Assembly: GCA_043799545.1 (NCBI GenBank)
Contig: JAZDNO010000008.1
Coordinates: 1-33,154, forward strand
Source of the DNA: Methanobacteriota archaeon
GTDB taxonomy: Archaea; Thermoplasmatota; Thermoplasmata; SG8-5; DAIRED01
Length of the DNA stretch: 33,154 nt
Direction of reading: 5' to 3'
Shown here: in pieces, positions 1 through 33,154 of the stretch
How positions within the stretch are numbered: the stretch's first letter is position 1
Layout: the number at the start of each line of letters is the position of its first letter
The notes under the pieces: model-generated
The model's input: only the letters and a program-made list of their open reading frames with translations
What the model was told of the DNA's origin: nothing
Database searches by the model: none
Program-made: the position numbers and the translations under genes

Positions 1-59
1 ATGACATAGAAATAGCATTAAGTAAGATTTGAGGTTTAGTAACATATCTGGAACCTCCC

Positions 60-112
60 GCTTGTCACTAAAAGTGTCCAGCTTATCACTCTGCTGGCTC
101 GCGCTTGTCACT
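60..112 (+). promoter_or_regulatory. Three phased direct repeats GCTT(G/A)TCACT, operator-like
   Basis: Copies at 60-69, 81-90 and 103-112 (spacing 21 and 22 bp), upstream of a TATA-like TTTATAT at 142-148. Confidence 0.5.
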
Positions 113-169
113 TTTTTTCAGACGCTGATATGTGGAAACCATTTATATCACTTCGAACACCTCCCTAGC

Positions 170-454
170 ATGTCACAAGTCGAGTTGTCGAACGAGGTGC
201 GCGAGGCAATCAGAAACGAGCTGGACCTGATGTTTTCTCAGGCTCCAAGTGTGATCAGATTCCGGGCCTGGTTGTTCGAGAGGTGCGAGGGGAAGCCATT
301 GGCTGATGTCGTGGCGCAGATTAGGCACGATATCGGGCTGGACGGGATGAGCGTAGGCGTGTTGAACGAATACCTGGAAATCATGGTCGACCAGGGCTGG
401 CTATACCGAGACAAGCTCGGTCGCCTCCACCGGGTCCAGGGGGCTGCATCATGA
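170..454 (+). CDS. Small hypothetical protein, probable winged-helix DNA-binding protein of the integrated element
   Basis: In-frame ATG at 170 within ORF 29..454, ~28 bp after TTTATAT (leaderless spacing); C-terminal LNEYLEIMVDQGWLYRD resembles a wHTH recognition helix plus wing. Confidence 0.55.
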   Translation: MSQVELSNEVREAIRNELDLMFSQAPSVIRFRAWLFERCEGKPLADVVAQIRHDIGLDGMSVGVLNEYLEIMVDQGWLYRDKLGRLHRVQGAAS

Positions 455-651
455 AGCTACGCGTCCCATCCACGACCTACCCCGACGTGCGCCACACGGT
501 CGAGCTGCAGGGCAGCCAGGTCAGATGCACATGCCCAGGCTTCTACTTCAAACGCTCGTGCTGGCACGTCGGGGTCGTCCGGGAGCTGCTCGAGTACCGC
601 CGCCAGATGCGTCTGCAAGCCAACGCGCTCGGAGGTGTCGTATGTTCGTGA
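451..651 (+). CDS. SWIM zinc-finger protein (66 aa)
   Basis: CTCPGFYFKRSCWH fits CxC-xn-CxH; ATGA overlap with the upstream stop. Confidence 0.75.
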   Translation: MKLRVPSTTYPDVRHTVELQGSQVRCTCPGFYFKRSCWHVGVVRELLEYRRQMRLQANALGGVVCS

Positions 652-926
652 AGGAAGTCAAGGTGAGCTTCGGGAGGACCGTCAACCTGGGGAACTTCGA
701 GTCCACGAGAGTCGAGATGACCGAGTGCGCAGTCGTCATGGACAACAACGCCGACGAGGTCGCGGAGGCGCTCTACGAGGAACTGAGGCGCAAGGTGGAG
801 CTGAAGTGCGATATCCTCAAGGAACGCCGCGCCGAGGCCTACAGAGCGTCTGAAGGCCACGGCAGGCGCGAGGAAGACCGCAGGCCGCCGATCGTCGAAG
901 GAAAGCCCGGGAACGCTGCGAGCTGA
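642..926 (+). CDS. Hypothetical protein (94 aa) of the integrated element
   Basis: ATG at 642 preceded by GGAGGTG (631-637), in frame with ORF 525..926; MFVKEVKVSFGRTVNLGNFES. Confidence 0.6.
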   Translation: MFVKEVKVSFGRTVNLGNFESTRVEMTECAVVMDNNADEVAEALYEELRRKVELKCDILKERRAEAYRASEGHGRREEDRRPPIVEGKPGNAAS

Positions 927-947
927 GGTTTCTGATGCAGGACTGAG

Positions 948-2135
948 ATGAGCGACCTTTACGAAGTTCCGGGGAAAAGTTCGGAACCGGCCAGCGCGGA
1001 AGTTCGTAAAGAGGCCAGTGTAAAAGTTCGTAACGACTTTCCGAAAGTTCGTAAAGAAGTTCGTAAACCTAGGGGGGAGGGGCATCCCCGCCTTGATCTG
1101 CCGGAGAACCGGTTGAAGGCAGCGCACCGCCTCCTTCTTGTAAAGGTACAGGAGCTACAGCCAAACGCTACGCTTACGAACATTGCGAGGGCTCTGAGAA
1201 GGCCGATCTCGACCGTGGACTACAACCTGAAGAACCTGCTCTTCTCCAATTACGTCCGTATAGACAACCCGAGCCTGAAGACGTATCTACTGGCCCCCCG
1301 GGGAAAGGAGGCGATTACGAACTTTATCAGAGGGTCTGATGAGAAGTTCGTAAAGCCCATCGTCCGCGCCCACGATGTCCTCTTCAAGGCCGCGGTGCAG
1401 AGATTCCCCACGGACGAGGAGCTGACGAGCGCGGGCTTCTCATCCCACGACAAGATGAAGGGCTGGCAGCGCTCCAAGTACTTCGGCGTGGTCCTCGAAG
1501 GCGTGGTAATCGAGTTCACCACCAGGAGCCTCATGATGCTCTGCCCGGAGGTCTACGGCGAGAGCCCGGACGAGGCGAAGGCCAAGGCGTGGGGCAAAGT
1601 AAAGAAGCTCATCGAGGAGCTGAAGAAGCTGCTGCCGACCCTCTCGCTCGAAGAGCCGTACCACGTGGTCACGATCTCCCGGCAGTCGTTCGCCCTGGTG
1701 AACGACGAGTACGCCAGGCTGATGAGGGGGCTGAGGCTCAGCCACAAGGATGAGCGCATAGAGGTCGATTCCAGCAAGGAAGTTCCGGAGATGGACTTCG
1801 TGCACCCCGCGAGCGCCCAGGAGGATTGCACGGCCTACCTGGACTTCATCCACCAGGTCGTGGACGGCGAGGTCCAGGAGACACTCGAACAGATAGACGC
1901 CATAGCCCCGAGACTCAAGCGTATCGAGGAGAACGAGGCTCTCATCGCCGGGCACGTCGAGAAGGTCTCGAGCACGCAGGAGAAGATGTACAGAGACTTC
2001 GGAGCCGTCGTTACGGGCAACTACGGCGTCATGGAGGCCGTGACGGGCATGTTCCACGCCCTGAGGCAGGAGATTGCGCGTATAGCGCAAGAAAAGGCCT
2101 CCGGGCGCGATTCCGAGAAGGAGGCGGGCAGTTGA
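948..2135 (+). CDS. wHTH-containing protein with C-terminal coiled coil; candidate replication or regulatory protein
   Basis: 395 aa; HTH-like ATLTNIARALRRPISTVDYNLKNL; helical C-terminus; gene carries iteron-like DNA repeats. Confidence 0.6.
   Translation: MSDLYEVPGKSSEPASAEVRKEASVKVRNDFPKVRKEVRKPRGEGHPRLDLPENRLKAAHRLLLVKVQELQPNATLTNIARALRRPISTVDYNLKNLLFSNYVRIDNPSLKTYLLAPRGKEAITNFIRGSDEKFVKPIVRAHDVLFKAAVQRFPTDEELTSAGFSSHDKMKGWQRSKYFGVVLEGVVIEFTTRSLMMLCPEVYGESPDEAKAKAWGKVKKLIEELKKLLPTLSLEEPYHVVTISRQSFALVNDEYARLMRGLRLSHKDERIEVDSSKEVPEMDFVHPASAQEDCTAYLDFIHQVVDGEVQETLEQIDAIAPRLKRIEENEALIAGHVEKVSSTQEKMYRDFGAVVTGNYGVMEAVTGMFHALRQEIARIAQEKASGRDSEKEAGS
959..1353. repeat. Iteron-like decamer AAGTTCGTAA cluster
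   Basis: Exact copies at 1000, 1024, 1045, 1057 and 1344; exact inverted copy at 1315; one-mismatch copies at 977 (direct), 959 and 1174 (inverted). Confidence 0.8.
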
Positions 2136-2335
2136 ACCCCGATGGAAGCCGCAGGACAGAGGATATCCTTATGCATCCTCAGGTGCATATCTCCCCTGCG
2201 TCGAAAGACGCAAAGAGGCATTGCAATGCCCAAGGGGATGTACAGGATATTCTCCCTGCGTCGGCTTCCGCAGGGCACGAAACAACTGGATGTTCCAAGC
2301 GAAGGCGGCGACCCGGACCGAAAAGGAAGAACTGG

Positions 2336-3310
2336 ATGCCCAATCCGTTCGGCAAATATCCGATCAGCTCCGCCGTGAAAAAATACATAGAAGCGACAAG
2401 GCACTTCTACGCCCCAGAAACGCAAGCCTACCGCGGGAGGAAGCTCCGGTACATACTGAACGCGATGAAAACATTAGGCGCTCCGGAGAACCCGACGAAG
2501 ATAGGCAAAGAGGATATACTGAACTGGATGGACTGGATGGAGAAGAAAGGGCTTGAAGGCTCCACCAAGCGCAAGGCGTTGAGCATCCTGGGCGACTACC
2601 TCAGATACTACGACAACGACTGCGTCAAGAAGATGCTCGACAAGAGGTTGCTGAGGATGCCGTCGGACGCGCGAAAGGAGATAAAACACCTGCCCGAGGA
2701 CGCTATCCAGCGCATCCACAACACGACGCTGACGATGGAGGGCTGGGAAGGCGCGGTCGCCAGGTTCATAACGATGGCATACCCGTACACGGGCCTGCGC
2801 CCGAGCGAGCTGAGGACGATAGCCTACGCGGACTTGGACCTTTCCACATGGACGATGGCGGTCAAGCATCCAAAGGGTGAACGGTCATACGGAACGCAGA
2901 GGGTCATTGGCATACCAAGCATGATTCGAGAGGCGGTCGCCGATTACCTGGAGGAGCGCAGAACCTACCTGGAGGCGCACGGCGCCCCCGAGAACTCTGC
3001 ACCCTTGATACCGTACATCTGTCGCAAAGGCGTTGAATACTGGCGCTACCAAAGCCTGGAGAACCTGAAACTGGAGATAGAGAAGCAGGTAGGGTTCAAG
3101 TTCAAGCTGAAGGACTACCGCTCCTCGTTCTGCCAGATTGCGATAGACCGGGGCGCAGCGTTGCAGGCAGTATCGAAAGTAATGGGGCACGGAACAACCA
3201 AGACAACTGAGTCCTACTATGGACGAATGAGGGACGAACCCGCGATTGCGGAGATAGAAAGGGCGTTGTCGAAGCCCAACGTCAAAAATCTAATACCCCC
3301 CGTACTATGA
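2336..3310 (+). CDS. int: Tyrosine recombinase/integrase
   Basis: TGLRPSEL (R), KHPK (K), KDYR (K/H-x-x-R), MGH and TTESYY (H, Y); ends 20 bp from a tRNA 3' end; start codon uncertain (2336 or 2171). Confidence 0.9.
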   Translation: MPNPFGKYPISSAVKKYIEATRHFYAPETQAYRGRKLRYILNAMKTLGAPENPTKIGKEDILNWMDWMEKKGLEGSTKRKALSILGDYLRYYDNDCVKKMLDKRLLRMPSDARKEIKHLPEDAIQRIHNTTLTMEGWEGAVARFITMAYPYTGLRPSELRTIAYADLDLSTWTMAVKHPKGERSYGTQRVIGIPSMIREAVADYLEERRTYLEAHGAPENSAPLIPYICRKGVEYWRYQSLENLKLEIEKQVGFKFKLKDYRSSFCQIAIDRGAALQAVSKVMGHGTTKTTESYYGRMRDEPAIAEIERALSKPNVKNLIPPVL

Positions 3311-3330
3311 AAAAGCCAGTAAAAAGTATA

Positions 3331-3404
3331 TGGGCCCACCCGGATTCGAACCGGGGATCTTCACCTTGTCAAGGTGACGTCATAACCAACTGGACCATAG
3401 GCCC
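3331..3404 (-). tRNA. tRNA-Val(GAC), CCA not encoded
   Basis: Reverse strand GGGCCTA...TCACC-TTGACAA-GGTGA...CCCGG-TTCGAAT-CCGGG-TGGGCCC-A folds as a cloverleaf. Confidence 0.95.
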
Positions 3405-3511
3405 GCTGGCACAAGGTCGCTCACCCAGTGCGAAATCTGATATTGTCTCGCCCTTCATAAACCTTTGGCTCTCTTCAGGCGCTTGGATTAAATAGCGCGA
3501 CCCGGATATTT

Positions 3512-5758
3512 GTGCAGGAGGCAAAAGAGGGTTTGGGCGATGCAAAGGCGAAAGCCGACATCAAGGTCTCGGGCATGACCTGCGCGATGTGCGTCCGGTC
3601 CATCGAGGAAGCGCTGAAGGAGGTCCAGGGCGTGAAGCAGGTCACGGTCAACCTCGCCACGGAGAAGGCGCATGTGGAATTCGACCCTGGACGGACCGGT
3701 GTCGGAGCGATGAGAGCCGCCATCGAGGAGCTCGGATACGGCTACGTCGGCCTGGCCTCGGAGATATCGGAGGAGGATTCCAGAAAGGCCACGGAGGAGG
3801 ACCTTGCGTCGAAGCGCAACCGCTTCGCCGCCGGTTTCGCAATCTCGCTCCCCCTCATGGCGCTGATGTACCTGCCAAGCGGGCTTTCGATGATGGAGCT
3901 GTCGTATCTCTCGCTTATTACGACGACGCCAGCCCTCGTGTACGTCGCACGGCCGATATTCTCCGCCGGTTACATGGCCCTGAGGAACCGGAACCTGAAC
4001 ATGGACATTATGTACTCGATGGGCGTCGGCGTCGCCTACGTCGCCAGCGTCATGGGGACCTTCGGGATTGTCCTGGATGCCGAGTTCATGTTCTACGAGA
4101 CCGCCTTGATGCTTGCAGCTTTCCTGATGCTCGGCCGATACCTTGAGGCCAGGGCGAAGGGGCGGACCTCCGATGCGATAAAGAAGCTCATGAGCCTGGC
4201 GCCGAGCGAAGCCATCGTCGTGAGGGACGGGGAGGAAAAGGTCGTGGCACTTGATGCCGTCGCCGTTGGCGACGTCGCGGTCGTGAAGCCAGGCGGGAAA
4301 ATCCCCGTGGACGGAACGGTCGTATCCGGCGAGAGCCTCGTGGACGAATCGATGATGACAGGCGAGCCGATTCCAACCATGAAACGGGCCGGTTCGAAGG
4401 TCGTCGGCGGAACCATCAACGGAAACGGGCTGCTGAGGTTCAGGGCGGAGGCCGTGGGGCTGGAAACTGCGCTTGCCCGCATCGTCGCGATGGTGGAGGA
4501 GGCGCAGGGCTCGAAGCCGCCAGTTCAAAGGCTGGCAGACAAAGCCGTGTCGTATTTCATACCGGTTGTCCTGACGATTGCGATCGGGGCGTTCCTGTTT
4601 TGGCTGCTGGTCGGCGGCGAGACGCTGCTGTTCTCCACCGGAGTCCTGATTTCCGTCCTCGTTGTGGCGTGCCCGTGCGCCCTCGGGCTGGCCACGCCTA
4701 CGGCCGTGACTGTGGGCGTGGGGCGCGGGGCGGAACTTGGAATCCTCGTGCGCAACGGCGAGGCGCTGGAGAAGGCCGAGGGAATCACTGCGGTGCTTCT
4801 CGACAAGACCGGCACAATCACCGAGGGGCATCCCAGGGTCACGGACGTCGTTGCCGATGGAATCTCTGAGGCCGAACTCCTCACGTTCGCAGCGAGCGTC
4901 GAATCAGGGTCCGGGCATCCGCTGGCCGAGGCAATCGTGGCTAAGGCGAAAGAGGGAGGCCTGGTGCCTGCGGCTCCGCCGGACTTCGCATCCTTCGACG
5001 GGAAGGGCGTTCGGGGAACCGTAGGCGGCAAGACCGTGTCCGTCGGGAGCGCCGGGTTCGTCGCGGAGGGCGGGTGCGCCATCGCCGACGGCCGCATGGA
5101 GGAGGCGGGGAGCCTGGAATCGCTCGGACGGACTGTCGTTTTCGTCTCGGCGGGGGGGGATTTCGCGGGCATGCTGGCCATAGCCGACCCCATCAATGAA
5201 AGCTCGCGAGCCGCGGTCGAAGCCCTCCGCGCCATGGGCATAAAGGTGGCGATGGTCACGGGCGACAACCGCAGGACAGCCGAGGCGATTGCGAGGCAGG
5301 TAGGCATCGCGGACGTGCGTGCCGAAGTACTGCCCAGCGGCAAGGCCGCGATTGTCAGGGAGATGCAGGCCGGGGGCGAGCTGGTCGCATTCGTCGGCGA
5401 CGGGACGAACGACGCGCCAGCAATCAGCCAGGCCGACGTGGGCATAGCAATCGGCGGCGGCACGGACGTGGCAATCGAGAGCGGCGACATAGTTCTGGCA
5501 AGGGACGACCCACGAGACGTGGTTGCCGCTATACAGCTCAGCAAAAAGGTGATGACGAGGATAAGGCAGAACCTGTTCTGGGCCTTCGCGTACAACGCGG
5601 CCCTGATACCGGTCGCCGCGGGGCTGCTCCACCCCGTGCTTGGAATTTCTTTCAAACCGGAGTTCGCCGGGCTGGCGATGGCTTTGAGCTCCGTTACGGT
5701 GATTTCTCTCTCGCTGACGTTAAAGGGGTACAAACCGCCCTCGAAAGGGAGGGGGTGA
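3512..5758 (+). CDS. copA: Cu(I)-translocating P1B-type ATPase
   Basis: GMTCAMC metal-binding domain, TGE, CPC, DKTGT, GDGTND, YN and MALSS motifs; start may be TTG 3533. Confidence 0.95.
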
Positions 5759-5938
5759 TTGACAACGGCAATAGACCCGATATGCAAGATGACTGTGGAC
5801 GAGAAGACCGCGAAATGGGTTTCGGAATACGAGGGGCAGAAATACTACTTCTGCGCGCCAGGATGCAAGAAGGCATTCGACAAAGAGCCCGAGAAATGGT
5901 CGAACCAAGCGAAGCCGAAATGCTGCTGCTGCAGCTAG
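5759..5938 (+). CDS. YHS-domain protein (59 aa) with CCCC tail, absent from the ORF track
   Basis: TTG start after GGAGGGGGTGA; [59 protein letters not shown]; DPxC..YxG..YYFC..C pattern. Confidence 0.85.
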
Positions 5939-5969
5939 CCATCAGATTTGCATATAATGTGGGGAATCA

Positions 5970-5977
5970 TTTAAATA
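5970..5977 (+). promoter_or_regulatory. TATA box (TTTAAATA) of the rubredoxin-fprA operon
   Basis: Canonical archaeal TATA ~45 bp upstream of ATG 6019; SD GAGGTGA at 6007-6013. Confidence 0.6.
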
Positions 5978-6018
5978 AAACCTTTCTACTCTTCAATCAG
6001 GAATCAGAGGTGAAGTCT

Positions 6019-6180
6019 ATGGCAAAATACGTGTGCAAGGTTTGCGGATATGTTTACGACCCTGAAGCGGGAGACCCCGACAACGGCGTGGCCCCTGGAA
6101 CCGCTTGGGAAGACCTCCCCGCAGGTTGGGTTTGCCCCCTTTGCGGAGCAAGCAAGGAAGAGTTCGAGAAAGAGGAGTGA
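6019..6180 (+). CDS. rub: Rubredoxin (53 aa)
   Basis: [12 protein letters not shown]...WVCPLCG. Confidence 0.95.
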
Positions 6181-6181
6181 G

Positions 6182-7366
6182 ATGTCCGCGAGGAAGTTGG
6201 CCGAGGGCGTGCACTGGGTCGGGGCGATTGACTGGGACCGGCGGCTCTTCGATGAGCTTATTCCGCTGCCCGACGGCACGACCTACAACTCCTACCTCGT
6301 CCAGGGAAGCGAGAAGGTCGCGCTCATAGACACCGTCGATCCGACGAAGGAAGGCGAGCTCCTGGGCAATTTGCGGGAGATTGGTGTGGAAAAAATAGAT
6401 TACATCGTGACGCACCACGGCGAGCAGGACCACTCCGGAACAATCCCGAAAATCCTCGAACTCTACCCCATGTCAAAGGTGGTCTGCACTCCGAAATGCA
6501 AGGACATGGTCAAGACGCTGCTCCACGTCCAAGAGGCCAGAATCGTGACAGTGGCGGACGGGGAGACCCTGCCTCTGGGCGGAAAAACCCTGGAGTTCCT
6601 GCACGCGCAGTGGGTCCACTGGCCCGAGACGATGCTCACCTACATGAAGGAAGATAAAATACTATTCCCGTGCGATTTCCTCGGCTCGCATCTGGCGCAG
6701 AGCGACCTCTTCGCGACCGACGAGGCGCGCGTCCACCGCTCGGCCAAGCGCTACTACGCCGAGATAATGATGCCGTTCAGGAGCCACATCGAGAAGCACC
6801 TGGAGCGGCTCGCCAAGTACGAGCTCGCGATGGTGTGCCCGAGCCACGGCCCGGTTTACAACAGACCGGCATTCATCATCGACGCCTACAAAGATTGGAT
6901 TTCCCCGAATGTGAAGATGGAGGTGGTGCTCGCGTATGTTTCGATGCACGGCAGCACCCAAATAATGGCCGACCGCCTTACGGATGCGCTCATAAAGAGG
7001 GGCGTCCCGGTAAAGCCTTTCAATCTCTCCCGCGCAGACATAGGGGAGCTGGCCATGTCGCTCGTCGATGCATCCACCGTGATAATAGGGACGCCGACGG
7101 TTCTCGGGGGCGCCCATCCGCTCGCAATCTACGCCGCGTACCTGGCGAACGCCCTGCGCCCGAAGACCAGGTTCGCCACGGTTATCGGCTCGTACGGCTG
7201 GGGAGGAAAGACAATAGACCAGCTCAAGGGCATGCTCTCCAACCTGAAGGTCGAGCTGATGGAGCCAGTCTACGTCAAGGGGATGCCGACCGACGAAGAC
7301 CTGGGCAAGCTCGACGCGTTGGCGGACGAGATAATCAGGTTGCACGATGCTAGCGGAATCAAATGA
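6182..7366 (+). CDS. fprA: Flavodiiron protein (FprA family, O2/NO reductase)
   Basis: GTTYNSYL, HxExDH (HGEQDH), HWPE, PSHG metallo-beta-lactamase domain plus flavodoxin domain (SMHGST, GSYGW). Confidence 0.95.
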   Translation: MSARKLAEGVHWVGAIDWDRRLFDELIPLPDGTTYNSYLVQGSEKVALIDTVDPTKEGELLGNLREIGVEKIDYIVTHHGEQDHSGTIPKILELYPMSKVVCTPKCKDMVKTLLHVQEARIVTVADGETLPLGGKTLEFLHAQWVHWPETMLTYMKEDKILFPCDFLGSHLAQSDLFATDEARVHRSAKRYYAEIMMPFRSHIEKHLERLAKYELAMVCPSHGPVYNRPAFIIDAYKDWISPNVKMEVVLAYVSMHGSTQIMADRLTDALIKRGVPVKPFNLSRADIGELAMSLVDASTVIIGTPTVLGGAHPLAIYAAYLANALRPKTRFATVIGSYGWGGKTIDQLKGMLSNLKVELMEPVYVKGMPTDEDLGKLDALADEIIRLHDASGIK

Positions 7367-7379
7367 GGGAGGCAAGGAC

Positions 7380-7538
7380 ATGAAAAACACGGATTGCGGA
7401 TGCGGCTGCGAAGAGAAATCTAAGCCAGTCCAATACAAATGCGATTGCGAGGATTGCGACTGCGGCACGGTGGGCTTCGACAAGGCGCCGAAGGAAACCC
7501 CGACATGCTGCGGGAAGCCGATGAAGAGGGTGAAGTGA
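7380..7538 (+). CDS. Cys-rich peptide (52 aa, 9 Cys), metallothionein- or desulforedoxin-like
   Basis: SD GGAGG upstream; [10 protein letters not shown]...KCDCEDCDC...[11 protein letters not shown]; stop overlaps the dfx start. Confidence 0.7.
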
Positions 7539-7918
7539 TGACGAAACTAATGGAAGTATACAAGTGCGCGATATGCGGGAACATAGTCGAGGTGCTGCAC
7601 GCGGGTGCGGGGGAGCTGGTCTGCTGCGGCGAGCCTATGAAGCTGTACGTCGAGAACACGGTCGACGCGGCGAAGGAGAAGCACGTGCCGGTAATCGAGC
7701 GCGGGCCCGGGAACCTCGTGACAGTCAAGGTCGGCACGGTCGCCCACCCGATGGAGGAGAAGCACTACATCGAGTGGATAGAGCTCATCGCGGACGGGAC
7801 GAGGATGCAGAGGAAGCACCTGAAGCCAGGCGATAAGCCGGAGGCCCAGTTCCTGTGCGGCGGGGAGAAGCTGTCCGCGAGGGAGCTGTGCAACCTCCAC
7901 GGCCTGTGGAAGAACTGA
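7538..7918 (+). CDS. dfx: Desulfoferrodoxin (2Fe superoxide reductase)
   Basis: YKCAICGN...CCGEPM desulforedoxin domain; [24 protein letters not shown]. Confidence 0.95.
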
Positions 7919-7926
7919 GGTGGAAT

Positions 7927-8469
7927 ATGGCACTCTCTAAGAAGATGGAAGCGGCGTTGAACGAGCAGGTGAACGCTGAGCTGTACTCGGCATACCTCTA
8001 TCTGTCGATGGACTCTTACTTCGAGTCCATCAACCTCAAGGGCATGGCCGCCTGGATGAATTCGCAGGCAAAAGAAGAGCTGTTCCACGCGATGAAAATC
8101 TATAACTTCGTGCACGACCGGAGCGGGCGGACGGCGCTGCCCGCCATCAAGGAGCCGAAGAAGGCGTGGAAGTCCCCGCTCAACGCATTCCAGGAAGCCT
8201 ACGCGCACGAGGTCATGGTCACAGGATTGATAAACGACTTGGTCGACTTGGCGACGAAGGAGAAGGACCACGCGACTTTCAACTTCCTCCAGTGGTACGT
8301 CAAGGAGCAAATTGAGGAGGAGCAGCAGACCGACGACGCGGTGAAGAAGCTGCGGATGATAGGCAAGGACCCGAACGGCCTGTTCACGCTGGACCAGCAG
8401 CTCGGCGCGAGGGTGCCGATATTCAACTTCCCCGCGCCGTCGCCGGACGCGCAGGCGGCGGGGCCATAG
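7927..8469 (+). CDS. ftnA: Non-heme ferritin
   Basis: LNEQVNAELYSAYLYLSM, EELFHA, FLQWYVKEQIEEE. Confidence 0.95.
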   Translation: MALSKKMEAALNEQVNAELYSAYLYLSMDSYFESINLKGMAAWMNSQAKEELFHAMKIYNFVHDRSGRTALPAIKEPKKAWKSPLNAFQEAYAHEVMVTGLINDLVDLATKEKDHATFNFLQWYVKEQIEEEQQTDDAVKKLRMIGKDPNGLFTLDQQLGARVPIFNFPAPSPDAQAAGP

Positions 8470-8500
8470 GCACGGCGCGCGAATCTTCGGAGTGGTAAAA

Positions 8501-9007
8501 ATGGAACCGATGGATCTGAGCAAGTACGGCCTCGATGACGCATTCCTCGCGGCGATAAAGAGCGAGGTCGAGTCCAAGGAGCTGTACTCGAAGATTGGGG
8601 CGAGGGTGAAGAACGCCTTTCTCAAGGACAGGATGGCGTTCCTCGCCGGAGAGGAGGAGCGCCACCGCGCGGCGATGACGAGGATGTTCATGACTTACTT
8701 CCCCGGCAGGGAGCCATCGCTTCCGCAACATAGCCCGGTTCCGCTTCCGGAGATATCATTCGACGAGGCGAATCCCCCGGCGCTGGTGAAGGTGTTCGAG
8801 CAGGCGATGGAGGCGGAGATGGCCGCGCAGTCGTTCTACCTCGGCCTCGCCGAGAAGGTGAAAACCGACCGCCAGGTCTCGGACACGCTGCGCTACTTCG
8901 CCGCGATGGAGAACAACCACTACAGGATACTGGAAGCCGAGAGAGCGAACGCCCAGACGTACGACGACTACGACGACTTCAACCCCATGATGCATTCTGG
9001 CCCGTAA
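8501..9007 (+). CDS. Ferritin-like/rubrerythrin-family diiron protein without rubredoxin domain
   Basis: Duplicated E-x6-Y...EExH pattern (EVESKELY..EEERH; EMAAQSFY..ENNH). Confidence 0.85.
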   Translation: MEPMDLSKYGLDDAFLAAIKSEVESKELYSKIGARVKNAFLKDRMAFLAGEEERHRAAMTRMFMTYFPGREPSLPQHSPVPLPEISFDEANPPALVKVFEQAMEAEMAAQSFYLGLAEKVKTDRQVSDTLRYFAAMENNHYRILEAERANAQTYDDYDDFNPMMHSGP

Positions 9008-9130
9008 CATATTTCACGGTGCGGCCAGAATGTCGGACGAATACATTGCTGCGCAAGATTTTCGTTGCACTCATGCAATTAGGCGAAAACACTTTAATAG
9101 CTACAGCAATATTCCACGAAAGGTGAAAGA

Positions 9131-9706
9131 ATGAAATCATTGAAGGGTTCGGAGACGGAGAAGAACCTGCTGGCCGCCTTCGCCGGCGAGTCGCAGGCGC
9201 GCAACCGCTACTCGTACTTCGCCTCGAAGGCGAAGAAGGAGGGGTTCGAACAGATAAGCGCCATATTCCTCGAAACTGCCGACAACGAAAAGGAGCACGC
9301 CAAGCGCTTCTTCAAGTTCCTGGAAGGAGGGGACGTGGAGATCGTCGCGGCATATCCCGCAGGCACAATCGCGGACACGAAGGAGAACCTCCGCGCCGCA
9401 GCCGCCGGGGAGAAGCACGAATGGACGACACTCTACAAGAACTTCGCCGACGTTGCCCATCAGGAGGGCTACCCGGAAGTAGCCGCGGCGTTCCGCGCGA
9501 TAGCCAAGGTGGAGGCACACCACGAGGCGCGCTACACCGCCTTGATGAACAACATCCAGCTCGACAAGGTCTTCAAGAGGGACAAGGTCGTCACGTGGAA
9601 GTGCCGCAACTGCGGATACGTCCACGAGGGGAACGGCGCTCCCGAGAAGTGCCCGGCGTGCGAGCACCCGAAGGATTACTTCGAAATACAGAGCACCAAC
9701 TGGTAG
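9131..9706 (+). CDS. rbr: Rubrerythrin
   Basis: [27 protein letters not shown]; C-terminal [15 protein letters not shown]. Confidence 0.95.
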
Positions 9707-9715
9707 ACGGGGCGC

Positions 9716-10378
9716 ATGCCGATACAATTGGCGCGCGCCAACGAGGTCGAACTCAAAAGCTTGTATGCTTCTGCAAAGAAACGCATAGTGGCCAGGCTCG
9801 GCGAGTTCGAAAGGATGGGCCAGGAAGGGACCGACGAGCAGCTATTTGCTGAACTGGCCTTCTGCCTGTTGACCCCCCAGTCGAAGGCGAAGAGCTGCTG
9901 GGCTGCGGTGTGCAGGCTGGTAGAAGAAGGCGACCTGCTTTGCGGAAAGCCCGAAAAGATATCGGGGCGCATATCGGGCGTGAGATTCCACAGGAACAAA
10001 GGAAGGTATCTGGTCGAAGCGCAGCGGCGGTTCTCGAAAAACGGTAGCCTGCGCGTTCGGAACGTAATCGAGCGATTCGACAGCCCGCGGGAGCTGAGAG
10101 CATGGCTAGTTCAGAACGTCAGCGGGATGGGCTACAAGGAGGCGAGCCATTTCCTGCGCAACATCGGCATGGGCTCAGAGCTGGCGATTCTGGACAGGCA
10201 CATCCTGCGGAACATGGCGGCGCTCGGGGCGATTGATGGGATTCCGAGGGCTTTGACGCCCAAGGCTTATCTGGCGCTCGAAAAGGAGTTTCTGGCGTTG
10301 GCGAAGCGCCTGAGAATCCCGCCCGACCACCTGGACATGCTGCTGTGGTACAAGGAGGCGGGGGAGGTGTTCAAATGA
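9716..10378 (+). CDS. ogg: 8-oxoguanine DNA glycosylase/AP lyase (archaeal Ogg, HhH family)
   Basis: FAELAFCLLTPQS, GMGYKEASHFLRNIG (catalytic K), AILDRHIL, LDMLLWY. Confidence 0.9.
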   Translation: MPIQLARANEVELKSLYASAKKRIVARLGEFERMGQEGTDEQLFAELAFCLLTPQSKAKSCWAAVCRLVEEGDLLCGKPEKISGRISGVRFHRNKGRYLVEAQRRFSKNGSLRVRNVIERFDSPRELRAWLVQNVSGMGYKEASHFLRNIGMGSELAILDRHILRNMAALGAIDGIPRALTPKAYLALEKEFLALAKRLRIPPDHLDMLLWYKEAGEVFK

Positions 10379-10384
10379 CGCCCG

Positions 10385-11002
10385 TCAATCCGTCTTTCCC
10401 TCGGGCTTCTTCGGTATCTCCAGCGGCTTGTGCCCTGCGCCGGTCTGCGTCCACTCCAGCGGTGCCTCGGTCTTGTCCTTGAGCTTGTCGCTCTCCACCC
10501 TCTCCAGCATCGCGTACCATTCGGTGGTCTCGCGCTTGAGGGCGTCGCGCTCCTGCCGGAGGTTGGTCGAGTAGAAAGTGGTCTCGCCGATGTATTTGCC
10601 GATTATCGAGCTCGCCAGAGTGAGCGGGAAGGTGATTATTCCCGCGAGCAGGAGGTCCTTGAAAGCCCAGCCGGAGAATTCGGCCAGCATCACGCCGGTT
10701 CCGAGAACCTGTGGCGAGAAAAGCGCCATCCATACTAGTATGATTGTGAATGCGGTAATCAACAAAGTTGAAAAGAGGATGTAGTGGATTTCCTTGTCGG
10801 CAATCATAAGCCCGAAAAGGAACCCGACGATGAGCGGAGCGACGAACATCAGGCTGTCGGTTATCTGTATCGCCGCGACCTCCTGGAGGAAAACCGAAAC
10901 GAAGAAGAAGGCCACTATCAGCCCTGCCAGCAAAGACAGGACTATGACCATCCCCGACTCGACGATGCCGCCTTTCACGTTTTTAACTTGCAACGACGCC
11001 AC
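10385..11002 (-). CDS. Hypothetical membrane protein
   Basis: About four hydrophobic segments and a charged C-terminus; co-oriented with the ABC operon. Confidence 0.7.
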   Translation of the reverse strand: MASLQVKNVKGGIVESGMVIVLSLLAGLIVAFFFVSVFLQEVAAIQITDSLMFVAPLIVGFLFGLMIADKEIHYILFSTLLITAFTIILVWMALFSPQVLGTGVMLAEFSGWAFKDLLLAGIITFPLTLASSIIGKYIGETTFYSTNLRQERDALKRETTEWYAMLERVESDKLKDKTEAPLEWTQTGAGHKPLEIPKKPEGKTD

Positions 11003-11537
11003 CCACCCAGAATTCGTAGAGCTTGTCCGCTATATCGGGAAACTCCGCAATCTCGTACCTGATGACGCCCTGGACCTGTATCGGGTAAGAACCGTCGGCT
11101 AGTGCGCTTCCCCTGAGGATGTCCATGTATGCCGTGCCGTTCTCGATGAGGAGGCTCGCGTCCAAGTCCGCTGTGGAACCAGCGGGCACGATTCCCTGGT
11201 CGGGGGAATCCATGAACGAGCGGGCGCCGAATCCGATGTACTTGTCCTGCGGCATGGGCGCTCCACCCGCGGCGAAGGCGTTGTAAGACAGCTCCTTTAT
11301 CTGCACGTCAAGCCTGGACCCGACGTTGCTCAACCTGAACGACACGGTCAGCACGGCATGACCGCCGTCTATGAACCTCAGCTGCACGTCGTCAAGTATG
11401 TCGACGTCGATGTTCACGCGCGTTTCCTGGACGTAGGCCCAGTTTATCATCGTCTGATACAGGCCGTATCCCGAAACCGCGGCCATCGCAATCAGAACGA
11501 CCGCAATGAGCCGCAACGGATTCTGGATTCGTTTCAT
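10983..11537 (-). CDS. Hypothetical membrane-anchored protein
   Basis: N-terminal TM helix then beta-rich domain; overlaps the next gene. Confidence 0.65.
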   Translation of the reverse strand: MKRIQNPLRLIAVVLIAMAAVSGYGLYQTMINWAYVQETRVNIDVDILDDVQLRFIDGGHAVLTVSFRLSNVGSRLDVQIKELSYNAFAAGGAPMPQDKYIGFGARSFMDSPDQGIVPAGSTADLDASLLIENGTAYMDILRGSALADGSYPIQVQGVIRYEIAEFPDIADKLYEFWVGGVVAS

Positions 11538-11562
11538 ATTGCTACCATCGCGTCCTTCCTGA

Positions 11563-12624
11563 TCAGGTGGCGCTCGCCTGCTTTTCGGCGCTTGGTGCGG
11601 GTTCCCCCGCGATTACTTCAAAGCTCAGCTCGCCAGCGAAGTGGCATTGCGCCTTGTGGGTGCCCTTTACCTCCTTGATTTCAGGCTTCTTCTCCCTGCA
11701 GATGTCCTTGGCGTACAGGCATCTCGGGTGGAATGGGCAGCCAGTCGGGATGTTCACCGCATTTGGCAAGTCGCCCTTGATCTGGGTCCTCCCGCGCTTG
11801 AACTTGGGGTCCGGCACAGGGACGGCTGAGAGCAGAGCGTTCATGTACGGATGGTAGGGATTCCTTATGACTTCCTCGGCGGGCCCGTATTCGACGATGT
11901 TCCCCAGGTACATGACTGCGATGTCGTCGCTCATGTACCTCGACACTGAAACGTCGTGCGTGACGAACATGAACGGTATCTTGTACCTGTCCTTCAGGCT
12001 CAGCATGAGGTTCATGATGCCTGCGCGAATCGACACGTCCAGCATCGAGACGGGCTCGTCCGCCACTATGAATTCCGGCCTCAGCGCAAGCGTCCTCGCT
12101 ATGGCGACGCGCTGCCTCTGGCCGCCGCTCAGCTCGTGCGGGTAGCGGGGCATGTATTCGGACGCTGGCTTCAGCTCTGCGTACTCCAGCGCCTTCGCGA
12201 CCATGTCCTCGCGCTCCTCGTACGATTCGCCGACTCCGTGCACTATCAGCGGCTCCGCGACCGTGTCGAACACCGTGAACCTCGGGTTCAGGGATTCGTA
12301 CGGGTCCTGGAAGACCATCTGGACCTTCCTCCTGAACAGCTTCAGGCCCGCTCCCTTCTTCTTCACGATGTCGTCCCCGTTCAGGAAGATGTTCCCGCTC
12401 GTCGGATTCTCGAGCCTCACAAGCATTCGACCGGCGGTCGTCTTTCCGCAGCCCGACTCGCCGACCATCCCAAGTATTTTCCCCTTCTTTATCTGGAAGT
12501 CGATGTCGTCGACCGCGTGCACGAACATCTCGTCCTTGCTTATCAGTGAGTCGAGGAATCCCCTCTTCACGTCGAAGTACTTGCGCAGTTTCACCACGTC
12601 TATAACTACGTCGCTGTCGGCCAT
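11563..12624 (-). CDS. oppF: Peptide/nickel ABC transporter ATPase (OppF/DppF-like)
   Basis: GESGCGKT, LSGGQRQR, IVADEP, C-terminal GCPFHPRC. Confidence 0.93.
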   Translation of the reverse strand: MADSDVVIDVVKLRKYFDVKRGFLDSLISKDEMFVHAVDDIDFQIKKGKILGMVGESGCGKTTAGRMLVRLENPTSGNIFLNGDDIVKKKGAGLKLFRRKVQMVFQDPYESLNPRFTVFDTVAEPLIVHGVGESYEEREDMVAKALEYAELKPASEYMPRYPHELSGGQRQRVAIARTLALRPEFIVADEPVSMLDVSIRAGIMNLMLSLKDRYKIPFMFVTHDVSVSRYMSDDIAVMYLGNIVEYGPAEEVIRNPYHPYMNALLSAVPVPDPKFKRGRTQIKGDLPNAVNIPTGCPFHPRCLYAKDICREKKPEIKEVKGTHKAQCHFAGELSFEVIAGEPAPSAEKQASAT

Positions 12625-12625
12625 T

Positions 12626-13663
12626 TCATCCCCTCCTTGCGGACGCTGCGAGCTGGGTGTTGAAGATCTCCAGCGCGAAGTGGCACGCGGACCAGTGGTT
12701 CGGCTCCACCTCGATCATCTCCGGTATCTTCTCCTTGCAGATGTCCTTGGCGTACTTGCACCTCGGGTGGAACCGGCAGCCCGGCGGCGGGTTTGCCAAG
12801 TCCGGCGGCGAGCCGGGGATGGAGTAGAGCTGCTTCTTCTCCCCCTTGATGCTCGGGAAAGACGCCATCAGGCCGATTGAGTACGGATTCGAAGGCCGGT
12901 TGAAGACCGCGCTGATGTCGCCGTATTCGAACAGCATGCCCGCGTACATGACTCCGATTTTTTCAGCAACCTCTGCGACGACGGAAATGTCGTGGGTGAT
13001 GATAATCATCGCCATTCCCAGCCTGCGCTGGAGGTCGCGTATCTCCGCGAGAACGCGGTCCTGCATGATGACGTCCAGAGCAGTCGTCGGCTCGTCTGCG
13101 ATGATGAGCTTCGGGTTGCACGCCAGCGCCATCGCAATCATGGCGCGCTGCCGCATCCCCCCGCTGTACTCGTGCGGGAAGCCGTCAATCCTGCTGACGT
13201 CCAGCCCGACGAGCTCGTAGAGGCGCTTCACCTTCTTCCGGGCCTCGTCCTTCGTGACGTCCTCGTGCGCCAGGATGGCCTCCGCGATCTGGTCGCCCAC
13301 CTTGTAGACGGGGTTGAAGGCGTTCATGGCGCTCTGGAATATCATTGAGATTTCGTTCCAGCGTATGTCCCTCATCGTCTGCTCGATGAACTTGGCGCGC
13401 TTCCTTTTCGGCAGAGCGCGCTCTTCGTCGGAGCCAGCGATCATCTTGCCATCGAAGACGATGTTCCCCTCCACGATATCAGCGTTCGCGGCGAGGAGCC
13501 TCGTTATGGCGTAGGCTGCGGTGGATTTGCCGCAGCCCGATTCTCCGACGAGGCCGAGGGTCTGCCCCCTCTCCAGTTTGAAGCTTATGCCGTCGACGCC
13601 GTGCACGACGCCCTTCAGTATCTTGTAGTGCACCTTCAGGTTGTTCACTTCTAGCATTGCCAT
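12626..13663 (-). CDS. oppD: Peptide/nickel ABC transporter ATPase (OppD/DppD-like)
   Basis: GESGCGKS, YSGGMRQR, IIADEPTTALD, GCRFHPRC. Confidence 0.93.
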   Translation of the reverse strand: MAMLEVNNLKVHYKILKGVVHGVDGISFKLERGQTLGLVGESGCGKSTAAYAITRLLAANADIVEGNIVFDGKMIAGSDEERALPKRKRAKFIEQTMRDIRWNEISMIFQSAMNAFNPVYKVGDQIAEAILAHEDVTKDEARKKVKRLYELVGLDVSRIDGFPHEYSGGMRQRAMIAMALACNPKLIIADEPTTALDVIMQDRVLAEIRDLQRRLGMAMIIITHDISVVAEVAEKIGVMYAGMLFEYGDISAVFNRPSNPYSIGLMASFPSIKGEKKQLYSIPGSPPDLANPPPGCRFHPRCKYAKDICKEKIPEMIEVEPNHWSACHFALEIFNTQLAASARRG

Positions 13664-13667
13664 TTGA

Positions 13668-15911
13668 TCACCTCTTCCTCAACCTGGGGTTGACAATCTC
13701 GTCGAACGCCCTCCCGATAAGGAAGAACGCCATGCAGACCAGTGTTATGCACAGGCCGGGCGGTATGAGCCACCACCAATTCGCCAGCGCGTTGGAGTGC
13801 TGCACGAAGTTGAGCATCATCCCCCACGACATCGTGCGCGGGTCGCCTAGCCCTATGAACGCGAGCGAGGCCTCCGACAGGATGGCCCCTCCGACGTAGA
13901 ACGTCATGTAGAGCAGCCCAAGCGGCAGCACGTTGGGCGCGATGTGCTTGAACATTATGCGCATCTTGGACGCGCCCGTGACCCTCGCCGAGTCGATGAA
14001 CGGCCTCTCCTTCAGGGACAGCACCTGGGAGCGGATCATCCTTGCCGGTCCGCCCCAACCGGTGATACCGATGATGAACACGATATTCCATATGCTGGGC
14101 TCCAGCAGAGCGGCCATGATGATGAGCAGCGGCAGGCTCGGCAGGACGAGAATGACGTCCGTGAACCTCATCAAGATTGCATCGACCCATCCGCCGTAAT
14201 AACCGGACACCAGGCCGACTATCGCGCCGATGCCGATTGAGAATGCCGCGGCCGCGAAACCAACGAGCAGGGCGATCCTCGATCCCCAGATTACCTGGGA
14301 AAGGATGTCCCGTCCTTGGGCGTCAGTTCCGAGCCAGTAGTAGTTGCCGCTCGTAGGAGGCCTGTCGCGGGCGTCCTCGGCCGAATCCTTCGTCATCCAG
14401 GTGGGCTTCAGCGGGGCGAGGTACGTTCCCGCGGCCGAGTAGGAATACATCGTCGTGATGCCGTTGCCAATGTTGCTCGAAACCGCCAGGATTCCGCGGA
14501 CGTACCCGTGGTTCCTGACGTAGCATGTTTTCGGGCTCACGTGCGCCACGCCAGCGAAAGTCATGTTCAGGTCAGGGATGCCGTCCTGGCTCATCCTGAA
14601 GAGGACGGAGAAGTCGTCGCTGGGGTCCGTGGGCGTTCCGTTGTAGTTGTCGGCTATCGCGAATATCGACAGGGTGAGCTGGTCGTACACCGGCGGGGCT
14701 ATGAACTGAGCGGCGTTCTCCATGTTGGCCGCGGCGTAGTAGTTCCACTGTATCCTCTCGTCCGGGGCGTTCTGCGTCCTCACCGCGTAGAGGTACCCCG
14801 AATCCGAGGTGACGTAGACCAGGCTCCCGTCCTGGTTCATCGCCGGCTTCTGGAGCCTGCCCTCGTCGAGCGCGCCTGCGGTCTTCGTGAGCGCGAACCC
14901 GCCCTCCCAGTCCGGAATCGCGGTTCCCAGCAGGGTGTCGATTACGTGCAGCTTGCCATCGTGCGAGCCGACGAACGTCCGCTGCCCATCGTTCCTTATC
15001 GCAATGGGCGATATGCCGGTTCCGACATCGTATGGGTTCGGCCAGGCCGTGTCGCCGTCCGCTATGCGGATGCCGTATACCAGCCCATCCTCGGTTCCAG
15101 CGACGACGATGCCCAGTTTGTCCGTCACCGCGACCGAAGTCACGGACGAGTTGCCCAGGCTGGTGCTCCAGACAAAGTCGAGGTTCCAGTCGAAGCAGTA
15201 GACCGTTCCGGTTTCAGTTCCGACGAACACGCGGTCCCTGGACCTGTAGTCTATCGAGCTCGAGCCGACGGGCCTGAACTCGACGTTCATTACCGCAACG
15301 TCGGACGAGACAGGGCCGTCGAGAACGGTCCTGAACGTCTCGTCAGAGGCGGGCATCTCGTTCTTGGCCGCGCTGGCATCCCTCTCGTAGACGTCGTCGA
15401 CGAAGGCGTTCAACGAACCGTCGTCGCAACCGGCGTATATCACGTGGAACTCGCCTGCTGGGGAGCTCGTGTCGCCGAGGTTTATCACGTTCACGGCCGT
15501 CGTCACCTGGCCGGTCAGCGGCAGCGTGTAACGCTTGTAGCCGTTGAAGCTGTAGGCTATCACCGTGTTGGCCGTGCCAACGTAAATCCTATCCATATGG
15601 TCGTCGGCGTTGTTGGTCTCGCCGACGTCCCTTGAAACTATCCTGATGCCTACGTCGTGCTTGACCTCGCCGGTGATGTTTGGCGGCGCAATGAAGTAAG
15701 GCTCGGCCTCCAGCAGGTCGATCGACGGCGCGGTCCACTCGACGGGGTGCTTGAGACCCATGAACGGAGCTGCGACGGCCATCACCGTGAAGGCAATCAT
15801 TATCGCGAGCCCTATCAGGCCGATGCGGCTCTCGCGGAAGAGATTCCAGCTGCGGGTGAACGTCCTCCTGTAGTCCCTCATCTTTTCCACTATCTGTTTT
15901 GATGTGACCAT
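13668..15911 (-). CDS. oppC: OppC-type permease with large inserted beta-propeller-like domain
   Basis: ATG 15911 after GAGGTGA; WLGTDAQGRD, RSQVLSLKERPFIDSARVTGAS, EASLAFIGLG; ~440-aa insert with PQQ-like repeats. Confidence 0.88.
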   Translation of the reverse strand: MVTSKQIVEKMRDYRRTFTRSWNLFRESRIGLIGLAIMIAFTVMAVAAPFMGLKHPVEWTAPSIDLLEAEPYFIAPPNITGEVKHDVGIRIVSRDVGETNNADDHMDRIYVGTANTVIAYSFNGYKRYTLPLTGQVTTAVNVINLGDTSSPAGEFHVIYAGCDDGSLNAFVDDVYERDASAAKNEMPASDETFRTVLDGPVSSDVAVMNVEFRPVGSSSIDYRSRDRVFVGTETGTVYCFDWNLDFVWSTSLGNSSVTSVAVTDKLGIVVAGTEDGLVYGIRIADGDTAWPNPYDVGTGISPIAIRNDGQRTFVGSHDGKLHVIDTLLGTAIPDWEGGFALTKTAGALDEGRLQKPAMNQDGSLVYVTSDSGYLYAVRTQNAPDERIQWNYYAAANMENAAQFIAPPVYDQLTLSIFAIADNYNGTPTDPSDDFSVLFRMSQDGIPDLNMTFAGVAHVSPKTCYVRNHGYVRGILAVSSNIGNGITTMYSYSAAGTYLAPLKPTWMTKDSAEDARDRPPTSGNYYWLGTDAQGRDILSQVIWGSRIALLVGFAAAAFSIGIGAIVGLVSGYYGGWVDAILMRFTDVILVLPSLPLLIIMAALLEPSIWNIVFIIGITGWGGPARMIRSQVLSLKERPFIDSARVTGASKMRIMFKHIAPNVLPLGLLYMTFYVGGAILSEASLAFIGLGDPRTMSWGMMLNFVQHSNALANWWWLIPPGLCITLVCMAFFLIGRAFDEIVNPRLRKR

Positions 15912-15921
15912 TTTATTCACC

Positions 15922-17868
15922 TCACAGTTGGACCCTCGGATCCAGATATGCATACAGAATGTCAGCCGCCATGTTGCCCACTATCGTCAGGATGGCCAAT
16001 ATGTAGAACGCCCCTTGGACGACGGGAAAATCCGTCGTCAAAGTGGCCCGTATCAGAAGCGAGCCCATGCCGGGCCAGGAGAATATGGTCTCCGTCAGCA
16101 CGCCTCCGGATATCACCCCCGATATCGCCATCGCCAGCGACGTCACCACGGGAAGCATCGCATTCCTCGCCGCGTGCTTATACATTATGGTGCGCTCCTT
16201 CAGCCCCTTGGCGCGCGCGGTCGTGACGAAGTCCTCGCCCAGGACTTCGAGCATCGAGGTCCTCATGAGCAGGATGTCTCCGGCCAGACCCAGAATGGTA
16301 AGGGTCGTCAAAGGCAGGATGAGGTGCCAAACCATGTCCTTGATGTACTCGAAGCCTTTGTAGGCGTTCCCCATGTCGTCGAATCCGCCCATTCCGCCTA
16401 TCGGCAGCCAATGCAGCTGGGTATAGAATATCCATTGGGAGAGCAATGCGAACCAGAATATCGGCATCGAGTAGAAGAACAGGGTGACTACAATCGTCCC
16501 AAGTTCGAGCGCTGTCCCCCTGCGCCAGGCGATAATCATTCCGATGGCAATCCCCAAGGCGTACGCGATTATCATGGCGTTGCCGAACAGCCACAGGGTC
16601 GCGGGAATCTTGTCGACTATTTCATCCCAGACCGGGCGGTTGTTGGCGAAGGAATTGCCGAAGTCGAACAGCAGCATGCTCTTCATGTAGAACGCGAACT
16701 GCTCGTACAGCGGCCTCGGGATGACCTTCGTCGGGTGCACCATCACTATCTCTCGCGACGAGCCGTCCGGAGCCGTGACCGTCGTGTTGACCGTCAGTTT
16801 CTCGAAAGGCGCGGCCGAGACGTTGATCGTGACCTGGGCGGCTCCGCCGGGCGCCACCCTGCTGCTGAGCTGGTACGGGTAGCCGGGGACGTCCCCCTGG
16901 GTGACCAGCCCCGTGACATCCAGCCCTCCGGCCGGACCGTCAACCGGAGGAGGCAGGACTGTGTTTATGGTGTTGACCCTGAGGCGCTGATAGGCGTCGT
17001 AATCTCCGCCGGCCTTGACCCACACCTGGTAATCGCCCTGCGCGGGCGGGGTGATTTGCGCCGAGTACAAATCCCCTGAAACGAGCGTCATGACTGAGGA
17101 CTCGCTCGCGCCAGTCGGGTTGATGAACTCCACTTCGGGCGTCGCCAGCGGGTTGATAATCTCAGCGGAAACGGTGAGAAGCCCTCCCGCGGTCGCGACG
17201 TAGCTCGACACCTGCACGCCGTAGATTGTCGTTCCGGCCGACGCGGAGCCAACCGCGAACGAGACTATGGCCGTTGCGTTGTTTCCGTTGACGTCGGTCG
17301 CCGCGATGTTCGCGTAATACTGGCCGGCTTCCAATCCCGGCAGGGACAGTGTGAAGTTGTTGCTCGCCAGCAATGGGGCGTACATGAGGTTTCTCGTGTG
17401 GGCGTTCGCGGAATGAACGTAAGCGAAAACGCTTCCGATGTTCAGGTCGTCAGCGACGGTGGCATTGAGGATGACCGGCTCGGTCGCCGAGCCCTGCCAT
17501 GCGGAGACGTTGGAGAAAATCGGCGGGTTGTTGTCCTGGAGGGGGTCTGCTGCGACCTCGAAGTTGGTGGTCACGACCTCCGAGACACCGTTCTTATCTA
17601 CGGCTCTGACTTCGACTTGGTAGAGGCCGGCGCTGCTGGCCTGGTAGTCCCCGACATAGTAGTCCCCGGGCATGTCCACCCTTTTGGACAGCCCGTACCT
17701 TATCAGAATCTCGTCCTTCTCGTACTGCGAGATGCCTGGTTTGACTATCAAAGCCTGCGCTGCGTTTCCTGGCATGAGCCTGAACAGCATGAACAGAAGC
17801 ACAAGGACGATAAGCAACGTTATCGCCATGTGCACCATCCTCCAGGCAATGTACTTCTTTAGGTTCAT
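15922..17868 (-). CDS. oppB: OppB-type permease with large inserted Ig-like region
   Basis: LFRLMPG, PLYEQF..FDFGNS, EDFVTTARAKGL, ETIFSWPGMG, LYAYLDPRV; ~320-aa beta-rich insert. Confidence 0.88.
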   Translation of the reverse strand: MNLKKYIAWRMVHMAITLLIVLVLLFMLFRLMPGNAAQALIVKPGISQYEKDEILIRYGLSKRVDMPGDYYVGDYQASSAGLYQVEVRAVDKNGVSEVVTTNFEVAADPLQDNNPPIFSNVSAWQGSATEPVILNATVADDLNIGSVFAYVHSANAHTRNLMYAPLLASNNFTLSLPGLEAGQYYANIAATDVNGNNATAIVSFAVGSASAGTTIYGVQVSSYVATAGGLLTVSAEIINPLATPEVEFINPTGASESSVMTLVSGDLYSAQITPPAQGDYQVWVKAGGDYDAYQRLRVNTINTVLPPPVDGPAGGLDVTGLVTQGDVPGYPYQLSSRVAPGGAAQVTINVSAAPFEKLTVNTTVTAPDGSSREIVMVHPTKVIPRPLYEQFAFYMKSMLLFDFGNSFANNRPVWDEIVDKIPATLWLFGNAMIIAYALGIAIGMIIAWRRGTALELGTIVVTLFFYSMPIFWFALLSQWIFYTQLHWLPIGGMGGFDDMGNAYKGFEYIKDMVWHLILPLTTLTILGLAGDILLMRTSMLEVLGEDFVTTARAKGLKERTIMYKHAARNAMLPVVTSLAMAISGVISGGVLTETIFSWPGMGSLLIRATLTTDFPVVQGAFYILAILTIVGNMAADILYAYLDPRVQL

Positions 17869-17935
17869 TCGCGCGACCTCCTATCTATTCTGGTGAATCT
17901 CTTGAACGTAATATGAATCCCCTCTGGTCAAAGGA

Positions 17936-17969
17936 AAAATGAAAGGGAGGGGAGCTGTTCAGCTCCCCT
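17936..17969 (-). terminator. Hairpin plus T-tract at the oppA 3' end
   Basis: GGGGAGCT-GTTC-AGCTCCCC stem (17949-17968) followed on the minus strand by TTTCATTTTT. Confidence 0.6.
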
Positions 17970-20670
17970 TGTTTTTCGGCCTGCGCCCGTATACGAAACG
18001 CCCTCCGACAATTGCCACAGCCGCAATGACACCGACTATGACAATCCCTGGAGGGAATGGCACTGGCGGTGGTGGTGGGACATCGACCGGCAGCACCTGC
18101 ACGCTCACAACCCCCGCCGCGGACCCGCTGAAGTCGCCGTGGCTGACAGTGATGTCAACCGCGAAGTCCTTTTCCTCCGCAACAGTCGCCGGGGCGTTGA
18201 ACACGAGTCTCGCTATGCCGTCGGCGTCGGTCGTCGTGTCGCCGGTTATCGTCGGTCCGGCCTCCGCGGGCTGCGCCTCCACTGTCGCGCCGGGAATCGG
18301 GTTGCCGTCCTGGTCCTTCACAGTGACCGTTATCTGGGTGGTTGAGCCGGCCTCAATAACATCCGTCTCGACCTCGGTCCTCAGCCTGAGGAACGTCGCG
18401 CCCTCCTTCTTGACGATGACAACTGCGACCTTCGACGGCGCGGGGTCGTACTTTATGTCGCCCGTGTTCTTGGTCGCGCCCATCAAGCTGATGGCGACCT
18501 TGGTGTCGTTGGTTGCGTTCGCGGCGACGTACGGCGCTATCCACTTGACCTTGACCTGTCCGTTCGACTGCGTGGTCGCGTTGTACTCCCTCAATCCCTG
18601 CGCGTTCACGAACGTGCCGTTCGCGCACGAAATGTCGACGCGCGCACCCTGCACGGGCAGGCCCGCCTGGTCCTTGACCGTCACTATGACTTCCGATTCG
18701 GATTCGGACGGGACTGGCGATTCGATGGAGAGAGAGGCCTTCAGCCTGTACTCGCTCGGCGGGTGGATGCCCATGACCGACCGCCAAGAGAAGATGGAGC
18801 CTGTCGAGCCGACGGTCCAGTTGACGAACCTGTCTGAGCGGTAGGCCTCGATGTTCGTCCTGAAGTAGAGAACGTTGTACGGCTGGTCGTAAGCGATTGC
18901 GGCCTGCGCGTTCTTGACGTCGTTCTTGCGCTCGACCGGGTCGCCCGTGACCCTCGCGTGGTCGATGATGGTGTCGAACGTCGCGTTCCTGTATCCGGGA
19001 TAGTTCTGGCCGGATTCGGCGGTCGACGAGTGGAAGAACGCGTGCAGGAAGTCCGTCGGGTCCGAGCCAATGCGCCATCCGAGGATGTACATGTCGAAGT
19101 TCCTCTGGTCGATCCTGTTGACGATCGTTCCGAAATCCAATGCGATGGATTCCGCGTTGATGCCGACCTCCTGCATGTTGGTGGCTATCATGATTCCGGC
19201 CTGCGCCCTTATCGGGTCGTAGTCCGCTGGCGGCGTCAATATCTCGATCTTGCCGCCGTCGCCCGATCCGATGAAGCTGCCGTCCGGATTCTTCCACCAG
19301 TTGTTTTTGCCCGCGGGCTTCGTGGGGTCGGTCAGGACGTAATCGTCGGCGGTTCCGTCGATGTTGTCCGCGCCGTAGTCCAGCAGGCGCTTGGCTTGGT
19401 CGGTGTCGAAACCGAACTGTGGCAGGCTGTCGTTGTACCAGTCCGTGTCGATCGCGCTGACGGGGCCGTCCGCCGCTATGCCGAAGTTCTGCAGCAGTCT
19501 CTCGACGATTTCCTTCTTGTTGACGCAGTGCGCCACCGCCTTCCTGAACGTCTTGCCGTAATCCCCCTTCAGCGGGTCGTTGTCGAGGTAGCCGAACGAC
19601 TTTTTCCTCATATTGTACGCCATGTAGAAGAAGCCCCTCTCTGACGACTGCGACAGGCCGATGTTCTCGTCGTTTATTAGGTCCGGCACGTACGTCGGCG
19701 GAATCGACCAGGCAATGTAGTCGATGTCGCCCTGCTGAAGAGCCTGGACGGCCTGCTCGGCCGTCTTGTATATCTTGAATACCATTCCGTCTATCAGCGG
19801 CTGGGGAGTGCTGAAGTGCGTCCTCCACGTGGTTATCTTCGCCTGCTGCCCGGGGGTCCAGCTGTCGAACTTGAACGGACCGCTGCCAATGACCTCCTTG
19901 TTCTCGAAAGCCAGGGCCTTCGCCGTGCTCCAGCATCTCGGGTCCGTCGCCGGGAGGAACGGGTCAGCGTTGTCGTAGTCCTGCCCGCCTATCTTGTTGC
20001 CCCAGATGTGCTGCGGGAGTATGAAAACCGAGAGGGTGTTGCGGATGAAGTCCGCGTAAGGCGTCTGGAGGTAGAACCTCAAGGCCGCGTGAAGGCCGTC
20101 CGCGCTCTCGTAGTATTTCTCGATCCCGAGCCAGTGGGTGTCGGAGTAGTTGGAGCCGGCTTCGCCGCCCTTGTCCATCAGGCACTTGACGCTCGATGCC
20201 CAGTCCGGGTTGAGCGCCTGGATGCCGAACCCGAAGAGGATGTCGTTGATGTCCATGTTGTGGTCGTCGTGGAATTTCACGTTTGTGAAGTTGTAGTAGA
20301 CCGTTATCTGGCCGGCCTTGGCCGCCGGCTTCCAGTCGGTCTTGTTGTCGAAATGGAACAGCGAATCTGCCGTGTAATTCATCGAGTTGGTCGCTATGTA
20401 CGGTATGAATTTCTCGGAGTTTATCAAGTCGACGTTCAGGGGCGTGTCGTAAAGGTATCCCAGAACGTTCCACGTCCACACGTCTCCAGCAACAAGCGGA
20501 TTGAGCGACTTCACGTCGTCCTGCATGGCAATCCTGAGTACAACCTCTTCCCTCGTGTCAGCTGCGGTCGCCTTCTCGGCCGTCAACAGGCCCAAGCTGC
20601 TGGTCAGAAGCGTGAAAACCAGCCCGAAGACAACGATCCTGCTCCAAATCCCAAACCTTTTTTCGTCCAT
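17959..20670 (-). CDS. oppA: Family-5 solute-binding protein (OppA-like) with C-terminal Ig-like domains and TM anchor
   Basis: N-terminal hydrophobic signal, IGSGPFKFDSW, family-5 SBP motifs, two TVKDQxGxPxxGA Ig-like repeats, Pro linker and TM tail. Confidence 0.9.
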   Translation of the reverse strand: MDEKRFGIWSRIVVFGLVFTLLTSSLGLLTAEKATAADTREEVVLRIAMQDDVKSLNPLVAGDVWTWNVLGYLYDTPLNVDLINSEKFIPYIATNSMNYTADSLFHFDNKTDWKPAAKAGQITVYYNFTNVKFHDDHNMDINDILFGFGIQALNPDWASSVKCLMDKGGEAGSNYSDTHWLGIEKYYESADGLHAALRFYLQTPYADFIRNTLSVFILPQHIWGNKIGGQDYDNADPFLPATDPRCWSTAKALAFENKEVIGSGPFKFDSWTPGQQAKITTWRTHFSTPQPLIDGMVFKIYKTAEQAVQALQQGDIDYIAWSIPPTYVPDLINDENIGLSQSSERGFFYMAYNMRKKSFGYLDNDPLKGDYGKTFRKAVAHCVNKKEIVERLLQNFGIAADGPVSAIDTDWYNDSLPQFGFDTDQAKRLLDYGADNIDGTADDYVLTDPTKPAGKNNWWKNPDGSFIGSGDGGKIEILTPPADYDPIRAQAGIMIATNMQEVGINAESIALDFGTIVNRIDQRNFDMYILGWRIGSDPTDFLHAFFHSSTAESGQNYPGYRNATFDTIIDHARVTGDPVERKNDVKNAQAAIAYDQPYNVLYFRTNIEAYRSDRFVNWTVGSTGSIFSWRSVMGIHPPSEYRLKASLSIESPVPSESESEVIVTVKDQAGLPVQGARVDISCANGTFVNAQGLREYNATTQSNGQVKVKWIAPYVAANATNDTKVAISLMGATKNTGDIKYDPAPSKVAVVIVKKEGATFLRLRTEVETDVIEAGSTTQITVTVKDQDGNPIPGATVEAQPAEAGPTITGDTTTDADGIARLVFNAPATVAEEKDFAVDITVSHGDFSGSAAGVVSVQVLPVDVPPPPPVPFPPGIVIVGVIAAVAIVGGRFVYGRRPKNKGS

Positions 20671-20914
20671 ATTTTAGCCCTCCGTTTCGGTTATCGGCAT
20701 ATCACAATCCACAAACCATTCTGGGGTTATGGCAGTAATAGCCTGACCGTATTTAACGTTTTTCTCTGGGTCTGTCCCGCGCAGTTTTATTCCGTCCATG
20801 ATTTATAACCAACATGTGCCGGGCATATAAAACATCATTTGTAAGGCATTTTGTATCATATATAAACATATCGGTAAAGGTTTTTGTACGGCTTGGAAAA
20901 CGCATTCCCCTCGC

Positions 20915-21931
20915 TCAGTTGTTCTGGATGTAGTACTTTGCCCTTCGGCCATCGTGCTCAATCCTCACGACTCCCGTCCGGCCGAGTGAGCGGAGGTTGT
21001 AGCTTATCGTCTGCTGGCTTGCGTCGAGCATATCGGCGATGAAGCGCTGCGACGCCCCGTCGTAGCCTGTTTGTCTTATTATATCTAATATGCTCAGTTG
21101 CAGGTCGCTGAGCTTCTGCCCCTCGTCCTGGGGAACGCTCATCTTGATGGGGTAGAACCTCCTGTACGCGCCGTCGCGCCTCGACTTGATGAACCCCTGG
21201 ACCTCCAGCGTCCGGAGGTGGTGCGAGAGCGTCCCGTTGTTCACTTTGAGCGAGTCCTTGATCATCGAGTAGTGCTCTCCCGGGTTCGACACGATGAAGC
21301 CGTAAATCTGCCCGCGCACGAAGTGCTCCAGCACCTCATCCTTCTTCAACCTGGTGTAGAGCGGGAAGACGAGCCTCGTGATTCCGTACCTCCCAAGCTC
21401 TGTGGAGAATATCGCCCCGATGGATATGAAGCCCAGCGCCACGTACCAGAAATCGTTCGTCTTGGACAGCCCCTCCACCGGTATTGTCGTTATCTCCAGG
21501 TTCGTGTATCCAGCGATGTAGCCTTCCTTGTTGGCGTTGACCACTATCCAGGTTTCGCTCTCCCTGTCGACGTCGGTGGAGACGTATGCGAACCGCGCCC
21601 TTCCGTTGGCATCGGTCCAGGCCCTGGTCTCGTTCGCTTGGCCGGTGCCGAATATCTGCACCGTCACCTCGGCCCCCTCGATGGGGATGTTCCTCCTGTC
21701 CCTGACCTCGACCACGAACGGGGCGCTGTCCCCCGAATCCAGCACAGCGAAGTCGCACGAGGTGTAAACCTTGAGAACGGTGTCGTTCGACGTGCTGACG
21801 TCGTAGTTCGTCGGCCTCTGCGCCGGAGCGGCGGTGGCGGACCCAGGGGACAGAATCAGGAAAGCCGACAGTATGGAAAAGGCAACAGCCGCCGCAAAGG
21901 CGAATCGCATTCCATCAGTCCACCGTGTCAT
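20915..21931 (-). CDS. Membrane-anchored regulator: signal, Ig-like domain, TM, tandem wHTH
   Basis: RGQIYGFIVSNPGEHYSMIKDSLKVNNGTLSHHLRTLE and SQRFIADMLDASQQTISYNLRSL HTHs after a TM segment. Confidence 0.8.
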   Translation of the reverse strand: MTRWTDGMRFAFAAAVAFSILSAFLILSPGSATAAPAQRPTNYDVSTSNDTVLKVYTSCDFAVLDSGDSAPFVVEVRDRRNIPIEGAEVTVQIFGTGQANETRAWTDANGRARFAYVSTDVDRESETWIVVNANKEGYIAGYTNLEITTIPVEGLSKTNDFWYVALGFISIGAIFSTELGRYGITRLVFPLYTRLKKDEVLEHFVRGQIYGFIVSNPGEHYSMIKDSLKVNNGTLSHHLRTLEVQGFIKSRRDGAYRRFYPIKMSVPQDEGQKLSDLQLSILDIIRQTGYDGASQRFIADMLDASQQTISYNLRSLGRTGVVRIEHDGRRAKYYIQNN

Positions 21932-22022
21932 TGTGTGACAATATGAGATTTCGAGTATTTAAGAACATCTGTAAACCCTTTTGTATAAACGCTTTCTTTG
22001 AGTCTCGCCTCTCTGGCTCGGT

Positions 22023-22153
22023 CCTCGCAAAGAAAGCATTTGGAGCAAAGTAACTCGGACCTCGCCTGCTCGGCTCGACCGGCATTTTCACCTCGCAAAG
22101 AAAGCATTTGGAGCAAAGTAACTCGGACCTCGCCTGCTCGGCTCGACCGGCAT
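22023..22153. repeat. Intergenic tandem repeat, 2 x 63 bp identical (period 68)
   Basis: CCTCGCAAAGAAAGCATTTGGAGCAAAG...GACCGGCAT at 22023-22085 and 22091-22153; partial degenerate copy at ~22001-22020. Confidence 0.9.
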
Positions 22154-22248
22154 ACCTCCGCTCGGGAATCGCGGGGGGCCACGGACCGCCGCGCCTGCGA
22201 ACGGTTAATATCCCGCTCCCGCATCAGCGAGCGGAGGCAAAGACAAGC

Positions 22249-23196
22249 GTGCCCGCACATGAAACGGGGGGCAGAACCGTCCGCGCGGACGCCTACCTGC
22301 TAATAACCGCCGCGCTCTGGGGCCTGGCCTTCGTCGCCCAGCGAGAGGCGATGGACTCTGTCGGGCCGTTCCTGTTCAACGGCGTCCGTTTTGCGCTGGG
22401 GGCGCTGGCGTTGCTCCCCCTGATTCTCTGGTTCCGTTCCAGGGATGCCGCCAGGCCGGTGAACGGCGCCCCGGCGGACAGGTCGGCATTGGTGAAAGGC
22501 GGCCTCCTTGCGGGGTGCATCCTGTTCATCGCCGCATCGCTCCAGCAGGCGGGACTCGTCTACACCGGCGCCGCGAACGCCGGGTTCATCACCGGACTCT
22601 ACGTCGTCCTCGTCCCAGTCTTCGGCATCGCGCTCGGAAGGCGCACGGGAACGGGGACGTGGCTCGGCGTCCTGCTGGTCCTTGCGGGGCTGTACCTCCT
22701 CAGCGTCGGGGACGACTTCTCCATGTCGAAGGGGGACCTGCTGGTCCTTCTCGGCGCGGTCTTCTGGGCGCTTCACGTCCTCGTCATCGGCAGGCTCTCG
22801 CCAGGCCTCGACCCGTTCAAGCTCGCGGCCTCGCAGTTCGCGGTCTGCGGGGCGCTCAGCATCGGCGCGGCGCTCGCAGTCGAGGAGCTCAGCGCCTCCG
22901 GGCTCACCGGCGCATGGCTTCCTATTCTCTACGGCGGCTTCGTCTCGGTCGGAATCGCCTACACGCTGCAGGTCGTCGCGCAACGCGACGCGCACCCATC
23001 GCACGCGGCGATAATCCTCAGCCTCGAAGCGGCCTTCGCGGCCCTTGGCGGCTGGCTGCTGCTGGGCGAGGGCCTGGGCACGCGCGGGCTCGCGGGCTGC
23101 GCCCTGATGCTCGCCGGGATGGTCGCGTCGCAGCTGTGGGTCGTACGGAAAGGCGGCGACGGACAAAGCGCGGGCGGGGCCGGAGCGCAAGAATAA
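22249..23196 (+). CDS. EamA/DMT family transporter
   Basis: ALWGLAFVAQR, FLFNGVRF, AGFITGLYVVLVP, GDLLVLLGAVFWALHV; GTG start after GGAGG (22233). Confidence 0.9.
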   Translation: MPAHETGGRTVRADAYLLITAALWGLAFVAQREAMDSVGPFLFNGVRFALGALALLPLILWFRSRDAARPVNGAPADRSALVKGGLLAGCILFIAASLQQAGLVYTGAANAGFITGLYVVLVPVFGIALGRRTGTGTWLGVLLVLAGLYLLSVGDDFSMSKGDLLVLLGAVFWALHVLVIGRLSPGLDPFKLAASQFAVCGALSIGAALAVEELSASGLTGAWLPILYGGFVSVGIAYTLQVVAQRDAHPSHAAIILSLEAAFAALGGWLLLGEGLGTRGLAGCALMLAGMVASQLWVVRKGGDGQSAGGAGAQE

Positions 23197-23224
23197 ATAC
23201 CGTCCAAGCAAATCCCATCCCCGC

Positions 23225-25984
23225 ATGGCCCGAGAGGTTCCGGTTGGGCGCGAGGACGAGCTCAGGAGGCTTATGGGTTCGCTGGCCTCGGCCGCGAAGG
23301 GCAGCGGCTGCGCGGTCGTGGTCTCGGGGGAGCCGGGCATAGGCAAGAGCGTCCTGGCGGCCGAGGTCGCCGGGCGGGCCCGGGAGATGGGGTTCGCAGT
23401 TACCGCCGGCGCTGCCAGCGGGGAATCGATGGAGCCGTTCCTCGTCTTCTCGGGGGCGCTCGATGCGCTTGCTGATGGGCGGCTCTTCGAGCTGGACGAG
23501 CGGACGGGCTTCTCGTCAGTCATGGCGCTGGACACGGCGAGCGGCGAGGTCGTGGCTAGGGCAGGCGGGGTCTCGCCGGGGCCTACGGCCGAGACTTTTT
23601 CCGGCATGCTCGCAGCCGTCCAGAGCTTCATCGGCGACTCGCTGCGGGTGGGGGGCGGCTCGCTCGGGCGTTTGGAGCACGGCGACACCAAGATACTCAT
23701 CGAGCCGTCGGGGGGCATCTCGATTGCCGCAGTCCTGGAAGGGGCCGAGGGCCCGGAGATGCGAGCGGCCCTCAAGGCCGCGGCGGAGAGGATTGCCCGC
23801 GAGCCAGGCGATGTCCAGCGCGCGCTCGACTCTCTCGCGGACGCACGCTTTTCCGTCAAGCGGGGGCTCGATGGGGTCAAGCTTGAGAACGAGCGAATCA
23901 GGATCGCCGGCGCTGTGCTGGACGCCGTCCACGCGGCGGCGGCTGAGAAGCCCCTTTTGCTGGTCCTGGAGGACCTCCACTGGGCGGACGAATCGTCGCT
24001 CTTCGCGCTGCGCTACGTCGCCAGGAACCTGGGCGGCTCGAAGGCCATGCTGCTCGCCACCGCCAGGCCGTCCGAGGGCTGCGGCTTCGCCCGAACCCTG
24101 GCGGCCATGAGGGGGGAAGGCTCCGTCGCGGAGGTCGCTCTCGCTGGCCTCGGCCCCGCAGGCGTGCGCGGCCTGGTCGATTCTTTCGCCAGCCCGAACG
24201 ATTTTCCGTTGGCGTTCGCGGAGCGCCTCCACCGCGACTGCGCTGGCAACCCGTTCTTCGTGTCGGAGCTGCTGAGGCAGATGCTGGCGGAGGGGGCGCT
24301 AACACGGCGCGACGGAAGATACACACTGGCACGCGACGGCTACGCTATGCCCTCGTCCGTCGGCGAGGTCGTGAACCGGAGGCTCGAGTCCCTCGACCCT
24401 GACGCGATGGCGCTCGCCGAGTACGCATCGTGCATGGGGCGCGAGTTCGAGGAGGGCGCGGTCCTCTCCGCGCCGTCGCTGGAGAACCCCCGGGCGTCGC
24501 TGGAGAAACTCCGCGCCGCGGGCATCGTCGCGGTCGAAGGCGGGTCGGGCGCGTTCTCCCACGCGCTCTTCCGGGCGGCCGTCTACGAAAGCATGGCGCC
24601 CCGCTGGCGCTCCGCGCACCACAGGAGCATCGGCGAGCATTACGAGCGTGCGTACGAGGGCAGGCTGGACGAGGCCGCCTACGAGCTCGCGAGGCACTTC
24701 TCCGCGACCGCGGAGCACGCCAAGGCCTACTCGTACAGCGCGATGGCGGCGGAGGCCGCTGAGTCTTCCTTCGCGCCGGAGCAGGCGCTCTCCCTGTACG
24801 CGGAGGCGCTGTCGCGCGTCGGGCGCGTGCCGGAGCCACGCATCGGCGCTTCCGGGCTGCGCGAGCGCATGGGAGACCTGAGGACGCTCCTTGGGGAGTA
24901 CCCGGCGGCGATTGCCGACTACGAGCGGGCGTTCGAAGACGGGGGCGGCGCGGCCGGGAGGGCCGCGCTAAGGAGGAAGTCCGCGCTCGTCCGCTCGCGC
25001 CAGGGGGACCACGCCGGCGCGATGGCCGAATGCCATGCAGGCCTGGAATTGATGGGGAGCGCGGAATGCGGCGAGAAGGCCCGCCTCCTGGGCCTGCGCG
25101 GCTGGACCGAGTACATCATGGGGAGCGCAGACGCGGCGCTCGCGACAATCGGCGAGGCGCTCGGGATTGCCGAGCGGACTGGGGATGCTGAGGAGGTCGC
25201 GATGTGCCACCACCGCATCGGGACGATTCACGGCTCGCGATGCGAGTTCTCGCTCGCGACCGAGGAGCTTTCGCTGGCGCTCTCCGCTCGCGAGGCGCTG
25301 GGCGACCTTCGCGGCATGGCCGCGACGGAGGGAAACCTCGGGATTACCTTCAGGGACATGGGCGACCTGGCCGGGGCGGCGGAGCACCACGGGCGGAGCC
25401 TCGATCTGTTCAGGAAGCTCGGCGACAGGGCGGGCTTGGCGAACGCGCTGAACAACCTGGGCGTCGTGGCCCGGGACAGGGGAGACCTCCGGGGGGCGTA
25501 CGAGCGCCAGGACGAGGCGTTCCGCATCCGCGAGCGCATCGGCGACATGCGCGGCATAGCCATGTCGCACAACAACATGGGGAACATCCTGAAGGACATG
25601 GGGGAGTTCGGGCGGGCCCTGGAGCACCACCGGCGGAGCCTGGCGCTGCGCGAGACTACGGGGGACCGCGGCGGCGCGGCCGCGTCGCATTTCAACATCG
25701 GGGACGCGCTCATGGCGGCAGGGAGGACCGGCGAGGCCCTGTCCGAGCTCCGGGAGTCCATGGCCCTCTGCCGCGAGACGGGCTACGACCACCTGCGCGT
25801 GCACGTCCACTACGGCCTGGCGGAGGCGCTGGAGAAGACTGGCGACGGCGCGGGGGCGCTGGCGGAGGAGGAGGAGGGGCTCGCGCTGGCGCGGAAGATG
25901 GGGCTCGGGGAGGAGACCGCGAAGGGGGAGGCGCTCGCCGCGCGGCTGGACTCTTTGCGCGGGCGGAAGGCCGGCGCTCCGTGA
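23225..25984 (+). CDS. STAND-class AAA ATPase with TPR repeats (paralog 1)
   Basis: VGREDEL, GEPGIGKS Walker A, LLLVLEDLHWAD Walker B, GNPFF, C-terminal TPRs (ANALNNLGVVA, AMSHNNMGNIL). Confidence 0.9.
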   Translation: MAREVPVGREDELRRLMGSLASAAKGSGCAVVVSGEPGIGKSVLAAEVAGRAREMGFAVTAGAASGESMEPFLVFSGALDALADGRLFELDERTGFSSVMALDTASGEVVARAGGVSPGPTAETFSGMLAAVQSFIGDSLRVGGGSLGRLEHGDTKILIEPSGGISIAAVLEGAEGPEMRAALKAAAERIAREPGDVQRALDSLADARFSVKRGLDGVKLENERIRIAGAVLDAVHAAAAEKPLLLVLEDLHWADESSLFALRYVARNLGGSKAMLLATARPSEGCGFARTLAAMRGEGSVAEVALAGLGPAGVRGLVDSFASPNDFPLAFAERLHRDCAGNPFFVSELLRQMLAEGALTRRDGRYTLARDGYAMPSSVGEVVNRRLESLDPDAMALAEYASCMGREFEEGAVLSAPSLENPRASLEKLRAAGIVAVEGGSGAFSHALFRAAVYESMAPRWRSAHHRSIGEHYERAYEGRLDEAAYELARHFSATAEHAKAYSYSAMAAEAAESSFAPEQALSLYAEALSRVGRVPEPRIGASGLRERMGDLRTLLGEYPAAIADYERAFEDGGGAAGRAALRRKSALVRSRQGDHAGAMAECHAGLELMGSAECGEKARLLGLRGWTEYIMGSADAALATIGEALGIAERTGDAEEVAMCHHRIGTIHGSRCEFSLATEELSLALSAREALGDLRGMAATEGNLGITFRDMGDLAGAAEHHGRSLDLFRKLGDRAGLANALNNLGVVARDRGDLRGAYERQDEAFRIRERIGDMRGIAMSHNNMGNILKDMGEFGRALEHHRRSLALRETTGDRGGAAASHFNIGDALMAAGRTGEALSELRESMALCRETGYDHLRVHVHYGLAEALEKTGDGAGALAEEEEGLALARKMGLGEETAKGEALAARLDSLRGRKAGAP

Positions 25985-26045
25985 TTCGCGCCAGGCTCAC
26001 CAGCCCGAATCCGCGCTTCTGTCCGCACCCATAACCAGGTCGCAA

Positions 26046-26831
26046 TCACGACGGCCTCAACGTGCCAACGAAGACCTGCCAGGCGAGCGCGGACTTAGCG
26101 ACGAGGCTCAGCACGACGTACATCCTCTCGCCGTATAGGTAATCCTTCCACTTCCCCACTTTCTTGTACTGGAGCACCATGTTGATTGCGAAGACGTTGA
26201 AGAAGAGCCCCATCGAGAGGAAGATGTAGTAGACGAACGTCGGCGGGCCGCCTCCGTCTCCGCCGGCTCCGAAGAGCCAGATGGCGATGACGACCCACGG
26301 GACCGCGCCCGCGATGCACCCGAAGATGAACGTCGACCAATCGGTCTTCTGGGTGAACTGGTTGTACTTCTCCATCTCCAGCCCGAAGAGAATCATCATC
26401 ATGTTGAGGAAGAACGCCAGCATGAGCGTCCCCACGTCGTACACCCCGACGAGCATCGAGATTACGACAATCATCACGGAAGAGCTGAGCGCGTACTCGT
26501 ACCAGCGGTACTTGTTGATGCCCTTCTTCAGCCCCTCCACGTACTTCGGGTAGAGGGATGTGGCTATGAGGAGATGCGCGGTCGCGGATATGAACAGGAA
26601 GCACGCGACCAGGGGGCCTATCCGCAGGTCGAAGAGAACCTCAGATGCCGGGACTAGGGCCGGCATCCCGCCCGCGCCCGTGCCCGGAGCCGCCTCGAGG
26701 AAGCCCCTCGTGACGGGCAGCGTGAAATCGTTGCTCAGCGCCAGCATTGCCAAACCCTGGACGAGGTGGAATATCCCCATCACTAGGTTGAAACTCTTCA
26801 GCTTCCCGAACTTGATGTCTTCTTCGGACAT
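26046..26831 (-). CDS. Heliorhodopsin (261 aa)
   Basis: FNLVMGIFHLVQ, AHLL, NKYRWYEYALSSS, GCIAGAVPW, YGERMYVVLSLVAKSALAWQ (retinal Lys in SLVAK); true start ATG 26831 inside ORF 26046..27281. Confidence 0.95.
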   Translation of the reverse strand: MSEEDIKFGKLKSFNLVMGIFHLVQGLAMLALSNDFTLPVTRGFLEAAPGTGAGGMPALVPASEVLFDLRIGPLVACFLFISATAHLLIATSLYPKYVEGLKKGINKYRWYEYALSSSVMIVVISMLVGVYDVGTLMLAFFLNMMMILFGLEMEKYNQFTQKTDWSTFIFGCIAGAVPWVVIAIWLFGAGGDGGGPPTFVYYIFLSMGLFFNVFAINMVLQYKKVGKWKDYLYGERMYVVLSLVAKSALAWQVFVGTLRPS

Positions 26832-26929
26832 GAAGGATGCTATTGCGTTGTGATACATATATTGATTCGCTAAAAGGTTAGGGGCCCTCAAGCGCATCAG
26901 ATAAATAACCCGACGCCCATTGCAGCCCG

Positions 26930-29851
26930 ATGAGCGGATTCGTGGGGCGGGAGGCCGAGCTAAAAGTGCTGGTCGACGCGCTCGGACGCGCCTCCGCCGG
27001 GGCAGGCTCCTGCGTGCTCGTCTCCGGCGAGCCAGGAATCGGGAAGTCTCGGCTGGTCGAGGAGGTAAAAGCCCGCGCGAGGGCATCGGGCTTCGCCGTT
27101 CTGGAGGGCGCGTGCTCCGCAGACGGCGGCGAGCCCCTGCTTCCGTTCTCGAAGGCGCTGGGGGCCTCCCTGTCGCTCGGGAGGGGATTCGCGTCGTTCT
27201 CCTGTGCGATGCTGCTCGACAGCTCGGGTAATGCCTCGGCGCAGGGGGGCGATTCCGGAATCGACGCGGCGCCCCTGGCAAGCATGCTCGCCGCCGTTCA
27301 GAGCTTCGTCAGGGACTCCTTCAGCGGCGGCGGCTCCCTCGGGCTGCTGGAACACGGCGGGAGGAGGATACTGGTCGAGAAGGCGGGTGAGGGGGCGCTG
27401 GCCGCCGTCATCGAGTCCGAGGAATCGCCGGAGATGCGTCCCGCTGTGAAAGCCGCGGCGGAGGCCATTGCCAGGGAGCCCGCCTCTGCCGCGCGGGCGC
27501 TGGAATCTCTCACGCGGAGGAGCTTCGCGCTCCGCAAGGACTTGGACGGGGTCAAGCTCGAGAACGAGCGCATCCGAATCGCCAACGGCGTTCTGGATGC
27601 CCTGCGCGGCAAGTCCTCCTGCTGCCCGGTCCTGCTCGCTCTCGAGGACGTGCATTGGGCCGACGACTCGACCCTGTTCGTGCTGGGCTACCTCGCGCGC
27701 AACCTGGGCGGCATGCGGTGCGTGCTCTTGGCCACCGCCCGCCCGTCCGAAGGCGCCGCCGTGCAGAAGGCGCTCGCAGGCATGCGCGCCGACGGCACCA
27801 TCGCGGAGGTCGCGCTGGCCGGGCTGGACCTGGCCGGGGTCAGGGCGCTCGTCGATTCTTCGTGCGGCCCGAACGATTTTCCGCAGGATTTCGCAGAGCG
27901 CCTGCACCGGGACTGTGCGGGAAACCCGTTCTTCGTCTCGGAGCTTCTGAAGCAGATGCGCGCCGACGGGGCAATCGCCTTCGCCAACGGCAGGCATTCG
28001 CTGGTTCGGGACGACTACGCGATGCCCTCGTCCATCGGCGAGGTCGTGCGGCTCAGGCTCGAGTCCCTCGACCCGGACGCGATGGCGATGGCCGAGTACG
28101 CCTCGTGCATCGGCAGGGAGTTCATCGTCGACGCCGCGCTGTCTGCGCCGAACGTCGCCGAGGCGAGCGGTGCCATCGAGCGCCTTCGCGAGGCCGGGCT
28201 CGTCAGCGTCGCGGGGGATTCCGGCGCCTTCGGCCACGCCCTCTTCCACGCCGCGGTCTACGCGAGCATCGCGCCGAGATGGCTGGTCGCGCACCACCGG
28301 CGCATCGGCGACTATTACGAGCGGCGGTTCGCGGACGGTCTGGACGAGGCTGTCTACGAGTTGTCGAGGCACTACTCGCTCGGCGAGGAGCACTCAAAGG
28401 CGTTCCGCTACTCGGTCATGGCCGCGGAGAGGGCGGAGGGCCAGTATGCCCCGGAGGTCGCCGTGAAGCACTACGCCCGCGCCATCGCGTCCATCCTGAA
28501 ATGCTCCGAGCTGGCCGGCGAGGAGGCGAGGGTCCGGACTCGGATGGGGGAGAACTACCATTTCATGGGCAGCCTCGAAGACGCGGAGAGTGCTTACCGC
28601 GAGGCGCTGGAGGTGGCGGAGCGTCGCGGGGAGAGCCCAGCAATCGCCCGCGCCTGCGTCGCGCTCGGCCACCTGATGTGCCTCAAGCCGGACTACGACC
28701 AGGCGCTCGCGCTCACGGAACGGGGGATGGCCATGTTCGCCGCCGCCGGGAACGACGCGGGCGTCTTCTCCGCCATGACGAACCAGGGCTTCGTGCACTT
28801 CTACAAGGGGGAGCACGCGCAGGCTCTCGAGCTCTACTCAAGGCAGCTCGCCCTCGCCAAGAAGATGGGGGACAGGCTCCGCGCCGGAAAGGTCCTGAGC
28901 GACATCGGCGGGATATACTGGGAGACTGGGGAGTACGACAAGGCGGTGGAGAACAACCTAACATACCTCGGGGTCGCGGAGGAGCTCGGGGACAAGGGCG
29001 CGATGAAGGACGCGCTGTCCGGCCTTGCGAACGTCACGTTCTACCAGCGCAAGTTCGCGGAGGCCACGGGATACTACCGCAGGCTCGTGGACGTCGCCCA
29101 CGAGTCTAAGGATATCTTCTCGGAGAACCTCGGCCTGATTGGGCTCGGCGCGACTTACGAGGCGCTTGGAAGATACGGCGAAGCACTCGACGCCGTCGAG
29201 CGCGTGCTAGCGGGGGCGAGGCGGACGGACTATAGGCAAGGGCTCCCGTACGCGCTCATCTACCGCGGCAGGGCTGCGATGGGCTCCGGCGACTACGAGC
29301 TCGCCCTATCGAGCTTCCAGGAGGCGCTCGACGTCGCGGTATCCACGGGAACCAAGCGCTCGATATGCTTCGCAGAGTCTTGCCTCGGGCAGCTCTGCAG
29401 GAGGACGGGCCGCGCCATCGAGGCGGAACAGCACCTCGATTCCGCCGCCTCCGTCGCCCGGGAGGCGGGGAACTTCCACGTCCTGGCCGACAGCCTGAGC
29501 CAGATGGCGGAGATTCGCTTCGAGGCGGGACGGTTCGACGATGCTAGGGCGCTCAACGCCGAGGCGATGTCCGTCGCCGGGGAGATACACAGAGAGGGCG
29601 CGCTCTTCTCGGCGCGCGTTTTGGAGGCTCGGCTCCTTTCGGTCCAGGATAAAGTGGCCGGGGCTGCGAGGCTCGAGGCGATGCTCGCTGGGGCGAACGA
29701 GCGCGAGCGCGCGGAGCTGACCTACCAGCTCTACCGCATGACCGGCGACGCAGCGAGGAGGGCGGATTCCAGGGCGTTGTATTCTGCGCTCTACCGGACC
29801 GTGCCGAACGCGATGTACAGGGAGCGCATGGCGGAGCTCGAACTAGGGTGA
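26930..29851 (+). CDS. STAND-class AAA ATPase with TPR repeats (paralog 2)
   Basis: FVGREAEL, GEPGIGKS, LLALEDVHWAD, GNPFF, many TPRs; clearly homologous to 23225..25984. Confidence 0.9.
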   Translation: MSGFVGREAELKVLVDALGRASAGAGSCVLVSGEPGIGKSRLVEEVKARARASGFAVLEGACSADGGEPLLPFSKALGASLSLGRGFASFSCAMLLDSSGNASAQGGDSGIDAAPLASMLAAVQSFVRDSFSGGGSLGLLEHGGRRILVEKAGEGALAAVIESEESPEMRPAVKAAAEAIAREPASAARALESLTRRSFALRKDLDGVKLENERIRIANGVLDALRGKSSCCPVLLALEDVHWADDSTLFVLGYLARNLGGMRCVLLATARPSEGAAVQKALAGMRADGTIAEVALAGLDLAGVRALVDSSCGPNDFPQDFAERLHRDCAGNPFFVSELLKQMRADGAIAFANGRHSLVRDDYAMPSSIGEVVRLRLESLDPDAMAMAEYASCIGREFIVDAALSAPNVAEASGAIERLREAGLVSVAGDSGAFGHALFHAAVYASIAPRWLVAHHRRIGDYYERRFADGLDEAVYELSRHYSLGEEHSKAFRYSVMAAERAEGQYAPEVAVKHYARAIASILKCSELAGEEARVRTRMGENYHFMGSLEDAESAYREALEVAERRGESPAIARACVALGHLMCLKPDYDQALALTERGMAMFAAAGNDAGVFSAMTNQGFVHFYKGEHAQALELYSRQLALAKKMGDRLRAGKVLSDIGGIYWETGEYDKAVENNLTYLGVAEELGDKGAMKDALSGLANVTFYQRKFAEATGYYRRLVDVAHESKDIFSENLGLIGLGATYEALGRYGEALDAVERVLAGARRTDYRQGLPYALIYRGRAAMGSGDYELALSSFQEALDVAVSTGTKRSICFAESCLGQLCRRTGRAIEAEQHLDSAASVAREAGNFHVLADSLSQMAEIRFEAGRFDDARALNAEAMSVAGEIHREGALFSARVLEARLLSVQDKVAGAARLEAMLAGANERERAELTYQLYRMTGDAARRADSRALYSALYRTVPNAMYRERMAELELG

Positions 29852-29914
29852 CCGACGCGCACTTTCGGGGTCCCCCTTTGTAGGGTTAAATAGTCCCGCG
29901 GGAATTCACATCCG

Positions 29915-30370
29915 ATGAAGTATGCGGAGCGCCGTTCGAGGCACACAATCACGATGCTCACCGACCACATCGTGTTCACGCCGAAGTTCCGGGCGCCGAT
30001 ACTGGTGGGTCCGGTCGGACGGGCGTGCGACAGGATGATACGGGACGTTTGCGCCAACATCGGTGTCTCCGTGCTGGACCTGGCAGTGAACGTCGACCAC
30101 GTGCATTTGTTCATCAGGTACCCGCCGGAGCTTTCCGCGTCGAAGGTGGCCGAGAAGATAAAAACCAACGCCTCCCGCGAGCTGCGGGAGAAGTTCCCTG
30201 AATTGAGGGCGTGGTGCAGGGACGCGCTTTGGGCTCCGGGCTGCTACCACGGATCAGTCGGTCAGGGCTTCGACGTTGTGGAGAGGTACATTTCTGCGCA
30301 GAGAAACGAGGAGGTGGCGCATGGGGAGAGGAGGAGGCTTGACGGGGTTGCTGGAGGTTATAGAAAATGA
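29915..30370 (+). CDS. tnpA: IS200/IS605-family Y1 HUH transposase (TnpA), no tnpB
   Basis: HIVFTPKFR, DHVH (HUH), LWAPG, ERYISAQ (catalytic Y); TATA-like TTAAATA at ~29886. Confidence 0.9.
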   Translation: MKYAERRSRHTITMLTDHIVFTPKFRAPILVGPVGRACDRMIRDVCANIGVSVLDLAVNVDHVHLFIRYPPELSASKVAEKIKTNASRELREKFPELRAWCRDALWAPGCYHGSVGQGFDVVERYISAQRNEEVAHGERRRLDGVAGGYRK

Positions 30371-30373
30371 GGT

Positions 30374-30396
30374 CCGCATTTTTCGAGGGAATGCGG
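30374..30396. other. Hairpin directly after tnpA, possible IS200 right-end structure
   Basis: CCGCATT...AATGCGG stem. Confidence 0.45.
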
Positions 30397-30403
30397 GAAA
30401 CCC

Positions 30404-30455
30404 CGGTAGCCAGCCAGGTTATGGCCGAGGACCAATCGGACTCCGTATCCACAGC
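30404..30455 (+). pseudogene. Degenerate partial copy of the downstream tRNA
   Basis: AGCCAGGT, GGCCGAGGACCAAT and CCGTATCC are shared in order with 30497-30581. Confidence 0.6.
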
Positions 30456-30496
30456 TTACATGATTTCCACATCTTATAAATATTTCTATCGAGCGT

Positions 30497-30581
30497 GCCG
30501 GGGTGGCCAAGCCAGGTATGGCGATTGGCCGAGGACCAATAGGATCCCGTATCCTCGCGGGTTCAAATCCCGTCCCCGGCG
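30497..30581 (+). tRNA. Atypical class II tRNA: anticodon GAG (Leu) with C33 and Ser-like body
   Basis: GCCGGGG/CCCCGGC acceptor, G73, ATTGG-CCGAGGA-CCAAT anticodon arm, AGGAT-CCCGT-ATCCT variable arm, GCGGG-TTCAAAT-CCCGT T-arm; TTATAAAT ~20 bp upstream. Confidence 0.8.
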
Positions 30582-30787
30582 CGGATCCTTAATAGAAAGG
30601 AAGGGGGGGAGGAAATCCTTTACCCAAGTCTCGCGACCGCCCGATGGGTGGCGAGGCCGCACGCATATAGTTAGCAACAAGCCTCGTCTGTAAGGGCGGG
30701 GTATAGAAGCTTATATTAGCTATTATTACTATATTGTATAGGATATAATATGATGGGAGCGCGTGACTTGGGCGAGGGCGAATAATA

Positions 30788-30815
30788 GTCACATGTGACA
30801 AAATCATTTAAATAT
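30788..30815 (+). promoter_or_regulatory. Palindrome GTCACATGTGAC followed by TATA box TTTAAATA
   Basis: Perfect 12-bp palindrome at 30788-30799; TATA ~22 bp before ATG 30830. Confidence 0.55.
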
Positions 30816-30829
30816 ACTCTATACGATGT

Positions 30830-31216
30830 ATGTTTATGGATAATAAAGTAAGAAAAAGAATAATAATCTTATTGGGAACTATTTTAATAATTTCACTTAT
30901 AATACTAGCATATTATTTTCCATTTTTTGGTTACTGGCGAATAGAATCGGGAATGACTGAGACAACAGTAAAAAACATCATGGGCACACCTGATTTTATT
31001 AATGGATTTACTATCGGAGAGCCATTTTTTGGCCCCAGACCAGATTTGCCAAATGGTACATATTTTATCTCCTGGACATATCATGTTAGAGATCAAATTA
31101 TAGGCATTACTTTTATATCTTCTTTAGATTACGATAACATTACTGGATATCATATTTCGACCACAGATTATGTCGTTTTTGAGAAACATAATCATTCAGA
31201 TAGTATTGTGTACTAA
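30830..31216 (+). CDS. Cassette ORF 1: TM anchor plus SmpA/BamE-like domain
   Basis: AT-rich; N-terminal TM helix; IESGMTETTVKNIMGTPD fits the I..GMT...V...G.P pattern. Confidence 0.7.
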   Translation: MFMDNKVRKRIIILLGTILIISLIILAYYFPFFGYWRIESGMTETTVKNIMGTPDFINGFTIGEPFFGPRPDLPNGTYFISWTYHVRDQIIGITFISSLDYDNITGYHISTTDYVVFEKHNHSDSIVY

Positions 31217-31224
31217 CTAAATTT

Positions 31225-31528
31225 TGAGCCCGACGCCCTCGACCGTGCACTTCATACTATCGACGAGAGGTCGCGTGGATGCCTCGCCGGAGCATCCCCG
31301 TCCAAGATTTGACGGCGGGACAGGGGTGCGCACGGTTTTCGCGTATTGCAGCTCCATTGGCTGGTTGTATCCCAACTTTGCCGTGGTACTGTATGCCAGC
31401 ACTTGGGAGCGGGTGGAAGAGCGAAAATCTGAGGTCCAACCGAAGGACGGGGTAGAGAATTATTTAAGGAGTGACGTACATACAGAGCTTGTGAAACAAG
31501 CGTATAGGAACCGTCACTTGGGAGCGAA
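31225..31528 (+). repeat. Structured inter-ORF repeat R1
   Basis: Shares CCTCGACCGTG, GAGGTCGCGTGGATGCCTCGCCGGAGCATC, GTGCGCACGGTT, AATCTGAGGT, GGACGGGGTAGA and ATAGGAA-CGTCACTTGGG with R2 and R3. Confidence 0.92.
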
Positions 31529-31542
31529 CGGAGGAGTGGTCG

Positions 31543-31962
31543 ATGCTAAGTAAACGAGATTATCAGGTTATTATAATATCAACAATTACTATTTTTCTGT
31601 TAGTCCATCTTACTTTTTTATTCATGGGTTTATGGTATTCTGTTGAATTTGTTTTTTATGAGTTTATTTTTGTTTTTTTATCCGTTGGAATCCCAATAAT
31701 AATTTGGTGCACGTTATCAACACATCATGATTTAAGATTGATACGATACTGGTTTATTCCAATAGTATACATGATGTTTATGGATATTTATTGGCTAATG
31801 CAAGGATATTATCATCTTCGTGCTTTTCCAACCGATTCGTTTGAATATTATGCAGCCTCTGAATTATTAGAAAGCCAATGGCTACATTTAGGAGTGTGGT
31901 TGGTGATATTATTCATTGGTAGGTTTTGGATATCCAAGATGCAATATAAGACCACTCCGTAG
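31543..31962 (+). CDS. Cassette ORF 2: hypothetical multi-TM protein
   Basis: AT-rich, 139 aa, hydrophobic segments; fills the space between R1 and R2. Confidence 0.75.
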   Translation: MLSKRDYQVIIISTITIFLLVHLTFLFMGLWYSVEFVFYEFIFVFLSVGIPIIIWCTLSTHHDLRLIRYWFIPIVYMMFMDIYWLMQGYYHLRAFPTDSFEYYAASELLESQWLHLGVWLVILFIGRFWISKMQYKTTP

Positions 31963-32258
31963 TGAAGCTCCCTCGACCGTGAACTCCATCCCATCGACGG
32001 GAGGTCGCGTGGATGCCTCGCCGGAGCATCTCCGTCCATGTATTGACGGCGGGACAGGAGTGCGCACGGTTCGAGCGACTCAGGCAATCTGGGCTGGTTG
32101 TATCCCCACTTTTGGGAGGAACTGCATTTCTGCTGTTTGGAGCGGGATACAAAGCGAGAATCTGAGGTTCAACCGAAGGACGGGGTAGATATTTATTTAA
32201 GGCACGCCACGTATTTCAGCGCCGTGAGCGCGAATAGGAACCGTCACTTGGGAGCGAA
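31963..32258 (+). repeat. Structured inter-ORF repeat R2
   Basis: 77 nt (32001-32077) identical to R3 (32704-32780); same blocks as R1. Confidence 0.92.
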
Positions 32259-32260
32259 GG

Positions 32261-32668
32261 ATGAGTGACTTGAAGAAGGAACTGGATTATCAAATTAACA
32301 AGTTAGTAAATGATTTATCTCACACAGAAGTTTATCAGCGAAAACATGCGGCTTGGACATTAGCTAGACTTGCACAAAAAGGGAAAGCAGAAAAGATTGT
32401 TAGTGCTGGTGCAGTTTCGAAGCTGGCTAAATGTCTATATGATAACGAATTGATTGTGCGATATCGTGTGGTTTGGGCATTAAGTATGTTAGCAAAACAT
32501 GGACAAAAGAAAGCGGTTCTTGAAGCTGATGTGGAAGCCACTCTTAGCAATATGATTGATGACAACAATGAAGTAGAAATATGCCATCCACAAACAAATG
32601 AGATGATTTATACTACACTTGGTAATCTGGCTAAAGAAGCAATAGGATATCTACATAACGAATCCTGA
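32261..32668 (+). CDS. Cassette ORF 3: HEAT/armadillo-repeat protein
   Basis: RKHAAWTLARLA...GAVSKLAKCL..VRYRVVWALSMLA; AT-rich; its TGA stop is the first bases of R3. Confidence 0.75.
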   Translation: MSDLKKELDYQINKLVNDLSHTEVYQRKHAAWTLARLAQKGKAEKIVSAGAVSKLAKCLYDNELIVRYRVVWALSMLAKHGQKKAVLEADVEATLSNMIDDNNEVEICHPQTNEMIYTTLGNLAKEAIGYLHNES

Positions 32669-32958
32669 AGCGACCTCGACCGTGAACACCCAGTAATCGA
32701 CGAGAGGTCGCGTGGATGCCTCGCCGGAGCATCTCCGTCCATGTATTGACGGCGGGACAGGAGTGCGCACGGTTCGAGCGGCTCAGACATACTGGGCTGG
32801 TTGTATTCCCACTTTGGGGAGGAACTGCATTTCTGCTGTTTGGAGCGGGATACAAAGCGAGAATCTGAGGTCCAACCGATGGACGGGGTAGAGATTTTAA
32901 ATAGGTCCAATCTCATAACAGAGCCCATGAAATGGGCGAATAGGAAACGTCACTTGGG
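32666..32958 (+). repeat. Structured inter-ORF repeat R3
   Basis: Same conserved blocks as R1 and R2. Confidence 0.92.
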
Positions 32959-33154
32959 GATGAGCGTCTCCGCCGTAGGTTGTGGGCTCGTCTAGAATGC
33001 ACATGTCCGTAGGCGTTCGGTGGTCCCCAAATCCTTTTCAACGCTGGCTATATGAAACGAAAATTCCAAGTAGTAGAGGCGACATGTATGCACAAGGCGG
33101 GTTCGCAACGGCTATCGGGCTTTGCCGAAAGGGGGCGCGTTTTTAGCCCCCCGT

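Follow-up and report, generated by a model that had tools for sequence, protein, structure and literature searches.

The question raised by this locus is how genes come to be strung together, one after another, in an array that looks like that of an integron and lacks an integron's parts. The window, which is the entire 33,154-nt contig C25 of a MAG of 2.06 Mb (94% complete), closes with three AT-rich plus-strand ORFs that alternate with GC-rich repeats of ~300 nt, and the contig stops inside the array (Table 1). Here, we describe the array, the fold of its repeat, the origin from which it starts, and the enzyme gene found beside that origin, and we weigh the ways in which such arrays might be built.

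Layout and distribution of the array

The GC content is ~23 to 40% in the ORFs and ~50 to 61% in the repeats, compared to 60 to 74% in the upstream host genes. The three repeats are 79 to 86% identical in pairwise comparisons and share a block of 30 nt that is identical at 31267-31296, 32001-32030, and 32704-32733. The junctions are tight, with the stop codons of ORF2 (TAG) and ORF3 (TGA) abutting the repeat and with start codons located 21 nt (ORF2) and 9 nt (ORF3) after the preceding GTCACTTGG. The alternation, the tight junctions, and the identical block had all been claimed in the initial annotation, and the coordinates, GC values, and repeat alignment bear them out. Two of its statements need adjustment. 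Three ORFs and repeats had been recognized correctly, but a fourth, truncated cassette after R3 (32958-33154) had been missed; ~75 nt of its leader are common to C20:24547 onward, to contig C220 of the related genome G001, and to the first cassette of contig C12 of G002, after which the cargo diverges. The description "single foreign ORFs" fits the one-gene cassettes but is slightly too narrow, since many cassettes are two-gene toxin-antitoxin pairs.

Table 1. Features of the array, its origin, and the neighboring tnpA in the window
Feature	Position	Strand	Details
CACTTTCGG motif, candidate left flank/target of resident element	29860..29868	+	~50 nt upstream of tnpA
tnpA, IS200/IS605-type Y1 (HUH) transposase gene	29915..30370	+	151 aa; Pfam Y1_Tnp (PF01797), E 3.8e-25
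Partial copy of tRNA-Leu middle	30400..30455	+	Direct repeat 30422-30450 / 30526-30554, 90% identity; also in G001 and G004
tRNA-Leu(GAG) gene, between tnpA and origin	30497..30582	+	ARAGORN; Rfam 53.5 bits
Guide-like octamer	30623..30630	+	Exact complement of 30766-30773
Origin hairpin	30678..30704	+	6-bp stem, two G-T wobbles, 10-nt loop; compact form of the core closing stem
AT-rich promoter-like stretch, candidate cut/insertion site	30705..30773	+	Ends in CGTGACTTGGG (30763-30773); cassette 1 then begins
Cassette 1	30774..31225	+	Cargo ORF1; GC 23-39%
ORF1	30830-31216	+	128 aa; N-terminal TM helix; no Pfam match
Repeat R1	31226..31521	+	Modules M1, core, M3 with GTCACTTGG end; nhmmer E 1e-97
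Cassette 2	31522..31969	+	Leader with 9-bp arm (31533-31541), ORF2, complementary arm over last codons
ORF2	31543-31962	+	139 aa; multi-TM; no Pfam match
Repeat R2	31970..32251	+	M1 31970-32011; core 32012-32187; structure and covariation from alignment
R2 core closing stem	32012-32020 with 32181-32187	+	
R2 M3, TATA-like box	32190-32202	+	
R2 M3, covarying hairpin	32219-32231	+	
R2 M3, GTCACTTGG	32243-32251	+	
Cassette 3	32252..32675	+	Cargo ORF3
ORF3	32261-32668	+	135 aa; HEAT/ARM repeats; Pfam Cnd1 5.8e-9, HEAT_EZ 1.2e-6
Repeat R3	32676..32957	+	nhmmer E 4e-96; identity to R2 86%
Cassette 4 start	32958..33154	+	Interrupted by contig end; long conserved leader type

A search of the genome and of metagenomes showed that the repeat recurs and is not a product of chance. 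Five further contigs of the genome carry it (C15, 1-1585; C28, 6340-12398, minus strand; C12; C20; and C11), and on all five its strand is that of the adjoining AT-rich ORFs. It was also found in four related MAGs and on 37 metagenome contigs, where the AT-rich ORFs on its two sides invariably share one orientation. The search of the genome's contigs found no copy outside the arrays, and the repeats are thus confined to arrays rather than scattered at unrelated sites. Several arrays lie at contig ends, which indicates that the assembly breaks inside arrays.

Structure of the repeat and of the cassettes

We aligned 17 distinct full-length copies at first and 50 later, drawn from this genome, three related MAGs, and metagenome contigs, and analyzed the fold with RNAalifold and a pair count, using partners slid by 1 to 3 columns and 500 shuffles as controls. 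The 50 copies share a fold of 38 pairs in 8 helices that is 97% paired, compared to 30 to 42% with slid partners, and 22 pairs have changes on both sides, compared to 3 to 9 in the slid controls. None of the 500 shuffles attained the observed values. G-U cells far exceed A-C cells, which identifies the coding strand as the folding strand, and the covariation data fit either RNA or single-stranded DNA as the folded molecule.

The repeat is bounded by CCTCGACCG and GTCACTTGG, contains at least eight helices in ~300 nt, and is made up of three modules: M1 (~60 nt), with a covarying 5-bp helix; a core of ~165 nt, closed by a 7-bp stem with two almost invariant G-U pairs; and M3, which combines a TATA-like box with a small hairpin that covaries strongly and with the invariant GTCACTTGG. 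Pairing between the ends of M1 and M3 inside repeats is compatible with the alignment but shows no covariation. Arrays end in a truncated repeat consisting of M1 and the beginning of the core. No family in Rfam 15 matched, either in a 4-kb search at E values up to 1 or with one repeat at E values up to 10. A copy of a resident RNA gene (RNase P, SRP, or tRNA) was ruled out, as there is no match beyond the arrays in the genome, and so was a TnpB/omega-RNA reading, as TnpB is absent from the genome. Even if the link to a transposase proposed below should fail, the repeat remains a large structured element with strong covariation and no Rfam family.

The initial claim that the repeats are neither attC nor CRISPR also stands. 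attC sites are single imperfect hairpins of 57 to 141 nt bounded by RYYYAAC and GTTRRRY, whereas the present site is ~300 nt long and multibranched and has other boundary motifs, unlike the R''/R' boxes. CRISPR arrays consist of repeats of 23 to 50 nt and noncoding spacers of 25 to 50 nt and are accompanied by cas genes, whereas the repeats here are 300 nt long and have coding units of 400 to 1,700 nt between them.

Within the cassettes, the leader (after GTCACTTGG) and the trailer (before M1) occur in matched types and carry arms that are complementary within a cassette and different between cassettes (GGAGTGGTC and GACCACTCC in cassette 2). The median arm length is 10 bp, compared to 6 bp in mismatched leader-trailer pairs, and arms of at least 10 bp are present in 61% of the true pairs and 7% of the mismatched ones. 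As the arms are variants of shared consensus sequences, this amounts to covariation spanning 400 to 1,700 nt of cargo. There are also units without cargo, in which M3 is followed by 12 nt and then M1. Each captured gene probably obtains a promoter and untranslated regions from the repeat.

The array origin and its tnpA

The array begins at a conserved hairpin followed by an AT-rich stretch and CGTGACTT. In the window, tnpA is followed on its 3' side by part of a tRNA-Leu and then a full one, an M1-like stretch in compact form, the hairpin, the AT-rich stretch, and CGTGACTTGGG. The origin is nearly invariant at 18 sites from relatives, and the variable leaders begin directly after ACTT(G/A)G. 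A 27-nt origin pattern was found in 15 of the 22 genomes of the order and in none of ~280 other genomes of the class, and reversed-pattern controls gave no hits; as far as searched, the gene-cassette system is confined to one order of uncultured Thermoplasmatota.

Multicopy IS200 elements of outgroups have a hairpin, an AT-rich stretch, CGTGACTT, and a cassette-like leader 3' of their tnpA. This same order of parts indicates that the origin is an IS200-type right end, of which each repeat is an expanded copy. At 12 of 18 origins, compared to 9% in shuffles, a perfect complement to the cut-site region, at least 7 nt long, is located 55 to 105 nt 5' of the hairpin, and this guide-like complement covaries with the site, as GAC/GTC at origins and as CAC/GTG in cassettes, where M1 provides the bases. 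The ends of IS608 have the order guide, hairpin, and site, as in the present layout.

The translation of tnpA contains the HVH and Y-I-x-x-Q motifs, and its orthologs in genomes of the same order are 55 to 89% identical. The lineage is present as one copy per genome at a syntenic locus in 13 same-order genomes, and in 12 to 13 genomes, the origin is 0.1 to 2.4 kb from the orthologous tnpA. The origin-linked TnpAs group in a single clade (98/97 support, recovered in 100% of bootstrap trees) within a tree that broadly follows host families. All three Y1_Tnp matches in the genome are at array starts. Origin sites without tnpA are additionally present in the same genomes, which suggests action in trans. 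tRNA or tRNA-like genes adjoin tnpA in six relatives, and the same AAA_16-TPR gene adjoins it in three genomes. A motif resembling CACTTTCGG is found 60 to 70 nt upstream of the orthologous tnpA in G001, G005, and G002, and we infer that CACTTTCGG is a candidate for the left flank or target of the IS200-type element.

The initial annotation had named the adjacent Y1 TnpA as a possible driver and had recommended looking for a consistently linked enzyme. The orthologous tnpA beside the origin is such an enzyme, and the homology to a right end, the linkage in 12 to 13 genomes, and the single clade give strong comparative support to the suggestion. Its statement that no IntI is in the window can be extended to every array start, as none has a tyrosine recombinase gene beside it: a PF00589 search of this genome (G000) and five relatives gave four matches in G000 (two on C10, one each at C12:73938 and C25:2690), none of which adjoins an array start, and the same was true of the five relatives.

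Cassette turnover and the building of arrays

In a scan of 87 cassette ORFs, ParE/RelE and PIN domains were each found 10 times (the PIN count combines three models of that family), and HicA, MazE, Fic/Doc, and GNAT families also turned up repeatedly. For many small membrane proteins, no match was obtained. GC at four-fold sites is 33% in cargo and 76% in host genes, which argues that the cargo has not been resident for long. Deamination-type strand skew in the cargo is weak (0.07 at four-fold sites).

Cassette content differs among relatives, and the ORFs are not fixed and syntenic: only 4 homologous pairs were found among 120 cassette ORFs from four genomes, and cargo at syntenic origins of related genomes is almost wholly different. 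One two-gene cassette is common to two families at 78% nucleotide identity, and the similarity stops where the repeat begins. Between two metagenome strains, the difference is exactly one cassette with its repeat, and identity of the downstream cassette resumes at the boundary between GTC and ACTTGG. Other strain comparisons show breaks between trailer and M1, between M1 and core, and between core and TATA-like box. In all, breakpoints were located at four module borders and also inside the core, indicating that the long repeats exchange segments as well, and a single crossover point could not be derived from these mosaics.

A real, if rather unlikely, alternative is that the repeat acts mainly as RNA, as a structured 3'/5' untranslated module (promoter, leader, terminator, or stabilizer) that pairs the ends of the cassette transcript and in some cassettes presents a bulge-helix-bulge to the archaeal splicing endonuclease, from which circular or processed RNAs would result. 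The growth of arrays would in that case be due to homologous recombination or to an unlinked recombinase, and tnpA would be a mere neighbor. The fold on the sense strand with its conserved G-U pairs, the position of the TATA-like box between core and small hairpin in every copy, and the mosaic repeats, which point to frequent homologous exchange, all suit such a role. So do the arms of short-leader cassettes, including that of ORF2, which span the ribosome-binding region and the last codons with the stop codon and can be drawn by hand as a 3-4-3 bulge-helix-bulge-like motif of canonical form. However, long-leader cassettes have no such motif, and a generic bulge-helix-bulge finder was not specific (54% of true pairs compared to 39% of mismatched pairs), so that we regard the bulge-helix-bulge of short-leader cassettes as a minor hypothesis. 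A mainly RNA-level role also leaves unexplained why the origin is an IS200 right end, why site and tnpA are linked across four families, and why unrelated cargo has the same flanks. A role in DNA may coexist with it.

It is improbable that the repeats are gene-less IS200 derivatives of the PATE or MITE kind, inserted singly into the spacers of an older island of accessory genes that involved no gene capture. The right-end-like parts of the repeat and the empty, back-to-back repeats would be expected of such derivatives, which are short and gene-less and occur as dispersed copies, but here, all copies are in arrays and bound cargo. The leader and trailer boxes and the covarying arms are part of the cargo side and move along with it, syntenic origins have almost no cargo in common, and the four-fold-site GC described above is not that of genes that are old residents. 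Least probable of all is that a tyrosine recombinase builds the arrays in trans, as in integrons or tRNA-targeting islands, since, even with such genes 1 to 6 kb from some array ends (G000 C12:73938, G002 C12:27481, and G003 C1:277425) and a tRNA-Leu gene adjoining the window origin, none is beside the origin in the window, G001, G005, or G002 C18, no consistent partner exists across genomes, and the cassette borders have neither short direct repeats of a tRNA 3' end nor attC-type boxes.

The explanation that we favor, and that we hold to be slightly more likely than not, is that a domesticated HUH transposase, acting on folded single strands, operates a gene-capture platform whose cassettes are cargo-carrying mini-elements ending in an expanded copy of the right end. 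The platform would be a resident, vertically inherited IS200/IS605-type element made up of tnpA and its right end, and the cassettes would be its non-autonomous, cargo-carrying relatives. Each unit would open with a conserved leader, followed by AT-rich cargo of one gene or a gene pair, by a trailer able to pair with that leader, and by the ~300-nt right-end copy, in which a guide-like M1, a hairpin with its loop expanded to the ~165-nt core, the TATA-like box, the small hairpin, and a GTCACTT cut-site motif would follow one another. As the unit would end in the right-end motif of the platform, each insertion would recreate the target, and units would therefore stack head to tail in one orientation. 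The Y1 HUH transposase would cut and rejoin the folded coding strand, as DNA rather than RNA, at the GTCACTT motifs, with the crossover presumably between ACTT and GG, and TnpA would thus act as a single-strand site-specific recombinase, as IntI does on folded attC. Units would be excised as circles and then reinserted, and the TnpA of IS608 is known to excise its element as circles and to reinsert it.

Several observations do not sit easily with the transposase-driven platform. The breakpoints of the strain mosaics at several module borders are what homologous recombination among 300-nt repeats would give, and the truncated repeat at array ends is not predicted by a unit made up of cargo and a full repeat. 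IS608-type elements require a left-end hairpin, whereas the cassettes have no local one, only the long-range arms, and the guide is located much farther from the hairpin than in IS608. Moreover, about half of the genomes have tnpA inverted with respect to the origin, the second tnpA of the genome (C12) is of another lineage, and top-strand C-depletion at four-fold sites is lacking. No direct trace of movement was found, be it an excision product, a circle, a circular contig, or a base-resolution empty site.

Compared to known IS200/IS605 elements such as IS608, the system has a Y1 HUH transposase in which the HUH and catalytic Tyr motifs are intact, a homologous right end with a subterminal hairpin on one strand, a candidate cut site 3' and a complementary guide 5' of that hairpin, and one fixed orientation. 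It differs in that tnpA is single copy, syntenic, and vertically inherited instead of forming near-identical copies at unrelated sites, in that the mobile units carry cargo genes and no transposase, in that the right-end loop is expanded to a covarying fold of ~165 nt, and in that units stack in tandem at the right end instead of being scattered and show no obvious left-end hairpin of a local kind. REP/BIME and RAYT (TnpA-REP) systems likewise link a domesticated Y1 enzyme, present as a single copy, to a family of folded repeats. REPs, however, are gene-less hairpins of 20 to 40 nt spread through intergenic regions, in contrast to the present repeats, which occur only in arrays and bound cargo, and to our knowledge, all RAYTs are bacterial.

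Integrons and CALINs, including archaeal integrons (Ghaly et al. 2022, PMC9668308), provide the other comparison. In both systems, cassettes that mostly hold one gene are arrayed in a common orientation, every gene is followed by a folded strand-specific site, the origin is conserved and lies beside an enzyme gene that is sometimes divergent, and turnover is high, with content that varies between relatives. The cargo, in which toxin-antitoxin pairs, GNAT enzymes, and small unknown proteins abound, is of a kind typical for sedentary integrons. Unlike integrons, the present arrays have no IntI (PF00589 search) and no attC, the linked enzyme is an HUH nuclease and not a tyrosine recombinase, each unit has a TATA-like box of its own, and the cassette-specific arms flank the cargo and are not inside the site. 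The fuller reading is an integron-like capture in which a domesticated Y1 enzyme takes the place of the tyrosine recombinase, the site is an IS200 right end with its loop enlarged to a large folded domain, and the element also gives each gene a promoter and paired untranslated regions, altogether an independent invention on single-stranded DNA. We put this forward tentatively, as it stands a little below an even chance.

We found no published description of such a system in the literature on integron-like systems, IS200, archaea, domesticated Y1 enzymes, and Thermoplasmatota, and in the main Y1 survey, TnpA of archaea is listed solely as ordinary IS (Quentin et al. 2018, PMC6006769). The components are small and well defined (an enzyme of 151 aa, an origin of ~150 nt, and a site of 300 nt), and cleavage and strand transfer are therefore directly testable in vitro. 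If the proposed mechanism is true, it would be a second, mechanistically unrelated route to the integron solution of storing and exchanging genes as single-gene cassettes, and tnpA would be the first case in archaea of a domesticated Y1 transposase whose role is defined. The mechanism would also explain the fast-turning pool of toxin-antitoxin, acetyltransferase, and surface genes, with a composition far from that of the host, in these uncultured archaea of groundwater and sediment.

Genes and tRNA pieces around tnpA

The locus formed by a TPR gene, tnpA and the cassette array lies directly downstream of a heliorhodopsin gene in the window. The two AAA_16-TPR paralogues share 74-78% DNA identity at a spacing of 3675 nt, and in three genomes or more it is the second of them that has stayed next to tnpA. 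A fragment of the tRNA-Leu body is duplicated at 30400-30455, between tnpA and the complete tRNA gene (30497-30582). In another genome, G004 (locus L055), the hairpin, the fragment and the tRNA-like gene are duplicated together as one block. tRNA-like genes of 87-90 nt, called as 'Phe(gaa)', flank tnpA in G004, G007 and G010. At three further loci, L054 (G008), L058 (G015) and L062 (G014), the full gene is followed closely by a second, incomplete stretch of tnpA that corresponds to the C-terminal half.

Features of the window and of other contigs of the same genome (G000)
Feature	Location	Strand	Evidence
Tyrosine recombinase gene adjoining tRNA-Val	window 2690-3404		PF00589, 42 bits
Two paralogous AAA_16 + TPR (STAND-like) genes	window 23225-25984; 26930-29851	+	74-78% DNA identity between the two
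Heliorhodopsin gene	window 26046-26720	-	Pfam E 4.4e-90
AT-rich 452-aa ORF, first cassette of C28 array	C28:10918-12276	-	weak Y1_Tnp match, 36.8 bits
Second-lineage IS200 tnpA, one end of C12 island	C12:58482-58985	-
Tyrosine recombinase, opposite end of C12 island from tnpA	C12:73575-74495

Other elements in the genome

The tyrosine recombinase gene of the window is possibly part of a separate integrated element. An intergenic stretch at 22023-22153 holds a perfect 63-nt tandem duplication with 68-nt spacing. On contig C12, a low-GC island (57800-73600; L136) contains a 3591-aa ORF and is edged by parts resembling the repeat modules M3 (59648-59718) and M1 (72900-72983); this island may be a giant cassette.

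Leader and composition of the cassette cargo

A conserved long leader of ~75 nt was found at window 32958-33040, from C20:24547 onward, from L072:1741 onward and in L095, and it precedes unrelated, larger cargo, which in G001 (contig C220) comprises secreted proteins. At four-fold degenerate sites, cassette genes have 33% GC (66 cassette ORFs from all arrays), compared to 76% for host genes, and this gap recurs throughout the host genomes of the order, with no exception. The pool of cassettes maintains a base composition of its own.

What the first reader, a model, noticed from the sequence alone, without database searches (positions are those of the whole stretch)
31225..32958. The repeat folds into a conserved multi-branched structure with compensatory changes: candidate new ncRNA or ssDNA motif
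Seen: an outer stem CCGTG(C/A)AC with GTG-CG-CACGG encloses hairpins CGAC/GTCG, GATGC/GCATC and CCGTC/GACGG, whose loops vary. Further stems are TTGTATCCC/GGGATACAA (R2) and GT(C/T)C/GGAC. A late hairpin differs in sequence but keeps its fold: GCTTG-TGAAA-CAAGC, GCGC-CGTGA-GCGC, GCCCA-TGAAA-TGGGC. Several variants give G-T pairs only on the plus strand, suggesting the plus strand is the folded one. Inference: selection acts on structure, as in a ribozyme, a guide/scaffold RNA or a recombination site.
Basis: partly seen in the sequence, partly recalled or inferred. Interest (0 to 1): 0.75.

Follow-up and report, generated by a model that had tools for sequence, protein, structure and literature searches.

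The report
Structured repeat bounding archaeal gene cassettes
The three ~300-base repeats belong to an undescribed, strongly structure-conserved element that separates single foreign genes in arrays next to a conserved IS200-type single-strand DNA transposase gene in one order of Thermoplasmata archaea, which looks like an integron-style gene-cassette system built from unrelated parts.

Summary
The repeats are real: R1 31226-31533, R2 31960-32263, R3 32663-32969, all on the + strand. They match no Rfam family.

A covariance model finds about 150 copies in 15 of 22 genomes of this Thermoplasmata order, and none were found outside it. On 143 distinct copies, 30 of 34 modelled base pairs change on both sides and stay paired. 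No shuffle out of 500 reached that.

Only the late hairpin holds. The supported helices are P1, P2, P3, P4, the late hairpin and a long-range P6.

Three new points:
- Each cassette ORF is bracketed by its own 8-15 bp perfect inverted repeat.
- G·U pairs are almost absent, unlike in this genome's tRNAs, which points to pairing in DNA.
- Arrays sit within 5 kb of a single-copy, catalytically intact IS200/IS605 Y1 transposase gene in 11 genomes. All three Y1-domain genes of this genome lie at array starts.

Cassettes carry toxin-antitoxin and unknown genes and differ between sister genomes from exactly the CACTTGG motif onward.

Best reading (about 0.45): a folded single-strand recombination site, plus promoter, of a Y1-driven cassette platform. 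An RNA-level role remains a serious rival.

First readers of this scan noted the same array before (e1-5720351, e1-5720188).

The parts
29915..30370 (+). IS200/IS605-type Y1 (HUH) transposase gene. It is single-copy, conserved across the order, and lies immediately upstream of the array.
   Evidence: Pfam Y1_Tnp 88.8 bits. NCBIfam transpos_IS200 109 bits against a cut-off of 55. Matches PDB 2ec2 and 2a6m. The HUH motif and catalytic Tyr are invariant in 13 homologues. Orthologues occur in 16 of 22 genomes of the order.
30497..30582 (+). tRNA-Leu(GAG) between the Y1 gene and the array. A tRNA with the long extra arm of a tRNA-Leu holds the same position in G006; its anticodon was not read.
   Evidence: L121 5058-5145.
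30690..30775 (+). Left end of the array. It is a degenerate 3' part of the repeat: a D3-like AGGGCGGGGT, a TATA-like stretch and GTGACTTGGG. Homology with sister genome G001 stops 3 nt after this motif.
30830..31216 (+). Cassette 0 ORF (128 aa, AT-rich, no family match).
31226..31533 (+). Repeat unit R1.
   Evidence: Covariance model R1, 316 bits.
31533..31541 (+). Left arm (GGAGTGGTC) of the helix specific to cassette 1. It overlaps the Shine-Dalgarno-like GGAGG and ends 1 nt before the ATG.
31543..31962 (+). Cassette 1 ORF (139 aa, hydrophobic N-terminus, likely a membrane protein; no family match).
31950..31958 (+). Right arm (GACCACTCC), the perfect complement of 31533-31541. It is followed by a conserved GTAG.
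31960..32263 (+). Repeat unit R2, with these features:
- P1: 31972-78 with 32003-09
- P5 (conserved, unproven): 32015-20 with 32181-86
- P2: 32021-23 with 32067-69
- P3: 32026-33 with 32057-63
- P4: 32070-76 with 32154-60
- P6: 32162-68 with 32246-52
- TATA-like stretch: 32190-32201
- late hairpin: 32219-32231
32261..32668 (+). Cassette 2 ORF (135 aa, HEAT/Arm repeats).
32663..32969 (+). Repeat unit R3. It is followed by the start of a further cassette, which the contig end cuts off at 33154.

Best explanation
The repeat (R) is the inter-cassette unit of a previously undescribed gene-cassette array system in one order of Thermoplasmata.

Shown:
- R is a ~230-310-nt element that folds on the coding strand into at least five covarying helices (P1, P2, P3, P4 and the late hairpin), plus a long-range P6.
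- R alternates with single, mostly AT-rich ORFs.
- Each ORF is closed off by its own perfectly complementary arms (P0).
- Arrays lie next to a conserved, catalytically intact IS200/IS605 Y1 (HUH) transposase gene.

Inferred:
- The helices form in single-stranded DNA of the coding strand.
- Together with the cassette-closing stem, they present the cassette boundaries to the Y1 enzyme. The boundaries are CACTTGG on the left and the base of P1 on the right.
- The Y1 enzyme excises and inserts cassettes much as IntI does at folded attC sites.
- R also carries a BRE/TATA-like promoter, so each cassette is expressed on its own.
For: Structure:
- 30 of 34 pairs change on both sides in 143 distinct copies. 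No shuffle out of 500 reaches this, and slid partners fail.
- P3 and the arms are hypervariable yet perfectly Watson-Crick.

The cassette-closing helix:
- 43 of 66 cassettes have at least 9 bp of complementarity between their own flanks, against 9 of 391 mismatched cassette pairs.
- Homologous cassettes show compensatory change in the arms: GGGC../..GCCC against GAGC../..GCTC.

Pairing in DNA:
- G·U is 12 and A·C is 15 among roughly 1,220 pairs in the best 60 copies (1,171 of them Watson-Crick).
- In the arms, G·U is 2 of 714 pairs.
- In tRNA stems of the same genome, G·U is 28 and A·C is 6 of 629 pairs.

Link to the Y1 gene:
- The Y1 gene lies within 4.8 kb of the first R in 11 genomes from four families. 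It is in tandem orientation in five and divergent in six.
- All three Y1_Tnp hits in this genome sit at array starts: C25, C12 and C28.
- The HUH motif and the Tyr are invariant.

Cassette behaviour:
- 81 cassettes have a median length of 608 nt, and a sense ORF fills 82% of each.
- They include ParE, PIN, HicB and Fic genes.
- The G000 and G001 loci are homologous only as far as CACTTGGG, and then carry unrelated cassettes.
- Whole cassettes are shared between families in different array contexts.
- Empty R-R junctions with only a 12-23-nt mini-hairpin exist.

Promoter:
- The A/T stretch in R matches the TATA/BRE of this genome's tRNA promoters.

Distribution:
- R is in 15 of 22 genomes of the order and 7 of 7 high-quality ones. 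With the D3-to-CACTTRG pattern it was found in 0 of 379 genomes from other orders.
Against: - No cleavage or recombination point has been mapped.
- Array ends are truncated at variable positions in R: about columns 78, 91, 118 and 235, or after D3. That fits decay or homologous recombination as well as a site-specific cut.
- R is far larger and more complex than any known Y1 substrate. The IS200 ends of the nearest multi-copy relatives show no likeness to it.
- Tandem G·A pairs, GNRA-like loops, co-orientation with the ORFs and promoter/SD-like signals would also suit an RNA.
- Archaeal Okazaki fragments are short, so long single-stranded stretches are not obviously available (general knowledge).
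- Homologous recombination between 300-nt repeats could shuffle cassettes without any dedicated enzyme.
- Y1 homologues exist outside the order without R.
Confidence: 0.45

Rival explanations
1. R acts as RNA. Each cassette is transcribed from the promoter inside R. The 5' leader pairs with the sequence just past the stop codon (P0), and the following R domain (P1-P4) is a structured 3' UTR. That domain would stabilise, process or translationally gate the mRNA of a foreign AT-rich gene. The Y1 gene would be a neighbour with a separate role.
For: - R is strictly co-oriented with the ORFs.
- A TATA/BRE-like stretch sits at a fixed place. The predicted start is near the late hairpin in families f1/f2 and near CACTTGG|G in f3/f4.
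- The left arm overlaps SD-like GGAGG/AGG just before the start codon.
- Tandem G·A pairs alternate with Watson-Crick pairs in P4 and outer P0, and loops of the N-GNRA type occur.
- Long conserved unpaired stretches suggest tertiary or protein contacts.
Against: - G·U is depleted about 4-15 fold relative to tRNA stems of the same genome, and equals A·C. This is atypical for RNA under structural selection.
- The reading does not explain linkage to Y1 genes in 11 genomes, or why all three Y1 paralogues of this genome sit at array starts.
- Tandem empty units without ORFs persist.
- MFE stability is not above shuffles.
Confidence: 0.3
2. R is a selfish non-autonomous IS200/IS605 derivative (PATE/MITE-like), moved in trans by the Y1 transposase. 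It has piled up between genes of AT-rich islands and has no role for the cassettes.
For: - R has subterminal hairpins near both ends: P1 lies 12 nt from the 5' edge, and the late hairpin lies 11-20 nt from the CACTTGG edge. IS200/IS605 ends are built the same way (general knowledge of IS608).
- R is multi-copy, non-coding, linked to Y1, and forms tandem empty copies.
Against: - Copies occur almost only in co-oriented arrays with one ORF per interval, not scattered.
- The sequences outside R pair across the ORF and covary per cassette, which a transposon insertion does not explain.
- Array ends carry complementary partial units: the 3' part at the left end and the 5' part at the right.
- No full-length parent IS with the same ends was found.
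Confidence: 0.12
3. R is a large self-cleaving or otherwise catalytic RNA that cuts polycistronic cassette transcripts into units, like clustered hammerheads that flank single genes.
For: R has a complex multi-helix fold with highly conserved unpaired nucleotides, and it sits between every pair of ORFs.
Against: - No match to any ribozyme family in Rfam, even at permissive thresholds.
- G·U depletion.
- R carries its own promoter-like signal, which makes punctuation unnecessary.
- No bulge-helix-bulge motif or k-turn could be fitted to P0.
Confidence: 0.05
4. This is a classical integron or CALIN: R is an unusually long attC site used by an IntI tyrosine recombinase.
For: The array is laid out like an integron, with toxin-antitoxin cassettes. 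Integrons are reported in Archaea (bioRxiv 10.1101/2022.02.06.479319, seen; I did not read the paper).
Against: - By eye, I saw no RYYYAAC / GTTRRRY boxes at the ends of R. No attC model was run.
- R is 230-330 nt, against about 57-141 nt for attC (from memory).
- None of the four Phage_integrase hits in this genome is at an array start. One lies ~950 nt past the right end of the C12 island.
Confidence: 0.02

Closest known systems
Integrons (IntI, attI, attC cassette arrays; sedentary chromosomal integrons and CALINs)
   Same: - Co-oriented arrays of single-ORF cassettes of about 600 nt.
- Cassettes are rich in toxin-antitoxin and unknown genes.
- They are separated by sites conserved in structure more than in sequence.
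- One array lies next to the recombinase gene and other arrays lack it.
- Cassette content turns over between close relatives.
   Different: - The neighbouring enzyme is an HUH Y1 transposase, not a tyrosine recombinase.
- The site is 230-330 nt with at least five helices, not a 60-140-nt hairpin with R/L boxes.
- Each ORF is itself bracketed by a cassette-specific helix.
- Each unit carries a promoter-like box.
- The host is archaeal.
IS200/IS605 elements and their non-autonomous PATE derivatives (single-strand 'peel and paste' by TnpA; PMC5027513)
   Same: - The TnpA is a true family member with HUH and Tyr intact.
- R has subterminal hairpins on one strand.
- There are no terminal inverted repeats.
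- Activity is expected on the top (coding) strand as ssDNA.
   Different: - The TnpA gene is single-copy, vertically inherited and lies outside the repeats.
- The repeats are arrayed with cargo ORFs between them, not dispersed.
- No target tetranucleotide or cleavage site has been identified.
- The ends do not resemble those of related true IS200 copies.
REP/BIME or REPIN elements with RAYT (TnpA-REP) transposases (PMC5581495)
   Same: A single-copy, domesticated Y1 transposase is flanked by the structured repeats it presumably acts on. A conserved GTAG lies next to a stem.
   Different: - The protein scores as IS200, not RAYT: 19 bits against a cut-off of 80.
- The repeats are about 10 times longer.
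- They are clustered in cassette arrays and are not genome-wide intergenic hairpins.
Processing stems that enclose whole genes in RNA (archaeal rRNA bulge-helix-bulge stems; rRNA intervening sequences with ORFs; clustered hammerheads flanking genes)
   Same: A long-range helix forms from sequences on both sides of a gene, and a structured element recurs between genes.
   Different: No BHB motif, k-turn or known ribozyme could be fitted. The helices lack G·U.

Membership tests
Any Rfam family (release 15) | Covariance-model score at or above the curated gathering threshold | tested here: not met
   The window at gathering threshold gave only two tRNAs. At E<=10 on 30400-33154, the best non-tRNA hits were snR87 at 22 bits and DUF3800-XI at 15.5 bits against 37.8 needed. 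Six related loci at E<=0.1 gave only tRNA.
Integron | IntI-type tyrosine recombinase adjacent to the array | tested here: not met
   PF00589 hits lie at C10 (two), C12:73938 and C25:2690. None is at an array start.
Integron | attC site: 57-141 nt imperfect palindrome with R''/L''/L'/R' boxes (RYYYAAC ... GTTRRRY) | tested here: not met
   The unit is 270-327 nt in families f1/f2 and shorter in f3/f4. By inspection of the alignments, the boundaries are CACTTGG and the CCTCGACC-type P1. No attC covariance model was available, so this rests on inspection.
Integron | Co-oriented single-ORF cassettes with turnover between relatives | tested here: met
IS200/IS605 (the transposase) | Y1 HUH fold with an HUH motif and a catalytic Tyr | tested here: met
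IS200/IS605 element or PATE (the repeat as a transposon) | Subterminal hairpins at both ends on one strand, without terminal inverted repeats | tested here: inconclusive
   P1 and the late hairpin lie near the two edges of R. However, R holds three or more further helices, and the edges could not be tied to cleavage sites.
IS200/IS605 element or PATE (the repeat as a transposon) | Dispersed insertions 3' of a fixed tetra- or pentanucleotide target, and ends shared with a full-length IS | tested here: not met
   Copies are arrayed, not dispersed. The related true IS200 copies in family f6 have unrelated ends. The target motif was not determinable.
REP/RAYT | RAYT-type transposase (NCBIfam REP_Tyr_transpos) | tested here: not met
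   19.1 bits against a cut-off of 80.
Archaeal BHB-processed RNA | Bulge(3)-helix(4 bp)-bulge(3) at the base of the enclosing stem | tested here: not met
   Cofolds of 14 cassette flanks show a 5-bp outer helix, a 3x3 or ~12x13 internal loop and a 9-15-bp arm, with no staggered 3-nt bulges.
Structured RNA in general | Covariation with tolerated G·U wobble on the transcribed strand | tested here: inconclusive
   Covariation is strong, but G·U is no commoner than A·C, unlike in the tRNA controls.

The most novel reading that the evidence does not exclude
This is a third kind of prokaryotic gene-capture platform, beside integrons and CRISPR-like arrays. A domesticated IS200-type HUH transposase would exchange single-gene cassettes through large folded single-strand DNA sites. 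Each cassette would bring its own closing helix, and each site would bring its own promoter. The system would be confined to, and vertically kept in, an uncultured order of Thermoplasmata.
Probability: 0.35. Interest if true: 0.9.

Novelty: categorically new. Interest (0 to 1): 0.8.

Why it matters
If the Y1 enzyme really exchanges cassettes at these folded sites, structure-specific single-strand recombination for stockpiling genes would have evolved at least twice, from unrelated enzymes. Archaea would then have their own native cassette platform. It would also be a new, possibly programmable, HUH-based DNA insertion system.

If the element instead works as RNA, it is a new large structured RNA class with an unusual architecture, a gene looped out by a private helix. 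Its near absence of G·U pairs would still need explaining.

Tried and rejected
- **Rfam** at gathering and permissive thresholds, on the window and on related loci, gave nothing but tRNAs. The 15.5-bit DUF3800-XI hit on R3 is not reproduced in other copies.
- **Protein coding** is rejected. Only 2 of 30 copies are open end to end, and lengths do not keep to multiples of three.
- **Single-sequence stability** is unremarkable: z = 0.05 (RNA, + strand), -1.69 (RNA, - strand), -1.36 (DNA, + strand).
- **Bulge-helix-bulge, k-turn and box C/D readings of P0** did not fit (and inspection).
- **P5** (GCCYCG with CGRGG) is 91% paired in 143 copies but varies on one side only, apart from two single cells. 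I treat it as unproven.
- **Array ends as markers of a crossover point** failed, because truncation points vary.
- **Cassette boundaries from near-identical cassettes in two genomes** were only roughly placed. High identity runs from about CACTTGG to about 25 nt into P1.
- **Ends of true IS200 copies in family f6** show no likeness to R.
- **IMG/VR viral contigs** gave three pattern hits, none confirmed by the model.
- **Strand orientation from GC skew** was not pursued, because skew in this contig follows gene direction.
- **Literature searches** found no description of such a system.
Full report
**What is there**

The window is a whole 33-kb contig of a 2.06-Mb, ~59% GC genome of an uncultured Thermoplasmata archaeon. 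At its right end an IS200-like Y1 transposase gene (29915-30370) and a tRNA-Leu (30497-30582) are followed by an AT-rich stretch. In that stretch three small ORFs (30830-31216, 31543-31962, 32261-32668) alternate with three GC-rich ~300-nt direct repeats. These are R1 31226-31533, R2 31960-32263 and R3 32663-32969, 79-86% identical. The contig ends 185 nt after R3. The repeats are not coding: only 2 of 30 copies have a frame open end to end, and lengths ignore multiples of three.

**Is it a family?**

Yes.
- The same unit occurs on four other contigs of this genome.
- The sister genome has 41 blastn matches, and the unit is present in several other genera.
- A pattern built from its two most conserved motifs hit 36 loci of Thermoplasmata, 'Methanomassiliicoccales' or 'Methanobacteriota' MAGs in a scan of 185,579 species genomes. 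There were also 14 single bacterial hits, a number in line with chance for this pattern.
- Within the class, the pattern hit 12 of 22 genomes of the window's order and 0 of 379 genomes of other orders. The reversed-pattern control gave zero.
- A covariance model (R1) finds it in 15 of 22 genomes of the order and in all 7 high-quality ones.
- It was not found in IMG/VR.
- No Rfam family matches, in the window or in six related loci.

**Structure**

On 30 near-full copies, a structure of six helices is 91% paired. Of its 34 pairs, 21 change on both sides. No shuffle out of 500 reaches this, and sliding the partner by 1-3 columns drops pairing to 31-41%. On the model-fitted alignment of 143 distinct copies from all four families, 30 of 34 pairs change on both sides at 88.8% pairing. 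That alignment leans toward the model, but the MAFFT alignment gave the same picture.

- P1, P2, P3, P4 and the late hairpin are each supported by many double changes.
- P3 is hypervariable, yet always complementary.
- P4 alternates between Watson-Crick pairs and a tandem G·A/A·G in its centre.
- P5 (GCCYCG with CGRGG) is conserved but unproven.
- A further long-range pairing, P6, joins the segment just 5' of the conserved CAAC to the terminal ACTTGG. At least 3 bp can be paired in all 69 copies examined, and 4-8 bp in 68 of them. When the G becomes A, its partner is T or the position is left unpaired, never C.
- They are what a single-sequence MFE fold gives, and that fold is no more stable than shuffles.

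**The cassette-closing helix**

Between the conserved CACTTGG at the end of one unit and P1 of the next, every cassette carries an outer 5-7-bp helix of a few matched types: GACGACC/GGTCGG, GATGAGC/GCTCAG, and GGCGAAC/GTGAGCC with a tandem G·A. Inside it, at matched distances from the two repeats, lies an 8-15-bp perfect inverted repeat that differs from cassette to cassette.
- Own-flank complementarity of at least 9 bp occurs in 43 of 66 cassettes, against 9 of 391 mismatched pairs.
- Homologous cassettes in different families keep the helix through compensatory change.
- In the window, cassette 1 has GGAGTGGTC (31533-31541) and GACCACTCC (31950-31958).
- Some units follow each other with only a 12-23-nt mini-hairpin between them. 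These are 'empty' positions.

**Cassettes**

The 81 intervals have a median length of 608 nt, and a sense-strand ORF fills 82% of each. Sampled products include ParE (three), PIN (three), HicB and Fic/Doc, and many have no family match. The orthologous locus of sister genome G001 aligns at 77% identity through the Y1 gene, the tRNA-Leu and the left-end remnant. The alignment stops 3 nt after GTGACTTGGG (30763-30772), and the first cassettes are unrelated. Whole cassettes recur in other genomes in different array contexts: 73-76% identity end to end between families, and 92-94% within a genus while the flanking repeats are less alike.

**Link to the Y1 transposase**

The window's Y1 protein is an IS200/IS605 TnpA: NCBIfam 109 bits against a cut-off of 55, with PDB relatives 2ec2 and 2a6m. 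Orthologues at 54-89% identity, mostly one per genome, occur in 16 of 22 genomes of the order. The HUH motif and the catalytic Tyr are invariant.

The gene lies no more than 4.8 kb from the first repeat in 11 genomes of four families. In G000, G001, G002, G003 and G005 it is in tandem orientation. In G006, G015, G016, G019, G020 and G021 it is divergent. A tRNA with the long extra arm of a tRNA-Leu sits between the gene and the array in G006, as tRNA-Leu(GAG) does in G000.

In this genome, all three Y1_Tnp-domain genes are at array starts: C25, C12 (a 23-28%-identical paralogue, by whole-length alignment and local match) and C28 (a Y1+SduA_C fusion as the first ORF). Outside the order, close homologues exist as multi-copy IS200 elements with pseudogenes. 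The repeat was not found there, and those IS ends do not resemble it.

**RNA or DNA?**

For the coding strand as the folded one:
- the tandem G·A pairs, which would be C·T on the other strand;
- N-GNRA-type loops;
- strict co-orientation with the ORFs.

For DNA:
- In the best 60 copies, the covarying helices hold 12 G·U and 15 A·C among roughly 1,220 pairs.
- The arms hold 2 G·U in 714 pairs.
- tRNA stems of the same genome hold 28 G·U and 6 A·C in 629 pairs.
- Hypervariable yet perfectly Watson-Crick stems, and the ssDNA-specific enzyme next door, point the same way.

For RNA, or for a dual role:
- The A/T stretch in the unit looks like this genome's tRNA promoters (BRE-like purines plus TTTATTAA or TTTTATAG).
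- In families f3/f4 it sits in the loop of the covarying hairpin. That places the predicted start at the CACTTGG|G boundary.
- The left arm overlaps SD-like GGAGG.

I could not decide between these readings by computation.

**Verdict**

The element is a new structured repeat family. It is the unit of a cassette-array system tied to a domesticated IS200-type transposase. The most likely mechanism, at about 0.45, is a folded single-strand recombination site that also supplies a promoter. An RNA-level role (0.3) and a selfish PATE-like element (0.12) remain open. First readers of this scan had already flagged the same array (e1-5720351) and the C15 array (e1-5720188). A possibly analogous ~60-nt site system was reported in other Thermoplasmata (e1-4584128), and I did not test it.

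Noticed in passing
window 30422-30450 and 30526-30554: A 29-nt copy (90% identical) of the anticodon/variable-arm part of tRNA-Leu lies 104 nt upstream of the tRNA gene, just after the Y1 ORF. It looks like an old integration or duplication scar.
   Followed up: no
window 23225-25984 and 26930-29851: Two paralogous STAND-type NTPase (AAA_16) plus TPR genes have ~70% GC, well above the genome's 59%. They flank a 411-aa heliorhodopsin gene (26046-27281, - strand) that carries a ~160-aa N-terminal extension.
   Followed up: partly
window 22023-22153: A perfect 68-nt tandem duplication (1.9 copies).
   Followed up: no
G000 C28:10918-12276 (-) = L010:1750-3108: The first ORF of the C28 array is a 452-aa fusion of a Y1_Tnp domain (36.7 bits) with a Shedu SduA_C nuclease-like domain (24.3 bits, under Pfam's 27-bit cut-off).
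   Followed up: partly
G000 C12:58482-74411: A 13-kb AT-rich island is bounded by only the 3' part of the repeat on the left (59636-59714) and only the 5' part on the right (72905-72984). A second Y1 transposase paralogue lies divergently at the left, and a tyrosine integrase gene lies ~950 nt beyond the right end.
   Followed up: partly
window 32965-33020; also L046:1733-1790, L051:83-140, G000 C20:24555-24609: The ~55 nt after R3 (GATGAGCGTCTCCGCCGTAGGTTGTGGGCTCG...) recur after repeats in the sister genome and at two repeat-less places in this genome. This may be the conserved start of a common cassette.
   Followed up: partly
window 2690-3220 and 3331-3404: A tyrosine recombinase domain gene lies next to tRNA-Val, the usual signature of an integrated element at the other end of the contig.
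   Followed up: no
L023:1052-1394 and L043:137-479 (G001): Two repeat copies carry a 21-nt AT-rich insertion in the P1 loop. About a third of copies have a 34-nt shorter middle domain, so the element is modular.
   Followed up: partly
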